From: Patescibacteria group bacterium
Lineage (GTDB): Bacteria > Patescibacteriota > Microgenomatia > UBA12405
Assembly: GCA_038062455.1 (NCBI GenBank)
Contig: JBBTXE010000001.1
Coordinates: 316,371-370,718 of the forward strand
Direction of reading: 5' to 3'
Length of the DNA: 54,348 nt
Position numbers and translations under genes: made by a program
Shown: positions 1 to 54,348 of the stretch, piece after piece
How positions within the stretch are numbered: the first letter of the stretch is position 1
How the letters are laid out: every line of letters begins with the position of its first letter
The notes under the pieces: generated by a model
What the model was told of the DNA's origin: nothing
The model's database searches: none
The model's input: the letters and a program-made list of their open reading frames with translations, nothing else

Positions 1-903
1 ATTCATACCAGTTTCATTAACAGCTCCTCACCCCTCCTCTCGCCTTTTTATGATCTGGCAGTCGAAAACTTTAATTTTGCCAAATTCGATTTGGTTATCA
101 GTACCACCACTAATGTCGGCCATTCTCTGTTAACCCCGCCCCAAAGTCTTTTTATCTGCTATTACCACAATCTCAACCGTCATCTCTACCAAAATCAAAA
201 CATTCTCCTGTCTCCTCTCCTTAAATTTTACCAAAAAATTGACTATATTTACGCCCGCCGTCCCGACTACTCAATCTGTAATTCTCAAACAGTCAAAAAA
301 CGTTTAGCCAAAATTCTAAAAATTTCGGCCAAAGTAATTCACCCCGGCATTGATACCCAATTTTTCACCCCGGGGTCTTTAAAACCGCAAAACTATTTTT
401 TAATTGTCAACCGTTTAGTTCCTCACAAAAAAATCGACTATGCCATCAGAACCTTTCAAAAAATGCCTTTCACCTTAAAAATTGTCGGCGCCGGCCGCGA
501 TCTCCCCCGGCTAAAAAACATTGCCTCCTCCTCTAATAACATTGAATTTTTGGGTCAGGTTTCAGAGAAAAAACTCCGTCAGCTCTACCAAGACTGCCTG
601 GCTCTAATTTCTCCTCAACTTGAGGATTTTGGACTTGCCTCTTTGGAAGTTCAAGCCTGCGGTCGACCGGTTATTGGGTATAAAAAAGGTGGAAATTCCG
701 AAACAATCATCGACCATAAAAGCGGCATTCTCTACCCCTATCAAAATCCTTCCTCCTTAACCGAAGCTATTAAACGGTTTTATAACTCAAAGTTAAATCC
801 CGCCAATTGTCGTCAAAATTCAGAAAATTTTAGTCGTCAATCATTTATGCTAAACTTTAAAAAAGAGATTTTATCCCTATGTCAAACGAAAAAAATCATC
901 TGA
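1..903 (+). CDS. Glycosyltransferase family 4 (GT-B), 5'-partial
   Basis: Frame 1 is open from base 1 (IHTSFINS...DLVIS). GT4 motifs include VNRLVPHKKID and EDFGLASLEVQACGRPVIG. Confidence 0.9.
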   Translation: MHTSFINSSSPLLSPFYDLAVENFNFAKFDLVISTTTNVGHSLLTPPQSLFICYYHNLNRHLYQNQNILLSPLLKFYQKIDYIYARRPDYSICNSQTVKKRLAKILKISAKVIHPGIDTQFFTPGSLKPQNYFLIVNRLVPHKKIDYAIRTFQKMPFTLKIVGAGRDLPRLKNIASSSNNIEFLGQVSEKKLRQLYQDCLALISPQLEDFGLASLEVQACGRPVIGYKKGGNSETIIDHKSGILYPYQNPSSLTEAIKRFYNSKLNPANCRQNSENFSRQSFMLNFKKEILSLCQTKKII

Positions 904-1979
904 TTGTTATCCTCTGCGGCGGCACCGGACCAAGGCTTTGGCCACTATCACGGGCCAATTACCCCAAACAATTTCTTAAGATATTTTCGGATAATTCTAT
1001 CCTTAAAGAAACAGTTCTCCGTGCCCGCAAAATTGTTAATCCTAATCAGGTATTTTTAATCAGTAATCAAAAATACCTGCCCCTCATCAAAAAAGATTTA
1101 GACAATTTAATCGATTCAAAAAATATTTTTCTTGAGCCGGACAAAAAAAACACTACCGCCGCCATTATTTTTACTTTAGCCAAACTCTGGTCAAAACACC
1201 CGGAGGCCATTGTTAGCTTTCTTCCATCAGATCACTTCATTCCCACCCTGTCAAAATTTTCATCTGATATAAACAAATGTTTTTCAATTGCTTCTGATTC
1301 TGACAACCTGGTAGCCATCGGAATCAAAGCTACCAGTCCCAACCCATCCTACGGTTACCTGCTTCCTCAAAAAAAAATAAATCACTTTTATTCAGTCCGT
1401 AAGTTTATCGAAAAACCAAATAGTTCCAACGCCTTAAAGTTAATCATCCATGGAGCCAAGTGGAACTCGGGTATTTATACTGCCAAGATCATTACCTTTA
1501 TCAACGAAATCAAAACCCATCAACCCGGTTTTTACCAACTTTTTATAAAACTTATAAGTGACCCGGACAACTCTGCTAATATAAAAAAGCTTTACCAAAA
1601 CGCCCCCGCCCTTCCTTTTGATCGGGCTATTTCCGAAAAAACTAAAAAACTCATTTATCTTCCCGCCTCCTTTGTTTGGATTGACATTGGCGAGTGGAAA
1701 TCTATCTATTCGAAGCTCCCGAAACTTAACAAAAACTTTGCTGTTCTCAAAAAAAATACCCAATTTTTAGAAGTCAATTCCGGTTCTTGTCTTATTTCCG
1801 GACCGGAAAACAAACTCATTGGTCTTGTCGGCGTTAAAAATTTGGCTATTATTGACACCCCTGATGCCTTACTAATCTGCAATCTTACCCACAATGATTG
1901 TTTTAATGTTCGGGATTTGGTAAAAAAAATTACTTCAAACCCCCATCTTATAAAATATTTTTCTTCTGATGAATCGTAA
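879..1979 (+). CDS. manC: Mannose-1-phosphate guanylyltransferase, without a C-terminal cupin domain
   Basis: ILCGGTGPRLWPLSRANYPKQF, EPDKKNTTAAI, PSDH, FIEKP, WNSGIY, WIDIGEW motifs. Confidence 0.9.
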   Translation: MSNEKNHLIVILCGGTGPRLWPLSRANYPKQFLKIFSDNSILKETVLRARKIVNPNQVFLISNQKYLPLIKKDLDNLIDSKNIFLEPDKKNTTAAIIFTLAKLWSKHPEAIVSFLPSDHFIPTLSKFSSDINKCFSIASDSDNLVAIGIKATSPNPSYGYLLPQKKINHFYSVRKFIEKPNSSNALKLIIHGAKWNSGIYTAKIITFINEIKTHQPGFYQLFIKLISDPDNSANIKKLYQNAPALPFDRAISEKTKKLIYLPASFVWIDIGEWKSIYSKLPKLNKNFAVLKKNTQFLEVNSGSCLISGPENKLIGLVGVKNLAIIDTPDALLICNLTHNDCFNVRDLVKKITSNPHLIKYFSSDES

Positions 1980-2634
1980 ACTTTCTTTTTATCCTCCGAT
2001 TCACCTATTTATTTTTAACCTGACTAAACGTTTTATCGATTTCTTTGGATCGCTTTTCTTGATAATCATTTTTTCCCCACTAATGCTTATCACCACCGTT
2101 CTGATTAAAATATCCTCTCCGGGTCCAATCATCTTTCTTCAAAAAAGAGTTGGCCGAAACAAGGAATTTTATATGTATAAATTCCGTTCAATGTATGTTG
2201 GCGACATGGATAAATTTCTAAAAGATAAATACCCGTATCTTTGGAAAAAGTACAAAAAAAGCGACTGGAAACTACCGGCCGGTGAAGATCCCCGGATTAC
2301 TCCCATTGGTAAAATTATCCGAGCCACTTCAATTGATGAAATGCCCCAATTTTTAAATGTTCTTAAAGGCGAAATGAGCTTGGTTGGCCCCCGGGCTTAC
2401 CGCGATGAAGAGTTAAAAGAATATGCCCAAAAATACCCCAATACCTTCAAATATATCCGTGATATCCGGTCGGTCAAGCCGGGGATTACCGGCCCTTGGC
2501 AAGTTTCCGGCCGAAACGACCTGCCCTTTGAAAAAAGGGCCCGTCTTGATTCCGATTACATCCGTCATCGCTCTCTTTTTAAAGAAATTGTCATTATTAT
2601 AAAAACACCGCTTGCCATGCTCTCCGGCTGGTGA
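1969..2634 (+). CDS. Priming sugar transferase (WbaP/WcaJ C-terminal type)
   Basis: KRFIDF, QKRVG, FYMYKFRSM, DPRITPIGKIIRATSIDEMPQFLNVLKGEMSLVGPR, KPGITGPWQVSGR. Confidence 0.92.
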   Translation: MNRKLSFYPPIHLFIFNLTKRFIDFFGSLFLIIIFSPLMLITTVLIKISSPGPIIFLQKRVGRNKEFYMYKFRSMYVGDMDKFLKDKYPYLWKKYKKSDWKLPAGEDPRITPIGKIIRATSIDEMPQFLNVLKGEMSLVGPRAYRDEELKEYAQKYPNTFKYIRDIRSVKPGITGPWQVSGRNDLPFEKRARLDSDYIRHRSLFKEIVIIIKTPLAMLSGW

Positions 2635-2651
2635 ATATGCTAGACTAAATT

Positions 2652-4559
2652 ATGGAACTGCCACCTTCAATCTCCCCTCATCCAACACCTCCAGCGCCCC
2701 AAAAAACACCCCTCATCTTACTACTTTCTCTTATCATCTGTTTTCTCTTCGGCTTTTTTCTTATCTATCTTCCCGGAAAAAACCTTTTGGCACTAGCGTT
2801 AACTACTAAAATAGAAACCGAAAAACTAAAGACCTCTATTGCCGACAAAGATATTGCCCAGGCTCAAACCATTATTAACAATCTGAAAGGTCAACTCTCG
2901 GTAATTGATGCCAAATTCAAAAAACTGTCCTACCTCAAACCCCTGCCCTACTTTAAAAACTATTATCATGATGGCGGGCAACTAATTTCCATAGCCCGTG
3001 ACAGTTTGGATACAGGAACTATCGTTATTGAAGCCATCAAACCTTATCAGGATTTTCTTGGTTTAAAAGGAGCCGCCACCAGCAGTGCCAAAACCACCGA
3101 GGACCGGATTGCCTTTCTCACCCAATCAATTGAAGGTTTACTGCCCCATCTTGATCTGATTGAAAAGAAAATATCAAACATTGATGATTCGCTCAATAGT
3201 ATTGATATCAACCGCTATCCGGAAAAATTCAAAGATTTCCCCCTTCATCAAACTTTTAATCAGGGCCGGGAACTAACCAACGGGATCAAAAAATTGGTCA
3301 CCGACGGCAAACCGATTTTATCTAAAACTTCCTGGCTGCTTGGTAAAGATAAACCCCGAAACTATCTGGTTATCTTTCAAAACGACGGCGAACTTAGACC
3401 CAGTGGCGGTTTTTGGACTGCCTATACTACCGTTAAAATTGATAACGGAAAAGTAATTCCTGGTTCTGCCAGCAATATCTACGACCTAGACGACAAACTC
3501 CAAAGCACAACTCCAGCCCCCCGCCTAATTAAGTCTTACCATATCAATGTTCCTTATCTCAATCTTCGTGACAGCAATCTATCTCCCGATTTCCCCGTCG
3601 ATGCTCAAATTTTTCTTGACGCCTACTATAAAGCCATGGGAAAAAGTACTAAATTTGATGCCGTTGTGGCTCTCGACACCAACGTCTTAGTTGATCTTGT
3701 TTCGGTTCTGGGAAAACTTGACACTAGAGTCGGCACCTTTACTACCGACCCCGACAAACGTTGTGACGGCTGTCCTAAAATAATTTATGATCTGGAATGG
3801 ATTTCCGGCCGTCCCCGCAACTTTATTGAAAAAAACCGAAAAGACTTTATGGGACCGGTTATGCAAGCCCTTTTGGCCAACGCCATGGGTTCGGAAAAAA
3901 ACAAAATCCCTCTATTGGCCGAAGCTTTTATTAATAATGTCTTTCAAAAACACATTCTCTTCTTCTTCCCTGATTCCGAAATGCAGACAGCCGCCGTATT
4001 GGCCAATATCGCCGGAAATATAGTCCAAACCGATTCCAACACTGATTATCTTCATCTCAACGATGCCAACTTTGCCAGTGCTAAAAGTAACATTTTTATC
4101 CGTCAAAAAATTAAGCACGAAATATCCGTCAAAAATAATCAAGTTGAGCATAAAATTTCAATTACTTACACCAATCCCAGTCCGGCTTCAAACTGTAATC
4201 TGGAAAAAGGCGACCTCTGTCTCAACGCCCCCAAATACCGTGATCTTTTCCGCTTCTATGTTCCGCTAGGTAGTCAATTAATTAAAATGACCGGATCTGA
4301 AATTGAAACCTTATCTTATGAAGAATTGGGCAAACAAGTCTTTGAGGGTTTTTACGGCGACAAATATCCTCTCTATGCCAAATCCAGTTCCAAAGTTACT
4401 CTTCAATATTTAAGCAATGTCAAAGCCTCCAAAAACTATACTCTTTATCTCCAAAAACAACCGGGTACTAAAGGAATTGAATACGAACTCTACCTCAATG
4501 GAAAAATTGCCGAATCCTTTGAATGGTTAACCGACAAAACCATCAAATTATCTCTGTGA
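2652..4559 (+). CDS. DUF4012-like membrane-anchored protein
   Basis: N-terminal TM helix and helical region, then YLVIFQNDGELRPSGGF, RDSNLSPDFP and QKQPG motifs typical of DUF4012 proteins beside glycan loci. Confidence 0.75.
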   Translation: MELPPSISPHPTPPAPQKTPLILLLSLIICFLFGFFLIYLPGKNLLALALTTKIETEKLKTSIADKDIAQAQTIINNLKGQLSVIDAKFKKLSYLKPLPYFKNYYHDGGQLISIARDSLDTGTIVIEAIKPYQDFLGLKGAATSSAKTTEDRIAFLTQSIEGLLPHLDLIEKKISNIDDSLNSIDINRYPEKFKDFPLHQTFNQGRELTNGIKKLVTDGKPILSKTSWLLGKDKPRNYLVIFQNDGELRPSGGFWTAYTTVKIDNGKVIPGSASNIYDLDDKLQSTTPAPRLIKSYHINVPYLNLRDSNLSPDFPVDAQIFLDAYYKAMGKSTKFDAVVALDTNVLVDLVSVLGKLDTRVGTFTTDPDKRCDGCPKIIYDLEWISGRPRNFIEKNRKDFMGPVMQALLANAMGSEKNKIPLLAEAFINNVFQKHILFFFPDSEMQTAAVLANIAGNIVQTDSNTDYLHLNDANFASAKSNIFIRQKIKHEISVKNNQVEHKISITYTNPSPASNCNLEKGDLCLNAPKYRDLFRFYVPLGSQLIKMTGSEIETLSYEELGKQVFEGFYGDKYPLYAKSSSKVTLQYLSNVKASKNYTLYLQKQPGTKGIEYELYLNGKIAESFEWLTDKTIKLSL

Positions 4560-5128
4560 TGTCCCCATCTTTCACCACCGAAGCCATTGTCGTCAATCTC
4601 CAAAATCGGGGTGAAAAAGATATTCTGGTCACTCTTTTAACCCCAAATCACGGCAAAATCTTTGTTAAAGCCGCCGGAGTTAAATCTATCAAAAGTTCCC
4701 GCGGAGCCAATCTCCAGCTAGGAAATATCGCCAAAATAAGTCTTCGCCAAAACAACGGCATATATTGGCTATCCGAATGTTTGGCCACCGATTCCTTTCT
4801 TTTCCATAAAAAAAAACTAATTCAATTAAATCTACTGTTTTATTTCCTGGAAATTGTCAAAAACTTTACTCCCGAAAATGAAAGTTCACCTAAAATCTTT
4901 TTTCTAGCCAAAGAAATAATTACCAACCTCTCTTCCGACCACCTGGTTCCTTTTATTTCCCGTCAAATCGATTTTTTAGAAGCCCTCGGTTTTGGTATTC
5001 CCGACAACATTAGACAAAATCTCACTCTCAAAAAATATCATCTGGTTCAAAAGGACCTGATCTCTTATTTTGAGAATATTTTGGAAAAACCTCTTCAAAG
5101 TAAACGGCTTCTGGCTGATAATATATAA
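4559..5128 (+). CDS. recO: DNA repair protein RecO (short form)
   Basis: TEAIVV...GEKDILVTLLTPNHGKI...AAGVKSIKSSRG OB-fold N-terminus. ATG at 4559 overlaps the upstream TGA; located before glyQS. Confidence 0.8.
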   Translation: MSPSFTTEAIVVNLQNRGEKDILVTLLTPNHGKIFVKAAGVKSIKSSRGANLQLGNIAKISLRQNNGIYWLSECLATDSFLFHKKKLIQLNLLFYFLEIVKNFTPENESSPKIFFLAKEIITNLSSDHLVPFISRQIDFLEALGFGIPDNIRQNLTLKKYHLVQKDLISYFENILEKPLQSKRLLADNI

Positions 5129-5134
5129 TTACCT

Positions 5135-6454
5135 ATGGCTATTGATTCCGACAACGATTTAACCGCCAAAATTGTTTCCCTTTGCAAACGTCGGGGGATA
5201 ATTTATCAAAATAGTGAGATCTACGGCGGCATCCAGGGTTTCTACGACTATGGTCCAATTGGATCTCTAATGAAAAATAATTGGAAAAACCTCTGGATCC
5301 GCGACAATGTTACCCGCCGCGACGATGTGGTTTTAATCGACGGATCAATTATTACTCACCCGAAAGTTTGGGAGGCATCGGGACATGTTAAAAATTTCGC
5401 TGATGCTCTGGTTGAATGCAAATCATGTCACCAACGGTTCCGGCCGGATTTAATTAATAACGCTAAAAAGTGCCCCGAATGTAACGGTGTTCTTACTAAA
5501 GCCCGCCAATATAACCTCCTTTTCCAAACCGAAATCGGAGTGATTGAAGGCGAAAAAATCCCGGCCTATCTTCGGGGTGAAGCCTGTCAAACCATTTATC
5601 TTGATTTTAAAAACATCATTGACTCCACCCGAGTCAAAATCCCCTTTGGTGTTGCCCAAATTGGCAAAGCCTTTCGAAATGAAATTACTCCCAAAAACTT
5701 TATTTATCGTACCCGCGAATTTGAACAATGGGATATCCAGTTCTTTGTCCATCCCGATGATATGGATAAATGGTATGAATACTGGAAAAAACAAAGATTT
5801 TCCTGGTATCAACAACTTTTTAACCAAAAGAAAAATCTTCGGCTCCGTCAACACCAACAAAATGAATTGGTTTTTTACACCCAAAAAGCCTATGATATTG
5901 AATTCAATTCCCCCTGGGGTTGGGCCGAAATGGAGGGAATTCATTGGCGGGGAGATTATGACCTAACCCAACACTCTAAATTCAGCGGCCAGAATCTTTC
6001 CTACACTGATCCTCAAACTCACAAAAAATATCTCCCCTATATTACTGAAACCTCCGGCGGTGTCGACCGTTCCTTTTTCTTTTTACTTCTTGATGCCTAT
6101 CAGGAAGATAAAACCGACCAGGGTGAAATCAGGATTTGGCTAAAAATTAATCCTCAAATTTCTGCCTACAAAATGGCTATATTTCCTCTCGCCAGCAACA
6201 AACCAGAGTTAGTTAACAAGGCCCGATCGATTTATAAAAAACTTCAAAACAAATATTCGGTTGATTTCGACGATAGCAGCAATATTGGTAAAAAATATCG
6301 TCGCCATGACGAAATTGGTACCCCCTGGTGTCTGGTGGTTGACTATCAAAGTCTGGTGGATAATACCGTTACTATTCGCGACCGGGACTCCATGACCCAA
6401 ATCCGTCTGGATATCAAAAAAATTGACTCTTGGTTGCGAAAAAAGTTAAACTAA
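5135..6454 (+). CDS. glyQS: Glycine--tRNA ligase, alpha2 type
   Basis: KIVSLCKRRG, YDYGPIG, YLRGEACQ, AQIGKAFRNEITP, RTREFEQ, ETSGGVDR, IGKKYRRHDEIGTP. Confidence 0.95.
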   Translation: MAIDSDNDLTAKIVSLCKRRGIIYQNSEIYGGIQGFYDYGPIGSLMKNNWKNLWIRDNVTRRDDVVLIDGSIITHPKVWEASGHVKNFADALVECKSCHQRFRPDLINNAKKCPECNGVLTKARQYNLLFQTEIGVIEGEKIPAYLRGEACQTIYLDFKNIIDSTRVKIPFGVAQIGKAFRNEITPKNFIYRTREFEQWDIQFFVHPDDMDKWYEYWKKQRFSWYQQLFNQKKNLRLRQHQQNELVFYTQKAYDIEFNSPWGWAEMEGIHWRGDYDLTQHSKFSGQNLSYTDPQTHKKYLPYITETSGGVDRSFFFLLLDAYQEDKTDQGEIRIWLKINPQISAYKMAIFPLASNKPELVNKARSIYKKLQNKYSVDFDDSSNIGKKYRRHDEIGTPWCLVVDYQSLVDNTVTIRDRDSMTQIRLDIKKIDSWLRKKLN

Positions 6455-6457
6455 CCG

Positions 6458-6955
6458 ATGAAAAAAATATTCACTCTGATTTTATTACCCTCCCTATTTC
6501 TTTCTGCTTGCGGTAAAACTCAAACTTTACCGGAACCTACCCCAACTCCGGTGCCCCGGGAATACGTCTTAACTGAAACAGATAAACCTCAAGCTAGCCT
6601 CATTCCCCGTAGCGATGGTCACGAACTTACTCTCAAAATCACCGGAATAAAGCCTGTTTTTGCCAAAATCGAATACGAACTTGTTTACACCGCCAGTGAT
6701 CAGGGTCTGGAAATCGAAAAAGGGGTTAGCGGCATTGCCGAATCTAAAGACATTGTCGCTGGAAAATTTGAACGAAAAATACTTCTAGGCACCGAAAGCT
6801 GTACTAATGGTTGTAAATATAAATATGATACCGGTGTTAATGGCGGCACTCTTAATTTGACTCTGATAACCCCAGACCATCAGGTAGCCTCAATGGCCTT
6901 GCCTTTTACCCTTAGCCTGGTCAAATCCAAGGGCTACACTATCACCTGGAAATAA
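6458..6955 (+). CDS. Putative lipoprotein
   Basis: Signal peptide MKKIFTLILLPSLFLSAC with an LSAC lipobox, followed by a PTPTP linker. Confidence 0.65.
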   Translation: MKKIFTLILLPSLFLSACGKTQTLPEPTPTPVPREYVLTETDKPQASLIPRSDGHELTLKITGIKPVFAKIEYELVYTASDQGLEIEKGVSGIAESKDIVAGKFERKILLGTESCTNGCKYKYDTGVNGGTLNLTLITPDHQVASMALPFTLSLVKSKGYTITWK

Positions 6956-7821
6956 TGATCTTTCACCAACCTGTCCTTCTCAATGAAGTTGTTAAACTTT
7001 TAAATCCCCGAAAAGGTGATATTTTTTTTGACGCCACTCTTGGTCATGGCGGCCACACAATTTCCCTTCTTCGGCATGAAGCCACAGTTTTCGGCCTCGA
7101 CGCTGATAAAAATAACCTAACTTTTGCCACCCAAAGAATTGCCAAACTTAATTTATCTGCCACTTTTCACCCCCTTTGGGGAAATTTTTCCCATCTAAAA
7201 AATATTTGGAAAAAACATATTAATACCCCCCTTGACGGGCTCCTCCTCGATTTGGGTCTTAGTTCTTCTCAACAAAAATCCCTAAACCGGGGCTTTTCTT
7301 TTAATGATCGACTATCTTTGGACATGAGACTGGATACTTCCCACCAAAAAATCACCGCCGCCAAAATCGTCAACACCGCTCCCGAAGAAGAACTCTTTAC
7401 CATTTTTTCCAAAATTTCCCAGGAAAAATACAGTCGACCCCTGGCTCAACGGATTATCCGTCAGCGTCAGCGACAGCCTATTAAATCCAGCTACGATCTA
7501 GCTCAAATTATCCGCTCTTTTTATGATGCCAGGAAAATCAAAAGCCACCATGATCCAGCCACCAAAATATTTATGGCCCTGCGAATTGCTGTCAACAATG
7601 AATTTGCCAACCTCAATAAGGCCCTTCAGGCTTCCCTTGACACCATCAAAACCAATGGTCGGGTCGTTGTTATTACCTTTCATTCCGGGGAAGACCGTTT
7701 GGTGAAGAATTTCATCAGAAATTCCCATCTTAAATCCTTAAAACTATCTCCTTCCAGAAACGAAATAAAAAGCAACCCTCTTTCCCGCTCGGCCATCTTA
7801 AGGTCTTATACTATTAGCTAA
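6955..7821 (+). CDS. rsmH: 16S rRNA m4C1402 methyltransferase
   Basis: HQPVLLNEV, DATLGHGGH, DLGLSS, LDMRLD, ALRIAVNNE, VITFHSGEDRLVK, NPLSRSAILR. Confidence 0.95.
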   Translation: MIFHQPVLLNEVVKLLNPRKGDIFFDATLGHGGHTISLLRHEATVFGLDADKNNLTFATQRIAKLNLSATFHPLWGNFSHLKNIWKKHINTPLDGLLLDLGLSSSQQKSLNRGFSFNDRLSLDMRLDTSHQKITAAKIVNTAPEEELFTIFSKISQEKYSRPLAQRIIRQRQRQPIKSSYDLAQIIRSFYDARKIKSHHDPATKIFMALRIAVNNEFANLNKALQASLDTIKTNGRVVVITFHSGEDRLVKNFIRNSHLKSLKLSPSRNEIKSNPLSRSAILRSYTIS

Positions 7822-8018
7822 TGCCTACCCGACTGCTTCTATCTGCCACTGTTGGTTTAATCGTTTTTCAACTATTATTTTCCTTTTTTTACTCCAGCCA
7901 AATTGTTAAATTCAACCGGGATTTCTCCCTTCTCCAAAAAAAATACCGTGATTTTCTGGATCAAAACCAATCTCTGGAACAAAAATACGTCCAAAAATTT
8001 AGTCTCAACCATGAATGA
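7821..8018 (+). CDS. FtsL-like bitopic cell-division protein
   Basis: 65 aa with a single TM helix and coiled coil, located between rsmH and the PBP gene (the ftsL position). Confidence 0.6.
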   Translation: MPTRLLLSATVGLIVFQLLFSFFYSSQIVKFNRDFSLLQKKYRDFLDQNQSLEQKYVQKFSLNHE

Positions 8019-9576
8019 TGACCGGATAAAAATACTTCAACTTACTATCATTGTTTCATTTTTTGTAGTCATCTTCCGTCTTTTTTACTGGCAAATCTTT
8101 CAGGGACAAACTATTCGAAACCGCCACCAAAATCAAATTTACCAACAAACAAAGGTTCTTCCAAAGCTCGGTCATTTATTAACATCAGATTCTTTTCCTA
8201 TCAGTCTTGATTCCCGTTTTTATCTTTTATCGCTCTATAAACCCAATCTCACTACCCAACTCGATAAGGTTCTGGTTTCTATAGAAAAAATAAAACCTGG
8301 GTTTACTTCAGAATCAGCTAAACAAATTGAGTTTTTCCTCAAACCACATATCAAATGGGTTACTCTGCCTACCAAATTCACTAGTGCTGAAATAAAAAAA
8401 ATCGATCTGCCTGGTATCAGCTTTGAGGAACAAATTACCCGATACTATCCGGAAGGGGATTTGGCCAAGGATTTAATTTTAAATCTTGAATACTATTACA
8501 AACGCAGTCTTTCGGGAAAAATAGGCTTTATTACTTCCCCGATAGACGCTACCGGCCAACCGATATTAAGCCGAAAAAACTGGCACAAAAGTGAAATCGA
8601 CGGGAAAACTATTTCCCTAAGTCTTAACCGTCAAATCCAAACGATTCTGGTTGCTTCTCTCGAAGATGGAATAAAACGTTTCCGGGCTGAAAATGCTACT
8701 GGAATAATTATCAGACCTCAAAGCGGCGAAATCATGGCTATGGCGACTGTTCCTCTGGTGGCCACTCAAAGTATGCCGCTCCGTCCCATTTCTTACCTTT
8801 TTGAACCCGGATCAATTTTCAAACCACTGGTTTTAGCCATGGCCCTAAATGAGGGCAGTGTCGGCCTTGATTTCGTCTGCCCGATCTGCGATAAACCGCG
8901 TATTTACGGCCAATATACTATTAATAACTGGGACGAAAAAACCCACCCCGATTCCACCCTTAAAGATGTCATCAGGAATTCAGACAACATCGCCATGAGC
9001 TATATTATCGAGAAACTGGGACTGGCCACCTTTCAAAAATATTTCCATCAACTTGGTCTTGATCAAAAAACCGGCGTTGACTTGGTGGGGGAATCAATTT
9101 CATTATTAAAAAAATACTGGTCTGATATTGATTTGGCCACCGCTTCATTTGGCCAGGGTTTCGCCGTCAATGAACTCCAAATGCTTCGGGCCTTTAACAC
9201 TCTGGCCAACCTTGGCCAGCTTTCCTCACCTCATCTCAACACCGCCATTCCTTTAAAAGAAAGTCCGGTTTTTTCCACCAATACAGTCGATAGCGTCGTC
9301 GACATTCTCAAATATGCCACCGAATTTGGCGCCGTTGGCAGTTTAAAACCAAAAAATCTTGAAGTCTGCGCCAAAAGCGGCACTGCTCAAGTAGCCATTA
9401 GCGGTCAATATACTGATACCGACGCAGTTGCTTCCTATATCGGTTTTTCTCCCTGCACTAACCCCAAATTCACCATGATAATTACCTTTGATAAACCAAA
9501 AACCTCTTCCTGGGGCTCATCTACCGCCGCCCCGATTTGGTTTGAAATCGCCGCTAAAATCTCCCCTTTGTTATAA
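8011..9576 (+). CDS. ftsI: Class B penicillin-binding protein (FtsI-like)
   Basis: TM anchor, EPGSIFK (SxxK), SDN (SxN), KSGTAQ (KTG). Start taken at ATG 8011. Confidence 0.88.
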   Translation: MNDDRIKILQLTIIVSFFVVIFRLFYWQIFQGQTIRNRHQNQIYQQTKVLPKLGHLLTSDSFPISLDSRFYLLSLYKPNLTTQLDKVLVSIEKIKPGFTSESAKQIEFFLKPHIKWVTLPTKFTSAEIKKIDLPGISFEEQITRYYPEGDLAKDLILNLEYYYKRSLSGKIGFITSPIDATGQPILSRKNWHKSEIDGKTISLSLNRQIQTILVASLEDGIKRFRAENATGIIIRPQSGEIMAMATVPLVATQSMPLRPISYLFEPGSIFKPLVLAMALNEGSVGLDFVCPICDKPRIYGQYTINNWDEKTHPDSTLKDVIRNSDNIAMSYIIEKLGLATFQKYFHQLGLDQKTGVDLVGESISLLKKYWSDIDLATASFGQGFAVNELQMLRAFNTLANLGQLSSPHLNTAIPLKESPVFSTNTVDSVVDILKYATEFGAVGSLKPKNLEVCAKSGTAQVAISGQYTDTDAVASYIGFSPCTNPKFTMIITFDKPKTSSWGSSTAAPIWFEIAAKISPLL

Positions 9577-9577
9577 T
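9569..9577 (+). promoter_or_regulatory. Extended -10 promoter (TGTTATAAT) for murE
   Basis: TGnTATAAT ends 12 nt before ATG 9590. Confidence 0.55.
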
Positions 9578-9589
9578 AAATCACGCCCT

Positions 9590-10816
9590 ATGTTCCAAAA
9601 ACTTAAAAACTATCTCTGGCACCTGCCCAGAACGCTTTTTTGGCAAACTTTCTACCTTTTCCCTCAAAAGTCATTGGTGTTAATCGGAGTTACTGGAACC
9701 GACGGCAAGACCAGTACCTGCAACCTTATCCACCAAATCTTATCCAACGCCAACATCAACGTTAAATCAATCACCACCATCAACAGCCCCGGACTTCACA
9801 CCACCAGCAATTTTAGCTCTAAAACTTTCTTTCAACTGTTAAAACAATATCAAAAAGACGGAGTTACTCATGTTATCTGTGAAGCCACTTCCCACGCCCT
9901 GGACCAATTTCGATACTTTGGCTGCCATTTCACCGCCAGTGTCATCACCAATCTCTCCCATGAACACCTTGACTATCACCGAAATATGGGAAACTATTTA
10001 AAAGCTAAATCACGTCTTTTTTGTCAATCAAAATATAAAATCCTCAACGCTGACGATCCTTATTTTCCGCAGCTAAAAAAACTACTCAAAAAAAACATTT
10101 TTACCTACTCAATCAAAAATCCATCAAACTTTCAGGCCAAAAAAATAAACATTTCCCCTGAATCTGTTTCTTTCGTCCTTGATAAGCAAATATATATTTC
10201 CGATTCACCCTATAAATACCAAATATACAATCTGCTGGCTGGTATCTCTCTAACCCAAAAACTCAAAATAAATAAAAAAATAATTATTGCCTCTATCCGC
10301 CACTTTCCTGAAACCAAAGGTCGACGGGAAATTGTCAAAAACAATTTCAAAATAAATTGTATTGTCGACTTTGCCCATACCCCCAACGCCTTATTTGAAA
10401 CTTTAACCGCACTTAAAATAATTTACCCGAATGGCAAACTTATCTGCCTCTTTGGCGCCACCGGTGGTCGTGACCAAAGCAAACGTCCTTTAATGGGAAA
10501 AATAGTTTCAGAAATCGCCGACGTTGCCATTATCACCGCTGACGACACTAGAAACGAACCAATCGATTCTATCAACCAGCAAATTATTTCCGGAATTAAT
10601 CCCAAAAAAATTAAGCAAAAAAAATTTCAGTATCACAATATCTTTAACCGTCAGGATGCCTTCAACTTTGCCGTCAAAATTGCTAACCCCGGCGATACTA
10701 TCATCGCCTGCGGCAAAGGCCATGAACTAAGCATCCTTCATAGTAAAACCGAATACCCTTGGTCGGAAACCGAAGCTTTTAAAACCGCTTTTAGAAATCG
10801 GGACCAAAATGTTTAA
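9590..10816 (+). CDS. murE: MurE-family Mur ligase
   Basis: IGVTGTDGKTST, EATSHALDQ, TNLSHEHLDYH, VDFAHTPNAL, FGATGGRD, GKGHE. Start taken at ATG 9590. Confidence 0.9.
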   Translation: MFQKLKNYLWHLPRTLFWQTFYLFPQKSLVLIGVTGTDGKTSTCNLIHQILSNANINVKSITTINSPGLHTTSNFSSKTFFQLLKQYQKDGVTHVICEATSHALDQFRYFGCHFTASVITNLSHEHLDYHRNMGNYLKAKSRLFCQSKYKILNADDPYFPQLKKLLKKNIFTYSIKNPSNFQAKKINISPESVSFVLDKQIYISDSPYKYQIYNLLAGISLTQKLKINKKIIIASIRHFPETKGRREIVKNNFKINCIVDFAHTPNALFETLTALKIIYPNGKLICLFGATGGRDQSKRPLMGKIVSEIADVAIITADDTRNEPIDSINQQIISGINPKKIKQKKFQYHNIFNRQDAFNFAVKIANPGDTIIACGKGHELSILHSKTEYPWSETEAFKTAFRNRDQNV

Positions 10817-11402
10817 CTTAAAAAATAACTTCTCTGTCGAAGAAAATTACCAAAACGGCTTCCTGCCGCAACGGAATTCCCGGAGTCTTTTTTACCAACA
10901 GACTAGCTGCCGATCCAATCTATCTTTATTTAACCTAAGTTCGGAAAATCGACGAATTCTTAACAAAACCGCCGCCTTTGCCTTTGAAGTTTCGCTTCTA
11001 TCTGATTTTTCATTTTCCTTAGCTACCCAAAAAACCATCTTTAAATGGGTAAAAAAACTCAACTGGGATTTCCCCATGTCCTCAATCAAAAATATCTTTA
11101 CCAATCATATCTTCAACCGACTTTATATTTGGAAAGACTCACCGGAAAGTATTATTGCCTATTCCCTTTGTTATTTCTCAAATACTCTTTCCCATATTGC
11201 TTACGTTTTTTACAATCCTGAGTTTTCCCATACCAATCTTCCCATCCGCCTTACCCTTCAGACTATTATCGATAGTCACCAAAATAAATTAGCTTTCTGC
11301 TACCTTGGCCGCTTTGACCCCAAACCGGAAGGCGTTGGCTACTACAAAAGAAACATGCCCGGATTTGAATACTTTTCTCAAAACCGGTGGAGACAATTAT
11401 GA
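10809..11402 (+). CDS. ATE1/Bpt-like aminoacyl-tRNA-dependent transferase (divergent, short)
   Basis: N-terminal Y..GF...R...F.LSSENRRIL and C-terminal HIAYVFYNPEF...CYLG...YYKR resemble the ATE_N and ATE_C consensus (VYTFYDPD...YYYLG...YK). Recognised by eye only. Confidence 0.6.
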   Translation: MFNLKNNFSVEENYQNGFLPQRNSRSLFYQQTSCRSNLSLFNLSSENRRILNKTAAFAFEVSLLSDFSFSLATQKTIFKWVKKLNWDFPMSSIKNIFTNHIFNRLYIWKDSPESIIAYSLCYFSNTLSHIAYVFYNPEFSHTNLPIRLTLQTIIDSHQNKLAFCYLGRFDPKPEGVGYYKRNMPGFEYFSQNRWRQL

Positions 11403-12712
11403 AAATTCATATTTTAGCGATTGGTGGCACCATGACTACTCCTTTGGCCCTAGCCTTAAAAAACGATGGCCACACCGTTACCGGCAGTGATCAAAAATAT
11501 ATTTATCCTCCTTTTAGCCAAAATCTTTACCATGCCCATATACCAATTAACCCCAAACTCAATTCTTTTTCTCCTGACTTAGTTATCGTCGGTTCTGCTT
11601 TTAAAAAATTTAGCCATACTCAAACCGAATTTGAATTTTTCAAAAATAAAAAAACTCCTTATATCTCCGCCACCAAATACATTGCTGACAATTTAATAAA
11701 AAGTAATAGTATTTTAGTTGCCGGAAGCTACGGTAAAACCACCATAACTGCGGCGCTTTCTTGGATCCTGACCAAAATCGGCTTTAATCCTTCTTATTTC
11801 TTCGGCGGCCAAAGTAAAAACCGTTTCCCGTCACTTAGGTTTTCCTCATCCGATTGGTCAGTAGTCGAAGCTGACGAATCTAAAAACGGTCTCGATACTC
11901 AGGCTAAGTTTTTATACTATCCGGTAAAATATTTGATTTTAACTTCATCCCGTTGGGAACATCACGATTCCTACAAAAGTAAAACCGAAAATCAAGAAAG
12001 TTTTATCAAACTAATTAAGCGGCTTCCCCCTGATGGCCTTTTGGTTTATAACGCCCAAGATCCGTCAACCAAGTCTCTTATCAAATACGCCCAATGTAAA
12101 AGTATCGACTATTCCCTATATACCTCAAAACATCCTTTTCTTTTCGGCCAACACAATCAAAACAATCTGGCGGCCTGCGTTATCCTCTGCCTTAATCTAG
12201 GAATAAGTCCTCAAAAAACTGATTTTTATCTTCAAAAATTTAAAGGCATTAAACGCCGGCTGGAATTAATATCAACTATAAAAAATACCTATTTTTACGA
12301 CGACTTTGGCCAAAATCCGATCCGTATCGATGCCTGTCTTTCGGCACTTGCCGATAAATTTCCCAATCAAAGAATTTTGGTTATTTTAGAACCACATGCT
12401 TCTTTTCTCCAATACCCAAACTCCCTCAAAGGCCTCGGTTCGGCTCTCAAAAAAGCCTCTAAAGTTTTTTTGGGTAAAATTCAATATTCTCAAAATAAAA
12501 ATACCCGAACCTCCTTTTCTGATTATCAAAAGCTTTTAGGTGATAAACTTATCTATCTGCCCCTTTACCCCGATCTCCAAAATTCGGTTTTGTCTTCCCT
12601 TAACCCAGGCGATGTTTTAGTTCACTTTAGTTCCGGAGGTCTGTCCGGCCTAAAAACCTTCAAACAAATTATTAATAAATTCAAATATCAAGCTTTAGAA
12701 ATTAGAAATTAG
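11399..12712 (+). CDS. MurC/Mpl-family ligase, N-terminus Mpl-like
   Basis: MKIHILAIGG...GHTVTGSDQKYIYPPFS, VAGSYGKTT, VEADES, KGIKRRLE, DDFGQNP, ILEPH. Confidence 0.85.
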   Translation: MKIHILAIGGTMTTPLALALKNDGHTVTGSDQKYIYPPFSQNLYHAHIPINPKLNSFSPDLVIVGSAFKKFSHTQTEFEFFKNKKTPYISATKYIADNLIKSNSILVAGSYGKTTITAALSWILTKIGFNPSYFFGGQSKNRFPSLRFSSSDWSVVEADESKNGLDTQAKFLYYPVKYLILTSSRWEHHDSYKSKTENQESFIKLIKRLPPDGLLVYNAQDPSTKSLIKYAQCKSIDYSLYTSKHPFLFGQHNQNNLAACVILCLNLGISPQKTDFYLQKFKGIKRRLELISTIKNTYFYDDFGQNPIRIDACLSALADKFPNQRILVILEPHASFLQYPNSLKGLGSALKKASKVFLGKIQYSQNKNTRTSFSDYQKLLGDKLIYLPLYPDLQNSVLSSLNPGDVLVHFSSGGLSGLKTFKQIINKFKYQALEIRN

Positions 12713-12715
12713 AAA
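12695..12715. repeat. Heptamer tandem repeat (TTAGAAA)x3
   Basis: Read directly; spans the stop codon of the murC/mpl-like gene. Confidence 0.85.
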
Positions 12716-12723
12716 TTAACCAT

Positions 12724-14052
12724 ATGTCACGCTATATAATTACCGGCGGCAAAACCCTAACCGGTGAAGTCTCTATCCGTGGGGCTAAAAATGCCAGTTT
12801 CAAACAAATTATTGCCTCGCTTTTAAGTGACCAAACTACTCATCTATCCAACATCCCTCAAATTTCGGATGTCAGAATTACCCAAAGTATCGCCGAAAGT
12901 CTTGGCAGCCAGATTAACTCAATCGGAGAGCATAGTCTAGAAATTACTACCAAAAATATTACTTCTTCCGTAGTTCCTCATGGAACCGGTGAAAAATCCC
13001 GAACTTCATTTATGTTCGCTGCCCCTCTGCTTCTTCGCACCGGTCAGGCCATTATACCCACTCCCGGTGGCGACAAGCTTGGGGCCCGACCCCTCGACCG
13101 TCTCTTTGAATGTTTTGACAAAATGGGAATTACTACCGAAGTAACCAACGATACTATTCGTTTTTCCACCCTAAAAATCAAACCAACTACTTTTTGTTTT
13201 CCCAAACCATCCCATACTGTCACTGAAGTTTTATTAATGGTCTCCGCTTTAATAACCGGTCAAACAATTTTAGAAAACTCTTCCCTGGAACCGGAAATTG
13301 ACGATCTTTTAATTATGCTCAATTCCATGGGGGCAAAAATTCATCGTGATCCCGCCAACCCCAAAACCATTATCATTGACGGTGTCAACAGTCTTTCCGG
13401 TACTTCTCACCAAGTTATTGCCGACCGTAACGAAACCGTCACCTTTGCCTGCGCCGCCCTGGCCACTAAGGGCTCAATTAATATCCTCAACACCGATCCA
13501 AAAATTGTGGCTACCTTTTTAAAAACCATTCAAAAAATGGGGGCTAAAATTTTCTCCGGTAAGGACGAAATTACTGTCTCTTGGAATAAACCCTTAAAGG
13601 CAATTGATATCGAAACCGGACCGGAACCTCTCTTTATGACTGATTGGCAGGCTATCTTTTCCGTCCTTTTAACCCAAACTATCGGGGTTAGTTCCATCAT
13701 TGAACGGGTTTACCCTAATCGTTTCCAACACATTTCTAATTTAGAAAAGATGGGAGCAAAGGCCAAATATTTTAACCCGAAAGTTAAAAACCCGGAAAAT
13801 TTTTACGAATTTAATCCCCAAAGCGACCAACCCCAATATTTTCACGGTGTCAAAATATATGGACCAGTAAAACTTAAACCCGCTGATTTCAAAATTAACG
13901 ATCTTCGGGCCGGCGCTTCAATCACCCTGGCCGCTTTGACTGCCGCCGGTACCTCCACTATTGACAACGTCGAGTACATTGAACGTGGCTACGAAAAACT
14001 AGCCGAACGTCTCAAATCACTTGGCGCCTTAATAGAGTATATTAAAACTTAA
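12724..14052 (+). CDS. murA: UDP-N-acetylglucosamine 1-carboxyvinyltransferase
   Basis: GAKNA, PGGDKLGARP, EPEI, IADRNE, TDWQA, IERVYPNRF, DLRAGA, IERGYE. Confidence 0.93.
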   Translation: MSRYIITGGKTLTGEVSIRGAKNASFKQIIASLLSDQTTHLSNIPQISDVRITQSIAESLGSQINSIGEHSLEITTKNITSSVVPHGTGEKSRTSFMFAAPLLLRTGQAIIPTPGGDKLGARPLDRLFECFDKMGITTEVTNDTIRFSTLKIKPTTFCFPKPSHTVTEVLLMVSALITGQTILENSSLEPEIDDLLIMLNSMGAKIHRDPANPKTIIIDGVNSLSGTSHQVIADRNETVTFACAALATKGSINILNTDPKIVATFLKTIQKMGAKIFSGKDEITVSWNKPLKAIDIETGPEPLFMTDWQAIFSVLLTQTIGVSSIIERVYPNRFQHISNLEKMGAKAKYFNPKVKNPENFYEFNPQSDQPQYFHGVKIYGPVKLKPADFKINDLRAGASITLAALTAAGTSTIDNVEYIERGYEKLAERLKSLGALIEYIKT

Positions 14053-14057
14053 AGTCT

Positions 14058-15092
14058 ATGATTCATCTCTACCTAGGTCTTCTTTTGTTTTCCTTTTTTA
14101 CCACCAGCATATTAGTTGTCCCCTTTATTAACATTCTCTATCGTCTTAAATTTCAGCGGCAGCGCCAAAAAACTCTCGATTTTCAAAATCGCCGGACGCC
14201 AATTTTTGATAAGTTTCACCGGGAAAAATCAGGTACTCCCGTTGGCGGCGGGCTATTAATTATCCTGTCAGTAACGATTCTCTTTTCCTTCCTTTTCCCG
14301 ATTCTTAAATTCTCCCAAATATTTATTTCCAGTAATTTCCGGCTCAATCATGAAATTGAAGTCATCTTTTTTACCTTTATTAGTTTTGGGCTTTTAGGTC
14401 TCTACGATGATATATCCAAATTTTTTGGAATCAAAAAATCCGGTTTCTTTGGTCTTAGGCTGAAACACAAACTTCTTCTTCAACTAATTTTAGCCGCTAT
14501 TGCCTCCTCCTTAATTTTTTTCCGTTTAGGAATTAATTTTATTTATCTACCCTTCCTTGGCGCCATTAATCTAGGTCTATTTTTTATTCCCATTTCTACT
14601 GTCATTATTGCGTCTTTCACTAATTTCTTTAACATTACCGACGGTCTTGATGGCTTATCCTGCGGCATCTTAACCATTTCCCTTTTTGCTTTCTGGATCC
14701 TGGCCGGCTCTTCCTTCGACACCCCTATTTCTCTTTTTATTTCCCTCTGGATTGGGGCTCTAATCGCCTTTCTCTACTTTAACGTCTTCCCCGCCCGAAT
14801 TTGGCTGGGCGATGTCGGTTCTCTTTCTTTTGGAGCTACTTTTGCCGTAATTGCTCTGCTCTTAGGGAAAATAGTTCCCTTAATTATTGTCGGCGCTCCT
14901 TTTATCATCGAAGGGCTAAGCAGCGCCATTCAAATAGTTTCCAAAACTTATTTTAAGAAAAAAGTCTTTCCGGCCGCCCCAATCCATCTGACCCTTCAAA
15001 AAATCGGTTGGGAAGAACCTAAAATTGTTTTACGTGCCTGGCTGGCAACCATTATTCTGGCTATCTTTGGCTTATGGCTGGGTCTAAACTAG
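14058..15092 (+). CDS. mraY: Phospho-N-acetylmuramoyl-pentapeptide transferase
   Basis: KSGTPVGGG, GLYDD, NFFNITDGLDGL, GDVGS, APIHLTLQKIGWEEPKIV; multi-TM. Confidence 0.93.
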   Translation: MIHLYLGLLLFSFFTTSILVVPFINILYRLKFQRQRQKTLDFQNRRTPIFDKFHREKSGTPVGGGLLIILSVTILFSFLFPILKFSQIFISSNFRLNHEIEVIFFTFISFGLLGLYDDISKFFGIKKSGFFGLRLKHKLLLQLILAAIASSLIFFRLGINFIYLPFLGAINLGLFFIPISTVIIASFTNFFNITDGLDGLSCGILTISLFAFWILAGSSFDTPISLFISLWIGALIAFLYFNVFPARIWLGDVGSLSFGATFAVIALLLGKIVPLIIVGAPFIIEGLSSAIQIVSKTYFKKKVFPAAPIHLTLQKIGWEEPKIVLRAWLATIILAIFGLWLGLN

Positions 15093-15649
15093 ATCTTCTC
15101 TACCTTGAAACTCAAAAATACCTTGGCTTACCCTACTTTTCTAATCTAGGTCGACACCAAACCTCATCTTCAAACAACGCTGATGTCGGAAAAGGCAGTG
15201 CCAAAGAAATTGCTCTCAGAACAATTGAGATCGCGAACCTTGAAAATATTAAATTAGTTAATCTGTCCCCAATCCAAATTTACAACTTTCAAAAAAAGCA
15301 CCGTCTCGGCATCGATTGTTCCGGTCTCGTTTGTCATCTTTTAAATTTTTATTTCTCACTTTCACTGAATCCCCGAAAAACCTCTGCCAATAAATTGACT
15401 TCCTTACCTCTCTCTACCACTATCAAACTCGGCGATATTCGCACCGGGGATCTTATCCGTCAAAAAAACGGTCGCCATGTTCTCTTCGTCATCAACCGTT
15501 TAGGCGACACCGTCAGCTACACCGACAGCCGTAAAGACAGCCGTGGAGTCAAAACTGACTCCTTTTCCCTGTCAAAACCGGATATTGAAATCGGGGGAGT
15601 ATTTCGGCTTACTTCTCTTCTATCAATACCTGATATTTCCACGGATTAA
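15074..15649 (+). CDS. NlpC/P60-like cysteine hydrolase
   Basis: GLPY...GIDCSGLV (catalytic Cys) and GDLI...GRHV (catalytic His). Confidence 0.7.
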   Translation: MAGSKLDLLYLETQKYLGLPYFSNLGRHQTSSSNNADVGKGSAKEIALRTIEIANLENIKLVNLSPIQIYNFQKKHRLGIDCSGLVCHLLNFYFSLSLNPRKTSANKLTSLPLSTTIKLGDIRTGDLIRQKNGRHVLFVINRLGDTVSYTDSRKDSRGVKTDSFSLSKPDIEIGGVFRLTSLLSIPDISTD

Positions 15650-15767
15650 GCGACACCATCTCTACTTCGGTCCCACACTCGCTACATTCTAAAATATCAC
15701 CTATCATTGTTTTATCACTATTTTTTATTTCCGCCTGACAATCAGGACAAATTACTTTTCCCATCAT
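15609..15767 (-). CDS. LysW/ArgW-like amino-group carrier protein (52 aa, absent from the ORF track)
   Basis: Hand translation: MMGKVICPDCQAEIKNSDKTMIGDILECSECGTEVEMVSLNPWKYQVLIEEK*. Two CxxC knuckles and the G[D/E]xxxCxxCGxExEVxSL[D/N]P pattern of LysW. Confidence 0.8.
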   Translation of the reverse strand: MMGKVICPDCQAEIKNSDKTMIGDILECSECGTEVEMVSLNPWKYQVLIEEK

Positions 15768-15795
15768 AATATATTAAAATGTAATAGCCTATTAT

Positions 15796-16596
15796 ATGAC
15801 ACCTTTAATCAAAATTGACTCAATCTTTCTAAAAAGGGAAGATCAAAACCCCACCGGCTCCGCCAAAGACAGAGCCCTTTTGCCTCAAGTCCAAAATCTA
15901 AAATCTAAAGGTTTTTCAAAAGCTGTCATTTCCTCAACCGGTAATGCCGCCATATCCGCTCAATTTTATTGCCGAAAGTTTCAAATTCCCTTAACTATTT
16001 TTCTTCCTCCGGCCGCTTCTCCTGAAAAACTCAAATTACTTGGCAAATTCACTATCTCCCCCAGACCAATCAGTGACGCCATTAAATTTGCCAAAGCCAA
16101 TCACGCCTATCTTCTCCGGCAATCTACCGATCCGGTTGCCCTCGAGGGTTACCAACAAATCGGTCAGGAGCTCATCTTTCAACTTCCCCAAATCAGCAGC
16201 CTTTTTGTTCCGGTTGGCAGCGGCACTACTCTGTTGGGTATCTCCCAAAGCCTACCTCAACCTGTCAAAATTTTTGCTGTTCAACCGGCCTCCCATTGCC
16301 CGATATCTTCATTATTTGACAAAAATTATTCTTCTGAAACCAGTTCACTAACCGACTCTCTCGGCGCTAAATATTTACCCCTAAAAAACAATATTTTAAA
16401 GGCTATTAGAGAAAGCGGGGGCGGGGGAGTTGTAGTTCAAAATCGAAATATTGAAATTGCCCAATCTTTCCTCATAAATAACAAAATCATTACTTCATCT
16501 GAAGGCGCATTGGCCCTAGCCGGATACCGAAAAATAAAAGAGGTTTACAATGTTGGCAACTATCCGGTTATTTTATTAACAGGGGCCAAAAGATGA
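15796..16596 (+). CDS. PLP-dependent enzyme, fold type II (threonine-synthase-like)
   Basis: LKREDQNPTGSAKDR (PLP lysine), SSTGNAA, EGYQQIGQEL, VPVGSGTT, SSEGALALAG. Confidence 0.85.
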   Translation: MTPLIKIDSIFLKREDQNPTGSAKDRALLPQVQNLKSKGFSKAVISSTGNAAISAQFYCRKFQIPLTIFLPPAASPEKLKLLGKFTISPRPISDAIKFAKANHAYLLRQSTDPVALEGYQQIGQELIFQLPQISSLFVPVGSGTTLLGISQSLPQPVKIFAVQPASHCPISSLFDKNYSSETSSLTDSLGAKYLPLKNNILKAIRESGGGGVVVQNRNIEIAQSFLINNKIITSSEGALALAGYRKIKEVYNVGNYPVILLTGAKR

Positions 16597-17705
16597 ATCT
16601 AGAAAACATTCTTGCCCATTTGCCGGTAGACTTTTTCTTTTTAGTAGTTGATAAGTTTTTAGATATTAACCTGCCCCGTCTTCCCAATTTCTATCCTATT
16701 TATCACCCCCATCTTTCCGTCAAAAACAGTGGTTATCTTTTATCGCAACCCGAAACTTTTGACTTTATCCAAAAAACAATCTCTTATTCCGGGCACAAAG
16801 TGGCCATTATTCCTTTCAAACCTTCAGCTAAAATCGATTTTATTTGTAAAAAAAATAATTGGATTTGTGTCGGCAACCCTCCTTCTTTAAATCGATTTTT
16901 TGAGAACAAAATAAATTTTCCCCAAATTATTACCAACTCCCATCTTCCCCAAATTCCCCATATTTCCGGCCCCTTAAATTCTAAACTATTATCCATTGCT
17001 GAAAAAAAATTCAATCTGCCCCTTGTTATCCAAACTCACTCCGGTTGGGCCGGCAACAGCACTCATTTAATTAAAGATTTAAAAAAAATATTTCAAATAA
17101 TTCCCCATGACACTCCAACAAAAATTTCTCCCTATCTTATCGGTTACACCCTCCTTAATAATTGCTGTCTAACTAGCCGCGGACTTCTCCAAAGTCCTCC
17201 CGCTCTCCAATATACCGGCATCCCCACGTTAACTTCAAACCCCTTTTCTACCGTTGGCCGCCAATGGCCCTCCCTGGCTCCTCCTAAAATTATTGCCAAA
17301 ATCCAAAAACTCACCACCAATTTTTCCGAAACTCTAAAAAAATATAAATACCGCGGTTTCTTTGGCCTGGATTTTCTGGTTTCTAAAAATATAGTTTATC
17401 TTTTAGAGTGCAACCCCCGCCTGACTGCCTCTTTTGCCTTTTATACCGACATCGAACTAAAAAATAAGCTAAACCCGCTTTTTTATTTTCACCTATTAGA
17501 GTTTTGCGCCCCGGATCAAATCAAAGATCTGACAAACGAAAACCGTTTTGACAACAAAAATATTATTGGCTCGGAAATTACCCTAAAAAACAAGCTCTCT
17601 GTAACCATTAATAAATATCACGATTACAAAATATTTTGCCATCATCTAAATCCGCAGCATATTGATCTGTCAATTTTAAAAAATCTCCAGAATGAAAAAA
17701 ACTAA
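16593..17705 (+). CDS. ATP-grasp ligase
   Basis: FENKINF, PLVIQTHSGWAGNST loop, YRGFFGLDFLV...YLLECNPRLTAS (ExN motif). ATGA overlap with the PLP gene. Confidence 0.85.
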   Translation: MNLENILAHLPVDFFFLVVDKFLDINLPRLPNFYPIYHPHLSVKNSGYLLSQPETFDFIQKTISYSGHKVAIIPFKPSAKIDFICKKNNWICVGNPPSLNRFFENKINFPQIITNSHLPQIPHISGPLNSKLLSIAEKKFNLPLVIQTHSGWAGNSTHLIKDLKKIFQIIPHDTPTKISPYLIGYTLLNNCCLTSRGLLQSPPALQYTGIPTLTSNPFSTVGRQWPSLAPPKIIAKIQKLTTNFSETLKKYKYRGFFGLDFLVSKNIVYLLECNPRLTASFAFYTDIELKNKLNPLFYFHLLEFCAPDQIKDLTNENRFDNKNIIGSEITLKNKLSVTINKYHDYKIFCHHLNPQHIDLSILKNLQNEKN

Positions 17706-18834
17706 GTTTCACTCCCCGCTTTTAATCTACATCTTCAGTCTGGTGACTATTGGTTTTTTATTTATCTCAGTATCCTCGCTTTTTGAGGCCCAAAGCAGTC
17801 AGGGTGATCCTTTTTTCTTTCTTCGAAAACAGGCCGTCTGGATTGGCAGTGGCTTTCTCCTGTTGTTAATTTCTTCGGCGTTTAATCTCGAATTTATTCG
17901 TAAATATTCTTTCTACCTCTATCTTTTTTCGATTGCCCTATTGGTTGCCGTTCTTATCCCCGGGTTAGGAGTAAAGGTTCTTGGCGCCAGACGCTGGTTT
18001 GATCTTGGGCCCATAAATATTCAGCCTTCGGAAATTTTTAAACTAGTCTCCGTTATTTTTTTCTCAGCCCTTTTTGCCGACCCGAATCAATCAACTTTTA
18101 AAAACCTCTTTTTCTTCCTCATCCCCGCCTTTGCCTTAATCGTCTTCGAACCAAACCTAAGTACCGCTCTTCTCTGTGCCGCTATTGTTTTTTCTATCTA
18201 TTACCTATCCGGTGGTCCCAACCTTCCTCTTTTTACCACTTTTCTCATTTTCATCGCTCTGGGAATTTTCCTGGTAGTTTCTTCTCCCTACCGTTTAGCC
18301 AGATTTAAAACTCTCTTAAATCAGGAAGGAAACCCTGACCAAAACTATCATAGTCAGCAAATAATAATTTCTCTGGCCTCCGGCGGCTGGTCAGGGAAGG
18401 GAATTGCCAACTCTGATCAAAAATATAGATTTTTACCTAAAATCAGCACTGATTCTATTTTAGCCATTATCGGTGAAGAAACTGGATTTATCGGATTAAG
18501 TGGTCTTTTATATCTATTCGTCTCTCTCGTTAATTATCTTTTCAAACTATCCAAACTCGTCAAGGAGCCTTTTGAAAAACTATTAGTCTCCGGTCTGGCC
18601 TGCTGGCTGTCATATCAGGCATTAATTAATTTTTCGGCCATTGTTTCCCTAATCCCTTTAACCGGAATTCCTTTCCCCTTTATCTCCTACGGCGGTTCCT
18701 CTCTTCTGACTCTTTTTATTGCCACCGGACTGGTTAGAAACATAGAAAAGCGACATCTTCCCTTGCTATACTCTCTTAATGCCAAGATCAAAAAAAATCG
18801 TCATCACCGGCACTCACCTCACTCCCGCCCTTGA
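17692..18834 (+). CDS. ftsW: SEDS protein FtsW
   Basis: GARRWFDLG, QPSEIFK, EPNLST, SGGWSGKG, TDSILAIIGEE, TGIPFPFISYGGSS; adjacent to murG. Confidence 0.9.
   Translation: MKKTKFHSPLLIYIFSLVTIGFLFISVSSLFEAQSSQGDPFFFLRKQAVWIGSGFLLLLISSAFNLEFIRKYSFYLYLFSIALLVAVLIPGLGVKVLGARRWFDLGPINIQPSEIFKLVSVIFFSALFADPNQSTFKNLFFFLIPAFALIVFEPNLSTALLCAAIVFSIYYLSGGPNLPLFTTFLIFIALGIFLVVSSPYRLARFKTLLNQEGNPDQNYHSQQIIISLASGGWSGKGIANSDQKYRFLPKISTDSILAIIGEETGFIGLSGLLYLFVSLVNYLFKLSKLVKEPFEKLLVSGLACWLSYQALINFSAIVSLIPLTGIPFPFISYGGSSLLTLFIATGLVRNIEKRHLPLLYSLNAKIKKNRHHRHSPHSRP
18764..18772 (+). promoter_or_regulatory. Extended -10 promoter (TGCTATACT) for murG
   Basis: Ends 6 nt before ATG 18779, implying a leaderless transcript. 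Confidence 0.45.
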
Positions 18835-19840
18835 ATTTATCCGTCAGCTTCAAAACGACCCTGACATCAACTGGGAAATTTATTACATCGGCCGGATTCA
18901 CAATTCCGGTGTCAACTCCACCCCCGCCATTGAGTCAAAATTAATTTCCAAAATTAAAATTAAATATTTTGGAATTGACTGCGGCAAATTCGACCGACGT
19001 TGGTTTCCCAACACTTTAAGCGGAATACCTCAAACATTTTCAGCTTTTTTTAAAGCTTTCCGAATCCTGGAACTTATTGAACCCCATCTGGTCTTATCGT
19101 TTGGTGGATACCTTTCCGTACCGGTAGTTTTCGCCGCCGCTATCAAAGGCATTCCTTCCGTCACCCACGAACAAACACCCACCCTAAGCCTTTCTACCCG
19201 CCTCAACAGTCTTTTTTCCAAATATGTCGCCTTATCATTTCCGCCGTCATCCCCGCGCAAGCGGGGACCTAAATACATCGTCACCGGTAATCTACTTCGA
19301 CAAGCAATATTTTCCCAAAAAAGCCCGATCTTCACTAAACTAAAGATTGACAAACCTATTATCTATGTCACCGGTGGTAACCAGGGATCTCTGTCTATAA
19401 ACAATCTCCTAAAAAAATCTCTACCTTTACTTACTAAAAATTATTTTATTATTCACCAGTACGGTCAAAAATCCAAGCCCAAAACTTCCCAAAACTATTT
19501 GCCCCTTGCCTATATTAACAGTCAAAATATTGGTTGGGTATTAAACCGCGCCTCCCTAATAATCAGTCGGGCCGGCGCCAATACCTGTCAGGAAATTGTG
19601 GCGCTTAAAATCAAATCAATTCTGATACCTTTGTTAACCAGTCAACAGGACGAACAGTTAAAAAACGCTGATTATGTTAAATCTCTTCAGCCGGACATCA
19701 CTATTATTATTCCTGAAAAAAATTTAAATCCCAAAATATTACAAGAAAGCATTGCCAAACTATTAATTATTAATTCTCCCAAAAGCTCTCCGGTAGCCCA
19801 AGAAAATCTCAAACTACTCAAACTCATTAAAACCATCTAA
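18779..19840 (+). CDS. murG: Lipid II GlcNAc transferase
   Basis: ITGTH, SFGGYLSVP, HEQT, VTGN, YVTGGNQGS, ISRAGANT, EQLKNA. Confidence 0.92.
   Translation: MPRSKKIVITGTHLTPALEFIRQLQNDPDINWEIYYIGRIHNSGVNSTPAIESKLISKIKIKYFGIDCGKFDRRWFPNTLSGIPQTFSAFFKAFRILELIEPHLVLSFGGYLSVPVVFAAAIKGIPSVTHEQTPTLSLSTRLNSLFSKYVALSFPPSSPRKRGPKYIVTGNLLRQAIFSQKSPIFTKLKIDKPIIYVTGGNQGSLSINNLLKKSLPLLTKNYFIIHQYGQKSKPKTSQNYLPLAYINSQNIGWVLNRASLIISRAGANTCQEIVALKIKSILIPLLTSQQDEQLKNADYVKSLQPDITIIIPEKNLNPKILQESIAKLLIINSPKSSPVAQENLKLLKLIKTI
19246..19270. repeat. REP-like palindrome, in frame inside murG
   Basis: GTCA-TCCCCGC-GCAA-GCGGGGA-CCT; same family as the copies at 52602, 53888, 53952 and 54327. Confidence 0.75.
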
Positions 19841-19849
19841 AATCAATCT

Positions 19850-21094
19850 ATGCAACGCTCTCGTCTTTTTACTTCAATCGACATCGGCACCTTCAAAATA
19901 ACTACTTTAATTGGCCAGTATTTTGACACCGGTCAAAAACTTAATATTATCGGTGCCGCCTCCGTTCCCGCCTCCGGCTTTAAAAAAGGCCAAATCATCA
20001 ACCTTGAACAGGCCTCTCATACCATCACCGAATCAATCGAATCCGCCGAAAGAATGGCCGGGGTTGAAATTAATTCCGCCTTTATCTCCCTGACAGCTCC
20101 CCATTTTGAATCTCTAAATTCCCACGGGGTGACTGCTGTCGGCAACCAAAACGGTGAAATCTCCACCGAAGATATCACCCGTGCCGTCGAAGCGGCCAAA
20201 GCCATTGCTCTCCCTGGCAACAAAGAGATAGTTCACATTATTCCTCGGGTCTTTAATGTCGACGGTCAGGAGGGAATTATCGACCCAATTGGCATGAACG
20301 GGGTTCGTCTCGAAGTTGAAGCTCATTTGATTTTGGCCTCCACCCCGGCCTTAAAGAACCTAAACAAGTGTCTCGAAGATATCGGCATTAAAACTATTTC
20401 CCTGGCCTACTCCGGTTTAACTGCCGCTAAGGCCTGCCTCTCGGAGACCGAAACCGAATTGGGAGTAGCCCTGGTTGATATCGGAGGCAGTAACACCACC
20501 ATCACCCTTTTTTCCGAAAACTCACCCCTGTTTTCCTCTTGTTTGCCCATTGGCGCCAACAATATTACTGCCGATCTGGCCATTGGGCTTCGCCTGCCTT
20601 TAGTCGATGCCGAAAAAATCAAAATTCGTCTGAATCATTTCTCCGAAAAGAAAGGTTTTGAAGATGAAATCGACCTCCAGCAATTTGGAGTAATTGGGGA
20701 CAATAACAAAATTTCTTTTTCTACCACCCTAAACGGAATAATCAAACCCCGCTTAAATGAAATCATCGGTCTGGTTTGGAACGAAATATGCTCTCATGGA
20801 TATCAAAGCTCAATTCCCGCCGGCTTGGTTCTCACTGGTGGGGGAGCCGAAACTCTGGAAATCAAAAATGTGGCTTCAGAAATTATTCCTTTGCCGGTTC
20901 GTATCGGAGAACCCCCCAAAGTTGGTGGAATTGTCGATGATATAACCAACCCCTCTTACAGCAGCGCCATCGGCGCCCTTCTCTTTTTTGCCAACTCCAA
21001 ACTGGCTTCCAAAAGTTCATCCCGCCAGATTAATTTTCCTTTAAGCGGAATTCTGGGAAAAATTAAAACTTTTCTTGAACCACTTTTACCCTAA
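19850..21094 (+). CDS. ftsA: Cell division protein FtsA
   Basis: IDIGTFKI, IESAERMAG, GVRLEVEAH, LVDIGG, AEKIK, VLTGGGA, PVRIG. Confidence 0.95.
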   Translation: MQRSRLFTSIDIGTFKITTLIGQYFDTGQKLNIIGAASVPASGFKKGQIINLEQASHTITESIESAERMAGVEINSAFISLTAPHFESLNSHGVTAVGNQNGEISTEDITRAVEAAKAIALPGNKEIVHIIPRVFNVDGQEGIIDPIGMNGVRLEVEAHLILASTPALKNLNKCLEDIGIKTISLAYSGLTAAKACLSETETELGVALVDIGGSNTTITLFSENSPLFSSCLPIGANNITADLAIGLRLPLVDAEKIKIRLNHFSEKKGFEDEIDLQQFGVIGDNNKISFSTTLNGIIKPRLNEIIGLVWNEICSHGYQSSIPAGLVLTGGGAETLEIKNVASEIIPLPVRIGEPPKVGGIVDDITNPSYSSAIGALLFFANSKLASKSSSRQINFPLSGILGKIKTFLEPLLP

Positions 21095-21097
21095 TCT

Positions 21098-22231
21098 ATG
21101 GGACTAGTTAAAACACTAACCGGCCAGTTTGCCAAAATAAAAGTCTTGGGTATCGGTGGCGGCGGCAACAACGCCATCAATTCCATGATCGCCGAAGACA
21201 ATATCAAAGGAGTCGACTTTATTGCCGTCAACACTGACTCTCAGGCCCTCCTCAACTCCAAAGCCCCGATTAAAATCCAAATTGGAGAAAAACTTACCAA
21301 AGGTTTAGGAGCCGGCGGTGATCCTCAAATTGGTCAACAGGCCGCTGAAGAGTCCCGGCAACGGTTAAAAGAAGTCATTGAAGACACCGACATGCTTTTT
21401 ATTACCGGCGGCATGGGTGGAGGCACCTGCACCGGCGCCGCTCCGATTATTGCCGAAATTGCCAAAAAAGAACTGGGGATTTTAACCATTGCCGTAGTTA
21501 CCAAACCCTTCCTCTTCGAAGGTACCCGCCGGATGAGCCGGGCCGAAGAAGGCGTTGCCCGGCTTCGTCAATTTGTCGATACCTTGATTGTGATCCCTAA
21601 TCAAAAAGTTATGGAGGTGGTCAATTCAGAGGCTACCCTGCTTGAAGCCTTTAGAACTGCCGATTCTGTTCTTAATAAAGGTACCAAAGCCATTGCTGAT
21701 CTGATTACCGTTCCCGGCCTCATCAATCTCGATTTTGCCGACATCAAATCAGTTATGAGCAATGCCGGCTCAGCTCTGATGGGAGTTGGTGAAGCAGAGG
21801 GGGTCGGCAAAGCCAAAAAAGCGGTTGAAGCTGCTATTGCTTCACCCTTAGTTGAGGTCGATATTAACGGTGCTCGTGGCGTTCTGATCAATATCACCGG
21901 CGGTCCCGATATCACTATGGCTGAAATCGAAGAAGCCGCTAAAATCATCACTTCTCATGTTGCCCCTGATGCTAATATTATCTTTGGCGCCTCGATCGAC
22001 GAAAACCTGACCGGTAAAATAAAAATCTCGGTAATTGCCACCGGCTTTGATTCGTCTAAATCAGCTTATCAAAACTATAAAAAAACTACAATTTCAACCG
22101 ATCTTTTGGATGAAAAACCAAAGCCCCTGTCGCCAGAATTTCAAAACCTTCTTAAAGACCAAACCATTCCCGAAGGTGTTGATATCGAAGACGAGTTCGA
22201 CATCCCCGCCTTTTTGCGCAAAAATCAATAG
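21098..22231 (+). CDS. ftsZ: Cell division protein FtsZ
   Basis: GIGGGGNNA, GGMGGGTCTG tubulin motif, NLDFAD, C-terminal DIPAFLRK. Confidence 0.97.
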   Translation: MGLVKTLTGQFAKIKVLGIGGGGNNAINSMIAEDNIKGVDFIAVNTDSQALLNSKAPIKIQIGEKLTKGLGAGGDPQIGQQAAEESRQRLKEVIEDTDMLFITGGMGGGTCTGAAPIIAEIAKKELGILTIAVVTKPFLFEGTRRMSRAEEGVARLRQFVDTLIVIPNQKVMEVVNSEATLLEAFRTADSVLNKGTKAIADLITVPGLINLDFADIKSVMSNAGSALMGVGEAEGVGKAKKAVEAAIASPLVEVDINGARGVLINITGGPDITMAEIEEAAKIITSHVAPDANIIFGASIDENLTGKIKISVIATGFDSSKSAYQNYKKTTISTDLLDEKPKPLSPEFQNLLKDQTIPEGVDIEDEFDIPAFLRKNQ

Positions 22232-22252
22232 TTATGTTAAAATAATCCCAAT

Positions 22253-22435
22253 ATGTCAATTGAAGAAAAACCCAAACAAACCCCTACCTTAACCAAAGCA
22301 TCAACAAGACTTGCCGCAGGAATTAATGAAATTTTTAAAGCATATGAAAATTCTCTTCCTAAAAGTTCAACCCCAAAACCAGGCAAAGTATCTGATGTAA
22401 CAGAACAACAATCAGCCCAAATATCTAAACCATAA
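22253..22435 (+). CDS. Small hypothetical protein (60 aa)
   Basis: Fills the gap after ftsZ; preceded by TGTTAAAAT at about 22235. No recognisable motif. Confidence 0.4.
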   Translation: MSIEEKPKQTPTLTKASTRLAAGINEIFKAYENSLPKSSTPKPGKVSDVTEQQSAQISKP

Positions 22436-22504
22436 TTATGCAAAATAATATCAATTCTCAAAATTTAATTATTCTTTAGCTCCGGATTTTTTCCGGAGCC
22501 ATTC

Positions 22505-22528
22505 AATCCCGCACCAGCGGGATTTTTT
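22505..22528 (+). terminator. Intrinsic terminator-like hairpin
   Basis: AATCCCGC-ACCA-GCGGGATT followed by a T tract, downstream of the ftsZ operon. Confidence 0.6.
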
Positions 22529-22595
22529 GATTCGACGTACATTATACGAATCAATCCGCCTCTGGCGGATAATTACAAATAAATTATAATAAACT

Positions 22596-25379
22596 ATGGC
22601 TTACTTTAAGGAATTACCATCAAATCCCAATTTTCCTGAAATGGAAAGAGAAATTCTTTCCTGGTGGCAGGAAAACGACATTGTCAACAAATATCTTCAT
22701 AAAAACGATGATTCCTCCAAAATCTTTTCATTTATTGACGGTCCCATCACCGCCAATGCCCCCATGGGGGTTCACCATGCCCGCGGCCGAACCATTAAAG
22801 ATGTCTTCCAAAGATACAAAAATTTAGCCGGATTCCAGCAACGTTTTCAAAACGGTTTTGATTGTCAGGGGTTGTGGGTTGAGGTGGAAGTCGAAAAAGA
22901 TGCCGGATTTAACTCCAAAAAAGACATTATTAATTTTGGCCTCGAAAAATTTACCAATGCTTGCCTTGATCGCGTCTCTAAATATTCCCAACTTCAAACC
23001 GAACAATCTAAGCGTCTTGGTTACTTCATGGATTGGGACAATAGTTATTACACCAACTCCAAAGAAAATAACCTTTATATCTGGCACTTTTTTAAATTAA
23101 TTTCGGAAAAGGGGTGGTTAGTTAAAAGAAAAAGCGCCGCCACCTGGTGCCCCCGCTGTGAAACCGGTCTCTCCCAACATGAACAAGCTGATGGTTACAA
23201 AAATATTACCGATACTTCCGTCTATTTGAAATTCAAACTTAAGAACAAAGATAATGAATATGTCTTGGCCTGGACCACTACTCCCTGGACCTTATCAGCC
23301 AATGTTCTTTTAGCCATCAACACCAAATTTGAATATGTCAAAGCCAAATATGAAGGTTCCGTTCTTTATCTGGCCCGCCTCGCCGCTGATCGGCTTAAAT
23401 TAACTGACTACGAATCCATCGATGCCCAAAAACTTGTCGGACTTGAGTATGAACCCCTTTACGATATTCCCGCCCAAAATAATATTAAACACCATATTAC
23501 TAACTGGAAATTAGTCGATCCGACAGAGGGTACCGGCATTGTTCATATTGCTCCCGGCTGCGGTCAGGAAGATTTCGAACTTGGAAAAGTTTTAAAAGCC
23601 CCCATGCCCTCACCCCTTGACGAAACCGGCCATTTTACTTCCGATTACGGGGATCTTTCCGGCCTTTACGCCCATGATGTTGCCCCGTTAGTTTTTGAAT
23701 ATCTAAAACGACAGAATTTATTATTTAAAACCGAACTGGTTACTCATCGCTATCCTCACTGTTGGCGCTGCCATACCAAATGTCTTTTCCGTCTCGAAGA
23801 CAGCTGGTATATCGACACCAATCAAATCCGGCCGCTTATGAAAAAAGCTGCCGCCACCGTCAATTGGCATCCCAAATTTGTCGGCCGGCGGATGCAAAAC
23901 TGGCTTGATTCCATGGAAGATTGGATGATTAGCCGTAAACGTTTTTATGGCTTAAGCCTGCCTTTTTATGAATGTGACTGTGGTCAACTCACTGTTGTCG
24001 GCAGTTTAGAAGAATTGGAAAAACTGGCAATTGACCCCAAACCGATCAAAAACCTCATCTCTCTTCATCGACCTTGGATTGATGAAATAAAAATCAAGTG
24101 CTCCAAATGCGGTCAAAGTGTCAACCGGGTTCCCGATGTCGGTGATTGTTGGCTCGACGCCGGTATCATTCCTTTTTCTACCCTCAAATATTTAAGCGAT
24201 AAAAACTATTGGCGGAAATGGTTTCCGGCCGAATTAGTTACTGAAATGACCGAACAAGTCCGTCTCTGGTTTTATTCCCTGCTCTTCTTTAGTGTCACCT
24301 TTGAAAACACCACTTCTTATCAAAATGTGGTTACCTATGCCGAAGTCCGCGACGAACATGGAGAGCGAATGAGCAAAACCAAAAAAAATGGCCTTCCTTT
24401 TGATGACGCTGTTGCCAAGATGTCAGCCGATGCCATGCGCTGGCTCTATTGTCTCCAAAAATCCAGCTCAAATGTCAATTTTGGATATCGAATTGCTGAC
24501 AGTGTCAAACGTGAATTTATCCTTATTTTATGGAACTCCTATCGTTTTTTCACTCAACACGCCAATTTGGAAAATTGGCATCCTAATTCAGACGTCATTG
24601 CGAGCGTAACGAAGCAATCTAATATCCTCGACCTCTGGCTTCTCTCCCGACTCAATAGTACGATAAATCAAGTCACTAAAAGCTTAGATAAATATTCCAC
24701 CGCTAAGGCTACTAAAAACCTTCAATCTTTTGTTACCGATCTTTCCACCTGGTACATCCGTCGCTCCCGTACCCGATCTGATAATTTAAATCTTCTTTAT
24801 TACGTTTTTAGAAAAATCTCAACCTTGATTTCCCCTTTTATACCCTTTTTAAGCGAAACAATTCACCGTAATTTATCCACTCCCGTTCTTTCTGTCCACC
24901 TTGAAAACTGGCCCAAAGCTGAAACCAAACAAATTGATTCCGCCCTGGAAACCCAAATAAATCTTGCCCGAAAAATCTGCCAATTAATTCACGCCGAACG
25001 TCAAAGTGCCGTTATCAAAATCCGTCAACCGCTCTCTTCGGCCGCGGTCACTTGTCCCCAAAGTCTCTCCCCGGATTTAATCGACATCATTAAAGAAGAA
25101 ACTAATGTTAAAAAAATTATCATTTCCGCCTCTGACAAACTCAAGGCCACCCTGGATACCACTCTCACTCCCGAACTTTTAGCCGAAGGTGAATACCGCG
25201 ACTTCGTCAGAGAGATTCAAGTCATGCGGAAAAATGCCGGCCTTCTTATTACCGACCAAATCTCTATCAGTGCCCCTTCCTGGCCTAATACTTTCGAAAG
25301 AGAAATTCTTGCTAAAACTCTAGCCGTTTCCGTTACCAAAAGTAATACCCTGTCTATTAAAAAAGTCAATGCTTCTTAA
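22596..25379 (+). CDS. ileS: Isoleucine--tRNA ligase, type 2
   Basis: DGPITANAPMGVHH, GFDCQGL, WTTTPWTL, GTGIVHIAPG, DWMISRKR, RMSKT, WYIRRSR. Confidence 0.95.
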   Translation: MAYFKELPSNPNFPEMEREILSWWQENDIVNKYLHKNDDSSKIFSFIDGPITANAPMGVHHARGRTIKDVFQRYKNLAGFQQRFQNGFDCQGLWVEVEVEKDAGFNSKKDIINFGLEKFTNACLDRVSKYSQLQTEQSKRLGYFMDWDNSYYTNSKENNLYIWHFFKLISEKGWLVKRKSAATWCPRCETGLSQHEQADGYKNITDTSVYLKFKLKNKDNEYVLAWTTTPWTLSANVLLAINTKFEYVKAKYEGSVLYLARLAADRLKLTDYESIDAQKLVGLEYEPLYDIPAQNNIKHHITNWKLVDPTEGTGIVHIAPGCGQEDFELGKVLKAPMPSPLDETGHFTSDYGDLSGLYAHDVAPLVFEYLKRQNLLFKTELVTHRYPHCWRCHTKCLFRLEDSWYIDTNQIRPLMKKAAATVNWHPKFVGRRMQNWLDSMEDWMISRKRFYGLSLPFYECDCGQLTVVGSLEELEKLAIDPKPIKNLISLHRPWIDEIKIKCSKCGQSVNRVPDVGDCWLDAGIIPFSTLKYLSDKNYWRKWFPAELVTEMTEQVRLWFYSLLFFSVTFENTTSYQNVVTYAEVRDEHGERMSKTKKNGLPFDDAVAKMSADAMRWLYCLQKSSSNVNFGYRIADSVKREFILILWNSYRFFTQHANLENWHPNSDVIASVTKQSNILDLWLLSRLNSTINQVTKSLDKYSTAKATKNLQSFVTDLSTWYIRRSRTRSDNLNLLYYVFRKISTLISPFIPFLSETIHRNLSTPVLSVHLENWPKAETKQIDSALETQINLARKICQLIHAERQSAVIKIRQPLSSAAVTCPQSLSPDLIDIIKEETNVKKIIISASDKLKATLDTTLTPELLAEGEYRDFVREIQVMRKNAGLLITDQISISAPSWPNTFEREILAKTLAVSVTKSNTLSIKKVNAS

Positions 25380-26370
25380 AAACCGCTTTTTTCCTTTAAG
25401 TATTTCTCTTCTCATCTTTTTAACCATCAACCTTTTAATGGTCAGCTCTCTTGCCCCTCAAGTGTTATTAAAACAATCACTCGCCTGGATGGTCGGTATT
25501 TTCTTGTTCTTTATCGGCACCCAAATTAACCCTAAGCAAATTTCCGGCAACCGTTGGCCTATTTTTATAATTTCCTGCATTCTTCTTTTGCTTCCCCTAA
25601 TTCTGGGGAATATCACTAGAGGATCCCGCCGCTGGATCGATATCGGCCAAATCTCTCTTCAACCTAGTGAAATTGTCAAACCCGGACTGATGTTATTTTT
25701 GGCTTCAGGAAAATACTCTCTCCTTCATCTGCTCCCGGTGGCCATCATCATAGCTCAACCAGATTTAGGCAGTGCCCTTACCGTTTTGGTACTACTTATT
25801 CCTGTTGTCCTCTATACCCCAAAACTCCTGAAACTGTCATTACTTTTAGCCTTATTTGGCCTAATACTCTCCCCCATTACTTGGCGCTTTTTGCTTCACA
25901 ACTATCAAAAAAACCGGATCGAAACATTTTTAAACCCAACCCATGATCCTCTCGGCCAAGGTTACAATCTGATTCAATCACAAATTGCTGTCGGTTCAGG
26001 CGGCTTTTTTGGTAAAGGCTATCGGCAGGGGACTCAAGGACAACTTCTTTTTCTCCCTGAAAAACACACTGATTTTATTTTTGCCGCCACCTCTGAAGAA
26101 CTTGGCCTCGTTTCAATTCTACTTATATTCCTGGCTTACTTCCTCCTTCTTCGGACTCTCCTCAATAAAGCTTTTAACACCCTTAATAATCGCCCCCTTT
26201 TTCTTTTTACTCTCGGCATCACCCTCGAAATTTGGATTCAAATGGTAGTCAATGTCGGCATGAACATCGGCCTTCTGCCAATTACCGGCATTCCTCTGCC
26301 CTTTCTCTCGGTCGGCGGTTCCTCACTTTTAGCCCTTCTTTTTTCCCTGGGAATTATTTATTCCTCCTGA
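25369..26370 (+). CDS. rodA: SEDS protein RodA
   Basis: GSRRWI, QPSEIVK, QPDLGSA, YQKNRIETFLNP, QSQIAVGSGG, LPEKHTDFIF, ITGIPLPFLSVGGSS. Confidence 0.88.
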   Translation: MLLKNRFFPLSISLLIFLTINLLMVSSLAPQVLLKQSLAWMVGIFLFFIGTQINPKQISGNRWPIFIISCILLLLPLILGNITRGSRRWIDIGQISLQPSEIVKPGLMLFLASGKYSLLHLLPVAIIIAQPDLGSALTVLVLLIPVVLYTPKLLKLSLLLALFGLILSPITWRFLLHNYQKNRIETFLNPTHDPLGQGYNLIQSQIAVGSGGFFGKGYRQGTQGQLLFLPEKHTDFIFAATSEELGLVSILLIFLAYFLLLRTLLNKAFNTLNNRPLFLFTLGITLEIWIQMVVNVGMNIGLLPITGIPLPFLSVGGSSLLALLFSLGIIYSS

Positions 26371-26372
26371 TT

Positions 26373-26414
26373 ATACTTAATACTTAATACGTAATACCTG
26401 ATACTTGTTACTGA
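26373..26414. repeat. Degenerate heptamer array (ATACTTA-type, 5-6 units)
   Basis: ATACTTA ATACTTA ATACGTA ATACCTG ATACTTG between rodA and rplU. Confidence 0.7.
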
Positions 26415-26416
26415 TA

Positions 26417-26425
26417 TGTTATAAT
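26417..26425 (+). promoter_or_regulatory. Extended -10 promoter (TGTTATAAT) for rplU
   Basis: Ends 8 nt before ATG 26434. Confidence 0.6.
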
Positions 26426-26433
26426 CTCCAGGT

Positions 26434-26742
26434 ATGAAATACGCCATAATCGGAATTTCCGGTTGCCAATATAAAGTTGAAGAGAACCAAACAATTACCG
26501 TTGACAAACTTGATCCCTCACTCAAATCAACTACCGAAGTTTATCTGGTTGTTGATGATAAAAAGATAGAAGTTGGCCAGCCAACGGTTAAAAACTCTAG
26601 TGTTGATTTTGAATTAGTCAAAAATTTTCAGGGACCAAAACTTGACGTTAACAAATTCCGGGCCAAATCCCGTTACCGAAAACACATCGGTTTTCGCCCT
26701 CAATTAACTGATATTAAAATATTAAAGATTAATAATTCGTAA
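26434..26742 (+). CDS. rplU: 50S ribosomal protein L21
   Basis: MKYAII...GCQYKVEE, KSRYRKHIGFRPQLT; upstream of rpmA. Confidence 0.93.
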   Translation: MKYAIIGISGCQYKVEENQTITVDKLDPSLKSTTEVYLVVDDKKIEVGQPTVKNSSVDFELVKNFQGPKLDVNKFRAKSRYRKHIGFRPQLTDIKILKINNS

Positions 26743-26796
26743 TTTTGAGTTTTACGAAATCCTGTGGACATAATTTATAATTCGTAATTAATTTAC

Positions 26797-27048
26797 ATGG
26801 CTCACACCAAATCCCAAGGTAAAACCCGTCAAAAATCAAATCGTCCCGGCCAGCGTCTGGGGGTCAAAAAATCCGGTGGCCAAAAAGTGGCTGTTGGGCA
26901 AATAATTGTCCGCCAGGTTGGTTCCAAATTCCATATCGGTCCGGGCACCAAAGCCGGCAAAGATTTTACCATCTACGCCATCCGTCCAGGGATTGTCAAA
27001 TTTCTCAATAAATTCGGCAAAAAACTCGTCTCCGTCATCAAGGCTTAG
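26797..27048 (+). CDS. rpmA: 50S ribosomal protein L27
   Basis: MAHTK, RLGVK, GQIIVRQ, GKDFTIYA. Confidence 0.95.
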   Translation: MAHTKSQGKTRQKSNRPGQRLGVKKSGGQKVAVGQIIVRQVGSKFHIGPGTKAGKDFTIYAIRPGIVKFLNKFGKKLVSVIKA

Positions 27049-27259
27049 ATAATAGTGGAACTCTATGAACTAACGTCTTTTTACTATTAACCGTTAGTCT
27101 ATCCCAAAGCCCGTCCAGTGCCGGAAAATTATAGTCCAAACCATAACCGTTTCTTATGTCCTTTCTCTCTCCGGTGCAAACGAAATGTATTGACAAATTT
27201 TTAATTCTTACCACGGTCCCCAGTGGCACTTTTTCGACTTTCTCCCACTCCTCCGACAT
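27038..27259 (-). CDS. Small hypothetical protein (73 aa)
   Basis: Occupies the rpmA-parB gap; TATAAT (27267-27272, minus strand) lies 7 nt before the ATG. Confidence 0.55.
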   Translation of the reverse strand: MSEEWEKVEKVPLGTVVRIKNLSIHFVCTGERKDIRNGYGLDYNFPALDGLWDRLTVNSKKTLVHRVPLLSKP

Positions 27260-27364
27260 ATATCACATTATACTACTAAAGAAATTATCGGGGTTTTGTT
27301 CTCACCACCATTGATCCATTTGATCTCTCTTTTTTCACGATCTTTTTCATGATAGTCTTTTAAC

Positions 27365-28216
27365 ATGAAAGACATCGCCCAAATCCCAACTAACCAACTT
27401 GAACCCAATCCTCTTCAGCCCCGGGGAATCATTAGCCAGGAATCAATCTCCGAGTTGGTCGAATCAATTAGGGAACACGGCATTTTAGAACCTCTCATTA
27501 TCGCTCAAACCCCGGCCGGTTATCAAATCATCGCCGGTGAACGCCGCTGGCGGGCCGCCCGCACTCTCAAGCTTCCTTATGTCCCGGCCATCATCAAAAA
27601 AACCACCCCCCAGCAAATGTTAGAAATGGCTATTGTCGAAAATGTTCAACGCAAAGACCTCAACCCAATTGAACGGGCTAAAGCCTTCCAGCGCCTCAAG
27701 GAGGAATTTTCTCTTGATAATCCGACCATCGCCCGTAAAGTCAGCAAAAGTATTCCCTACGTCATTAATTGCCTTAAACTTTTAACTCTCCCTGACGCCA
27801 TCAAAGACGGTTTATTGTCGGGACTTATTACTGAAGGCCACGCCCGGGCTCTGGGCGGAATCGGGGACACCCGCCTGATGATTGAGGCCTACAAAATTGT
27901 TTTGAAAGAAAAAGCCTCTGTCCGCCGGGCCGAAGAAATCGCCCGCCGGATGCGCCAAAAAATTGAAGAAGGTCTGGTACCGATTACCAAAGAAAACATC
28001 CCCCAATTTCTCCGTTCCCGTCTGGACAATATTAGTTCTGATTTTGAGTCAAGTTTTGAAGACCGGACAGCCAAAGTTAAAATTTCCCAAACCAATATCT
28101 TCACCCGGGTTATTTTTCAATTTCGGGGACCAATCGACAAACGCTTTGATCAGCTTCGTGATCTCTACCAACAAGTTTGCCACAAAGAGTTAACCCCTAT
28201 TGATACCGAAAACTAA
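27365..28216 (+). CDS. parB: ParB/Spo0J family partition protein
   Basis: NPLQPR, SIREHGILEP, IIAGERRWRAA, ENVQRKDLNPIE, EGHARAL. Confidence 0.92.
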   Translation: MKDIAQIPTNQLEPNPLQPRGIISQESISELVESIREHGILEPLIIAQTPAGYQIIAGERRWRAARTLKLPYVPAIIKKTTPQQMLEMAIVENVQRKDLNPIERAKAFQRLKEEFSLDNPTIARKVSKSIPYVINCLKLLTLPDAIKDGLLSGLITEGHARALGGIGDTRLMIEAYKIVLKEKASVRRAEEIARRMRQKIEEGLVPITKENIPQFLRSRLDNISSDFESSFEDRTAKVKISQTNIFTRVIFQFRGPIDKRFDQLRDLYQQVCHKELTPIDTEN

Positions 28217-28803
28217 AACCTGATCGTTGGTATTAATCCAACCGCCGATACCGGCCAATATTTTAAAAAGGCTCGACCCACTATTAAATCTTTTTTTATC
28301 GGCCCAAATTCCCTCCCATCGCGGGAATGGGAACGGTTGTCACCAAAGGGCAAATACATTCCTTCCGGTATACTTACCTCTTCTCCTTCCTGGCAAAATT
28401 CCCCAGCTTCGGTGACAAAATCATCCGGCAGAAATTTTTCGTCAAGTAAATTACCGTTTAAATATACCTTCCCGCCTTCTACCTTAACCCTATCCCCGGG
28501 AACCCCCATAATTCTTTTGACATATTCACATTCATCTTCAGCGCAAGGTTCTGAGGGCGGCGCCTTAAACACCACCACATCCCCCCTCTTTGGTTCAGAA
28601 AATTGATAAGTTAATTTATCCGTCAACAGATATTCAGCGTTAACAAAGTTGGGCAACATTGAATTTCCCTTAACTTCGTTTGGTTGAGCTACAAAGAGGT
28701 AAATTAGCACAAACACCGACAACGCCAATACAATTGACTGAACAAATTCCAGAATAAAATTCCCAAAAGAAAAGCCTGCCTGATTTTTTAATCTTTGTTT
28801 CAT
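28213..28803 (-). CDS. lepB: Signal peptidase I
   Basis: GNSMLPNF (Ser), YVKRIMG (Lys), GDNRSHSRDGR. Start taken at ATG 28803. Confidence 0.92.
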   Translation of the reverse strand: MKQRLKNQAGFSFGNFILEFVQSIVLALSVFVLIYLFVAQPNEVKGNSMLPNFVNAEYLLTDKLTYQFSEPKRGDVVVFKAPPSEPCAEDECEYVKRIMGVPGDRVKVEGGKVYLNGNLLDEKFLPDDFVTEAGEFCQEGEEVSIPEGMYLPFGDNRSHSRDGREFGPIKKDLIVGRAFLKYWPVSAVGLIPTIRF

Positions 28804-28844
28804 AGACTCCAGTTTATATTTTCCCCATTGTATAATCAACCAGC

Positions 28845-28921
28845 GGTTGTTTAGCTCAGTTGGTTAGAGCGTTCCGTTCACATCGGAAAGGTCGCAGGTT
28901 CAAGTCCTGCAACAACCACCA
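28845..28921 (+). tRNA. tRNA-Val(CAC)
   Basis: Acceptor GGTTGTT/AACAACC, anticodon arm TTCCG-ttCACat-CGGAA, T-loop TTCAAGT, encoded CCA. Confidence 0.95.
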
Positions 28922-28925
28922 TCCT

Positions 28926-31235
28926 CTACTTCCAGACTATTTCAAAAATTTTTCCGGCTAAAAAATACCGGGCATAGCTCGGGTTATTTAACAGACCTTC
29001 TGCTTGACTATAATTTAAAGATTGCCAATTTGTCGGATTGATCCGTCTCCGTTGCAGTAATAGCGCTGTTCTGTCAGCCAAAGACTTAAAAGATAACGCA
29101 TTAATACGAGCTTTTTCCAGTTCATTACCGTTTACACCAGCCTTTTCAATCCCCAATATTTTTTCCAAATAATTAACCGTTCCCAGAGTAATCTTAGTCT
29201 CTTTTTTTTCTTTGCGGAAAGCAATATAAGCGTCCAAAAGTTGATTTAAGTTTTTCCCTTCTACTGCCGTTTTCATTATTAACAAATTCTTATTACCGCC
29301 AAACTGACCTAAAAGTTCATTTGTTTCTCTTAATACTTGGTCATACCAAAAGTTCTTGTCGACAATTGATATATTTTTGGTTTCTCCCACCCCAATTTCT
29401 CCTTCCGAATACTGCCAACTTGAGCCATCGCTACTATTTCCCATGACCAAATGATATGTTCCGCTTCCGGTTCCTAATAATCCAACCTGACAATCGGCAA
29501 TGTTTTTATTGGCCATTGTTACCCAACCTTCCGCATCAGTCACACCCACCCCACCGTTACAATTAACCGTCATTTTTGCCGGAGAACCCAAATAAAAAAC
29601 TGCCATTGGATCATTTTGCACCGCTATCTCCACTATGGTTTTACCAAGTCCCAGTTCTGACAAAACAAAATTAACCGACCTGTCCGATATCGTCCCATGC
29701 TCACTCGCTTTTTCAACATAAATATCGCCTTCAAATTTAGCGCTCTTCTTCAACACCGTTCCATCACCTTCTCCGTATAAAAAACTCACCGGCTTTCCCT
29801 GTTCCCACAACCCCAAAATCTTGTCAAAAATACTCCTTTCTCCCAAGTTTATCCACTCTTTTGTTTGTTCACCTCTCCCCACCACCGCCGTAAACTTTTC
29901 AAAAATATTTGACACTGTCGTGTTTTTACCACTCAAATACAAATTTTCCGGAGGTATTTTTATCTTTCCGTTTACTTTTAAGTAATTAAAGGTCGGTAGT
30001 AAATCCTTTAATATCTTGGCATAATTTCTGACTGTGTCCACTAAATTTTGATTATTTCTCTTTTGCAGTTGTAAAAACACATTTAAAGCAATTGATTGGG
30101 CATCAAATTTGTCTCCCACTGACGCCCCATTCCAAGCCTCATATGCCTTGACTGCTCCGGCGTGAGGACTTCCCAAGGTTAAAACCTTTCCGACTTTATC
30201 CGGATTTTCCTGCGTCCAAATCCGGGCCACCAACCCACCCAAGCTATGACCCACCAAATCTATCTGATCACCGCTACTAATTCCCAAACCGGATATAAAA
30301 ACATTGAAGTCGGTTACGATGTCGGCCAGCGGTTTTCGCCAGTCGTAGCTCCAAACAAAATAATCACTACCTTTGACTAGACCATTTTGTTCCAACGCTC
30401 CAACCAAGCTGTCGTAGTTACGAACAAATAGCGTCATTTTCCACTCATTGGCCGCCACTATCTGATTAAACACCATCGCCTTTTCATTCCAACTCGCCCC
30501 CAACCCCGGCAGAACAATGATTTTGTTTCTTTCCGGCAATTCATATGTACCATCATGAATCCTCACATAATCAACATTTAAACTTGTCCAAGTTGATGAA
30601 CCGCCCTCCAACGGGTTCCCTAAAAACACAACCTCGGGAATACATTGATTATCCGCAGAGGAAAATATCGGAACATCGTTAATGTCCTTATCAATGTAAA
30701 CCTTATACTTCTTCGCTGTCTTCTCTATCCTCAACACATGCCACTCTCCATCCCTAATTTCCAAGGGGGTTATTCCACGTCCATATAAGCCGTCTCGTGA
30801 GTTTGCTACGTTACAGTAGTTATAGAAAGAGTTATTAAAATCATTGTGAATAAAAATAGTATTGTCGTTTATCCCATTCCAAACAGCAAACTGATAAAGC
30901 GGATATCCGCTCGAATTAGTAAACCCGACACCAATTCCATCACCCATATAATTTCTATCTGTAAACATAAACTTGGCCTCAAACACCAGATTTTCTTGAA
31001 ATTTAAACAAACCATTATTCAACGAATACACAATAGGGAAAGACGGTGTGCTGCTTTTCAACTCAAGATAACCGCCGCTAAACCCTATCGAACCAGTTTT
31101 TTGTACATAATTCCATTTGCTATCATCCTTGTAATTAAAAGAATCATCAAAAAACGTAATCGCATTAGCAGATCTACACGACAATAAAATGAAACACAAG
31201 AAAAAAATTTTCAGTGCAACAAATCTTACAGACAT
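28926..31235 (-). CDS. Secreted multidomain alpha/beta-hydrolase (lipase/acyltransferase-like) with a lectin/LamG-like N-terminal domain
   Basis: Signal peptide, beta-rich domain with WHVLRIEK, then VLPGLGAS, YDWRK, GHSLGG (GxSxG), GSPHAG, GDGTV, EH. Confidence 0.75.
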   Translation of the reverse strand: MSVRFVALKIFFLCFILLSCRSANAITFFDDSFNYKDDSKWNYVQKTGSIGFSGGYLELKSSTPSFPIVYSLNNGLFKFQENLVFEAKFMFTDRNYMGDGIGVGFTNSSGYPLYQFAVWNGINDNTIFIHNDFNNSFYNYCNVANSRDGLYGRGITPLEIRDGEWHVLRIEKTAKKYKVYIDKDINDVPIFSSADNQCIPEVVFLGNPLEGGSSTWTSLNVDYVRIHDGTYELPERNKIIVLPGLGASWNEKAMVFNQIVAANEWKMTLFVRNYDSLVGALEQNGLVKGSDYFVWSYDWRKPLADIVTDFNVFISGLGISSGDQIDLVGHSLGGLVARIWTQENPDKVGKVLTLGSPHAGAVKAYEAWNGASVGDKFDAQSIALNVFLQLQKRNNQNLVDTVRNYAKILKDLLPTFNYLKVNGKIKIPPENLYLSGKNTTVSNIFEKFTAVVGRGEQTKEWINLGERSIFDKILGLWEQGKPVSFLYGEGDGTVLKKSAKFEGDIYVEKASEHGTISDRSVNFVLSELGLGKTIVEIAVQNDPMAVFYLGSPAKMTVNCNGGVGVTDAEGWVTMANKNIADCQVGLLGTGSGTYHLVMGNSSDGSSWQYSEGEIGVGETKNISIVDKNFWYDQVLRETNELLGQFGGNKNLLIMKTAVEGKNLNQLLDAYIAFRKEKKETKITLGTVNYLEKILGIEKAGVNGNELEKARINALSFKSLADRTALLLQRRRINPTNWQSLNYSQAEGLLNNPSYARYFLAGKIFEIVWK

Positions 31236-31257
31236 TAAAACATACTAAAGTAGCTGT

Positions 31258-32316
31258 ATGAAAATTGCAATATTCCACAATTTAAAACCAGGGGGAGGCC
31301 TAAACTTAATAAACTCCCTAACTAATTCATTTAAGAAGAAAGGATACAAAATTGACATTTTTTCACACCAGAAAGTCAAATTAAAAAACTCAAAAAACCA
31401 TTTTCCCTTCCCAATAGACGAACCAGCAAGCTCATTCGATCACTTGATAAAAGCCACATTTACACTTAAAAAATCTCAAAGAAATATTTCAAAACTTATA
31501 ATCCAAAAAAAATACGACTACATATTTATTTTTCCATGCAATGTCACACAAGCTCCACACATACTACGGTTTTTACCAAAAGAAAAAACATTCTATTTTT
31601 TTCTAGAACCAAAACGAGAATTCTACGAAAAAACATCTTTTGACTACTACACTCCAAAAAGATTTTTGTCTCGTCTAATAAGATATCTAGAAAAAATAAT
31701 TGACCAAATCAACTGTAAAGCATGTACTCATATCATCTCAAGCTCGATATTCTCGCAAACAAACTTAAATAAAATATATAAAAAAAATTCTGTTGTTATT
31801 TACCCAGGAATGAAACCAATAAAACCTAAACAAATCACTGTAAAAAATAATCACAAATTCCTCTCCTTTGGTCTACTGACTATGTTAAAAGGTCATCATA
31901 TTTCCGCCCAAATAATACCAAAGATCAGTATATATGGACAAAAATCTCATGAAAATATTCAAAGATACCTTCCAAGAAACATAACGATAAAAACCGATGT
32001 TAAAGAAAAAGACATAAAAAATATATACAAAAAACATACTTTCTTCTTAGCCAATCAAATAAACGAACCATTTGGCCTCACCACTTTAGAGGCTACATCA
32101 AATAATTGCTACGTATTTGGCAAAAACGAAGGAGGAACTCCAGAGATTATAAAGGACGGTTTTAATGGAACACTCATTTCAACCGACAATATACCAAAGG
32201 CACAAAAAATAATTGAAAAATTTAATAAAAAAAAGACCATTACATTCAAAAAAACTTGTATAATTGACTGGGATTACACAGTTGACCAAATTCTTCAGTA
32301 CATAAACAATGTCTAA
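31258..32316 (+). CDS. Glycosyltransferase family 4 (AT-rich)
   Basis: MKIAIFHNL..GGG, VIYPG, EPFGLTTLEA, GGTPEII. Confidence 0.85.
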   Translation: MKIAIFHNLKPGGGLNLINSLTNSFKKKGYKIDIFSHQKVKLKNSKNHFPFPIDEPASSFDHLIKATFTLKKSQRNISKLIIQKKYDYIFIFPCNVTQAPHILRFLPKEKTFYFFLEPKREFYEKTSFDYYTPKRFLSRLIRYLEKIIDQINCKACTHIISSSIFSQTNLNKIYKKNSVVIYPGMKPIKPKQITVKNNHKFLSFGLLTMLKGHHISAQIIPKISIYGQKSHENIQRYLPRNITIKTDVKEKDIKNIYKKHTFFLANQINEPFGLTTLEATSNNCYVFGKNEGGTPEIIKDGFNGTLISTDNIPKAQKIIEKFNKKKTITFKKTCIIDWDYTVDQILQYINNV

Positions 32317-33073
32317 CATCTCCCTCCTCCTCATAATCAAAAACGAATCGGAAAATTTAAAGAGGTGGTCAAAATGGTTGAAAAAACTCACCCGAGTCGA
32401 TGAAATTGTGGCCATCGACGACAATTCCATCGACGATACCAAAGAAATCCTCAAAAGCCTGGAAACCAAAAAAATCAAAGTTAACATCTTCAGTAGGGGA
32501 TTGGAGGGTAACTTTTCCACCCAACGAAACTTTGCCGTCTCCAAAGCCAAAAACGATTGGATCCTATTCATCGACGCCGACGAAGAACCGTCCGACAAAC
32601 TAATCCGCTTTCTTAACACCGAAAAACTTAACCCCCGTATCTGTTACGCCTTCAAACGAAACCTGATTTATATCGACCAAGTTATCGCCCACGGTCAAGC
32701 CCAAAACGACTATCCTGTCCGTCTTTTTACCAAAAATTCAGGTAAATTTACCAACCTTATTCATGAAATCTGGAACACTGAAAATTGTGTTGTCAAAATA
32801 CGTCACCCTCTTCTTCACTACTCCGCCCCTAATCTGAAAGTATTTATTAGTAAACTCAACATTTATTCAACCCTTCGCGCCCGGGAACTTTACGAAAAAC
32901 ACACCCCCGTTAATTTATTCCAAATTATTTTTTATCCTCTGACCAAATTTCTCCAAACATATCTTTTCCAGCTTGGATTTCTCGACGCCATCCCCGGAAT
33001 CATCATCTGCACCGGTCTTAGTTTCTATAGCTTCCTTGTCCGCTCAAAACTATGGCGACTTTATCACGCCTGA
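32309..33073 (+). CDS. Glycosyltransferase family 2
   Basis: KNESENL, IDDNSIDDT, FSTQRNFA, WILFIDADE. Confidence 0.9.
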   Translation: MSNISLLLIIKNESENLKRWSKWLKKLTRVDEIVAIDDNSIDDTKEILKSLETKKIKVNIFSRGLEGNFSTQRNFAVSKAKNDWILFIDADEEPSDKLIRFLNTEKLNPRICYAFKRNLIYIDQVIAHGQAQNDYPVRLFTKNSGKFTNLIHEIWNTENCVVKIRHPLLHYSAPNLKVFISKLNIYSTLRARELYEKHTPVNLFQIIFYPLTKFLQTYLFQLGFLDAIPGIIICTGLSFYSFLVRSKLWRLYHA

Positions 33074-34137
33074 TCATTATTATTATCTACCCTGCCCTCT
33101 TTTTCTTCTTCCTGGGGCAACTAGGACGCCTAAACTTTGGTCAATTTAGTTTTCCTATCCTCGATATCTGCATTGTAGTTCTTTCCCTGACTAATTTTCT
33201 GGTTCAAAGAAAAACCGTTAAGCCAAACAAATTTCTTCTCATCTTTTTAGCAATTGCCATCATCTCCAACCTAATTCACCTCTCTCCATACCCTTTTCCT
33301 CCTTTCCAATCCTGGTTTTACCTTCTAAGGCTTATCTCTCTTACCCTGCTTATTATTTATCCCCCTAAACTTACCCGGAAAGAAAATTACCTTATCGAAA
33401 TTATTCTCATCTCCACCCTTGTTTTCGGATTTATTCAATACCTTTTCTGGCCGAATTTTACCTACTTTAAGGCCTTTAATTGGGATCCTCATCTCTATCG
33501 TCTTGTCGGCGCCTTCTTCGACCCGACCTTCACCGGACTTATTTTATTATTTTTCCTCATTCGTCTCTATTTTTCTGACTATCGTTATCGTTTACCTTTT
33601 ATTATTTTATCCTACCTCGGCCTCGCCCTCACCTACAGCCGCGCTTCTCTACTTTGCTTTCTTTTAGCCTTCACTTTTATTGCCGTCAGAAAAAAAACTC
33701 AAAAAATATTTTTTACCGCCTTTTTTTGCGTTCTATTAACTATAGTTCTTCTCCCCCGGACCCCCGGGGAGGGGACTAAACTCGAACGGACCAGTTCCAT
33801 TTTTGCCAAAATAAAAAATTATCAGGAAGGGATCAGTCTCTTTGTCACTACTCCGATTACCGGAGTTGGCTATAACAATCTACCTTACCTTCGCCTTAAT
33901 CCTACCTCTCATGCCAATTCCGGCTTCGACGGTAGCCTGCTAACCATTGCCGTCACCACCGGCATATTTGGTTTAATTTTTTTATGTCTCGGCCTCTACC
34001 GTGAATTTATCAACGGATCCTTTCTCTATCAAACACTACTACTGATCCTTTTAGTTCACTCCCTATTTTCCAATTCTCTTTTTTATCCCTGGGCTACTCT
34101 TTTACTGGCTTTATCCAAACTTAAAAATCATAGGTAA
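33052..34137 (+). CDS. O-antigen ligase/Wzy-like polytopic membrane protein
   Basis: RLVGAFFDP, LTYSRAS, PITGVG, HSLFSN; multiple TM helices. Confidence 0.8.
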   Translation: MATLSRLIIIIIYPALFFFFLGQLGRLNFGQFSFPILDICIVVLSLTNFLVQRKTVKPNKFLLIFLAIAIISNLIHLSPYPFPPFQSWFYLLRLISLTLLIIYPPKLTRKENYLIEIILISTLVFGFIQYLFWPNFTYFKAFNWDPHLYRLVGAFFDPTFTGLILLFFLIRLYFSDYRYRLPFIILSYLGLALTYSRASLLCFLLAFTFIAVRKKTQKIFFTAFFCVLLTIVLLPRTPGEGTKLERTSSIFAKIKNYQEGISLFVTTPITGVGYNNLPYLRLNPTSHANSGFDGSLLTIAVTTGIFGLIFLCLGLYREFINGSFLYQTLLLILLVHSLFSNSLFYPWATLLLALSKLKNHR

Positions 34138-34840
34138 TAACAATTTTTTTCCGGGTCTCATTTCCCGCTAAATCTGAAACTATAATCTCTATGTCATTTT
34201 TCCCGGCATTAAGCTGAAAACGGATTTTAAATTGTCCTGAATCATCAACCATTGCCAAACGGTTGTTCACCGTCACACTTACTCCTTTTTCACTTTTACC
34301 AACTACATTAAATTCGGCCGCATCAACTTTGGAAGCTTCCTCCGCCGGATTTATCATTAATAACTCCGGTGCCACATTGTCATAAACCACATTAACGAGT
34401 CTTGATAACTCACTGCTCCCGCCATTTTCCTTCGATACCAGTGCCACAAAAACATTATCACCATTTTCTAATATCACCTGAAGAAAGGTAAATTCGCCCT
34501 TACCATCAACTTCTGCCTTACCCACAGATACATCGTTTTTCAAAAGCTCCACCGTTGTCTCCGGCTCAGCCACTCCGCCGACTCTGATAACACTGCTATT
34601 AGTTGCTTCAAAAGGAATTAACAATCGCGGCGGTAGTGGCGGCAATATTTTTTCCACCTGATCTTTAACACCACGGTTCTTCGCCTCCCCTAAAAGCACC
34701 GAAAACTTAACTAAAAACGGTAAACCAAAAACTAATAAAAACAAAAAAGTGGCTATCGTCACTAGTCCTAAAAATACCGTCTTTTTGGTAATTTCTTCAT
34801 CCCGCTTTCTCTCCAACCTTGATTGATAAAATTCTGCCAT
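34121..34840 (-). CDS. Membrane-anchored Ig-like repeat protein
   Basis: One TM helix, then two Ig-like units (GVAEP...L.NGDN; G.SE.G.SVTVN...G.N.I.I...DLAGN). TATAAT lies 9 nt before the ATG. Confidence 0.7.
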   Translation of the reverse strand: MAEFYQSRLERKRDEEITKKTVFLGLVTIATFLFLLVFGLPFLVKFSVLLGEAKNRGVKDQVEKILPPLPPRLLIPFEATNSSVIRVGGVAEPETTVELLKNDVSVGKAEVDGKGEFTFLQVILENGDNVFVALVSKENGGSSELSRLVNVVYDNVAPELLMINPAEEASKVDAAEFNVVGKSEKGVSVTVNNRLAMVDDSGQFKIRFQLNAGKNDIEIIVSDLAGNETRKKIVITYDF

Positions 34841-34861
34841 AACTTTCTCATTATACTACGG

Positions 34862-34932
34862 AGCCGATAGGTAGAATTGGACTACCATCGACGGTTTACG
34901 AAACCGCTGCTCTACCGTTGAGCTATATCGGC
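34862..34932 (-). tRNA. tRNA-Thr(CGT)
   Basis: Acceptor GCCGATA/TATCGGC, anticodon loop ttCGTaa, T-arm GGTAG-TCCAATT-CTACC. Confidence 0.9.
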
Positions 34933-34938
34933 CAGATA

Positions 34939-34955
34939 CCCGCGTTTAACGCGGG
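34939..34955. repeat. Perfect palindromic hairpin at the 3' end of tRNA-Gly
   Basis: CCCGCGTT-T-AACGCGGG; related to the CGCGTTTGACGCG copies at 42336-42447. Confidence 0.8.
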
Positions 34956-35026
34956 AGCGGCTAGAGGGAATCGGACCCTCGACTAATCCTTGGGAAGGAC
35001 TCGTTTTACCACTAAACCATAGCCGC
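34956..35026 (-). tRNA. tRNA-Gly(CCC)
   Basis: Acceptor GCGGCTA/TAGCCGC, anticodon loop ttCCCaa, T-arm GAGGG-TCCGATT-CCCTC. Confidence 0.9.
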
Positions 35027-35101
35027 AACGTAATGCCGAAAAATCGGCAAACGTTGCAGAGACGTTTAAATTACTTGGTAATTTATTACGTCTCGCCAAC
35101 T

Positions 35102-35620
35102 TCATTTCAATTTTATCATCATCCCAATCTCGAGCTTATCCGGATCTCTTAATACACCTCTATTCAATTCCCATATTTTCGTCCATTGAAAACCATCGGC
35201 ATAATAAATCGTGGCAATCTTCCATAAACTTTCACCTCTAAGTACTTTGTGTCCACTGGGTATTTCCGCCACTTCCTTCTGTGCCGGAGTCAGTGTCGGC
35301 ACAATTAGCTTTTGGCCAACCTCTATTTGATCAGGATCCGAAAGATTATTTTCCTTGGCAATCAACTGCCATTTATATCCGTCGCCGTACACACTACTGG
35401 CAATTTTCCATAAACTATCACCTTTCTTTACATCATACTTACCAGAGTCTTCCTTCACTTTTTCTGCTTCATTTTTTTGGCTAATACCCGGCAAACTAAT
35501 GTTTCCCTTTCTCCTTTGGATAAAATTAAAAATTAGAAAAACTACTATTGCCACCACCGTTAAACCCAACAACATACTAATTGTTTCTTCTCTTTTATCG
35601 CCAAGCGAAATTTTACTCAT
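35102..35620 (-). CDS. Membrane-anchored double-LysM protein
   Basis: TM helix, then YDVKKGDSLWKIA...NNLSDPDQIEVGQKL and HKVLRGESLWKIA...DPDKLEIG. Confidence 0.9.
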   Translation of the reverse strand: MSKISLGDKREETISMLLGLTVVAIVVFLIFNFIQRRKGNISLPGISQKNEAEKVKEDSGKYDVKKGDSLWKIASSVYGDGYKWQLIAKENNLSDPDQIEVGQKLIVPTLTPAQKEVAEIPSGHKVLRGESLWKIATIYYADGFQWTKIWELNRGVLRDPDKLEIGMMIKLK

Positions 35621-35668
35621 AACTTAACATAGCGATTCGGTGACCTATAGTCAACCCCAAACATCCTA

Positions 35669-35965
35669 TTATCTCCGAACAATAATCTCATCACCATAAT
35701 CTTGTCCCAATTCTTTTAAAAACCTATTTAATTCTTTTACAAAAACTTTCATCGAATTACTATTTATCTTATATATTCTTTTTTTACCACAAATTTCAAA
35801 TTCAACTAATCTCTTATCTCTCAACTCCTTCAAAATCATTGACACCTGCGGTTGAGAAATATTAATTTCCTTTACAATTTCCCCCACCTCCAATTCCTTT
35901 TTAGACAACAGCCCCAAAATTTCTCTTCTCTTATTACTCCTTATCACATTAAATATATTATCCAT
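35669..35965 (-). CDS. ArsR/SmtB-family winged-helix regulator
   Basis: KRREILGLL...VGEI...ISQPQVSMILKELRDKRLV...GKKRIY. Start taken at MDNIF. Confidence 0.85.
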   Translation of the reverse strand: MDNIFNVIRSNKRREILGLLSKKELEVGEIVKEINISQPQVSMILKELRDKRLVEFEICGKKRIYKINSNSMKVFVKELNRFLKELGQDYGDEIIVRR

Positions 35966-36063
35966 ATTTAGATTATATATTAAAATACTAATATATATAT
36001 ATGTATTTAACAGTTGCAAAAATATTCCTTTCCCGCCACCATACTTTCAATAAGTCTTTTTTC

Positions 36064-36072
36064 TGCTATAAT
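36064..36072 (+). promoter_or_regulatory. Extended -10 promoter (TGCTATAAT) for the CarD-like gene
   Basis: Perfect TGnTATAAT 29 nt before ATG 36102. Confidence 0.55.
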
Positions 36073-36101
36073 AGTCCCATCTACCCCAATTTCTATTACC
36101 T

Positions 36102-36653
36102 ATGACAAACGATTTCACTGTTGGCGACTACATTGTTGATTTTGAAAATATCTATCAAATTTACGCCGCCAAATCTCAAAAAGACCTTAAAGGGGTCTAC
36201 CACCAATGTTTTTTCTATCGGCCAACTCAATCGAGCGAACGGGACAAATCAGTTACTGCCTCAGTTCCGGTTGAAAATGTAGCCAAAAGTGGTCTTAGAC
36301 ATCTTATTTCTAAAGACGAAGTAAAAGAATTTTTTAAGCTTTTATCAAAACCTCTGGATACCACACTTTTATTTGAACCAAAACTCACCAAAGAAGCCCT
36401 CTACCTCAATGACCCCATTAAAACAGTACCCATTCTCAAACTTCTTTTTCAAAATAAAATCCAAACTGCGGAAAAATTTGCCCGAACCAATAGTGAGGTC
36501 ATGGAAGGAATCGTTAAACATCTATCAGACGAAATCGCCTTTGTCTCCAAAAAATCATTCAAATCAGTCCACGATCAAATTCTTGCCACTCTCAAAAAAT
36601 CCTCCGCCTGTTCACCGCCTTTGTCGACTGGACCAAAGCAATCCATTTCTTGA
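36102..36653 (+). CDS. CarD-like RNA polymerase-binding protein
   Basis: FTVGDYIV N-terminus and VPVENV..SGLRHLIS pattern of CarD/TRCF-RID. Confidence 0.7.
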   Translation: MTNDFTVGDYIVDFENIYQIYAAKSQKDLKGVYHQCFFYRPTQSSERDKSVTASVPVENVAKSGLRHLISKDEVKEFFKLLSKPLDTTLLFEPKLTKEALYLNDPIKTVPILKLLFQNKIQTAEKFARTNSEVMEGIVKHLSDEIAFVSKKSFKSVHDQILATLKKSSACSPPLSTGPKQSIS

Positions 36654-36673
36654 CAGTGAGATTCTACACCTAA

Positions 36674-36717
36674 GCGGGCTTGCCCGCCGAAGTCCGCCTA
36701 GGCGGACGAAGGCGGGC
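36674..36717. repeat. Nested palindrome at the 3' end of tRNA-Asp
   Basis: GCGGGC-TT-GCCCGC and GTCCGCC-TA-GGCGGAC stems; GCCCGCC can also pair with GGCGGGC, which overlaps the acceptor stem. Confidence 0.8.
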
Positions 36718-36786
36718 CCGATGGGATTTGAACCCACGATCTTCCGCGTGACAGGCGGATGTGCTGGACCGCTGCACCACGAGCCC
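36713..36786 (-). tRNA. tRNA-Asp(GTC)
   Basis: Acceptor GGGCTCG/CGGGCCC, anticodon arm TCCGC-ctGTCac-GCGGA, T-loop TTCAAAT. Confidence 0.95.
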
Positions 36787-36871
36787 TGGTCTTGCCTTGC
36801 TACTATACCAAAGATTACTCAAACGCACAATAAAAAGGTGTTATAATTTTCTATTAACAATTAATTACGCT

Positions 36872-37453
36872 ATGTGGATTATTCTTACCGTCCTGGTTGT
36901 TTTGGTTCTTTATATCGTTGGCTTTTTTAACAGTCTTAAAACCCTTCAGGTCAGAATCACCGCTTCTATCCAAGAAATTGGTAATCAATTAAAACGCCAA
37001 TCAAACTTAATTCCCAACCTGATTGAATCAGTCAAGGGATACCTGAAACAGGAAAAAGGTATATTCGAAGATTTAACTTCAGCCCGAAAAAGTATTGATT
37101 CAGCTATGGAAAACCAATCCGGTGCCAAAATTGATGAGGCTCAAAAATTAATTTCTAAAGTTCTTGGCTCCATTAAAGTTATCATGGAAAGTAACCCGGA
37201 AATAAAATCAGCCGGACTGGTTGGGAATCTCATGGACGAACTTCGGGATACTTCCGACAAAGTTATGTACGCCCGCCGAACCCTCATTGATTTGTCGGCC
37301 GACTTCAACACCAAGATATCCACCATCCCCGGTATCTGGATTGCTCCACCAATGGGCTTTACCGCTCAAAAAGGTTTAGACACCCCTATTTCCGGAGAAT
37401 TTCTTGAAGTTTCGTCAACCGAAACCAAAAATCCTGAAGTAAAACTCAACTAA
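36872..37453 (+). CDS. lemA: LemA family protein
   Basis: TM N-terminus, IGNQLKRQSNLIPNLIESVKGY, ESNPEIKS, ARR..FN. Start ATG 36872; TGTTATAAT at 36839. Confidence 0.88.
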   Translation: MWIILTVLVVLVLYIVGFFNSLKTLQVRITASIQEIGNQLKRQSNLIPNLIESVKGYLKQEKGIFEDLTSARKSIDSAMENQSGAKIDEAQKLISKVLGSIKVIMESNPEIKSAGLVGNLMDELRDTSDKVMYARRTLIDLSADFNTKISTIPGIWIAPPMGFTAQKGLDTPISGEFLEVSSTETKNPEVKLN

Positions 37454-37459
37454 ATAGTC

Positions 37460-38332
37460 ATGAACATTTATCAACAGATATCTTCTAATAAAAGAAGATC
37501 ACTTTTAATTATCTGTTTATTCATCGGCTTTATTACTGGAGCCGTTTATCTTATTGCCCAAAGCTATTCTTCCCCCGAATTGATTCCCTTGGCCATTATT
37601 TTTTCCACCGGATCGGCTCTGGTGGGCTATTTTGCCGGTGACCAAATTGCCCTTAAACTTAACCATGCCAAAATCGCTACCCGAAAAGAATATTTTGACT
37701 TTTATACTGTCACCGAAAATCTGGCTCTAGCTGCCAATATTCCCCCTCCTAAAATCTTTGTCATCGATTCGGCCGCCATGAATGCCTTTGCCACCGGTCG
37801 TGACCCCACCCACGCTTCTGTCTGTGCCACCACCGGCCTTCTTTCCAAACTTAATCGCACTGAACTTGAAGGGGTCATTGCCCACGAATTGTCTCATGTT
37901 AAAAACTACGACACCAGGCTGATGACTCTGGTTTCCGTCTTAATCGGCACCCTATCTATCCTGACTAACCTAAGTACCCGCCGCCATTTTTTCAACTCCG
38001 GCGATGACCGTAAAAACGGTGGTATCTTTGTAATTATTGGTCTTATTTTAATTATCTTCGCCCCCATCATCGCTCAACTAATTCAACTGGCTATTTCCCG
38101 CCGTCGTGAATTTTTTGCCGATGCCAGTGCCGTCATGATTACCCGTCAACCCAGCGGTCTTATTGAAGCCCTTAAAAAAATATCCACCGACCCCAATCCT
38201 TTAAAAAGCGCCTCCACCGCCACCGCTTCTCTTTACATAAATAACCCGTTTAAGGGAAATAAACTCGCCTCTCTCTTTTCCACTCACCCTCCCATCGCCG
38301 CCCGCATCAAAGCCCTTGAAGAGATGATGTAA
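37460..38332 (+). CDS. htpX: M48 zinc metalloprotease HtpX
   Basis: NAFATG, GVIAHELSH (HExxH), SRRREFFADA, FSTHPP; forms the known lemA-htpX pair. Confidence 0.92.
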   Translation: MNIYQQISSNKRRSLLIICLFIGFITGAVYLIAQSYSSPELIPLAIIFSTGSALVGYFAGDQIALKLNHAKIATRKEYFDFYTVTENLALAANIPPPKIFVIDSAAMNAFATGRDPTHASVCATTGLLSKLNRTELEGVIAHELSHVKNYDTRLMTLVSVLIGTLSILTNLSTRRHFFNSGDDRKNGGIFVIIGLILIIFAPIIAQLIQLAISRRREFFADASAVMITRQPSGLIEALKKISTDPNPLKSASTATASLYINNPFKGNKLASLFSTHPPIAARIKALEEMM

Positions 38333-38376
38333 TTACAGCATTTTGTCCGTACGGTTCGTATTTGACCCATTCTGCT

Positions 38377-38410
38377 TTATTGATAATTGATAATTGAAAA
38401 TTGATAATTA
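38377..38410. repeat. Heptamer array (TAATTGA-type)
   Basis: TTATTGA TAATTGA TAATTGA AAATTGA TAATTA immediately before dnaE. Confidence 0.75.
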
Positions 38411-38416
38411 TTTTTG

Positions 38417-41400
38417 ATGTCCGACTTTGTTCATCTTCATCTTCACACCGAATACTCACTCCTCGACGGTCTGACCAAAATCAAAAAACTGGCCGCTACC
38501 CTTAAAGACTTCAACATGAAAGCCTGTGCTATCACTGATCATGGCAACTTATACGGGGCCATTGAGTTTTACAAAACCATGGTTAAAAATGATATTAAGC
38601 CCATCATTGGCTGTGAAATCTACACCTGTCTTGGAGACCGTCACAACAAAACCAGCCAAAACCGCAAAAGCTACCATCTAATCCTTTTGGCCAAAGATCG
38701 TCAGGGTTACCAAAACTTAATCAAAATTGTCTCGCTCGGTTACTTTGAAGGCTTTTATTACAAACCCCGAATTGATTGGGAAATATTAGAAAAATATCAT
38801 CAGGGTCTTATTTGTACCAGTGCTTGTCCGCAGGGAGAAATTGGATCATTAATCCTAAACAATCAATACGACCAAGGCCGCGATAGCGCCGCCAAGTTTC
38901 AACAGCTCTTTGGCTCCGATTACTATTTAGAAATTCAGCGCCACCCTGGCGTCAAAGACATGGAAAAATTCGGGGAGGGAATTATTAAAATCAGCCGGGA
39001 ATTAGGCATTCCTCTAGTAGCCACCAATGATTCTCACTATCTTAAAAAAGAAGAGGCTTTTGCCCAAGATGTCCTGGTAATGATCAACACCCAAACTACC
39101 ACCAGCACCCCAAATCGAATGTCCATGGTCGATTTCCCTGATTTTTATGTCAAAAACCAGGATGAAATGGTTTCCCTCTATCCGGATCTTCCTGATGCCA
39201 TCAAAAACACCAACAAAATTGCGGAAATGTGTAATCTGGAAATTGAAATTGGCAAATGGTTTTTTCCCAAATTTAAACTTCCCCCCAAGACCACCGCCGA
39301 AAAATATCTAAAAAAGATTACCTACAAACAGGCCAAAGAGCATTTCGGCCAGTTGACTCCGGCCGTAAAAAATCGTCTCGATTACGAACTGTCAGTTATC
39401 TGCCCCAAAGGCTATTCTCCTTACTTTTTAATTATGAAAGATTTTATAGAGTGGTGCGAGCAAAACGATACCCCCACCAACACCCGGGGTTCAGCTTCCG
39501 GCTCACTCGTCTCTTTTGTTCTGGGTATTACTTCAGTTGATCCCCTTGTTTATCAACTACCCTTTGAACGCTTTTTAAATAAAGACCGACCATCCCCCCC
39601 GGATATTGATCTCGATGTTGCCGACGATCAACGCCAGGCAATGCTTTATCACATTAGCGAAAAATACGGCCAAGACGCTGTTGCCCAAATCTGCACCTTT
39701 GGCCGAATGATGGCCCGCGGTGCCGTTCGGGATACCGCCCGGGTATTGGGTTATGAATATGCCATCGGCGACAGGATCAGTAAACTAATTCCCCTGGGAA
39801 GCCAGGGTTTCCCTATGTCTATTGACAAAGCCCTCAACACTACCCCTGAACTCCAGATGATGTTTGACACCGACCCCGATGCTCAAAAAATTCTCTCTAC
39901 TGCCAAACAAATTGAAGGCTGCGCCCGCCATATTTCCGTCCACGCCTGCGGTTTAGTTATTTCTCCCACTACTATTAACGATTTTTGTCCGACCCAAACC
40001 GAAACCGGTGGTGATAAACCTATTACTCAATACGAGTTTCACGCCTGCGAAGATGTTGGTCTAATTAAATACGACATCTTGGGAATTAGAAACCTTTCCT
40101 TTCTTCGTCAGGCGGTTATTAATGTCCGAAAGACCAAAAACATTGACATTAACCTTCGAAAAATTCCCCTTGATGATAAAAAAACTTTTGAAATGCTTTC
40201 CCGGGGCAATACCATGGGCGTTTTCCAACTCGGCGGGGAAGGAATAACCAAATGGCTTCGGGAACTAAAACCCAATCGGGTCGAAGATCTCATGGCCATG
40301 GTCGCTCTCTACCGACCCGGTCCTATGTCCATAATTCCCGAATATATCGCCCGCAAAAACGACCCTAAAAAAATTTCCTACTTCGACCCTAAAATGAAAA
40401 AATTTTTAAACAAATCCTACGGGCTTTTGGTTTATCAGGATGACTGTCTTTACACCGCCATTGAACTGGCCGGTTACGATTGGGTTACGGTTGATAAGTT
40501 TCGAAAAGCTATCGGTAAAAAAATCCCCGAAGAAATGAATGCCCAAAAAGAAAAATTTATCGGGGGTTGTGTCAAAAACGGTTATACCAAAGAAAAGGCC
40601 GAAGAAATTTTTGGCTTCATCGAACCCTTTACCTCCTATGGCTTTAACAAAGCCCACGCCGCTTCCTACGGCATGCTGGCTTACCGTACCGCTTATATGA
40701 AAGCCAACTTCCCGGTTGAATACATGTGCGCTCTTTTATCCGCCGAAGCTAACGACTCGGAAAAAGTCAGTGCCGGAATCGAAGAATGCCGCAATATGAG
40801 CATTATCGTTTCCCCTCCCGATATCAATCTTTCCCAAAAAGGTTTTGAAATGGAGGATAACCCCGACTCATTGGAAAAAATGTCTATTCGCATCGGACTT
40901 TCAGCTATAAAAAATGTTGGCGATGTCGCCATTGATCTTATTCTAAAGGAACGGAATACTAAAGGAATTTTTAAAAATTTTTCCGACTTTTGTCTTCGCG
41001 TCAGCGGCCAAAAAGTTAACAAAAAAGTTTTGGAAAGTTTAATTAAAGTCGGCGCCTTTGACATCTTTGCTGAAAGAAATGCCATTTTAGCCGGACTGGA
41101 AATTATTCGAAACAATTGTGACCGAATTACCTCCAAAAGAAGTAACGGCCAATTTGGACTTTTTGACGGCGGCGAAGAAAAAGGGGAACAAACCATGGTT
41201 GATAAGTTTCCTATTGTTTCCCCCATGACCGAAAAAGACAGACTGGACCAGGAAAAACAACTTCTGGGAATTTATGTTACGGAAAATCCAATCTCCAAAA
41301 TCCTATTGCCTTTCCTCCAAGCCTCACTCCCTAAAATTAGCGAAATAATAAACCGTGAAGATAATCTTACCGTCAAATTTGTCGGAGTTGTCACCCGTTT

Positions 41401-41836
41401 TAAGACTATCCGTACCAAAAAAGATAATTCGTCCATGGCTTTTATCACTATTAGCGATGGAACTGGGGAAGTTGAGGGGGTAGTTTTCCCCAAAGCTTAC
41501 CAAAATCATCAAGAACTGTTAAAAGAAAACCAAGCTGTCTACGTTGAAGGTAAAACTAATTCCCGAAATGACACTAAATCAATACTAATCGATCTTTTAG
41601 CGGAAAAGCTTCCCGACACTGTTAAGAAATTTGATTTCGTCATTGAAGTACCCGAAGGTTCCAGCCAAAGCCAGCTAATGGAATTAAACCATCTTTTAAA
41701 GGACAACCCCAACGGCCATCGCGGCCTGATTGTTCTTCCCAACGGCAAACAAATACCACTTTCCTATGGTGTTAAATATTCCCCCTCTCTCCAAAAACAA
41801 ATCGATTCTATCCTAAATACGCAAAACATTGATTAG
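38417..41836 (+). CDS. dnaE: DNA polymerase III alpha subunit
   Basis: FVHLHLHTEYSLLDG, TDHGNLYG, RGSASGS, PPDIDLD, KYDILG, YGFNKAH, OB fold. No intein-sized insert. Confidence 0.97.
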   Translation: MSDFVHLHLHTEYSLLDGLTKIKKLAATLKDFNMKACAITDHGNLYGAIEFYKTMVKNDIKPIIGCEIYTCLGDRHNKTSQNRKSYHLILLAKDRQGYQNLIKIVSLGYFEGFYYKPRIDWEILEKYHQGLICTSACPQGEIGSLILNNQYDQGRDSAAKFQQLFGSDYYLEIQRHPGVKDMEKFGEGIIKISRELGIPLVATNDSHYLKKEEAFAQDVLVMINTQTTTSTPNRMSMVDFPDFYVKNQDEMVSLYPDLPDAIKNTNKIAEMCNLEIEIGKWFFPKFKLPPKTTAEKYLKKITYKQAKEHFGQLTPAVKNRLDYELSVICPKGYSPYFLIMKDFIEWCEQNDTPTNTRGSASGSLVSFVLGITSVDPLVYQLPFERFLNKDRPSPPDIDLDVADDQRQAMLYHISEKYGQDAVAQICTFGRMMARGAVRDTARVLGYEYAIGDRISKLIPLGSQGFPMSIDKALNTTPELQMMFDTDPDAQKILSTAKQIEGCARHISVHACGLVISPTTINDFCPTQTETGGDKPITQYEFHACEDVGLIKYDILGIRNLSFLRQAVINVRKTKNIDINLRKIPLDDKKTFEMLSRGNTMGVFQLGGEGITKWLRELKPNRVEDLMAMVALYRPGPMSIIPEYIARKNDPKKISYFDPKMKKFLNKSYGLLVYQDDCLYTAIELAGYDWVTVDKFRKAIGKKIPEEMNAQKEKFIGGCVKNGYTKEKAEEIFGFIEPFTSYGFNKAHAASYGMLAYRTAYMKANFPVEYMCALLSAEANDSEKVSAGIEECRNMSIIVSPPDINLSQKGFEMEDNPDSLEKMSIRIGLSAIKNVGDVAIDLILKERNTKGIFKNFSDFCLRVSGQKVNKKVLESLIKVGAFDIFAERNAILAGLEIIRNNCDRITSKRSNGQFGLFDGGEEKGEQTMVDKFPIVSPMTEKDRLDQEKQLLGIYVTENPISKILLPFLQASLPKISEIINREDNLTVKFVGVVTRFKTIRTKKDNSSMAFITISDGTGEVEGVVFPKAYQNHQELLKENQAVYVEGKTNSRNDTKSILIDLLAEKLPDTVKKFDFVIEVPEGSSQSQLMELNHLLKDNPNGHRGLIVLPNGKQIPLSYGVKYSPSLQKQIDSILNTQNID

Positions 41837-41870
41837 CCGGAAGCTTTAATATAAAATACCCCGTACCACT

Positions 41871-42182
41871 ATGGCGCTTAAATTTACCCACCAAGATTTA
41901 GAATTCAGCGTTGGCGATACCGTCAAGGTCAATTACAAAATCAAAGAAAAGGATAAAGAAAGGATTCAGGCCTTTGATGGAATAATCCTGGCCATCCGAG
42001 GGGCAGGTGACAGTAAATCCTTTTTAGTTGCTAAAAATGCTGCCGATGGAGTTCGGGTTGAACGTATCTTTCCGATTAATTCTCCCTGGATTGATTCAAT
42101 CAAGAAAATCCGCTCTCCTAAAACCAAAATCCGTCGGGCCAAGCTCTATTTCCTGCGCAAACCACACGCCAGAGCTATCTAA
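41871..42182 (+). CDS. rplS: 50S ribosomal protein L19
   Basis: FSVGDTVKV, KERIQAFDG, GVRVERIFP, RRAKLYFLR. Confidence 0.95.
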   Translation: MALKFTHQDLEFSVGDTVKVNYKIKEKDKERIQAFDGIILAIRGAGDSKSFLVAKNAADGVRVERIFPINSPWIDSIKKIRSPKTKIRRAKLYFLRKPHARAI

Positions 42183-42222
42183 TTATCTCTATTTGTCATC
42201 TATCAACCTCTTCATTTCTAAT

Positions 42223-42257
42223 TAATTGATAATTGATAATTGATAATTGATAATTGA
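42223..42257. repeat. Perfect heptamer array (TAATTGA)x5
   Basis: Five exact units ending 6 nt before tRNA-Lys. Confidence 0.9.
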
Positions 42258-42263
42258 CTCATC

Positions 42264-42335
42264 GGGTCCTTAGCTCAGCGGTAGAGCAGCTGCCTTTTAA
42301 GCAGTTGGTCGCGAGTCCGATCCTCGCAGGGCCCA
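42264..42335 (+). tRNA. tRNA-Lys(TTT)
   Basis: Acceptor GGGTCCT/AGGGCCC, anticodon loop ctTTTaa, T-arm GCGAG-TCCGATC-CTCGC. Confidence 0.92.
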
Positions 42336-42369
42336 CCGCGTCAAACGCGGCTTCGCCAGAAGACGAATT

Positions 42370-42472
42370 TGACCGAGTCGCGTTTGACGCGACCGAAATG
42401 AAACAAACTCAATATTATTTCTGACCGAGTCGCGTTTGACGCGACCGAAATGAAACAAACTCAATATTATTT
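42370..42472 (+). repeat. Tandem duplication of 51 bp (period 52) containing a hairpin and the GIY-YIG start codon
   Basis: TGACCGAGTCGCGTTTGACGCGACCGAAATGAAACAAACTCAATATTATTT at 42370-42420 and 42422-42472. Confidence 0.92.
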
Positions 42473-42737
42473 CGTGTACATTCTTTTTTGCTATGGAAAT
42501 GGTCATTTATACATCGGATTCTCATCAAACTACAAACAAAGATTGCTTAAACACCAACAGGGGAAAGTGACCTCAACTAGAAAAAGTTTACCTGTAGAAT
42601 TAATTTATCTCGAGGTGTTTAAAAATATTAAAGACGCTAAAAGTCGTGAGGTGTATTTAAAAAGCGGTAATGGCCGAAAACAACTAAAAGAAATGTTGAA
42701 GAACACTTTAATTGAAAAAAACTATAAATATTTATGA
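42450..42737 (+). CDS. Stand-alone GIY-YIG nuclease
   Basis: YFVYIL...HLYIGFS...RLLKHQQG...ELIYLE...AKSREVYLKSG. Confidence 0.9.
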   Translation: MKQTQYYFVYILFCYGNGHLYIGFSSNYKQRLLKHQQGKVTSTRKSLPVELIYLEVFKNIKDAKSREVYLKSGNGRKQLKEMLKNTLIEKNYKYL

Positions 42738-43342
42738 GTTTTTATGGTTTCATTATCGGCCTTTCCGTTTCCTTAGGTATCTATCTTTTTGAAAAAAGCA
42801 ACACTCTTATCCCCAAAAAACTGGTTAACTTTTTTGTTTTTGGCTTTTTAATTTCCCTTCTTATTGGCGCCCGCCTCTATCATGTCTTTGATCAGTGGAA
42901 TTATTATTCCCAAAACCTCCTCCAAATTCTCAACACTCGGGGCGGGGGATTAGGAATCTATGGCGCCCTGATAGCCGGATTTATGTTTCTCCTATTTTTT
43001 GCCAAAATATATAAAATTCCCTTTCTAAAAATAACTGATCTGTTGACCCCCATCCTACCGCTTTGCCAATCTATCGGCCGTTTTGGCAATTTTTTCAATC
43101 ACGAAATTCCCACTTGGTGGCTGGAAGCTTCCCTAAATTTACTTCTCTTTTTTCTTCTCAAAAAATCCAAAAACCCCACTGCTCATTATTTAATTGCTTA
43201 TGGCTTAATTCGCTTTTTTATTGAATTCTTTCGAAATGACACTTGGACCATCAATCACCTCAAAATCGCCCAACTGATCAGTTTTATCTGTATTTTTTTT
43301 GGTTTATTCCTTTTGCAAAAGCCTCGTCGAATAGGGGATTAG
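42734..43342 (+). CDS. lgt: Prolipoprotein diacylglyceryl transferase (short)
   Basis: FYG, IGARLYHV, GGLGIYGA, QSIGRFGNFFNHE, RFFIEFFR. Confidence 0.88.
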   Translation: MSFYGFIIGLSVSLGIYLFEKSNTLIPKKLVNFFVFGFLISLLIGARLYHVFDQWNYYSQNLLQILNTRGGGLGIYGALIAGFMFLLFFAKIYKIPFLKITDLLTPILPLCQSIGRFGNFFNHEIPTWWLEASLNLLLFFLLKKSKNPTAHYLIAYGLIRFFIEFFRNDTWTINHLKIAQLISFICIFFGLFLLQKPRRIGD

Positions 43343-44395
43343 CCTTTCATAAACACCTGCTGATTTTGCCTTATTTACGGTAATTAGGTTGCAAATATTT
43401 TTCAATTCTTGATTACTCAAACCCACACTTTTTAATTCCTCCTCTGAGGCTTTTAATGGCATTTTCGGCCCTCCCAAAAATGTCCCCGTCCAATTACAGC
43501 GAATACAAACCTTATTCAATTTATCTCCAAAAAATTTTCTAATAAAACGATGTAATTCCTCGTCTACCACCTGATTTTTATTCGCCGTCGGGTAAGGGGA
43601 ATAATATCGCAAAGGTTTGGTACTTTCCAAAAGAGCACTGCAACAACCACCCACAAACTTAATTCCCATTTCTTGACAAGCCAAACTAATCACCCTCATC
43701 CCAAAAGCGGTGGCCATTGGGGCAATTGTCACTACCGTCTTGGGAACACAACCAATATTTAACAGTTCCTCCAACATTTTAACATGCTGCATCCCTGAAG
43801 CTACCGGATCACTAATATATAAAACTTCCAAATTTATTAAATTGAAACCTTCCAAATTAGGCTTAACCGACAATTGCGATTCTCGGGTATAGATATTCCC
43901 TGCCGCCTTGTGACTCATCGCCACAATTGTTGAGGGAATATTTTTCTTTTCATCCACCAAATAAACTGCCCTTTGCCAATTAGTTAAATGACCCTCCCTA
44001 GCAAAATAAATTATTCCCGAATTATCAGCATTCGACTTTTCAATTAGCTCTCTCATCTTCGGACTATTGGCCAACTGATACATAGCTACTTCCATATCTA
44101 ATTGTGCCAACGGTCCAAAGTGATACCTTGGTAAAACAAATTTATTATCATGATCAAAACCTCCCGCACCGCTAATAATTTCCATTTCCGGACTGGAAAC
44201 TGCCACTACTCCCATTGCTTCCATAAAAGCAAACTCGCTTTTTTCCCCCAAAACAGACAAATAAATCCGGTGATTTTTTATTCGGTATTTACCCCTTACC
44301 CCAATTCCAACTATTTCACTTAATTGTTCTTCTTCGACCTGCGCCGCAATTTTAAAAAAAATACTTTGTTTATTTCCAGGTTGATTATCTGTCAT
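43304..44395 (-). CDS. Divergent type I phosphoribosyltransferase (UPRT-like)
   Basis: YFAREG and LYISDPVASG...PKTVVTIAPMAT resemble the UPRT ILRAG and VDPMLATG motifs. Confidence 0.5.
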   Translation of the reverse strand: MTDNQPGNKQSIFFKIAAQVEEEQLSEIVGIGVRGKYRIKNHRIYLSVLGEKSEFAFMEAMGVVAVSSPEMEIISGAGGFDHDNKFVLPRYHFGPLAQLDMEVAMYQLANSPKMRELIEKSNADNSGIIYFAREGHLTNWQRAVYLVDEKKNIPSTIVAMSHKAAGNIYTRESQLSVKPNLEGFNLINLEVLYISDPVASGMQHVKMLEELLNIGCVPKTVVTIAPMATAFGMRVISLACQEMGIKFVGGCCSALLESTKPLRYYSPYPTANKNQVVDEELHRFIRKFFGDKLNKVCIRCNWTGTFLGGPKMPLKASEEELKSVGLSNQELKNICNLITVNKAKSAGVYERLIPYSTRLLQKE

Positions 44396-44445
44396 CCTGA
44401 AATTCCATTTTAACAGAATTTATATCCCACCACAATCAAATAATT

Positions 44446-44454
44446 TGATAAAAT
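44446..44454 (+). promoter_or_regulatory. Extended -10 promoter (TGATAAAAT), probably the original tRNA-Glu promoter
   Basis: Ends 9 nt before the first tRNA 5'-like fragment at 44464. Confidence 0.5.
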
Positions 44455-44463
44455 ATCAGCCAC

Positions 44464-44824
44464 GGCTCCACCGTTGCCGACCTGGCTCCATCGTTGCCGG
44501 TTGCAGCAAAGCTGCACCGAGCATTCTCGGTCCGGCTAAAGCCGAGACCGGAACTAGTGGCTTAAGCAACATGCATTGCTGTTACATTCTTAAATCCTTC
44601 ACTGATAATTCGTATTATGTGGGGTCTACCAACAACTTAACCAATCGTCTCAATTTTTACAACCGGGGAAAATCCCGATATACCAAAAGAAAAATACCTT
44701 GGGTTTTGATATACTCAGAATGCTTTTCAACCCTATCTTTGGCAAGAAAAAGGGAATATCAATTAAAGTCTTGGAAGAATAGGGATTCATTGGAAAGATT
44801 AATCAAAAAATCTGGCTCCATCGT
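44464..44824 (+). mobile_element. Putative GIY-YIG cassette inserted in the 5' end of tRNA-Glu
   Basis: CTGGCTCCATCGT at 44482-44494 is identical to 44812-44824 (tRNA 5' end); hairpin cluster and nuclease gene lie between them. Confidence 0.6.
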
Positions 44825-44828
44825 CTAG
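44571..44828 (+). CDS. Stand-alone GIY-YIG nuclease
   Basis: CYILKS..DNSYYVGSTNNLTNRL...RYTK...WVLIYSE...ARKREYQLKSWK. Start ATG 44571; stop lies inside tRNA-Glu. Confidence 0.88.
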   Translation: MHCCYILKSFTDNSYYVGSTNNLTNRLNFYNRGKSRYTKRKIPWVLIYSECFSTLSLARKREYQLKSWKNRDSLERLIKKSGSIV

Positions 44829-44887
44829 TGGCCTAGGACACCTGGCTTTCATCCAGGTAATCGGGGGTTCGACTCCCCCTGGAGTCA
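44814..44887 (+). tRNA. tRNA-Glu(TTC)
   Basis: Acceptor GGCTCCA/TGGAGTC, anticodon arm CCTGG-ctTTCat-CCAGG, T-loop TTCGACT. Confidence 0.95.
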
Positions 44888-45012
44888 CACAGAGGGAATT
44901 CGCGTCAGGACAGGGTACGCGACGCCGCGTGAGTACGGCCGCGCGAAGCGTCGCAAACGGCTTTTTTAAATCGTCCTTCAAAAAAAATGAAAACGAAAAA
45001 TTTGAGTAACAT

Positions 45013-46371
45013 ATGAAAAAATTTATTATATATTGTAGAAAATCCACAGATGAGAAAGACAAGCAGGTTTTGTCGATCGAAGCCCAGATTACCGAACTTA
45101 CCGAATATGCCAAACGAGAACGACTCGAAATAGTTGAAGTCATCAACGAAGCCAAAACCGCCAAAGTCCCCGGCCGAGAAATATTTAACCAAGTCTTGTC
45201 CAAAATCGAATCAGGTCAGGCCAACGCCATTTTATCGTGGCATCCCGACCGATTGGCTCGTAATAGTATCGATGGTGGAAAAATTATCTACCTACTTGAT
45301 ACTGGCCATCTTGTCGACCTTAAATTTCCCTCTTTTTGGTTTGAAAATACACCACAAGGCAAATTTATGCTCTCGATAGCCTTTGGCCAGTCCAAATATT
45401 ATGTCGATAATTTATCCGAGAATGTTAAACGAGGCAATCGACAAAAAATCCGAAATGGCGTTTGGCCCAACAAAGCTCCCATTGGCTACGACAATGACAG
45501 GCTAACCAAAACTATCCACATCAATCCAGAAAAAGCTAAAGCTGTCAAAAAAGCCTTCGAAATGTTTATCGCTGGTCAAACATTTACCCAACTATCCCTA
45601 TTTATGGCCAAATACGGCATTACTCGAGGTAACGGTAAACCAAAGGCCATAAACCAAGTTCGCAGAATGTTGTGTAAAAAGTTTTACATCGGCATTCTTG
45701 ATTATGGCGGTGAGAAATCAAAAGGGATTCATAAATGTTTTATTGATCGAAAGCTTTTTGACAAGGCCCAAGAACGACTCGAATATTTAAATCATCCTCG
45801 ACCTCATGGCCATTATTTTGCTTTTTCTGGATTGATGAAATGTGGGGAGTGTGGTGCTTCGATAACTGCCGAGACAAAAACCAAACATTATCTTCGCACC
45901 AATCGCGACGCTACCTACACCTATTATCGCTGTACCAAAAAACTAAAACCTTGCTCCCAGCACTATATTAACGAGTCAAAGTTAGTTGACCAGGTGGCGC
46001 AGCAAGTTAGTCTCGCCTCACTCCCCACATCGTGGGTAAAACAATGGCAGCAATGGCTAGAACGAGACAGAGTAGCCGAGGAGCAATCTGGGCAACAAAA
46101 CCTGTTGTCTTTGGACAATGATATTCAAACAATTGATCTGAAAATGGGCAAACTACTTGACGCTTACCTTGACGACACCATTGAAGAAAGCATTTACAAG
46201 AACAAAAAGAATCAATTGTTTGAAGAAAAATTAAAAATGGAAGAGAAAAAAGCCAAAACAGAGGGTTGCGGTTCGAGTTGGCTCGAACCTTTTTCTGAAT
46301 TTATTATTGGCGCACAGAATGCGCCAAATCGCGCGCGCAAAAAAGAAAATTCCGCGAAGGCGGAATTATAG
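45013..46371 (+). CDS. Large serine recombinase, C-terminus probably disrupted
   Basis: YCRKS (catalytic Ser), DRLARN, recombinase domain (APIGY), Zn ribbon CGECG...YYRC...PC, coiled coil. Confidence 0.88.
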   Translation: MKKFIIYCRKSTDEKDKQVLSIEAQITELTEYAKRERLEIVEVINEAKTAKVPGREIFNQVLSKIESGQANAILSWHPDRLARNSIDGGKIIYLLDTGHLVDLKFPSFWFENTPQGKFMLSIAFGQSKYYVDNLSENVKRGNRQKIRNGVWPNKAPIGYDNDRLTKTIHINPEKAKAVKKAFEMFIAGQTFTQLSLFMAKYGITRGNGKPKAINQVRRMLCKKFYIGILDYGGEKSKGIHKCFIDRKLFDKAQERLEYLNHPRPHGHYFAFSGLMKCGECGASITAETKTKHYLRTNRDATYTYYRCTKKLKPCSQHYINESKLVDQVAQQVSLASLPTSWVKQWQQWLERDRVAEEQSGQQNLLSLDNDIQTIDLKMGKLLDAYLDDTIEESIYKNKKNQLFEEKLKMEEKKAKTEGCGSSWLEPFSEFIIGAQNAPNRARKKENSAKAEL

Positions 46372-46571
46372 ATAACGCGAACAGCTAGGCCCACCGGTGC
46401 GGGCGGCGGGCCGACGCTGTGAGCTCAATATTTAAAAGTTATTTTTAAAAAACGTTCGAATTTCGTTATAACAGCTCACCAAAAAGGAAATCGAGTCGGA
46501 AGTGGGGGCAGCGCTGGCTGCGCCCCCCTCCGCAGACAGCGCTGCCCCTTCCACTTTTGCGATTTCCAAAA

Positions 46572-46680
46572 TGGTGAACGTTTTTGAACAAATTCGAACG
46601 CATTTCAAAGATTCGTGCTAGCTCGCCTCGCCCTGCTCGGCTCGCACTCCAGCGCGGCGCCCCCACCCGACGCGCCTCCG
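46572..46680 (+). repeat. 109-bp inverted repeat, left arm
   Basis: Reverse complement of 47654-47762 with 2 mismatches by manual comparison. Confidence 0.92.
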
Positions 46681-46907
46681 AAAAAGTCGGCTCGAACATT
46701 CCGCTGAAAGCGGAACAAAGAAAAACGCAAAAATTTTAAAGAGCTTTTATCAACTTAAATGGCGCAACCGGTGGTATCAGCAAGAATTGCGTCTCACTGT
46801 CCGATTGCGCCATTAAAAAAAGCAATTTCAATAATAACTGAGTCCAATATAACTATACTAAAAATGAACAAAAAAAGAAAGAATTTAATACTTGATTTCT
46901 AAAAAAG

Positions 46908-46916
46908 TGATATAAT
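46908..46916 (+). promoter_or_regulatory. Extended -10 promoter (TGATATAAT) for the cargo gene
   Basis: Ends 9 nt before ATG 46926. Confidence 0.6.
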
Positions 46917-46925
46917 AAACTCTAT

Positions 46926-47585
46926 ATGGAATCATTTCTTTTTGTTTTGGGAGCCTTATTCGTTGTAACGTTCGTAATACTGTATTTTTGGAGCGTTGTT
47001 TGGAGCTATAAGGATGCTTCAATTAGAGGTAAGAACGGTTTCGCGGTAGCGACTTTGGTTGCGCTGTTCGCATGGCCATTTGGTTTATTGTTTTGGACCA
47101 TCATTCGTCCTGAAAATGTTAAGCTAAAAGATAGCCCCTCGGCTATTAAAAAAAATACCCAACCTAACAAGTACATATCTGATTTTAAAGAAATGCCTTT
47201 TTTGTTAAAAATCCTTTTTCTAATTAGTGTATATTCATTCGTCACCACACTATTGAATTTTATTCAGATGAAACCTGTTGTCTTTGAGTATTTTAATACA
47301 GGATTTCCAAAAAACTTTCCTCTAATCTGGTATTCATACTACCTACTATTTAACATTTTTACGATAATAGTATATTTCAAACGATCTTATTCCGTTTTGA
47401 AAAAATATCTGTATGTAACTCTAGGCGTTTTAGTCGTTGCTTTACTTAACTCAATTTACTTCGTAATTAATCTTCCTGTAGAACAAAGATTTGCTACCAC
47501 CTTAGTGTATCTATTTACCTATATCTTTGGTGGTTTAATCTTCATATACCAACTCAAGCAAAAGAAGTATTTTAATCAAGCTTAA
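46926..47585 (+). CDS. Hypothetical polytopic membrane protein (cargo between the inverted repeats)
   Basis: About 6 hydrophobic segments; N-terminal W.YKDA..RG..G motif; own promoter and a 3' hairpin at 47612-47630. Confidence 0.75.
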   Translation: MESFLFVLGALFVVTFVILYFWSVVWSYKDASIRGKNGFAVATLVALFAWPFGLLFWTIIRPENVKLKDSPSAIKKNTQPNKYISDFKEMPFLLKILFLISVYSFVTTLLNFIQMKPVVFEYFNTGFPKNFPLIWYSYYLLFNIFTIIVYFKRSYSVLKKYLYVTLGVLVVALLNSIYFVINLPVEQRFATTLVYLFTYIFGGLIFIYQLKQKKYFNQA

Positions 47586-47653
47586 ATCTTTTTTGGACTT
47601 ATATTATTTCATTGTTTGCTTCGCAAACAAAAATCGCGCGCGCAAAAAATGAG

Positions 47654-47762
47654 CGGAGGCGCGGCGGGTGGGGGCGCCGCGCTGGAGTGCGAGCCGAGCA
47701 GGGCGAAGCGAGCTAGCACGAATCTTTGAAATGCGTTCGAATTTGTTCAAAAACGTTCACCA
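47654..47762 (-). repeat. 109-bp inverted repeat, right arm
   Basis: Reverse complement of 46572-46680. Confidence 0.92.
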
Positions 47763-47788
47763 ACTATATCCATCTGCGGTATCATTAA

Positions 47789-49570
47789 TTGATGGCAAAC
47801 GATTCTAAGTCCCTAAAAACCATTTTTAAAAACACCGCCTGGTGCCTTAGGTTAATCTATCGGAGCAATAAGGTATTATTCACTGGCGTTTTTATTTTCG
47901 GCATCTTTGTTTCCGTCGTCCCCTTTTTCCAAAACCGAGTTTTTTCCCAACTCATCGATAGTTTAGTTTATGGCCAAACTTACTGGATAACCACCTTCTT
48001 TTTGTTTATTGGTATCATGGCCCTAAACTCAACCTTTTTTTATCTTCAAAGTCAGCTAAACCGGGTTCTCGATATCCAACTTCAAGCCCATCTCCGCAAA
48101 CTATTCATCGGCAAAGTCACCACTCTTGACTATCAACACCTAGAAGGTAAGGACACTAGTAATTTAATCTCCAAAGTGGACGAAGAATTTGGCTGGCGAA
48201 TCCGCCAGACCCTTTCCGACGCCAACAGCATCTTTACCAGTCTTCTAAGCCTTCTGACTGTTTCTATAATTCTTCTACCGAAATTCCCCTTTCTTTGGTT
48301 AATTATTTTTTTAAGTCAAGTTCCTCAATACTTTTTTCAAAAACATTGGGTCCAAAAAGACTGGCAAATCCATGAGAAAAACAGCGATAAAACCAAATTA
48401 ATGTGGGATCTTAACTATCAGCTTCGCCAAAAGTTCTACATTTCTGAACTAAGAATTAACAACGCTATTAAATATCTATTCAAAAAATTTTCTGATAACT
48501 TTGATTTTTTTGCCATTTCCCGAACTACCCTTCGGATCCAACAAACCCCCACCGAATTCGGCCTGATCACCTTTTCCACCTTAATTAACGCCTTTTGTCT
48601 CTATACTCTAATTTCCAGCACCCATTCAGGTCTAATCACCATTGGCCTCTTCACCTTTTACTTCCAATCAATTACCCAAACCGGCAATTTCTTCCGGGGC
48701 CTTGTTTTTAGCTCTGTCAGTGTTACTGAAAATAGTTATCATATCGGCAACTTTAAAAAAGTACTTAATTTAAAAAATTTAATTAAAAGCGGATCCAAAC
48801 TTGTTCCTCGTCCCCACCCCCCCAAAATTGAATTTATTAACGTTAGTTTTAAATATCCCAATTCCAGCCACTATGTCTATCGCCACCTCAATCTAACCAT
48901 CAACCCTCAAGAGGAAATTGCCATTGTCGGTCAAAATGGGGCCGGTAAAAGTACTCTTATCAAACTCTTGTGTCATTTTTATGAACCCAGCTCCGGAAAA
49001 ATCCTTATCAATGGCATCGATTTAAGACAATTAAAACTCGAAAACTGGTATCACCAACTTTCCTTTTTGGCTCAAGAATTTAACAGTTTCTACAACTTAA
49101 CCCTCCGCGAAAATATATTTTTGGGCCGGCCCCAAAAAATCAACAATCAAAAAATTATGGCAGCCTTAAAACAAGCCGATGCCACCTTTATCAAAAGATA
49201 CCCCCGGAACTTAGATACTCCCATGAGCCAGCGTTATGGCGGCGAAGAACCCTCCTGGGGACAAGCCCAAAAAATTGCCATCGCCCGGGTTTTTTATCGT
49301 AATAGCCCAATAATTGTCTTAGATGAACCCACTGCTTCTATCGACGCTATTTCTGAAAGTAAAATTTTTAGCCGGCTTTATAAAACTATTAAAAACAAAA
49401 CCTTAATTATCGTCTCTCACCGTTTTTCAACTGTCAGAAACGCCCAACGGATTATCGTTATCAATCATGGTCAAATCATTGAACAGGGGACTCATCGGCA
49501 ACTTCTAGCCCTCAAAGGTCTCTACGCCCGCTCTTTTCATCTCCAAGCCAAAGGTTATACTCAAGAATAA
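47789..49570 (+). CDS. ABC exporter (fused TMD-NBD)
   Basis: TM domain, Walker A GQNGAGKST, Q-loop LAQE, variant signature PSWGQ, Walker B IIVLDEPT, H-loop VSHR. Confidence 0.92.
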   Translation: MMANDSKSLKTIFKNTAWCLRLIYRSNKVLFTGVFIFGIFVSVVPFFQNRVFSQLIDSLVYGQTYWITTFFLFIGIMALNSTFFYLQSQLNRVLDIQLQAHLRKLFIGKVTTLDYQHLEGKDTSNLISKVDEEFGWRIRQTLSDANSIFTSLLSLLTVSIILLPKFPFLWLIIFLSQVPQYFFQKHWVQKDWQIHEKNSDKTKLMWDLNYQLRQKFYISELRINNAIKYLFKKFSDNFDFFAISRTTLRIQQTPTEFGLITFSTLINAFCLYTLISSTHSGLITIGLFTFYFQSITQTGNFFRGLVFSSVSVTENSYHIGNFKKVLNLKNLIKSGSKLVPRPHPPKIEFINVSFKYPNSSHYVYRHLNLTINPQEEIAIVGQNGAGKSTLIKLLCHFYEPSSGKILINGIDLRQLKLENWYHQLSFLAQEFNSFYNLTLRENIFLGRPQKINNQKIMAALKQADATFIKRYPRNLDTPMSQRYGGEEPSWGQAQKIAIARVFYRNSPIIVLDEPTASIDAISESKIFSRLYKTIKNKTLIIVSHRFSTVRNAQRIIVINHGQIIEQGTHRQLLALKGLYARSFHLQAKGYTQE

Positions 49571-50559
49571 TGCCAAATACTTTTCAAAGTTCAATTCCTA
49601 ATAAAATTCAACAATATCTTTCAGACCAACTCCAAAGTCTGAAAAAATCTTCCAATATTAACCCTGGTTCCCAAGATCTTTCCTCTTTCATTTATCAAGC
49701 CCTAACTACTACTAAGTATCGCCGCCACTCCATTTCCCTTGAATATCAGACCCACATAAAAAACGTTATTGGTTTCTCAATAAAAAACAATCGACCTATC
49801 CCTTTAGTTTGGGTCTTTGGTTGTTACAAACTTTGGCGACTTCCAGAATCGCCTTATGTCGATTGGGCTGAGCTTTTCTTTTTAATCCATAAGGTCAATT
49901 GGCTTAGGCCTGTCCTGGAGGTATATAAACCCGGAATTTGGTTTGATTTTTTTGCCGACGGCATTGTTGTCCCACTACTAAATCATATTCCCGAATCAGA
50001 TATGGATACCTATCAAGAGAGTTTTAAAGACTTGCTGACAATTTTTGAAAAATATATACCCAAAAATTTAAAATTCACCCTACACACTCTCGAAAAACTT
50101 TATAGTTCAAAAAAAGATTTTCAAAAAGAATTTAAGACAAATTACGATATTGTTGTCCAACAAGATAAAACAAATCCTTTTATTTTATCTGACCAGCAGA
50201 AATCAGTTATCAAAATGAACGTCAAATCAGACAAAGAACTAAGTGAGGCCAAATTACATCAATCCCAATTAATTTTCGAAGCCTTTGTTTTAAGCTCTAA
50301 ACGCCGGCCATATTATCGAACCCCTGATAAAATTTTTTTGGACAGTTTTCCCATAAAAAATTGCCTTCCCATTGGCACCACCCGAACCTCCTCTGTCAGG
50401 TTTTGGGTAGGCAAGGGGGTGTTAGAAAAACACCAAGACTCATTTATAGAAACCATTCTATCTGTCAATCAAGTCCAAAACTCCCGATTCTCAAGTTGCT
50501 CTGTTAATCTCCCTGATTTTGACAACCCAAATTATAAATCGATCAGTATTTTAAAATAA
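49570..50559 (+). CDS. Divergent PvcA/Dit1 (isonitrile synthase)-like protein
   Basis: PIPLVWVFGCYK...VDWAE...VYKPG...FADG...MDTYQ parallels PvcA PIxFVLPAFPxK...PDMAE...FYAPG...CSDG...AYQ. Start overlaps the ABC stop. Confidence 0.5.
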   Translation: MPNTFQSSIPNKIQQYLSDQLQSLKKSSNINPGSQDLSSFIYQALTTTKYRRHSISLEYQTHIKNVIGFSIKNNRPIPLVWVFGCYKLWRLPESPYVDWAELFFLIHKVNWLRPVLEVYKPGIWFDFFADGIVVPLLNHIPESDMDTYQESFKDLLTIFEKYIPKNLKFTLHTLEKLYSSKKDFQKEFKTNYDIVVQQDKTNPFILSDQQKSVIKMNVKSDKELSEAKLHQSQLIFEAFVLSSKRRPYYRTPDKIFLDSFPIKNCLPIGTTRTSSVRFWVGKGVLEKHQDSFIETILSVNQVQNSRFSSCSVNLPDFDNPNYKSISILK

Positions 50560-51179
50560 TGCTTTACATTTTTCATGGCGATGATCTATACCACAGCCGG
50601 GAAGCCCACCAAAATTTTCTTGATCAATTTAAAGACAAAGAAATTCTGCGCCAGGAATACAAAGACTTTGATTTTGAATTACTAAACCTTTTTGTCAACT
50701 CTCCCTCCCTTTTCCAAAACACGCGGATTCTCGCCCTCTACTCTCCCTTTTCTCTTCTAAAAAACCAATTAGAAACGCTGTCTTCCCTTATAAAAGAAAA
50801 TCAGTACACTGACACCGTTATCTGGCAGGACCGGCCTCTTCGTCAAAACGAAGTTTCTTTTTTTGGCCCAGCCAAGCTTCAAAAGTTTCCCTTAGACAAA
50901 CAGCTTTTTTTCTGTCTGAATTCCCTAAAACCTCGAAATCACCGTCTCTTTACCCAAATATTTTTAAAAGTCATCAAACAGGAACCATTTGAACTGGTCT
51001 TTTTTTGGTTTAAAAACCGTCTCCGCCAAAATTTGTCATCTTTTTCCCCTTTTCCGCCAGAAAAGCTCAAATCAAGCTATCTAGCCCTGATTGACCTTGA
51101 TTATCAAATTAAAACCGGCGCTCTTTCGGAGCCCAAAGAAAACGCCCTCCTCAATCTCCTTTTTAATCTAATGTCTTAG
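50559..51179 (+). CDS. holA: DNA polymerase III delta subunit-like
   Basis: MLYIFHGDD, SPSLF, C-terminal LIDLDYQIKTG. Confidence 0.7.
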   Translation: MLYIFHGDDLYHSREAHQNFLDQFKDKEILRQEYKDFDFELLNLFVNSPSLFQNTRILALYSPFSLLKNQLETLSSLIKENQYTDTVIWQDRPLRQNEVSFFGPAKLQKFPLDKQLFFCLNSLKPRNHRLFTQIFLKVIKQEPFELVFFWFKNRLRQNLSSFSPFPPEKLKSSYLALIDLDYQIKTGALSEPKENALLNLLFNLMS

Positions 51180-51211
51180 TATCGCCTCTTTTTTTCTGGT
51201 ATCATTTTTTA

Positions 51212-51613
51212 ATGTCCCCAAAAATTATCAAACCCTGGGGGTTTGAAATTCTGACTACTCCAAAAGATCTCCCTTATTCCGGCAAAATTTCTTTTACTCA
51301 AGCCGGCCATCGTTGGTCACTCCAATATCACGACCAAAAAATTGAAACTCTGGTTCTCCTTTCCGGCCAAGCCAATCTAAGCCTCGGTCCAGACCCCAAT
51401 TCTCTCGTCACCCTCCCCATGGAAATAAATCAAGAATACACCATTAAACCCCCAACTATCCACCGTTTTCAAGCAATTACCAATTGTGTCACTGTTGAAT
51501 TTTCCACTCCGGAAACCGGTACCACCATCCGCCTGGAAGACGACGATTCCCGTCCCAATGAAACAGACGCCACCAGATTATTACCCAACCGTGGTTGGCA
51601 ACCGCCAAAATAA
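51212..51613 (+). CDS. Cupin (mannose-6-phosphate isomerase C-terminal-like)
   Basis: KPWGFE, WSLQYHDQKIET, IKPPTIHR, VEFSTPE. Confidence 0.75.
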   Translation: MSPKIIKPWGFEILTTPKDLPYSGKISFTQAGHRWSLQYHDQKIETLVLLSGQANLSLGPDPNSLVTLPMEINQEYTIKPPTIHRFQAITNCVTVEFSTPETGTTIRLEDDDSRPNETDATRLLPNRGWQPPK

Positions 51614-51614
51614 T

Positions 51615-53918
51615 ATGAAAACCCCTGCCCTTATTTGGTTTAAAGATATTAAATTCGCAGATGTCGCTGTTGTCGGCGGCAAAGGTGCTAATTTAGGAGA
51701 AATGTATAGTCTCGGTATCCCCGTCCCCAACGGTTTTGTCGTCACCGCCAAAACCTACTTTGACTTTATCGACACTAATAGTCTAAAACCTCAAATAAAA
51801 AACATTTTAGACTCGGCTAATGTTGACCATCCCGACGAATTACTGACTGCCTCCAAAAAAATCAAAACCATTATCAAAAAAGCCCCGATTCTCGATAGTG
51901 TCGCCATTGAAATTATGACTGCCTACAAAAAGTTGGGGGGCTTTGGCGGTCTGAAAGATTTACCGGTGGCGGTCAGATCATCGGCTACCGCCGAAGACAG
52001 TGCCGATGCCTCTTTTGCCGGCCAACAGGAAACCTTTCTCAATGTTATCGGCGAAACTAATGTCCTAAATCGGGTTCGTGATTGCTGGGCCTCGCTTTTT
52101 ACCCCCCGGTCAATTTTTTACCGGGTCAAAAAAAATTTTGATCACTTCAAAGTTGGTGTAGCCGTTCCGGTTCAAAAAATGGTTCAAAGTGACATTTCCG
52201 GAATTATGTTCACTGTCAATCCGGTCTCCAACACCAAAAATGAAATTGTGATTGAAACCGTCTGGGGTCTTGGTGAATATATAGTTCAGGGAATTATCAC
52301 CCCTGACCAACACATTATCAACAAATCAACCTGGGAAATCCAATCCAAAAATTCGACTTTTCAGGACCGGCAGTTAGTCAAATCCGAAAACGAAACCCAC
52401 GAAGCCAAAGTTCCTAAATACAAACAAAATAAATTCAAAATCGATGATCGGACCGCCGTTAAGATAGCTAAGATTGGCCAAAAACTCCATAACCACTACG
52501 GCAAAGCCCAGGACATTGAATTTGCCATCGAAAAGGGTAAATTATTTATTGTTCAAACCCGACCCATTACTACCTTAAACAATGTCAATCTCGCTAACAC
52601 TGTCATCCCCGCGGACGCGGGGACCCCATTCTTAATTGGAGAGGCTGCCAGCCCCGGATTTGCCTCAGGACCGGTAATCCTTATTGATAGTCCCAAAGAA
52701 ATTAACCGTGTAGTTTCCGGCCAAATTATGGTCATCAGCATGACCACCCCCGATTTTGTTCCCGCCATGAAAAAAGTTTCCGGAATAATTACCGACAAAG
52801 GCGGCCAAACCTCTCACGCCGCCATCGTTTCCCGGGAATTAGGAGTTCCCTGTGTTGTCGGCACTAAAACCGCTACCAAAGAATTAAAGGAAGGGGATAT
52901 CGTCACTCTAGACGGTGCCAGTGGCCGAATTTGGAAAGGAGATCTAACCGAAAGTAACCCTCAAATTCCCAAAGATCTAGAGCTCCATAGCTCTAAAGCT
53001 CTACTAAAAACTGCCACTAAGCTTTATGTTAATTTAGGTGAACCGGAACTGGCCAAAGATATCAGTAAAAAAAATGTTGACGGGGTCGGGCTTCTGCGGG
53101 CTGAATTCATGATGGCCAACATCGGCATCCACCCCAAGCGGATGATCTCTGAAGGTAGAGAAAAAGAATATATTGAAACTCTGGCTAAGGGGATTCTCGA
53201 ATTTTGCAAAAATTTTAATCCCCGGCCGGTTCTTTATCGAACTACTGACTTTAAAACTAATGAATACCGCTTTCTCCGCTACGGTAAACTCTACGAACCG
53301 GAAGAACCCAATCCTCTTTTAGGTTTTCGCGGCGCTATCCGCTATATTAATTCCCCTGAAGTCTTTCAAATGGAACTGGAGGCCGTCAAGGTAGTCCGAA
53401 ACCGCTTTAGTCTAAAAAATCTCTGGCTGATGATTCCTTTTTGCCGTACTCCCGGGGAACTTTTCGAAGTTAAAAAAATAATCGCCGCCGCCGGACTGCT
53501 CCGCAGCCCCAGTTTCAAACTTTTCATGATGGCCGAAATCCCCAGCAATGTCATTCTTCTTGATAAATTTATTGACGTCGGCATCGACGGTATTTCTATT
53601 GGCAGCAACGATTTAACTATGTTGACTCTGGGTCTTGACCGCGACAATTCTGAAGTCGCCAAAGGTTTCAGTGAAATGGATCCGGCCATACTTTGGAGCT
53701 TAAAAAGATTAATTACTAAAGCCAAAAAACGGGGCATTTTAGTCTCTATCTGCGGCCAGGCGCCAAGTAATTATCCTGAACTCGTCGAAAAATTAGTTAA
53801 GTGGGGAGTTAGTAGTATCTCCGTTTCCCCTGATGCGATTGACCGCACCCGCGAAATTATCTCCTGGGCCGAAAAAAGAAAAATTCTATCCCCGCGAAAG
53901 CGGGGATCCACACTCTGA
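51615..53918 (+). CDS. ppsA: Phosphoenolpyruvate synthase (pyruvate, water dikinase)
   Basis: VGGKGANLGEM, VAVRSSATAED, QDIEFA, VQTRPIT, GGQTSHAAIVSRELG (phospho-His), GVGLLRAEF, SIGSNDLT. Start ATG 51615. Confidence 0.95.
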   Translation: MKTPALIWFKDIKFADVAVVGGKGANLGEMYSLGIPVPNGFVVTAKTYFDFIDTNSLKPQIKNILDSANVDHPDELLTASKKIKTIIKKAPILDSVAIEIMTAYKKLGGFGGLKDLPVAVRSSATAEDSADASFAGQQETFLNVIGETNVLNRVRDCWASLFTPRSIFYRVKKNFDHFKVGVAVPVQKMVQSDISGIMFTVNPVSNTKNEIVIETVWGLGEYIVQGIITPDQHIINKSTWEIQSKNSTFQDRQLVKSENETHEAKVPKYKQNKFKIDDRTAVKIAKIGQKLHNHYGKAQDIEFAIEKGKLFIVQTRPITTLNNVNLANTVIPADAGTPFLIGEAASPGFASGPVILIDSPKEINRVVSGQIMVISMTTPDFVPAMKKVSGIITDKGGQTSHAAIVSRELGVPCVVGTKTATKELKEGDIVTLDGASGRIWKGDLTESNPQIPKDLELHSSKALLKTATKLYVNLGEPELAKDISKKNVDGVGLLRAEFMMANIGIHPKRMISEGREKEYIETLAKGILEFCKNFNPRPVLYRTTDFKTNEYRFLRYGKLYEPEEPNPLLGFRGAIRYINSPEVFQMELEAVKVVRNRFSLKNLWLMIPFCRTPGELFEVKKIIAAAGLLRSPSFKLFMMAEIPSNVILLDKFIDVGIDGISIGSNDLTMLTLGLDRDNSEVAKGFSEMDPAILWSLKRLITKAKKRGILVSICGQAPSNYPELVEKLVKWGVSSISVSPDAIDRTREIISWAEKRKILSPRKRGSTL
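52602..52628. repeat. REP-like palindrome, in frame inside ppsA
   Basis: GTCA-TCCCCGC-GGAC-GCGGGGA-CCCCA, encoding VIPADAGTP. Confidence 0.75.
53888..53910. repeat. REP-like palindrome forming the ppsA C-terminus
   Basis: ATCCCCGC-GAAA-GCGGGGAT-CCA, encoding SPRKRGS. Confidence 0.8.
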
Positions 53919-53951
53919 AATTTGCACCACTACCTGTTAGCAACGAGCTTC

Positions 53952-53997
53952 GTCATTCCCGCGAAAACGGATGTCACCCTCGCGTATGCGGGGGCCT
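53952..53997. repeat. Two degenerate REP-like copies
   Basis: GTCATTCCCGCGAAAACGG and GTCACCCTCGCGTATGCGGGGGCCT. Confidence 0.75.
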
Positions 53998-54001
53998 ATA
54001 T

Positions 54002-54292
54002 CTACATCAATATTTTTTCATACAAATCATTCCAATCTTTATTTTGCTTCTCAATCAACTCAATTTTCCAAATTCTTCTCCATTTTTTCAATTGTTTTTC
54101 TCTTTTAATTGCTTGATTTATATTGTTATGTTCTTCAAAGTAAACCAACCCATGAACACCATACTCTTTTGTAAATCCATCGATAATTTCATTTCTATGT
54201 TCAAATACTCTTCTTTTTAGGTCAGATGTCACTCCAATATACAATGTCCCATTTTTTCTACTTGCCATCATATATACAAAACAATTTTTCAT
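54002..54292 (-). CDS. Stand-alone GIY-YIG nuclease (REP-flanked type)
   Basis: FVYMMASRKNGTLYIGVTSDLKRRVFEH...GFTKEYGV..LVYFE...AIKREKQLKKWRR.WKIELIE..N..WNDLY. Confidence 0.93.
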   Translation of the reverse strand: MKNCFVYMMASRKNGTLYIGVTSDLKRRVFEHRNEIIDGFTKEYGVHGLVYFEEHNNINQAIKREKQLKKWRRIWKIELIEKQNKDWNDLYEKILM

Positions 54293-54326
54293 TATTTAAA
54301 AATTAGCATACTTTAGCAACACGCCT

Positions 54327-54348
54327 GTCATTCCCGCGAACGCGGGAA
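54327..54348. repeat. REP-like palindrome at the window end
   Basis: GTCA-TTCCCGC-GAAC-GCGGGAA, cut by the window edge. Confidence 0.85.

Follow-up and report, generated by a model that had tools for sequence, protein, structure and literature searches.

The window, which is the whole stretch of 54,348 nucleotides that was analysed, contains three solo GIY-YIG genes at the places given in an earlier note on this DNA. All three are intact open reading frames for single-domain proteins of 85-96 aa that match Pfam PF01541: gene 42450 (42450-42737, + strand; 95 aa; E 2.7e-13), gene 44571 (44571-44828, + strand; 85 aa; E 7.9e-18) and gene 54002 (54002-54292, - strand; 96 aa; E 3.3e-14, over residues 4-74). 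PF01541 is the sole match in each product and the only domain in that of gene 54002, for which a sub-threshold match to T5orf172 was also obtained. The tRNA genes and direct repeats beside them are also as the note had described. Gene 42450 has tRNA-Lys(UUU) (42264-42337, + strand; ARAGORN; Rfam, 67 bits) directly on its 5' side, the stop codon of gene 44571 is overlapped by a complete tRNA-Glu(UUC) (44814-44888, + strand; ARAGORN, Rfam), and gene 54002 stands between direct repeats of the form TTAGCAAC-N6/7-GTCATTCCCGCG at 53937-53963 and 54313-54338. The statement that no transposase is nearby has to be corrected, as a large serine recombinase gene (45013-46371) begins 125 nt past tRNA-Glu. 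It is the sole recombinase among the ORFs scanned, and no match to the HUH/Y1 family was found in the three GIY-YIG products or in the seven neighbouring ORFs scanned. In the whole genome, five of the nine solo GIY-YIG genes have a tRNA gene on their own strand at most 150 nt away (binomial P = 7.5e-8). Identity between copies in this genome is only 30-46%, and there has therefore been no recent burst. The three genes of the window are two different things, an Ssn-family gene (54002) and two UPF0213/Slx1-like cassettes (42450 and 44571).

Gene 54002 and the Ssn family

Ssn nucleases bind flanking NTS/SRM hairpins and cut single-stranded DNA beside them (Chenal et al., Nat Commun 2025, PMC11893778). 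They cleave neither dsDNA nor RNA, and in Neisseria they reduce transformation by NTS-flanked DNA (PMC11893778). The family is delimited as single-domain GIY-YIG proteins of <150 aa within the cd10448 clade, homologous to SsnA of N. meningitidis at E < 1e-10, and the NTS consensus is CGTCATTCCCGCGMAVGCGGGAATCYRG (PMC11893778). Judged from its sequence, gene 54002 is a predicted Ssn-family ssDNA nuclease with flanking NTS/SRM hairpins, and this part of the locus is already known biology (PMC11893778). In our tree the gene falls inside a 28-row Ssn-type clade (support 99), and genes 42450 and 44571 fall outside it (99% branch support). Its homologues occur in many phyla, are 55-89% identical and carry GTCAT-type hairpin motifs in their flanks in 50 of 80 cases; a PDB sequence search with gene 54002 gave no match. 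The 3' flank (53937-53999, + strand) contains TTAGCAAC, a half-decayed NTS, GTCATTCCCGCGAAAACGG (53952-53970), and a single match to the published degenerate SRM regex (53972-53999). The 5' flank (54313-54348, + strand) contains TTAGCAAC and the 22-nt NTS GTCATTCCCGCGAACGCGGGAA, and is cut by an assembly gap at the end of the window, which leaves the SRM regex incomplete there. A syntenic relative (L086) has an intact NTS on either side, in the order NTS(+)-gene-NTS(-). Gene 54002 was already at its place beside ppsA when a species ~80% identical in DNA split off.

The GTCATTCCCGCG repeat of gene 54002 has ~12 dispersed copies in the genome, and nearly all NTS copies share a single strand of a contig whose GC skew is uniform. 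A second Ssn paralogue (C2:29399) is flanked by GTCATTGCGAG..GCAATC, which is outside the published SRM search motif and is present in ~14 copies, in inverted pairs. At C1:193932/194004, one inverted repeat pair encloses no gene. The genome resembles the published Ssn systems in having single-domain GIY-YIG proteins of ~100 aa with cognate flanking hairpins, with a canonical NTS core at gene 54002, and in holding more than one cognate protein/repeat pair (gene 54002 and the gene on contig C2). Genes 42450 and 44571 differ from Ssn not only in lying outside the clade but also in their flanks, which give no match to the SRM regex within 500 bp, and in being tied to tRNA genes; the term tRNA has no occurrence in the Ssn paper (PMC11893778).

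The cassettes at tRNA-Lys and tRNA-Glu

Cassette 1 (42338-42733, + strand) fills the space between tRNA-Lys and lgt, the prolipoprotein diacylglyceryl transferase gene (42734-43342, + strand; PF01790, E 1.4e-40), and consists of hairpin 1, a spacer, hairpin 2 (twice) and the GIY-YIG ORF. Hairpin 1, CCGCGTCAAACGCGG (42336-42350, + strand), as read from the sequence, begins at the terminal CC of tRNA-Lys and is identical in the cassette of a congener, G009. A perfect 52-bp tandem duplication follows (42370-42473, + strand; copies 42370-42421 and 42422-42473), each copy of which carries hairpin 2 (GTCGCGTTTGACGCGAC) plus the first eight codons, so that an 8-codon uORF (42398-42424) arises from copy 1. 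That the duplication is an assembly artefact was rejected, as its junction is spanned by contigs of four runs (three studies) and the 52-nt unitig has double the depth. The stop codon of gene 42450 overlaps the lgt start (ATGA), and the gene is sister to that of the G009 tRNA-Lys cassette (support 96). In 16 of 18 congeners nothing is inserted at tRNA-Lys|lgt, and lgt begins 0-5 nt past tRNA-Lys; the site is occupied in G000 and G009, which belong to different major clades of the Lgt tree, a single-gene tree. The insertion at this site is without target duplication.

Cassette 2 is more elaborate. At its left end, a copy of tRNA-Glu nt 1-11 (GGCTCCATCGT; 44484-44494, + strand) follows a tRNA promoter-like extended -10, and an extra partial copy of this left junction, GGCTCCACCGT + TGCCGA, precedes it (44464-44480, + strand). 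A twin hairpin, TGCCGG ... CCGAGCATTCTCGG ... CCGGAA (44495-44553, + strand), separates nt 11 from nt 12 of the partial tRNA copy, and a diverged copy of tRNA-Glu nt 12-28 (the D arm; 44554-44570, + strand) then reaches the ATG of gene 44571. The last five codons and the stop of this gene are inside the complete tRNA-Glu, which forms the right end of the cassette. The same order (tRNA nt 1-11, twin hairpin, nt 12-28, ORF, complete tRNA) is fixed in the Glu cassettes of 10 genomes. In the 10 orthologous cassettes, 98% of the cells of the twin hairpin are paired, with compensatory change at 6 pairs (0/500 shuffles). An ORF-less relic (L172) still carries the hairpin together with the partial copy of the tRNA. 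At tRNA-Glu(CUC), a relative (G003) holds a cassette with a 77% identical protein, and this genome has no cassette at the orthologous site.

The hairpin-rich leaders of genes 42450 and 44571 fold more stably as ssDNA than shuffled sequences do (z -5.4 and -3.6; 0/200 shuffles each), and match no known RNA family, as an Rfam scan of 42150-45050 returned two tRNAs and nothing else. By sequence, the two proteins are closest to UPF0213 and to the nuclease domain of Slx1, with PDB 1ywl (E 6.4e-6) matched by gene 42450 and 1zg2 (E 3.4e-5) by gene 44571. The fold predicted for gene 44571 points the same way, since Foldseek placed chains of 1zg2, 1ywl and Slx1 (TM 0.6-0.67) ahead of I-TevI for its AF2 model (pLDDT 85). 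The protein has Tyr where the seven other aligned members of its subclade have an invariant His, and this copy may be weakened by the change. Slx1 depends on Slx4, contains a RING/zinc-finger domain and cleaves DNA with branches or stem-loops. We know of no report of UPF0213 or Slx1 as part of a mobile cassette.

The earlier note had given each of the three genes a palindrome family of its own and compared them with REP-RAYT systems. Part of this comparison holds, as a small GIY-YIG nuclease is paired with a cognate hairpin, for which the evidence in relatives of gene 54002 is experimental (PMC11893778). Of the three genes, only gene 54002 has a dispersed, REP-like family. For gene 42450, the hairpin 1 family has one further copy in the genome, a solo insertion of 19 nt with the core CCCGCGTTAAACGCGGG (34939-34957, - strand) directly past tRNA-Gly; in three other genomes, including two from Shapirobacteria, nothing but CCT separates tRNA-Gly from tRNA-Thr. 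Looser CGCGTTCGACGCG palindromes are present at a few other places. For gene 44571, a search of this genome revealed no dispersed copies of the hairpins; the twin hairpin is single-copy here, although orthologous cassettes in other genera have kept it. When every GTDB species genome was scanned with the core of the twin hairpin, 16 matches were obtained. Nine of them are genuine, and all nine lie in Glu/Gln cassettes or in a relic of these; seven look like chance hits in unrelated coding sequence. The REP-like reading was therefore dropped for gene 44571. We accordingly regard it as unlikely that each protein is a transposase-like mobiliser of its own dispersed palindromes, in the way that RAYT is for REP. 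The two Ssn paralogues with their own dispersed repeats, the gene-less inverted pair and the precise solo insertion past tRNA-Gly do speak for such a role, and the same idea was raised in the Ssn paper, where the analogy with REP-RAYT and IS200 is already discussed (PMC11893778). Against it stand the copy numbers of the cassette hairpins (one clear extra copy and none, as against ~12 NTS copies) and the hypothetical status of Ssn-driven repeat spread. The chemistry is a further objection, since GIY-YIG enzymes act on DNA by hydrolysis and make no covalent intermediate through which a strand could be transferred.

Association of the cassettes with tRNA genes in relatives

Among the relatives sampled, 53 of 62 UPF0213-like cassette-type genes adjoin a tRNA gene, 52 of them on the same strand, whereas none of 80 Ssn-type genes does. 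The identity of the tRNA changes 10 times on the protein tree compared with 30 times when the labels are shuffled (0/500), and tRNA-specific subclades are found for Glu, Ile, Ala, Leu, Asn, Arg and Lys. The check that the earlier note had proposed, of protein clade against flank, is positive, but what covaries with genes 42450 and 44571 is the adjoining tRNA's identity together with a hairpin inside the cassette, rather than a dispersed REP-like family. Relatives have between 0 and 11 copies per genome, and the tRNA-lodged layout recurs across bacterial phyla. Partial tRNA copies were looked for at the Lys, Gln and Met cassettes of this genome, which are of the 3' type, and none was found. In the literature searched, we found no description of the tRNA-lodged solo GIY-YIG layout, the only relevant report being the Ssn paper (PMC11893778).

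The cassettes are ~330-400 bp, lie on the strand of the tRNA behind the tRNA promoter, have conserved hairpin(s) at their 5' junction, and each leaves a complete tRNA and the neighbouring gene intact. Their position suggests that the nuclease is probably made from the tRNA transcript. The one RNA run listed contains only the tRNA part. The strict same-strand placement would also be expected if the genes served the host, with UPF0213-like nucleases processing tRNA transcripts or, where tRNA genes are highly transcribed, repairing structured DNA, and with the tRNA operon providing co-expression. The ORFs are intact, with catalytic residues conserved across genera, cassette divergence resembles that of host genes, and UPF0213 is a single chromosomal gene in many bacteria (a Pfam control matched 12 of 14 model genomes). 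A housekeeping enzyme would, however, not need one paralogue per tRNA gene, and we find a host function improbable given that identical sites vary in presence and absence among congeners, that genomes differ so widely in copy number, that each copy is at a different tRNA, and that partial tRNA duplicates and ORF-less relics are found.

Slightly less probable still is that the cassettes are passive cargo, moved or kept by tRNA-targeting integrases or by recombination between tRNA copies, with a nuclease that limits incoming ssDNA or acts in defence. The tRNA genes are integration hot spots in this genome, where the serine recombinase past tRNA-Glu has two paralogues beside other tRNAs, and the effect of Ssn on transformation with NTS-flanked DNA (PMC11893778) would agree with such a role. 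The recombinase, nevertheless, is found beside tRNA-Glu in two relatives (G007 and G020) without any GIY-YIG gene, and among the cassette loci fetched it is present only in this genome's own. We therefore rejected it as the mover of the cassettes; it is part of a separate element. Moreover, the cassettes are small and hold no gene besides the nuclease, and the nuclease subclades follow tRNA identity, which is unexpected for cargo.

Occupied and empty alleles, subclades that track the tRNA, covarying hairpins and decayed derivatives exist, and the mobility of the cassettes at genes 42450 and 44571 is well supported. The cassettes may instead be old and vertically inherited, with precise loss happening repeatedly, since their divergence is no lower than that of the surrounding genes: G000 and G003 are 76% identical in nucleotides for both, and between G000 and G009 the nucleases are 55% and the Lgt proteins 61% identical in amino acids.

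Proposed mechanism and relation to known elements

The likely explanation, in our opinion, is that two types of minimal GIY-YIG element are present here, an Ssn/NTS unit at gene 54002 and UPF0213/Slx1-like tRNA cassettes that spread selfishly in a homing-like manner. We infer a role of the nuclease in the mobility of the cassettes. In the proposed mechanism, the nuclease would nick or cut DNA that is structured or single-stranded, either at the tRNA gene or at the hairpin, and repair or recombination with a cassette-bearing copy, which might arrive via DNA uptake, would then copy the cassette in, with the tRNA sequence as a homology arm. A simple form of immunity, in which insertion destroys the target, fails to explain the layout of cassette 2, as the nt 11/12 site that is split by the hairpin in the partial copy is still whole in the complete tRNA beside it.

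A parallel in genomic setting is provided by free-standing homing genes of the Seg type. For instance, SegB of phage T4 is a free-standing GIY-YIG homing endonuclease gene within a tRNA gene cluster, and the spread of such genes is thought to use break repair from the occupied allele. As in the cassettes, a GIY-YIG gene stands alone beside tRNA genes, not in an intron, and is polymorphic in presence and absence between relatives. Occupied and empty alleles at one precise site, as expected of a homing gene, are found at both tRNA-Lys|lgt and tRNA-Glu(CUC). Seg proteins are >200 aa with a DNA-binding domain, whereas the cassette proteins are bare catalytic domains of 85-95 aa that lack a homing-type DNA-binding domain; unlike Seg genes, the cassettes are chromosomal in many bacterial phyla, and contain conserved hairpins and often partial tRNA duplicates. 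In Allomyces atp6, a mobile endonuclease ORF brings a replacement end for the mitochondrial gene that it invades. There too, the host gene is kept working by a second copy of the displaced segment, and the displaced piece persists as a remnant; the cassettes differ in that the target is a tRNA gene, the ORF is unfused and the unit includes a structured hairpin. With REP/BIME-RAYT and IS200/IS605 TnpA, the elements of this genome share a small enzyme gene with hairpin repeats, recognition at the level of ssDNA, to which the strand bias of the NTS copies points, and, at the tRNA-Lys site, the lack of a target duplication. These systems use an unrelated enzyme, an HUH Y1 transposase with a covalent intermediate, and the tRNA cassettes have hairpins that are not spread over the genome. 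As GIY-YIG enzymes are hydrolytic, RAYT-like cut-and-paste is unlikely, and a homing or repair-mediated route fits better.

We tentatively propose, as a broader reading that we hold with less confidence, that bare UPF0213/Slx1-like nucleases and their cognate hairpins may be widespread, undescribed, minimal autonomous mobile elements (~330-400 bp). Such elements would recognise shape (hairpins or the extruded cloverleaf of a tRNA gene), invade tRNA genes yet keep them whole, and give rise to non-autonomous relics in the form of solo hairpins and partial tRNA copies, and Ssn/NTS would be a sister system with a dispersed-repeat route. Small GIY-YIG proteins of the UPF0213/COG2827 type are among the commonest "hypothetical nucleases" of bacterial genomes, and to our knowledge have no assigned function. 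Their reproducible link to tRNA genes across phyla, with empty sites, specificity of clades for tRNAs and conserved hairpins, suggests that UPF0213-type proteins are selfish tRNA-riding cassettes. If this is true, many odd tRNA fragments and duplicated pieces in the genomes of uncultured bacteria would be explained, the Ssn principle of a one-domain nuclease that reads a hairpin would be extended to a second branch of the superfamily, and new structure- or sequence-specific ssDNA tools could possibly be obtained.

Solo GIY-YIG genes and their two kinds of neighbourhood

The genome under study (665 kb in eight contigs, window included) has Candidatus Shapirobacteria (Patescibacteria/CPR) as its closest named relatives. 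It encodes nine solo GIY-YIG genes and no long ones; relatives of the same order carry 0-11 solo genes per genome. The three intact single-domain ORFs that an earlier note had recognised in the window are present: gene 1 at 42450-42737(+), 95 aa; gene 2 at 44571-44828(+), 85 aa; and gene 3 at 54002-54292(-), 96 aa. A same-strand tRNA lies within 150 nt of five of the nine solo genes (P = 7.5e-8, for a chance expectation of 1.4% per gene). No GIY-YIG match of UvrC length was found in this 86%-complete genome; many of its listed relatives have such a protein, of about 410-470 aa.

In a phylogeny of 95 solo GIY-YIG proteins, the deep branches of which are weak because the proteins are short, the genes of the Ssn type (a published family of ssDNA nucleases) form one clade with 99% support, and none of them has a tRNA neighbour. 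Outside this clade 53 of the 63 genes adjoin a tRNA, and the tRNA/no-tRNA label changes 10 times on the tree versus 30 times after shuffling (0/500). The tRNA-linked subclades are each specific for one tRNA identity, i.e. Glu, Ile, Ala, Leu, Asn, Arg or Lys. Two independent samples, one of 27 loci from across phyla and one of 30 from within the order, placed a tRNA within 250 nt, mostly <50 nt, of 53 of 62 genes, 52 of these on the same strand. Genes 1 and 2 belong to this separate, tRNA-tied branch. Their PDB sequence matches were UPF0213 proteins only (1ywl, 1zg2), plus a weak match to Slx1, and the same search with gene 3 gave no match. In its AlphaFold model (pLDDT 85), gene 2 most resembles UPF0213 and the nuclease domain of Slx1, a structure-specific enzyme, with I-TevI ranking behind these.

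Gene 3 and the dispersed repeats

Chenal et al. 2025 (PMC11893778), reached by full-text search with the repeat string of gene 3, described the Ssn family as single-domain GIY-YIG proteins (CDD family cd10448) that act as site-specific ssDNA nucleases and bind a hairpin repeat in their flanks (the NTS, CGTCATTCCCGCGMAVGCGGGAATCYRG; in the general case an SRM); the arrangement NTS-ssnA-NTS was already likened there to insertion sequences and REP/RAYT. tRNA is not mentioned in that paper. Judged by its clade and flanking motifs, gene 3 would be an ordinary member of this family. The direct repeats previously described around it are indeed there, the flanks being cGTCATTCCCGCGAAAACGG and tGTCATTCCCGCGAACGCGGGAA, and an SRM fitting the published degenerate motif directly follows its stop codon. 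Eighty homologues (55-89% identical) are spread over Nitrospirota, Pseudomonadota, Bacteroidota, Chloroflexota and other CPR groups, among further taxa; GTCAT-type hairpin motifs, typically as an inverted pair, occur in one or both flanks of 50 of the 80, and all 80 lack a tRNA within 250 nt. In a Shapirobacteria species with about 80% DNA identity, a counterpart lies at the same place beside ppsA (locus L086), with an intact NTS on each side; gene 3 is therefore an old resident. The same locus shows the sequence that an N-gap hides at the window end. Two NTS-like hairpins lie within the ppsA reading frame, at 52602-52625 (GTCATCCCCGCGGACGCGGGGACC) and at 53885-53907 (ATCCCCGCGAAAGCGGGGATCC), the latter forming the last codons of ppsA.

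Each of the three genes had been thought to possess its own palindrome family; a truly dispersed family exists for gene 3 only. The covariation of protein and repeat proposed at the same time is borne out by two cognate Ssn/repeat pairs in the genome, as a second Ssn-clade gene, on contig C2, sits between inverted copies of a different repeat, GTCATTGCGAG..GCAATC..CCACnnnnGTGG, which has about 14 copies and departs from the published SRM motif. At C1:193932-194014 the C2 repeat forms an inverted pair, about 50 nt apart and with no gene in between, that looks like a gene-less counterpart of this repeat-bracketed gene. The NTS-type copies (GTCATTCCCGCG, with at most one mismatch) lie on the + strand of the 461-kb contig C1 in 12 of 13 cases, and the GC skew of this contig is negative throughout its 461 kb; a bias of this kind would be compatible with activity on a single replication strand or on ssDNA. 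A further palindrome, CCTGCCGGCAGG(CAGG), lies inside the loops of two NTS hairpins (C1:178481 and C1:423051) and has three more copies (C1:16300, C1:448283 and C4:30489), two of them no more than about 40 nt from a tRNA gene (tRNA-Met, tRNA-Ser). In two loci from other genomes (L034, L045) the same 20-bp palindrome is found in partial tRNA-like sequence just 3' of a GIY-YIG gene.

Cassettes lodged at tRNA-Lys and tRNA-Glu

Gene 1 begins 112 nt after the 3' end of tRNA-Lys(UUU). Of 18 genomes of the genus, 16 have an empty tRNA-Lys/lgt junction, with the lgt start codon 0-5 nt after the tRNA, and this spacing, seen in most of the loci compared (L011-L028), implies that the lgt message is leaderless or made by tRNA 3' processing. 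Only the genome under study and G009, a Shapirobacteria MAG (locus L029 is the same sequence), carry an insert. Both inserts start with GCGTCAAACGCGGCTTCGCCA right 3' of the tRNA-Lys end ...CCCACC and finish with a nuclease stop codon that overlaps the lgt ATG, no target duplication accompanies the insertion, and hairpin 2 shows a compensatory pair between the two (GTCGCG/CGCGAC versus GTCACG/CGTGAC). The Lgt tree, a single-gene host tree, separates the two carriers into distinct major clades (support 100/99), which leaves two invasions of this one site or several precise losses of the insert as explanations. Contigs of four groundwater runs (three studies) cross the copy junction of the perfect 52-bp tandem duplication at 42370-42473 and confirm it as real. 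Immediately 5' of tRNA-Lys, at 42222-42256, five tandem TTGATAA units overlap promoter-like hexamers. A 19-nt hairpin of the cassette 1 type (core CCCGCGTTAAACGCGGG) lies directly 3' of tRNA-Gly at 34939-34957. In three other genomes (two from Shapirobacteria) tRNA-Gly and tRNA-Thr are separated by CCT alone, and the hairpin is a precise solo insertion.

Gene 2 ends within tRNA-Glu(UUC), which overlaps its stop codon. Ten cassettes of its subclade (57-77% identical, several genera) share one layout: the promoter region of the tRNA, nt 1-11 of the tRNA, the twin hairpin (about 55 nt; TGCCGR...CGAGCATCCTCG...GGGA), tRNA nt 12 to about 26, the nuclease ATG and, finally, the complete tRNA. The twin hairpin covaries over 17 pairs, with 98% of cells paired and 6 pairs changed on both sides; the covariation score was reached by 0 of 500 shuffles and was lost on sliding the register. 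G-U pairs are almost absent, which fits a hairpin at the DNA level. Folded as ssDNA, the hairpin-rich leaders of gene 1 and gene 2 are much more stable than shuffled sequences (z -5.4 and -3.6). Gene 2-type cassettes have Glu(UUC) or Glu(CUC) as their host tRNA, with Gln(CUG) taking this place in two genomes of Shapirobacteria; one of these two has only an ORF-less relic keeping the hairpin and the partial tRNA copy. This partial copy fits the local tRNA every time, Gln-specific D loop included. A cassette locus in the related genome G003 is orthologous to tRNA-Glu(CUC) of the genome under study (C1:200431-200504), where the site is empty. When all GTDB species genomes were scanned for the twin-hairpin core, genuine matches occurred only in such cassettes or the ORF-less relic. 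Gene 2 itself has Tyr where the other seven aligned members of the subclade have an invariant His. In other subclades, a nuclease gene that follows its tRNA has the partial tRNA copy (nt 43-76) on its downstream side. At tRNA-Tyr of the genome under study two 38-nt copies bracket a unit of nuclease gene and complete tRNA, and may be read as remains of an older tRNA-Tyr gene.

The statement that no transposase is nearby does not survive, as a large serine recombinase gene (45013-46371(+); Resolvase, Recombinase and Zn-ribbon domains) lies 125 nt beyond tRNA-Glu. Its copies next to tRNA-Glu in two congeners are 93-94% identical in protein, against only about 58% for the Lgt of these congeners, so that it resembles an integrative element exchanged not long ago. 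Paralogues with 55% identity, two in number (C1:384856-386187 and C4:28965-30308), adjoin tRNA-Lys(CUU) and tRNA-Ser. Just past the recombinase, a 109-nt inverted repeat (46572-46680 and 47654-47762, 98% complementary, two copies only in the genome) brackets a 219-aa membrane-protein ORF (46926-47585) and could mark an invertible segment or the ends of an integrated element. A tRNA cluster lying 16 kb past the window includes an anticodon-CTA tRNA called by ARAGORN (C1:386510-386585, labelled tRNA-Pyl), a possible amber suppressor.

A proposed homing cycle

The tRNA-lodged cassettes are accessory and sit at exactly defined positions at tRNA genes, on the same strand as the tRNA, where a complete tRNA and the neighbouring gene stay usable. 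Their hairpins are conserved and covary. The cassettes decay to forms that lack the ORF or consist of a hairpin alone, and their proteins diversify along with the tRNA at which they sit. Cassette divergence is about that of the flanking genes, which argues against very recent transfer. We found no description of such cassettes in the literature searched. Their closest published relatives in kind are the Ssn/SRM system, free-standing GIY-YIG homing genes like SegB of T4, and mobile ORFs of mitochondria that supply a replacement end for the gene; REP/RAYT, with which the earlier note had compared them, is a relative by analogy only. We propose that the nuclease is made from the tRNA transcript and, by analogy with Ssn and Slx1, would nick structured or single-stranded DNA at the hairpin or the tRNA gene. 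Repair by recombination with a cassette-bearing copy, with tRNA sequence serving as the homology, would then spread the cassette, and gain, decay and loss would together make up a homing cycle.

Follow-up and report, generated by a model that had tools for sequence, protein, structure and literature searches.

A GIY-YIG nuclease cassette between the promoter and the body of a bacterial tRNA-Glu gene: a putative homing-like element with a double-hairpin module

Introduction

In an ultra-small bacterium, how does a gene for a GIY-YIG nuclease come to separate the promoter of the sole tRNA-Glu(UUC) gene from the tRNA body, and is it mobile or a part of the host's own equipment? The question is raised by positions 44446-44888 of the window, i.e. 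the whole stretch of 54,348 nucleotides analysed here, which originates from a Patescibacteria group bacterium (assembly GCA_038062455.1). The cassette found there comprises about 350 bp, made up of a folded double hairpin and a gene for a nuclease of 85 residues. As set out below, it is a member of a widespread family of tRNA-gene-resident cassettes of which we found no published description; the literature searched contains no account of such tRNA-gene GIY-YIG cassettes, a single paper merely naming a GIY-YIG gene among transferred genes.

Results

Layout of the cassette

All features of the cassette lie on the forward (+) strand. The extended -10 element is followed by the tRNA 5' end in two copies, then by the hairpin module of 59 nt, a degenerate copy of tRNA positions 12-28, the nuclease ORF and finally the tRNA itself. 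The extended -10 element TGATAAAAT (44446..44454), assigned to the native tRNA-Glu promoter by reading of the sequence, with transcription being inferred, conforms to TGnTAnAAT; it is not listed in a promoter consensus scan since a -35 box is absent. The same motif is present 5' of the tRNA start in the cassette-free genomes G006, G008, G009 and G013, which are the alleles with readable upstream sequence, as well as 5' of those related cassettes for which upstream sequence is available. Starting 9 nt past the -10 box, which corresponds to the start point of the tRNA in G006 and G008, the displaced native tRNA 5' end GGCTCCACCGT, mutated at position 8, is followed by TGCCG and ACCT (44464..44483; repeat families D3 and D5). 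This segment represents a partial 20-nt copy of the cassette's left junction.

A 13-nt direct repeat, CTGGCTCCATCGT, comprising tRNA positions 1-11 plus 2 nt upstream, is exact at 44482..44494 (left copy; repeat family D3) and at 44812..44824 (right copy), where it overlaps both the end of the ORF and tRNA positions 1-11; a third copy, matching in 10 of 13 positions, is found at 44462. GGCTCCACCGTTGCCG and GGCTCCATCGTTGCCG are identical in 15 of 16 positions, and by chance the 11 tRNA bases would be expected to recur exactly only about 8e-5 times in the roughly 330 nt upstream (330 x 4^-11). Directly behind the hairpin module, CTAGTGGCTTAAGCAAC (44554..44570; repeat family D4) constitutes a decayed copy of tRNA positions 12-28 with 14 of 17 positions retained. 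Hence, the direct repeat belongs to a longer duplication which encompasses approximately tRNA positions 1-28 and is split at 11/12 by a 59-nt insert (44495-44553). In relatives, the AGGA of the 12-28 copy forms a Shine-Dalgarno-like motif which is lost in CTAGTGGCTTAAGCAAC. The intact tRNA-Glu(UUC) gene extends from 44814 to 44888 (ARAGORN; Rfam tRNA 61 bits), and no second gene for this isoacceptor was found in the assembly.

An Rfam search of the leader for known RNA families returned only the tRNA itself and nothing else of significance, and the remaining weak matches of the leader in genomic sequence (L012-L014) did not reach the threshold of any Rfam family. As no inverted repeats bracketing 44475-44824 were found, the cassette does not qualify as an insertion sequence, which would require terminal inverted repeats along with a short target-site duplication. 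There is no integrase gene within the cassette, the nuclease ORF being its sole gene, and it is the 5' and not the 3' end of the tRNA that is duplicated.

A preliminary description of the locus, made from the sequence alone, had reported the extended -10, the tRNA 5'-end copies, the ORF, the intact tRNA and the repeats, all of which hold at the positions given above. Likewise supported are its placement of the cassette between native promoter and tRNA (G006 has the same leader without a cassette), the regeneration of the tRNA and the lack of an integrase, a large serine recombinase gene downstream belonging to a different element. That a 13-nt direct repeat brackets the cassette holds as far as the sequence is concerned, but its interpretation as a simple target duplication fails, since the hairpin module divides a longer duplication of about 28 nt; the tRNA 12-28 copy had not been noticed. 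The proposed "two successive insertion scars" are plausible, yet unproven. A tRNA-Gln cassette (L025) possesses a similar tandem array consisting of the tRNA start plus the left end of the hairpin module, and slippage or template switching might account equally well for the arrays at both genes.

The hairpin module

The double-hairpin module, 59 nt in length (44495..44553), is inserted at tRNA position 11/12, starts with TGCCGG and ends with CCGGAA. The predicted fold of the leader has an energy of -49.1 kcal/mol (z = -3.6), and none of 200 shuffled sequences is equally stable. Out of the three hairpins claimed in the preliminary description, TGCAGC/GCTGCA and CGGCT/AGCCG are contained in this predicted fold together with the closing helix AGCCAC/GTGGCT, while ACCGAG/CTCGGT is an alternative pairing outside this fold. 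Nine other tRNA-Glu cassettes harbour the module at identical junctions (CGT/T[G/C]CCG ... GGGR/CTAG) with differing stem sequences; in the tenth, that of G279, the leader is rearranged. Since most related cassettes carry the module at the same junctions, we regard it as a component of the unit rather than as filler.

Across host families, the hairpin structure of the leaders is retained while its sequence varies, with compensatory change. G-U pairs, of which the hairpins contain 0 to 4 among 22 to 41 pairs, are too few to tell whether the module acts as RNA or as DNA. The hairpin families vary among the nuclease clades. Hairpins of the type TCCCGAT(N3-14)ATCGGGR are furthermore dispersed, with three sites in the window's genome compared to about 13 and about 8 in G325 and G318, respectively. 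The reversed pattern, used as a control, gave no site, although this control leaves a general excess of palindromes uncorrected.

The nuclease

The ORF (44571..44828) encodes, from its ATG, a single-domain GIY-YIG nuclease of 85 amino acids. Lacking a stop codon itself, the ORF ends at the TAG (44826-44828) formed by tRNA positions 13-15 in the D-loop. Residues 1-71 match positions 1-74 of the 78 positions of Pfam profile PF01541 (E=7.9e-18; 65 bits compared to a cut-off of 22.6), and there is no separate DNA-binding module, the catalytic domain spanning the whole protein. Its assignment to the UPF0213/SLX1 type, defined by a length of about 85-110 residues, the absence of a second domain and the closest resemblance to such proteins among solved structures, is supported on all counts, the nearest structures being the UPF0213 proteins 1ZG2 (BH0048; E=3e-5) and 1YWL (EF2693; E=3e-4), followed by SLX1 (7CQ2, 4XLG; E=0.006-0.05).

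From the catalytic set, Tyr5, Tyr16/Gly18, Arg26, Glu50 and Glu62 are present. Position 30, the histidine of the RLxxH motif, is however occupied by tyrosine, so that the full conserved set is not attained. In an alignment of 153 sequences (152 homologs plus the query), 151 have histidine at this position, and the tyrosine is unique to the window's nuclease. The residue change noted in the preliminary description, which had considered the nuclease to be possibly decaying, is thus confirmed at a nearly invariant position. It leaves the membership in the GIY-YIG fold family beyond doubt, while the activity of this particular copy is doubtful: as far as can be judged from sequence alone, the exchange has probably abolished or weakened the activity, and the cassette is likely to be a resident relic. 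The dN/dS ratio between this nuclease and its homolog from G003 amounts to 0.13, indicative of purifying selection.

Empty sites in related genomes

Eleven of 15 congeneric genomes carry tRNA-Glu(UUC) without an upstream GIY-YIG gene. The insertion is therefore polymorphic, and the presence or absence at the same site in related genomes that characterises free-standing homing endonuclease genes is given. In the cassette-free genome G006, TGATAAAATATCAGtCAC leads directly into GGCTCC, the leader being the same as 44446-44469 (18 of 19 promoter-leader positions). The tRNA-Glu gene of G013, also cassette-free, is 100% identical to that of the window, and G009, likewise without cassette, possesses the same neighbouring gene of 363 amino acids at a distance of 108 nt from the tRNA. 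Conversely, the tRNA-Glu(CUC) gene of the window's own genome is an empty allele of the site occupied by the G003 cassette, with the same 31-nt upstream flank save for one mismatch. As the relatives compared are diverged species (66-75% nucleotide identity in lgt), the polymorphism must be old, and no near-identical copies of the cassette were found at different sites.

G007 and G020 contain a relic without ORF. In G003, the displaced copy is the genus-typical tRNA 1-27, while the functional tRNA deviates from it in possessing an A2:U71 pair and another T-arm; judged by its sequence only, the latter might be of foreign origin. The functional tRNA of the window, which agrees fully with that of G013 and to 95% with those of the other congeners, gives no such signal.

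Homologs and their link to tRNA genes

A word-indexed homolog search gave only 3 hits, whereas an exhaustive one gave 5294. Among 401 genomes of the same class, 10 of the 11 homologs at E<=1e-20 are located directly upstream of a tRNA-Glu gene (UUC or CUC). Homologs with 77, 64 and 63% identity to the window's nuclease are all situated at tRNA-Glu genes. The hosts of these tRNA-Glu cassettes belong to at least eight families and are patchily distributed (11 of the 401 class genomes, 2 of 23 genomes of the genus). The architecture is conserved: tRNA 1-11, two hairpins, tRNA 12 to about 20 and the ATG follow one another, G279 with its rearranged leader being the exception, and the ORF always ends at a TAG within the intact tRNA.

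MAGs labelled Bacteroidota, Acidobacteriota, Planctomycetia and CPR groups provided 67 homolog loci, of which 36 adjoin a tRNA gene, always on the same strand; many show exact tRNA-end duplications of 20-33 nt. In relatives, exact copies of a tRNA end, 10-33 nt long, are found beside cassettes located at Gln, Cys, Lys, Asn, Asp, Ile, Ala and Thr genes. Tracing tRNA identity along the nuclease tree requires 15 changes compared to a mean of 22 after shuffling (minimum 18; 0/500 shuffles), and the side of the tRNA occupied, 5' or 3', requires 5 compared to 11.4 (0/500). The nuclease lineage is thus linked to both the identity and the side of the target tRNA. The genome of the window, 665 kb in size, encodes nine paralogs of the nuclease, of which at least five adjoin tRNA genes. 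In a second cassette design, represented by L108, a hairpin takes the place of the anticodon arm; a pseudo-tRNA in G007 and G020 matches this design. Viral contigs yielded one weak hit (42% over 46 amino acids, in a giant-virus bin), and therefore no evidence for a phage vector.

Two outcomes that would have refuted the preliminary description, namely relatives without any empty site and the lack of tRNA 5' duplications at other GIY-YIG genes, have not occurred, as both empty-site alleles and such duplications were sought and found.

A cassette hairpin in RNase P RNA

The second hairpin of the module, H2, together with the subsequent CTA (44522..44556) recurs in inverted orientation as helix P12 of the RNase P RNA encoded by the window's own genome (G000 C1:154761-154795), with 33 of 35 positions identical after reverse complementation. 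These are the only two copies of the H2 sequence in this genome, and in none of the other genomes compared does the inverted hairpin serve as P12. One hairpin of the cassette was pasted, in inverted orientation, into the RNase P RNA gene. The RNase P copy is closer to the consensus flanks of the cassettes (CATCCTCG...GGGACTA) than the window's own cassette is. As it includes the CAT linker and the CTA, which corresponds to tRNA positions 12-14, it resembles a patch templated by a cassette and not the product of a precise transposition. The opposite direction, with RNase P RNA as the source of the hairpin, could be ruled out, since P12 is absent, short or unrelated in seven relatives, while the hairpin is conserved in related cassettes.

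Discussion

Several known systems share individual traits with the cassette. SegB is a GIY-YIG homing endonuclease in the tRNA gene cluster of phage T4 (PMC13096335, PMC2988022). The spread of Seg genes, like that of the cassette, is presumed to occur by break-induced copying. Like the cassette, the Seg genes of T-even phages are lone GIY-YIG nuclease genes beside tRNA genes and outside introns, whose presence at a given locus varies among related genomes. Unlike it, they reside in phages and not in a bacterial chromosome, encode proteins of about 200 or more residues with a DNA-binding domain, and neither split a tRNA, duplicate an end nor contain a hairpin module.

Fungal mitochondrial mORFs are endonuclease ORFs accompanied by a substitute gene end that displaces the original one, as described for atp6 in Allomyces and for atp6, atp9, cox2 and nad3 in Glomus (PMC3630166). 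They, too, occupy an essential gene whose duplicated end keeps the function while the displaced native end decays, and their ORF, which can be without a stop or start codon itself, may be in phase with the host gene (PMC3630166). The duplicated end of this type is given in the cassette, with tRNA 1-11 and 12-28 duplicated, decayed upstream and intact in the downstream tRNA; in at least one relative, G003, the functional copy also looks foreign. In contrast, mORFs concern the 3' end of mitochondrial protein-coding genes and not, as in the present lineage, the 5' end of a bacterial tRNA gene, their products are mostly normal-sized LAGLIDADG enzymes, and no hairpin plug is described for them in PMC3630166.

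The Ssn family consists of single-domain GIY-YIG nucleases of single-stranded DNA with cognate hairpin repeats, exemplified by SsnA and NTS (PMC11893778). A single domain of about 90 residues and a GC-rich hairpin linked to the gene are common to both; related hairpins of the general TCCCGAT(N3-14)ATCGGGR type are dispersed here as well, but the cassette's own H2 sequence has just one further copy, in RNase P RNA. Ssn proteins belong to CDD family cd10448; the nearest structural relatives of the cassette protein are UPF0213 proteins and SLX1. Ssn repeats flank the gene on both sides while the cassette hairpins are upstream only, and Ssn proteins are proposed to modulate transformation and not to mobilise themselves; the term tRNA does not occur in the main text of PMC11893778. 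Integrative elements which target tRNA genes encode a tyrosine or serine integrase, usually duplicate the tRNA 3' end and are kilobases long. With these the cassette has in common that a tRNA gene is the landing site and is regenerated by partial duplication, but it is integrase-free and located at the 5' end.

With moderate confidence, we favour the interpretation that the cassette is a nuclease-driven, homing-like selfish element specific for tRNA-Glu genes, its mobility being inferred. In this view, the unit combines the double-hairpin module with a gene that has neither promoter nor stop codon of its own and encodes a UPF0213/SLX1-type GIY-YIG nuclease. The old 5' part of the tRNA (1-28) would remain joined to the promoter and be disabled by the module at 11/12, the host keeping its only tRNA-Glu(UUC) because a complete tRNA stands after the nuclease gene. 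The nuclease would be translated from the pre-tRNA transcript, such co-transcription being inferred, with termination at the D-loop TAG. An RNase P cut at tRNA position 1 would remove this stop codon, so that any one transcript could serve either as a source of mature tRNA or as a message with regular termination, but not as both, a conflict which may hold nuclease levels low. The nuclease would then break a cassette-free tRNA-Glu gene or, alternatively, act at its cognate hairpin, its cleavage specificity being inferred. Repair, by a route also inferred, would copy the cassette from an occupied allele with the tRNA sequence serving as homology, a mode of spread akin to that of free-standing homing endonuclease genes and of the fungal mORFs.

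Several points speak against homing, among them the age of the polymorphism and the lack of near-identical copies at different sites. Cleavage, transcript and transfer event are all unobserved, and a catalytic domain of 85 residues without DNA-binding domain does not account for sequence specificity. Self-immunity is unexplained, as the adjacent intact tRNA should retain any target lying wholly within the tRNA. In addition, the displaced fragments that flank the hairpin module agree, in most cases, with the local tRNA, which would not be expected under simple one-step homing from a foreign donor; this might point to a local duplication followed by hairpin insertion, or to a spread mainly within species. 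Finally, the His30Tyr exchange may mean that the window's copy is inactive at present, an inference from its sequence which would count against homing by this copy.

The strongest rival, which remains possible, is a hairpin-guided mini-transposon. Here, the nuclease would cut its own module as single-stranded DNA, comparable to SsnA at NTS repeats or to IS200/IS605 TnpA at subterminal hairpins, and the hairpin, with or without the gene, would be pasted into loops of structured-RNA genes, the tRNA duplication resulting from staggered cuts or repair at the insertion site. In its favour, binding and cutting by the 94-residue single-domain SsnA are confined to single-stranded hairpin repeats on the flanks of the ssnA gene itself (PMC11893778), TCCCGAT(N3-14)ATCGGGR hairpins are dispersed in the window's genome, G325 and G318, a single cassette hairpin was copied alone into RNase P RNA, nuclease clades have different hairpin families, and the local tRNA identity on both sides of the module fits a separate hairpin insertion. 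Against it, bracketing terminal inverted repeats are missing, hairpins are found on one side only, upstream of the gene, the RNase P copy with its CAT linker and CTA looks templated, only two copies of the H2 sequence exist in the window's genome, and the reversed control leaves the palindrome excess uncorrected.

We consider it unlikely that the cassette is a fixed, immobile host operon whose leader is a regulatory or processing RNA and whose nuclease serves the host, e.g. in repair at heavily transcribed tRNA genes. The conservation of leader structure across host families with compensatory change, the purifying selection on the nuclease and the invariably shared strand of gene and tRNA would agree with such a role. 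The patchy distribution (11/401 and 2/23), the empty sites in close relatives and the nine paralogs in a 665-kb genome, of which at least five adjoin tRNA genes, are opposed to it, as are decayed tRNA fragments and the ORF-less relic of G007 and G020, both typical of selfish DNA.

Very unlikely is the possibility that the element of the serine recombinase (45013-46371 and beyond), whose gene lies 125 nt downstream of tRNA-Glu(UUC), made the tRNA 5' duplication on integrating, with the nuclease as cargo or later arrival: orthologs (92-94% amino acid identity) do directly follow tRNA-Glu(UUC) in G007 and G020, where a pseudo-tRNA precedes the intact one, but that pseudo-tRNA fits the second cassette design, the element adjoins the 3' and not the 5' end of the tRNA, and the duplicated 5' fragment also occurs where the recombinase is absent, none being found within the flanks examined at the 10 other tRNA-Glu cassette loci checked, and a recombinase-made duplication was therefore rejected. 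Since its orthologs occur without the nuclease gene, and nuclease cassettes without it, the recombinase represents a separate element.

Beyond the homing-like interpretation, a bolder reading would see an undescribed class of minimal selfish elements of about 0.3-0.4 kb, present in several phyla and made up of a bare GIY-YIG domain of about 85 residues plus a cognate DNA hairpin, with each lineage tuned to one tRNA gene and side, survival in single-copy essential tRNA genes secured by an intact tRNA always left or brought, and the hairpin capable of being pasted alone into other structured-RNA genes, here as P12 of RNase P RNA. As a joint claim, we hold this tentatively and would, if pressed, rather doubt it.

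If true, single-copy tRNA genes of very small genomes would routinely host selfish DNA of a kind other than introns and integrase-borne islands. A nuclease without DNA-binding domain would attain target specificity at the level of a gene, perhaps via DNA shape or a cognate hairpin; this would bear on substrate recognition by SLX1-like and Ssn-like domains, and very compact programmable nucleases could result. Pseudo-tRNA fragments, ORFs running into tRNAs and possibly replaced tRNA genes may mislead tRNA annotation as well as tRNA-based phylogeny. The RNase P case, provided that our reading is true, implies that elements of this kind can remodel a ribozyme gene. As a side observation, the enzyme whose RNA carries the hairpin copy as P12, RNase P, is the one that would have to process the cassette's own transcript.

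Layout of the tRNA-Glu cassette

The window, which corresponds to positions 316371-370718 of contig C1, belongs to the 665 kb genome of an ultra-small bacterium present in eight contigs (G000; further G numbers denote compared genomes). Read from the sequence, the first feature of the plus-strand region 44446-44888 is an extended -10 box, TGATAAAAT. Nine bases past it, at 44464, starts GGCTCCACCGT, which represents tRNA positions 1-11 with position 8 mutated and is succeeded by TGCCG and ACCT. Next comes GGCTCCATCGT, in which tRNA positions 1-11 are repeated without any change, followed by a GC-rich insert of 59 nt (44495-44553) and by CTAGTGGCTTAAGCAAC, a 14/17 match to tRNA positions 12-28. 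A GIY-YIG ORF of 85 codons (Pfam, E=8e-18) begins with the ATG at 44571 and lies ahead of the intact tRNA-Glu(UUC) at 44814-44888. Having no stop codon of its own, this ORF runs across tRNA positions 1-12 and terminates at the TAG of the D-loop. The cassette leader folds much more strongly than shuffled sequence (z = -3.6), and an Rfam search of the cassette region recognised no family apart from tRNA. Elsewhere in the genome, within a tRNA cluster, ARAGORN calls a tRNA with the anticodon CTA, labelled Pyl (C1:386510-386585, minus strand). If this tRNA is an amber suppressor, read-through at the TAG ending the nuclease ORF is possible.

Cassette-free alleles

We located tRNA-Glu(UUC) in 15 genomes of the same genus. 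The upstream GIY-YIG gene is absent from 11 of them, so that the proposal of the preliminary description, an integrase-free element inserted at the tRNA 5' end for which empty alleles should exist, held in this respect. In G006 the tRNA is immediately preceded by TGATAAAATATCAGTCAC, the very leader which in the window stands ahead of the mutated first copy. This identifies the fragment at 44464 as the native tRNA start. G013 harbours a cassette-free tRNA 100% identical to that of the window, while G009 shares the neighbouring gene of 363 aa with the window, merely 108 nt separating it from the tRNA. Conversely, tRNA-Glu(CUC) of G000 is devoid of a cassette while in G003 a sister cassette (77% protein identity) occupies this site, both sharing 31 nt of upstream flank with one mismatch. 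The cassette is an insertion relative to congeneric species. As the compared relatives are distinct species (66-75% nucleotide identity in lgt), its gain or loss is not recent. In G011 (locus L016, C2, 2635-2709), tRNA-Glu(UUC) lies between the same neighbour genes as in the window, albeit on the opposite strand, the inversion being limited to the tRNA gene.

The nuclease

The nuclease constitutes a bare catalytic domain; among solved structures it comes closest to those of the UPF0213 proteins BH0048 and EF2693 and of the SLX1 nuclease domain. In an alignment of 153 sequences (152 homologues and the query) the histidine of the RLxxH motif is present in 151; tyrosine is found in the window protein only, in which every other conserved position is intact. 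This supports the earlier supposition, founded on the His-to-Tyr exchange, that the nuclease is perhaps decaying, and from sequence alone a loss or weakening of activity in this copy seems probable. The exchange is probably recent. Compared with the G003 homologue dN/dS amounts to 0.13, dS being near saturation; over most of its past the nuclease has thus evolved under selection.

Target specificity and shared design

The closest homologue loci are found in MAGs labelled as Microgenomates-group Patescibacteria, e.g. Daviesbacteria, Roizmanbacteria and Shapirobacteria. Among 60 relatives, the top three homologues (77, 64 and 63% identity) all lie immediately 5' of tRNA-Glu(CUC). Across the class, homologues at E<=1e-20 occur in 11 of 401 sampled genomes, ten of these 11 immediately 5' of a tRNA-Glu gene (UUC or CUC) and in at least eight host families. 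The Glu cassettes follow a common design, in which an extended -10 box and tRNA positions 1-11 precede a two-hairpin module starting with T(G/C)CCG and ending with GGGR, followed by CTAG... (tRNA positions 12 to about 20), the start codon (ATG) and an ORF closing at a TAG within the intact tRNA. The stems vary in sequence while their pairing is kept; a single cassette (G279) has a rearranged leader.

On a nuclease tree of 44 sequences, tRNA identity requires 15 changes, whereas 500 shufflings of the labels averaged 22 and never needed fewer than 18; the side of the tRNA requires five compared with 11.4. Due to few columns and many unresolved forks, this test addresses clustering rather than topology. 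The nuclease lineage is linked to its target tRNA.

Related cassettes at other tRNA genes

G000 carries nine GIY-YIG paralogues, at least five of which adjoin tRNA genes on the same strand. In relatives, loci with the ORF ahead of the tRNA (Gln, Cys, Lys, Asn) repeat 11-24 nt of the tRNA start exactly, at a distance of 71-88 nt upstream of the ATG, confirming the expectation of the preliminary description that other GIY-YIG genes would adjoin such duplications. At an Asp locus of this orientation the longest exact copy begins at tRNA position 12. Where the tRNA precedes the ORF (Ile, Ala, Thr), an exact copy of its 3' part (17-31 nt) is found past the ORF. Loci without tRNA-end duplications show matches of 6-8 nt only.

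A homologue scan with one genome per species, seeded by similarity to a Glu cassette, yielded 67 loci, 36 of which abut a tRNA, in every case on the same strand and in many with duplications of 20-33 nt of a tRNA end. Many scanned loci have a GC hairpin where the displaced pseudo-tRNA would bear its anticodon arm; in the Glu lineage the module resides in the D-arm instead. The scanned loci include MAGs labelled Bacteroidota, Sphingobacteriia, Acidobacteriaceae and Planctomycetia. As MAG labels can be wrong, this spread across phyla is provisional.

Further paralogues of G000 deserve mention. One, at 42450-42737 (region 42264-42737), is situated downstream of tRNA-Lys(UUU), a 49-nt tandem duplication with GTCGCGT/ACGCGAC hairpins lying in between; in G011, lgt directly follows tRNA-Lys, which represents the empty site. 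Another (54002-54292, minus strand) is flanked by TTCCCGCG...CGCGGGAA palindromes and adjoins a masked run of N. At C8:14880-15400 (minus strand) a GIY-YIG gene and an intact tRNA-Tyr lie between two halves of a tRNA-like pseudogene, whose overlap is a direct repeat of about 37 nt (CGGTCTGTAACCCCGCAGC[A/G]GCGGGGCAACTCCTGC); this cassette appears to have brought its own tRNA. At C2:11958-12289, D-arm-like and T-arm-like matches on one strand, about 300 nt apart, might belong to a tRNA gene interrupted by a long intron or to a further split tRNA.

The neighbouring recombinase and ORF-less relics

Starting 125 nt past the tRNA lies a gene for a large serine recombinase (45013-46371; Pfam Resolvase, Recombinase and Zn_ribbon_recom). 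Its orthologues (92-94% identity) follow tRNA-Glu(UUC) in G007 and G020, both lacking the nuclease gene, and none of ten other Glu cassette loci checked contains a recombinase in its flanks. Since each occurs without the other, they are separate elements, each using its own end of the tRNA-Glu gene. Past the recombinase gene (region 45013-47762), inverted repeats of 109 nt (98%; 46572-46680 and 47654-47762) enclose an ORF of 219 aa (46926-47585) which, judged by eye, resembles a membrane protein. In G009 and G011 a holA-like gene directly follows tRNA-Glu, indicating that several kb were inserted downstream of the tRNA in the window.

In G020 (L076) and G007 (L077) an ORF-less pseudo-tRNA-Glu is located 27 nt upstream of the intact tRNA-Glu(UUC). 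The G007 copy bears a 21-nt insert at 11|12, carries TCCGCCTAGGCGGA where the anticodon arm would be and breaks off in the T-loop; that of G020 is deleted further. This layout (insert at 11|12, hairpin for the anticodon arm) resembles the more distant Glu cassette L108; the pseudo-tRNAs are probably relics of a nuclease cassette.

Putative mechanism

Insertion polymorphism, conserved layout, lineage-target link and preservation of an intact tRNA are shown for the cassette. Evidence for mobility consists of sequence comparison, without experimental or read-level support. According to established knowledge, and in the absence of transcript data, transcription from the tRNA promoter would render the nuclease message the 5' leader of the pre-tRNA. 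By cutting at tRNA position 1, RNase P would then remove the stop codon, so that nuclease output would be inversely coupled to tRNA maturation. By analogy with free-standing homing endonucleases and fungal mitochondrial mobile ORFs (mORFs; PMC3630166), the nuclease may break a cassette-free tRNA-Glu gene, for which there are no cleavage data, and repair may copy the cassette out of an occupied allele, the tRNA sequence serving as homology. Against this homing model stands that the 85-aa domain offers no explanation of specificity and that the model does not explain why the adjacent intact tRNA escapes cutting. The hairpin module might be the cognate binding site of the nuclease, analogous to the NTS repeat for the ssDNA nuclease SsnA (PMC11893778), although binding data are lacking. 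Conceivably, it also interrupts a 28-nt direct repeat which, if uninterrupted, would cause loss of the cassette, and destroys any target in the displaced copy.

The tRNA fragments flanking the hairpin on both sides usually match the local tRNA, which fits local duplication followed by hairpin insertion or, alternatively, spread mainly within species. G101 forms an exception, the local tRNA and the displaced fragment being unlike at 4 of 11 positions. Of the two copies in G003, the divergent one is the functional tRNA; thus, at least sometimes, a foreign tRNA part seems to arrive with the cassette.

The cassettes combine features of the phage GIY-YIG genes Seg, fungal mORFs and Ssn nucleases. 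In the literature searched, we found no paper describing these bacterial tRNA-gene cassettes, and the main text of the Ssn paper (PMC11893778) does not mention tRNA. A bolder reading, that they form an autonomous class of minimal elements, is possible.

A leader copy in RNase P RNA

Positions 44522-44556, comprising the second hairpin and CTA, are identical at 33 of 35 positions to C1:154761-154795 on the opposite strand, within the RNase P RNA gene (C1:154638-154930, minus strand). Covariance alignment assigns this segment to helix P12. Of seven relatives, G009 and G012 lack P12, G003 and G011 have a short one, and that of G008, G029 and G033 is unrelated. Unlike P12, the second leader hairpin is conserved in related cassettes, and the RNase P copy retains the cassette-consensus flanks CATCCTCG...GGGACTA, including three bases of tRNA positions 12-14. 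For these reasons we conclude, again from sequence alone, that part of the cassette leader was pasted in inverted orientation at P12 and not vice versa. Templated repair or a template switch at a site tolerant of any hairpin is the simplest reading. As P12 is an inverted leader copy, the tRNA-Glu precursor has a 5' leader complementary to a portion of its processing enzyme; functional relevance of this complementarity is doubtful. A hairpin of the dispersed type, TCCCGAT...ATCGGGA, is present in the 3' part of the 16S rRNA gene (C8:11282-11299), between the 1392 and 1492 primer-site regions (helix 44 area).

Follow-up and report, generated by a model that had tools for sequence, protein, structure and literature searches.

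The genomes of CPR/Patescibacteria are otherwise poor in recognisable mobile elements. The described systems close to the locus analysed here include the inversion systems (Hin, Gin, Cin and Pin, the shufflons, and the invertons of Bacteroides and Clostridioides), in which a serine recombinase gene likewise adjoins a segment flanked by inverted repeats. The invertases themselves are small, have a C-terminal helix-turn-helix and act on sites of 26-34 bp, both orientations of the segment coexist, and a promoter or a coding end spans the boundary; none of these features is shown by the present cassette, which differs in this from the Hin/Gin-type systems. The integrons (IntI, attI/attC) are similar in having small, mostly single-gene units with exchangeable, unrelated cargo and arms with conserved covarying hairpins. 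Unlike integrons, however, the family described below uses a serine and not a tyrosine recombinase, its cargo has its own promoter and leader, and it combines inverted flanking arms with docking at tRNA ends. No tyrosine recombinase was found in the region, and the two inverted arms of the cassette are of another kind than those of an integron cassette.

The large-serine-integrase elements and prophages (Listeria A118/LI, phiC31, Bxb1, SPbeta SprA, as well as SCCmec with CcrAB and Tn4451 with TnpX) have the same domain set of resolvase, recombinase and zinc ribbon, and the same precise insertion with few bases common at the junctions. Moreover, a recognition-like motif, GTTCGAA, is separated from the core by 4 bp more in the element arm than it is in the tRNA target, reminiscent of A118, in which the zinc-ribbon motif is shifted by 5 bp between attP and attB (PMC3783163). 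Unlike those elements, the present family targets the 3′ ends of many different tRNA genes, measures only 1.3-7 kb, has arms of 76-145 nt against an attP of 50 bp, keeps a complete inverted copy of the joined ends inside, places a structured leader before the cargo and has a recombinase reading frame that crosses both the P′ arm and the junction; no directionality factor was evident in the family. Finally, the dif (pdif) modules of Acinetobacter plasmids, which depend on XerC/XerD, are described as gene modules between alternating inverted sites that are shuffled among replicons (PMC13141974, PMC6449649). They are alike in being discrete gene modules bounded by recombination sites in alternating orientation, but they rely on host Xer tyrosine recombinases and 28-bp plasmid sites, as opposed to the self-encoded large serine recombinase (LSR), arms of ~110 nt and chromosomal tRNA ends found here.

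The window, i.e. the whole stretch of 54,348 nt that was analysed, had initially been annotated as containing near-perfect 109-bp inverted repeats around a promoter, a 219-aa membrane protein and a 3′ hairpin, with a serine recombinase about 200 nt upstream, and this description was borne out. The inverted repeats probably represent paired attachment arms of the P type, A′ and A, which enclose the cargo module of a small LSR-driven integrative element; the copy of this element at tRNA-Glu is decayed and in two parts.

Insertion behind tRNA-Glu and its two parts

A repeat search placed the arms at 46572-46680 and 47654-47762, each 109 nt long and separated by a spacer of 973 nt, with 107/109 positions matching (98% complementary), mismatches at the pairs 46627/47707 and 46670/47664, and a match that ended sharply at both edges. 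By our own arithmetic, the chance expectation for a 109-nt inverted repeat with two mismatches in 54 kb is <1e-45. Between them lie the ORF of 219 aa (46926-47585, + strand), preceded by an extended -10 (TGATATAAT, 46908-46916, + strand), and a hairpin (47612-47630), while the coding region of a 452-aa serine recombinase stops at 46371, 200 nt short of the left arm. Beyond what had been annotated, the region holds a third copy of the outer arm end (72%, at 46441-46493), a palindrome and a tRNA-Glu gene, and the arms themselves are a family repeat.

Both arms are contained in a single insertion of 2,872 bp (44889-47760) at the 3′ end of the target gene tRNA-Glu(UUC) (44814-44888, + strand; ARAGORN, and Rfam tRNA with 61 bits), tRNA being the only Rfam hit in a search of 44000-48500. 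The insertion consists of two stacked parts, E1 (44889-46479) and E2 (46480-47760), the latter being the reported cassette. In a congener (G006), the corresponding site is empty and tRNA-Glu is directly followed by the same ABC/PvcA operon, the gene order being rplS, tRNA-Lys, lgt, tRNA-Glu(UUC), ABC (82% identical), PvcA and holA, and the sequence reading ..GGAGTCAC|AACTGTATCC.. (the host side is also written AACTGTATCCAAACGCGGTATTATAAATT). In the window, the 3′ end of tRNA-Glu forms the left junction of the whole insertion (..GGAGTCAC|ACAGAGGG..), and the right junction with host DNA falls at 47760/47761 (..CGTTCAC|CAACTATATCCATCTGCGGTATCATTAATT), where the host flank CAACTATATCCATCTGCGGTATCATTAATT aligns with the empty site. 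The comparison of the empty site with these junctions thus revealed a precise insertion, as is characteristic of LSR-type integrative elements. The host genes for an ABC exporter and a PvcA/Dit1-like protein (47789-50559, + strand; identified by Pfam and by synteny with the congener) lie outside the element and constitute the flank that defines the empty site. A short core, (T)CAC, is common to the tRNA end, the end of the E1 arm V and the outer ends of both cassette arms, and no target-site duplication was found beyond the CA(C) core. The cassette does not fit an IS or a MITE in this respect, nor in the company of its arms, which co-occur with LSR genes and tRNA ends and not with a transposase.

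E1 begins with a P′-type arm, U (44889-44973, + strand), located between the tRNA end and the recombinase promoter; in another genome (G020), these 89 nt are found on either side of the orthologous recombinase gene as a 100% inverted pair. The LSR gene that follows (45013-46371, + strand; 452 aa, assigned by Pfam, PHROG and structure match) encodes the domains Resolvase (PF00239, 1.7e-21, residues 5-151), Recombinase (PF07508, 1.2e-12) and Zn_ribbon_recom (PF13408, 5.2e-12). The N-terminal resolvase catalytic domain has the active-site serine, and the motif YCRKSTDEKD lies near the N-terminus; furthermore, the protein matches a PHROG integrase (2e-77), and its residues 158-340 match the A118 integrase chains 4kis and 6dnw. 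The protein is truncated at the C-terminus, where it lacks the conserved tail of 45-65 aa (..GSNFFL..) present in 11 relatives, and stops six codons past a 22-nt box, M22 (CGCGCGCGCAAAAAAGAAAATT, 46330-46351, + strand). This box is the breakpoint at which the 3′ end of the recombinase gene is joined to distal-arm sequence, and both matches to G020 overlap there; as a result of this joining, E1 lost the conserved tail and the cargo. The right end of E1 is a P-type arm, V (46352-46479, + strand), which ends in a mimic of the tRNA T-loop (..CGTTCGAATTTCGTTATAACAGCTCAC) and is 97% identical to both arms of a 133-nt inverted pair around the G020 cargo, the homology stopping at 46479. The E1 LSR is an ortholog (94% at the amino acid level) of the LSR in the intact G020 element, which occupies the same tRNA in the opposite orientation. 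While in the intact family this gene is convergent with the tRNA and enclosed by an inverted pair of P′ arms, in E1 it is co-oriented with the tRNA and has a single P′ arm. E1 was also considered as a primary, 'simple' LSR cassette, which was rejected given the absence of the C-terminal tail that is conserved in the clade and encoded beyond the 22-nt box.

E2 starts with a 94-nt palindrome (46480-46573, no strand assigned) in the place of its recombinase module, composed of two head-to-head P′-arm starts fused at a shared hairpin (46494-46559), with a DNA fold of -34.9 kcal/mol (z = -8.1). Its first 69 nt match the P′ arm of another locus (L072) at 68/69 positions, and the remainder is the reverse complement of a second P′ start. 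In the 18 intact elements of the family, 1.42-1.49 kb including the recombinase gene separate such P′ arms; between those of E2 there is no LSR gene, and one would formerly have stood there before being lost. As to the origin of the palindrome, a clean internal deletion of one element was weakened as a candidate, its halves being different P′ subtypes. These are only 72% alike over the first 28 nt, compared with 95-100% for the arm pairs of intact elements, so that the simple internal deletion of one LSR gene does not fully explain the junction. Altogether, with the E1 gene truncated and a palindrome in place of the gene in E2, the insertion in the window does not encode a complete recombinase of its own.

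The arms of E2 were assigned to the P type by the repeat search and an alignment of 29 distinct arms. The left arm A′ (46572-46680, - strand) has its core ..CGTTCAC|CA at the outer (left) end, and the right arm A (47654-47762, + strand) ends in ..GCGTTCGAATTTGTTCAAAAACGTTCAC(CA). An arm profile searched with nhmmer in the window's own genome matched 46549-46699 and 47633-47772. Each of the two arms carries one private mutation with respect to the family consensus, and one of these disrupts a conserved hairpin. On the inner side of the right arm, sequence and fold define a 3′ hairpin followed by an M22-like box (47612-47649, + strand), namely TTGTTTGC-TTC-GCAAACAA and then AAATCGCGCGCGCAAAAAA; the box (47631-47649) adjoins the distal arm, as M22 matches do in other loci, where M22 recurs at the 3′ ends of modules.

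A family of small LSR elements in Patescibacteria

The same architecture was found in two further copies in the window's genome and in 16 other genomes, and the family is defined here from these 18 intact copies, which occupy 12 tRNA species with the layout tRNA, arm-recombinase-arm, arm-leader-cargo-arm, host. The LSR gene is convergent with the tRNA in all of them (18/18). Overall, 39 inverted arm pairs of 76-145 nt had a median identity of 98.9%, compared with ~77% for arms of different loci, while the spacers were constant around the LSR (1.42-1.49 kb) and variable around the cargo (0.67-5.5 kb). P-type arms are characterized by two GC hairpins, a T-loop mimic and a terminal CAC, and form an inverted pair around the cargo, an anatomy that the window arms share. 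In particular, every P arm imitates the tRNA T-loop with its outermost 27 nt, which copy it and end in CAC, the core common with the tRNA end, and homology among the 29 distinct arms, both window arms included, ceases right after CAC. Hairpin 2 of the arms varies by compensatory changes. The alignment also showed a fixed orientation of the cargo, the inner flank on the leader side being paired with the P′ outer flank in 14/14 arms and that on the M22 (3′-box) side with the host flank in 14/15 arms. E2 agrees with this family rule, with the leader at the LSR-side arm and the 22-nt box at the distal arm, but it departs from the rule of an LSR gene convergent with the tRNA between an inverted P′ pair, of which only the fused P′ starts are present. 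Given this, together with the co-oriented LSR and the single P′ arm of E1, the window copy is a decayed derivative and not an intact member.

These elements constitute a widespread small mobile element of Patescibacteria for which no description was found in a full-text search of the literature. Arm or leader DNA was detected in 117 of the 401 genomes of the class (103 of 294 genera), and an exact 27-mer occurs in MAGs named Woese-, Ames-, Roizman- and Dojkabacteria and WWE3. In groundwater metagenomes, the arms were 10-30 times deeper than their flanks and had many different continuations. The search for the arms in other genomes, proposed initially as a check, returned the same arms around unrelated cargo in many of them.

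The family inserts at the extreme 3′ end of tRNA genes, and in the proposed mechanism the LSR would catalyse this step, with strand exchange within the TCAC core. In an intact copy, the tRNA is followed by a first module, in which two P′ arms, the second of them inverted, enclose the convergent LSR gene, and then by a second module, in which an inverted P arm precedes the structured leader, the cargo, the 22-nt box and a further P arm that borders on the host. The element thus holds an internal back-to-front copy of its joined ends, and each module is bracketed by inverted repeats of ~100 nt. At the window locus, two units are stacked behind tRNA-Glu(UUC). In the presumed order of rearrangements, E1 would be a rearranged LSR unit whose gene became linked to a distal arm at the 22-nt box, and E2 a unit with its LSR module reduced to the palindrome. 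The reported cassette would then be a stranded, non-autonomous cargo module that keeps its leader, promoter and gene, immobile at present, and any movement would require an LSR supplied in trans. Excision of both units would leave the joint tRNA-Glu..GTCAC|CAACTATATCC, excision of E2 alone would leave V..CTCAC|CAACTATATCC, and a circular form would carry the joint R-arm..GTTCAC|CAAAAAGG. In contigs from eight groundwater runs, which end inside the arms, none of these joints was seen, nor a circle, an excised site or the alternative orientation.

If the family works in this way, it would give the ultra-small CPR/Patescibacteria a major route of gene flow that has not been reported so far, with ~29% of the sampled genomes of the class carrying arm or leader DNA. 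Moreover, serine integrases that read the universal tRNA T-loop and acceptor end and have an attachment site in their own coding end would, if real, bear on site choice, directionality and genome engineering. As regards the annotation of the window, tRNA-Glu and the ABC/PvcA operon are separated by 2.9 kb of foreign and partly decayed DNA, and the 219-aa membrane protein is an accessory cargo outside that operon. On a broader and more tentative level, Patescibacteria may possess a system that corresponds to integrons and dif modules but works with a serine recombinase. In such a system, a self-mobile LSR with a reading frame that runs across the attachment site could capture self-expressed single-gene modules with ~110-nt arms mimicking tRNA ends, and could stack and exchange them at the 3′ ends of tRNA genes. 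The 105-nt motif at the head of every cargo module might then be an integral functional part, either as a leader RNA with a regulatory role or as a folded nucleic acid that serves recombination as cofactor or site, and the arm pairs might be working sites rather than scars.

Inversion, present mobility and assembly

The initial annotation had left the choice between an invertible switch and a mobile gene cassette, of which the second has gained from the empty site in the congener, from the same arms around unrelated cargo and from the presence of the cargo family in other cassette systems. As an active switch, the 1.19-kb segment would be flipped by the neighbouring or another genomic serine recombinase, giving a phase-variable membrane protein or altered read-through into the ABC/PvcA genes, which is improbable. 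It is true that a serine recombinase adjoins long inverted repeats, that two inverted CAC cores bound the segment, so that recombination there would presumably invert it without altering the junctions, and that near-identical arms fit ongoing recombination between them; should their identity (~99%) be kept by gene conversion via homologous recombination, occasional inversion would be expected. The orthologous LSR segment is also oppositely oriented to tRNA-Glu in G020 compared with the window and a further genome (G007), which implies module inversion at least on an evolutionary time scale. Nevertheless, the orientation of cargo and LSR is constant across the family in the proportions given above, the repeats are 109 nt long with the core at their outer ends and are not short crossover sites, and the empty site identifies the whole region as an insertion. 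The adjoining enzyme is an integrase-type LSR and not a Hin/Gin-type invertase, belongs to the adjoining module, is truncated and has its own arms of another subtype, while the cassette's own recombinase gene is missing. Furthermore, the promoter, the leader and the whole ORF lie inside the arms, and inversion would uncouple neither promoter nor coding end, so that flipping would not switch the gene. Read-through into the ABC/PvcA genes, which the initial annotation had tied to inversion, may occur, but would not require any flipping.

A module that is still mobile, consisting of units bounded by inverted att-like sites and moved or swapped in trans by full-length family LSRs of the genome or of incoming elements, like the Acinetobacter dif modules, appears somewhat less improbable than a switch, though unlikely. 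Unrelated cargo lies between conserved arms, and LSR modules 82-88% identical in DNA occupy different tRNAs with non-alignable cargo; cargo cassettes without LSR and with the same leader and arm are found at tRNA ends (L068, L073, L080 and L112). In addition, a locus in the window's own genome (L005) has a third module beyond arm A, and its inverted repeat runs past the core into a P′ fragment, from which it follows that att-like sites alternate in orientation. The same genome has two full-length family LSRs (L005 and L007; 55-56% identical), but the arms of these resident LSRs are of other subtypes with weak similarity to those of the cassette, whose private mutations, including the broken hairpin, resemble decay; no intermediate of an exchange was observed.

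That the assembly produced the arrangement, or that a dispersed structural repeat with no relation to recombinases (such as a REP- or MITE-like terminator element) flanks the gene by chance, is very hard to sustain. The arms have a high copy number in the community, the contigs of independent assemblies from eight groundwater runs (assembled contigs, not raw reads) break inside them, and a single arm folds no better than its shuffles (z = -0.66 and +1.43), but the same layout appears in closed or near-closed single-contig genomes of ~1 Mb (G186, G209 and G265), the arms are always accompanied by an LSR, a tRNA end or a leader, and the junctions are precise at CAC without duplication of the target beyond the core. 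Both objections, which had been raised with the initial annotation, are thereby disfavoured.

Leader, promoter and cargo

The leader starts next to the left arm (46681-46751, + strand) with a box (AAAAAGTCGGCTCGAAC), a hairpin (TTCCGCTGAAAGCGGAA) and a second box (GAAAAACGCAAAAATTTTAAAGAGC), as established by an alignment of 23 leaders; a related box, and pieces of the leader, were also found upstream of recombinase genes. It is followed by a 105-nt structured motif (46752-46856, + strand) with helices P1, P2 and P3 in pseudoknot order. Compensatory changes were observed in 21 of its 30 pairs, and 89% of cells were paired compared with 27-42% in slid controls, a value reached by none of 500 shuffles. 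A covariance model of the motif found 32 copies in the 51 sources searched, training sequences included, with the window match (103 bits) covering exactly the 105 nt, and nhmmer detected five copies in the window's own genome; there was no match in Rfam. At the level of the aligned sequences, the leader thus covaries and would be a candidate new RNA or DNA motif with hundreds of potential copies.

The extended -10, read from the sequence, ends shortly before the cargo gene (10 nt before the ATG) and is likely the cargo promoter. It is retained in L121, the closest relative of the cargo, and corresponds to a TATAAT column in the leader alignment; the hexamer TTGATT (46892-46897) lies only 13 nt upstream of it, and a simple promoter scan did not call this promoter. 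The membrane protein is probably expressed constitutively from the cassette.

The cargo is all-helical, and its AlphaFold2 model (pLDDT 79) has eight helices and no PDB fold match at E <1; searches of Pfam, PHROGs, PADLOC and NCBIfam for its function gave no match. No homologue was found in 132 genomes of the taxonomic order, its relatives being present in metagenomes only. These comprise 27 proteins with 46-74% identity and one 130-aa fragment identical to the cargo, and they share 33 invariant residues. The cargo is a conserved multi-pass membrane protein that is also found in other cassette systems or mobile contexts; in two of these loci (L095 and L122) its relatives belong to cassette arrays with a repeated unit between the cassettes, as in integrons.

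The inverted repeat and its insertion behind tRNA-Glu

The repeat search of the window placed two arms of 109 nt at positions 46572-46680 and 47654-47762, separated by a spacer of 973 nt and complementary at 107 of the 109 positions (mismatches at 46627/47707 and 46670/47664), with a similarity that stopped abruptly at both ends; such a repeat cannot be chance. The near-perfect inverted arms with two differences described in the initial annotation were thus confirmed, as were the elements enclosed by them, namely an extended -10 box (TGATATAAT, 46908-46916) read from the sequence, an ORF of 219 codons (46926-47585) and a 3′ hairpin (47612-47630) read from the sequence and its fold. The serine recombinase placed about 200 nt upstream was also verified: the protein has 452 aa, carries Resolvase, Recombinase and Zn_ribbon_recom domains and ends 200 nt ahead of the left arm. 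Moreover, two features that had gone unnoticed were found: a tRNA-Glu(UUC) gene (44814-44888) directly upstream of the recombinase gene, and a third copy of the outer 40-50 nt of the arm (46441-46493, 72% identity).

The genome holding the window (665 kb, 41% G+C) has a congener (G006) with the gene order rplS - tRNA-Lys - lgt - tRNA-Glu(UUC) - ABC exporter - PvcA-like - holA, where the ABC exporter gene, 82% identical to that of the window, appeared directly after tRNA-Glu. The empty site in G006 was ..GGAGTCAC|AACTGTATCCAAACGCGGTATTATAAATT, while in the window the left junction was ..GGAGTCAC|ACAGAGGG.. and the right one ..CGTTCAC|CAACTATATCCATCTGCGGTATCATTAATT. Positions 44889-47760 (2,872 bp) are therefore foreign DNA, placed exactly behind C72-A73-C74 of the tRNA and with CAC repeated at its right-hand end.

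At positions 47756-47785, the end of the right arm and the host flank together formed a promoter-like TTCACC-18 nt-TATCAT ahead of the ABC exporter gene, and the tRNA end (GTCAC) occupied the same position in the G006 empty site. Since the tRNA end and the arm end share this position, the tRNA-mimicking arm may preserve a signal given by the tRNA end. Another occupancy of the tRNA-Glu/ABC site is found in a further congener (locus L117, 1-380; G019:C15), with an arm end (..CAAAAACGTTCAC), a small GIY-YIG-like gene, the 3′ part of tRNA-Glu and the same ABC gene.

A two-module family of recombinase elements at tRNA ends

The anatomy of the arms was obtained from an alignment of 29 distinct arms and is described here starting from the inside. 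The innermost part was a GC hairpin (GCGCGGCG-GGTGGGGG-CGCCGCGC) that was invariant, followed by a second hairpin varying among elements through compensatory changes and by an outer A+T-rich stretch (GAAATGCGTTCGAATTTGTTCAAAAACGTTCAC) with tRNA T-loop sequence inside, and the similarity between arms stopped directly after CAC. When the inner flank of such an arm (type P) was the leader (AAAAAGTCGGCTCGAAC..), its outer neighbour was an arm of a second type (P′, starting with CA[A/T]4-5GGAAATCG.. and having its own hairpin) in 14 out of 14 cases; when it was a 22-nt box (M22, AATCGCGCGCGCAAAAAA), unrelated host DNA lay outside in 14 out of 15. According to these contexts, the integrated element is arranged as tRNA|P′ - LSR (convergent) - P′(inverted)|P(inverted) - leader - cargo - M22 - P|host, where LSR is the large serine recombinase. 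At the internal P′|P junction, the sequence that the joined ends would have is repeated in inverted form, and for this reason each module seems bracketed by inverted repeats. Furthermore, the stretch from the T-loop-like GTTCGAA to the end of CAC measured 26 nt in the arms vs. 22 nt in genuine tRNAs. Such a shift of 4 bp is reminiscent of that of A118 integrase, whose zinc-ribbon motif is shifted 5 bp between attP and attB (PMC3783163), and is a lead rather than a result. Catalysis by the LSR, the position of the crossover and the present mobility of the element are points that we infer.

Two more loci of the same genome shared this layout, with an LSR paralogue (55-56% identical) inside a near-perfect inverted pair of 76-100 nt that started at a tRNA 3′ end (Ser-TGA and Lys-CTT, respectively) and was abutted by another inverted pair, of 86-171 nt, enclosing a segment that varied. 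The layout recurred in genomes G020 and G026 and in those found via arm DNA. A total of 18 intact copies were counted at 12 tRNA species, the targets listed being Arg-TCG, Arg-GCG, Lys-TTT, Lys-CTT, Leu-CAG, Leu-TAG, Tyr, Phe, Trp, Glu-TTC, Glu-CTC, Gln-TTG and Ser-TGA. The spacer between arms was constant in the LSR module (1.42-1.49 kb) and ranged from 0.67 to 5.5 kb in the cargo module. The median identity within the inverted pairs (n=39) was 98.9%, vs. only about 77% for arms from different elements. Paired arms may either be homogenised by recombination, with inverted isomers being counter-selected, or be re-made in each transfer. Arm or leader DNA appeared in 117 of the 401 sampled genomes of the class (103 of 294 genera). 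In the groundwater metagenomes holding the organism, which were examined as contigs that stop within arms, the arms were 10-30 times deeper than their flanks and continued into many different sequences.

The inverted arms beside a serine recombinase had initially been read as either an invertible switch or a mobile gene cassette. Evidence against the switch came from the orientation of the modules, which was fixed for the cargo in all elements examined and for the LSR in 18 out of 18 intact elements, as well as from the location of promoter, leader and ORF, all of them inside the arms. Moreover, the neighbouring enzyme is of the integrase type (PHROG integrase, 2e-77), being similar to the A118 integrase structure, CcrB and XisF, and the cassette has no enzyme of its own. 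The mobile gene cassette was supported by the empty site in G006, by units devoid of LSR and arranged as tRNA|P′ - leader - gene - M22 - P|host (loci L068, L073, L080 and L112), and by the several other contexts in which the 219-aa protein family was found. The arm sequence was also present in other genomes with different cargo, and LSR modules 82-88% identical at the DNA level appeared at different tRNAs with wholly non-aligning cargo.

Among known systems, LSR-driven integrative elements were the nearest to the family in mechanism, and integron cassettes were alike in logic, as were the dif modules of Acinetobacter plasmids, which lie between inverted sites in the accounts drawn on here (PMC13141974, PMC6449649). 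By membership tests, the element belonged neither to the invertase/inverton class nor to the integrons or the IS/MITE class, and full-text literature searches gave no account of LSR cassette elements located at tRNA ends of Patescibacteria.

Some loci departed from the common layout. A third module beyond the distal arm was observed in the window's own genome (L005, 4154-5760; G000:C4:24153-25759), with the leader motif, a 406-aa Cys-rich secreted protein and the 22-nt box. The inverted repeat of this locus (171 nt) reached 37 nt beyond the core, into a fragment of P′, and thus att-like sites alternate in orientation along it. In locus L029 (5800-7586; G007:C194), the orthologous recombinase lay between two convergent tRNA-Glu genes (UUC and CUC) with the same arm joined to each, which resembles the outcome of recombination between the internal site and another tRNA gene. 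Finally, the tRNA cluster beside the recombinase element at tRNA-Lys(CTT) included an ARAGORN tRNA with anticodon CUA (labelled tRNA-Pyl; L007, 8511-8586; G000:C1:386511-386586), which may represent either an amber suppressor or a wrong call.

The stacked units of the window

The copy in the window is a decayed composite of two units, E1 (44889-46479) and E2 (46480-47760), the latter being the reported cassette, and it provides a clean empty site, shows a breakpoint at the 22-nt box and allows leader covariation to be tested formally. The LSR of E1 was 94% identical to that of G020, whose intact element occupies the same tRNA-Glu with the LSR in the opposite orientation. The window gene tracked the G020 gene as far as the 22-nt box CGCGCGCGCAAAAAAGAAAATT (46330-46351), past which it matched the sequence following the same box at the far cargo end in G020 (CCGCGAAGGCGGAATTATAG..CAGCTCAC). 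In 11 relatives, the LSR tail past the box comprised 45-65 residues with a conserved ..NxGSNFFL..F..L.A.., partly encoded by the P′ arm; the window LSR had six unrelated codons and then a stop. Given this switch at the box and the missing tail, E1 is a rearranged, truncated LSR unit with its cargo lost, which would have originated by an arm-to-arm inversion plus a deletion between two boxes. The LSR gene (45013-46371) was cut exactly at this (CG)4-A6 box, which also ends cargo modules and looks like a recurrent breakpoint. In addition, the leader began with 17-21 nt (AAAAAGTCGGCTCGAAC) that resembled the LSR stretch encoding the conserved ..VGSNFF.. tail (46584-46739 vs. LSR tails), and a recombinase 3′ end may be the source of this part of the leader.

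E2 started at the tRNA-like end of the E1 arm (..CAGCTCAC|CAAAAAGGAAATCG). Over its first 69 nt, 68 positions agreed with an intact element's P′ arm, the match extending through the hairpin stem CAGCGCTGC; from there, E2 continued reverse-complementary to a second P′ start and then directly as the left arm. Between the P′ arms, where intact elements have the LSR gene, E2 presented just a 94-nt palindrome (DNA fold z = -8.1). Its history is more complex than a single clean deletion, given that the palindrome's halves belong to different P′ subtypes and are 72% alike. No LSR with matching arms is present in the window's genome (86% complete).

The structured leader and the cargo protein

The leader extends over 245 nt from the left arm to the ATG and was conserved in 23 distinct copies. 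Its core (46752-46856, 105 nt) comprised three helices in pseudoknot order, P1 (TGGCGCAACCGG / CCGATTGCGCCA), P2 (TGGnnTCAGC / GCTGAnnCCA) and P3 (GAATTGCG / CGCAATTC), with two-sided changes at 21 of 30 pairs. Moreover, 89% of cells were paired vs. 27-42% with partners slid, and the observed values were reached in none of 500 shuffles. The covariance model recovered 32 copies in the 51 sources searched, a count that includes the 21 training sequences, and every copy lay at the head of a cargo module in cargo sense, also in the distant element L093; no match to the motif was found in Rfam. The G·U pairs of P3 favoured the cargo-sense strand, and one conserved C·A of P1 would be U·G on the opposite strand, so that either strand may form the motif, as RNA or single-stranded DNA. 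A conserved TATAAT was present downstream, so, instead of being the cargo 5′ UTR, the motif may be transcribed separately or act at the DNA level. The window's genome had five copies (46752-46856; L005 4154-4255 and 8541-8642; L006 6914-7017; L007 6436-6539), each at the head of a cargo gene, that of L006 being near tRNA-Ala with no recombinase nearby.

The predicted structure of the 219-aa protein (pLDDT 79) had eight helices, with a modelled N-terminal membrane domain of two to three helices bearing an invariant W..W...DA..(R)GK.G motif, followed by a disordered linker and four long C-terminal helices; family and structure searches gave no family or fold match. A total of 27 relatives at 46-74% identity were found, together with a 130-aa fragment that was identical to the window protein. 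They appeared in combination with another arm subtype after the same leader motif (L121), in the distant LSR element at tRNA-Ser (L093), in direct-repeat cassette arrays (L095, L122 at tRNA-Asn and L126 at tRNA-Glu) and, in one case, as a plain chromosomal gene (L125). The protein behaves as accessory, horizontally moving cargo. The arrays (L095 1413-8445, L122 3419-4589 and L126 1895-2265) consisted of one-gene units with direct repeats of 45-157 nt between them, and two of them (Asn and Glu) started at a tRNA 3′ end.
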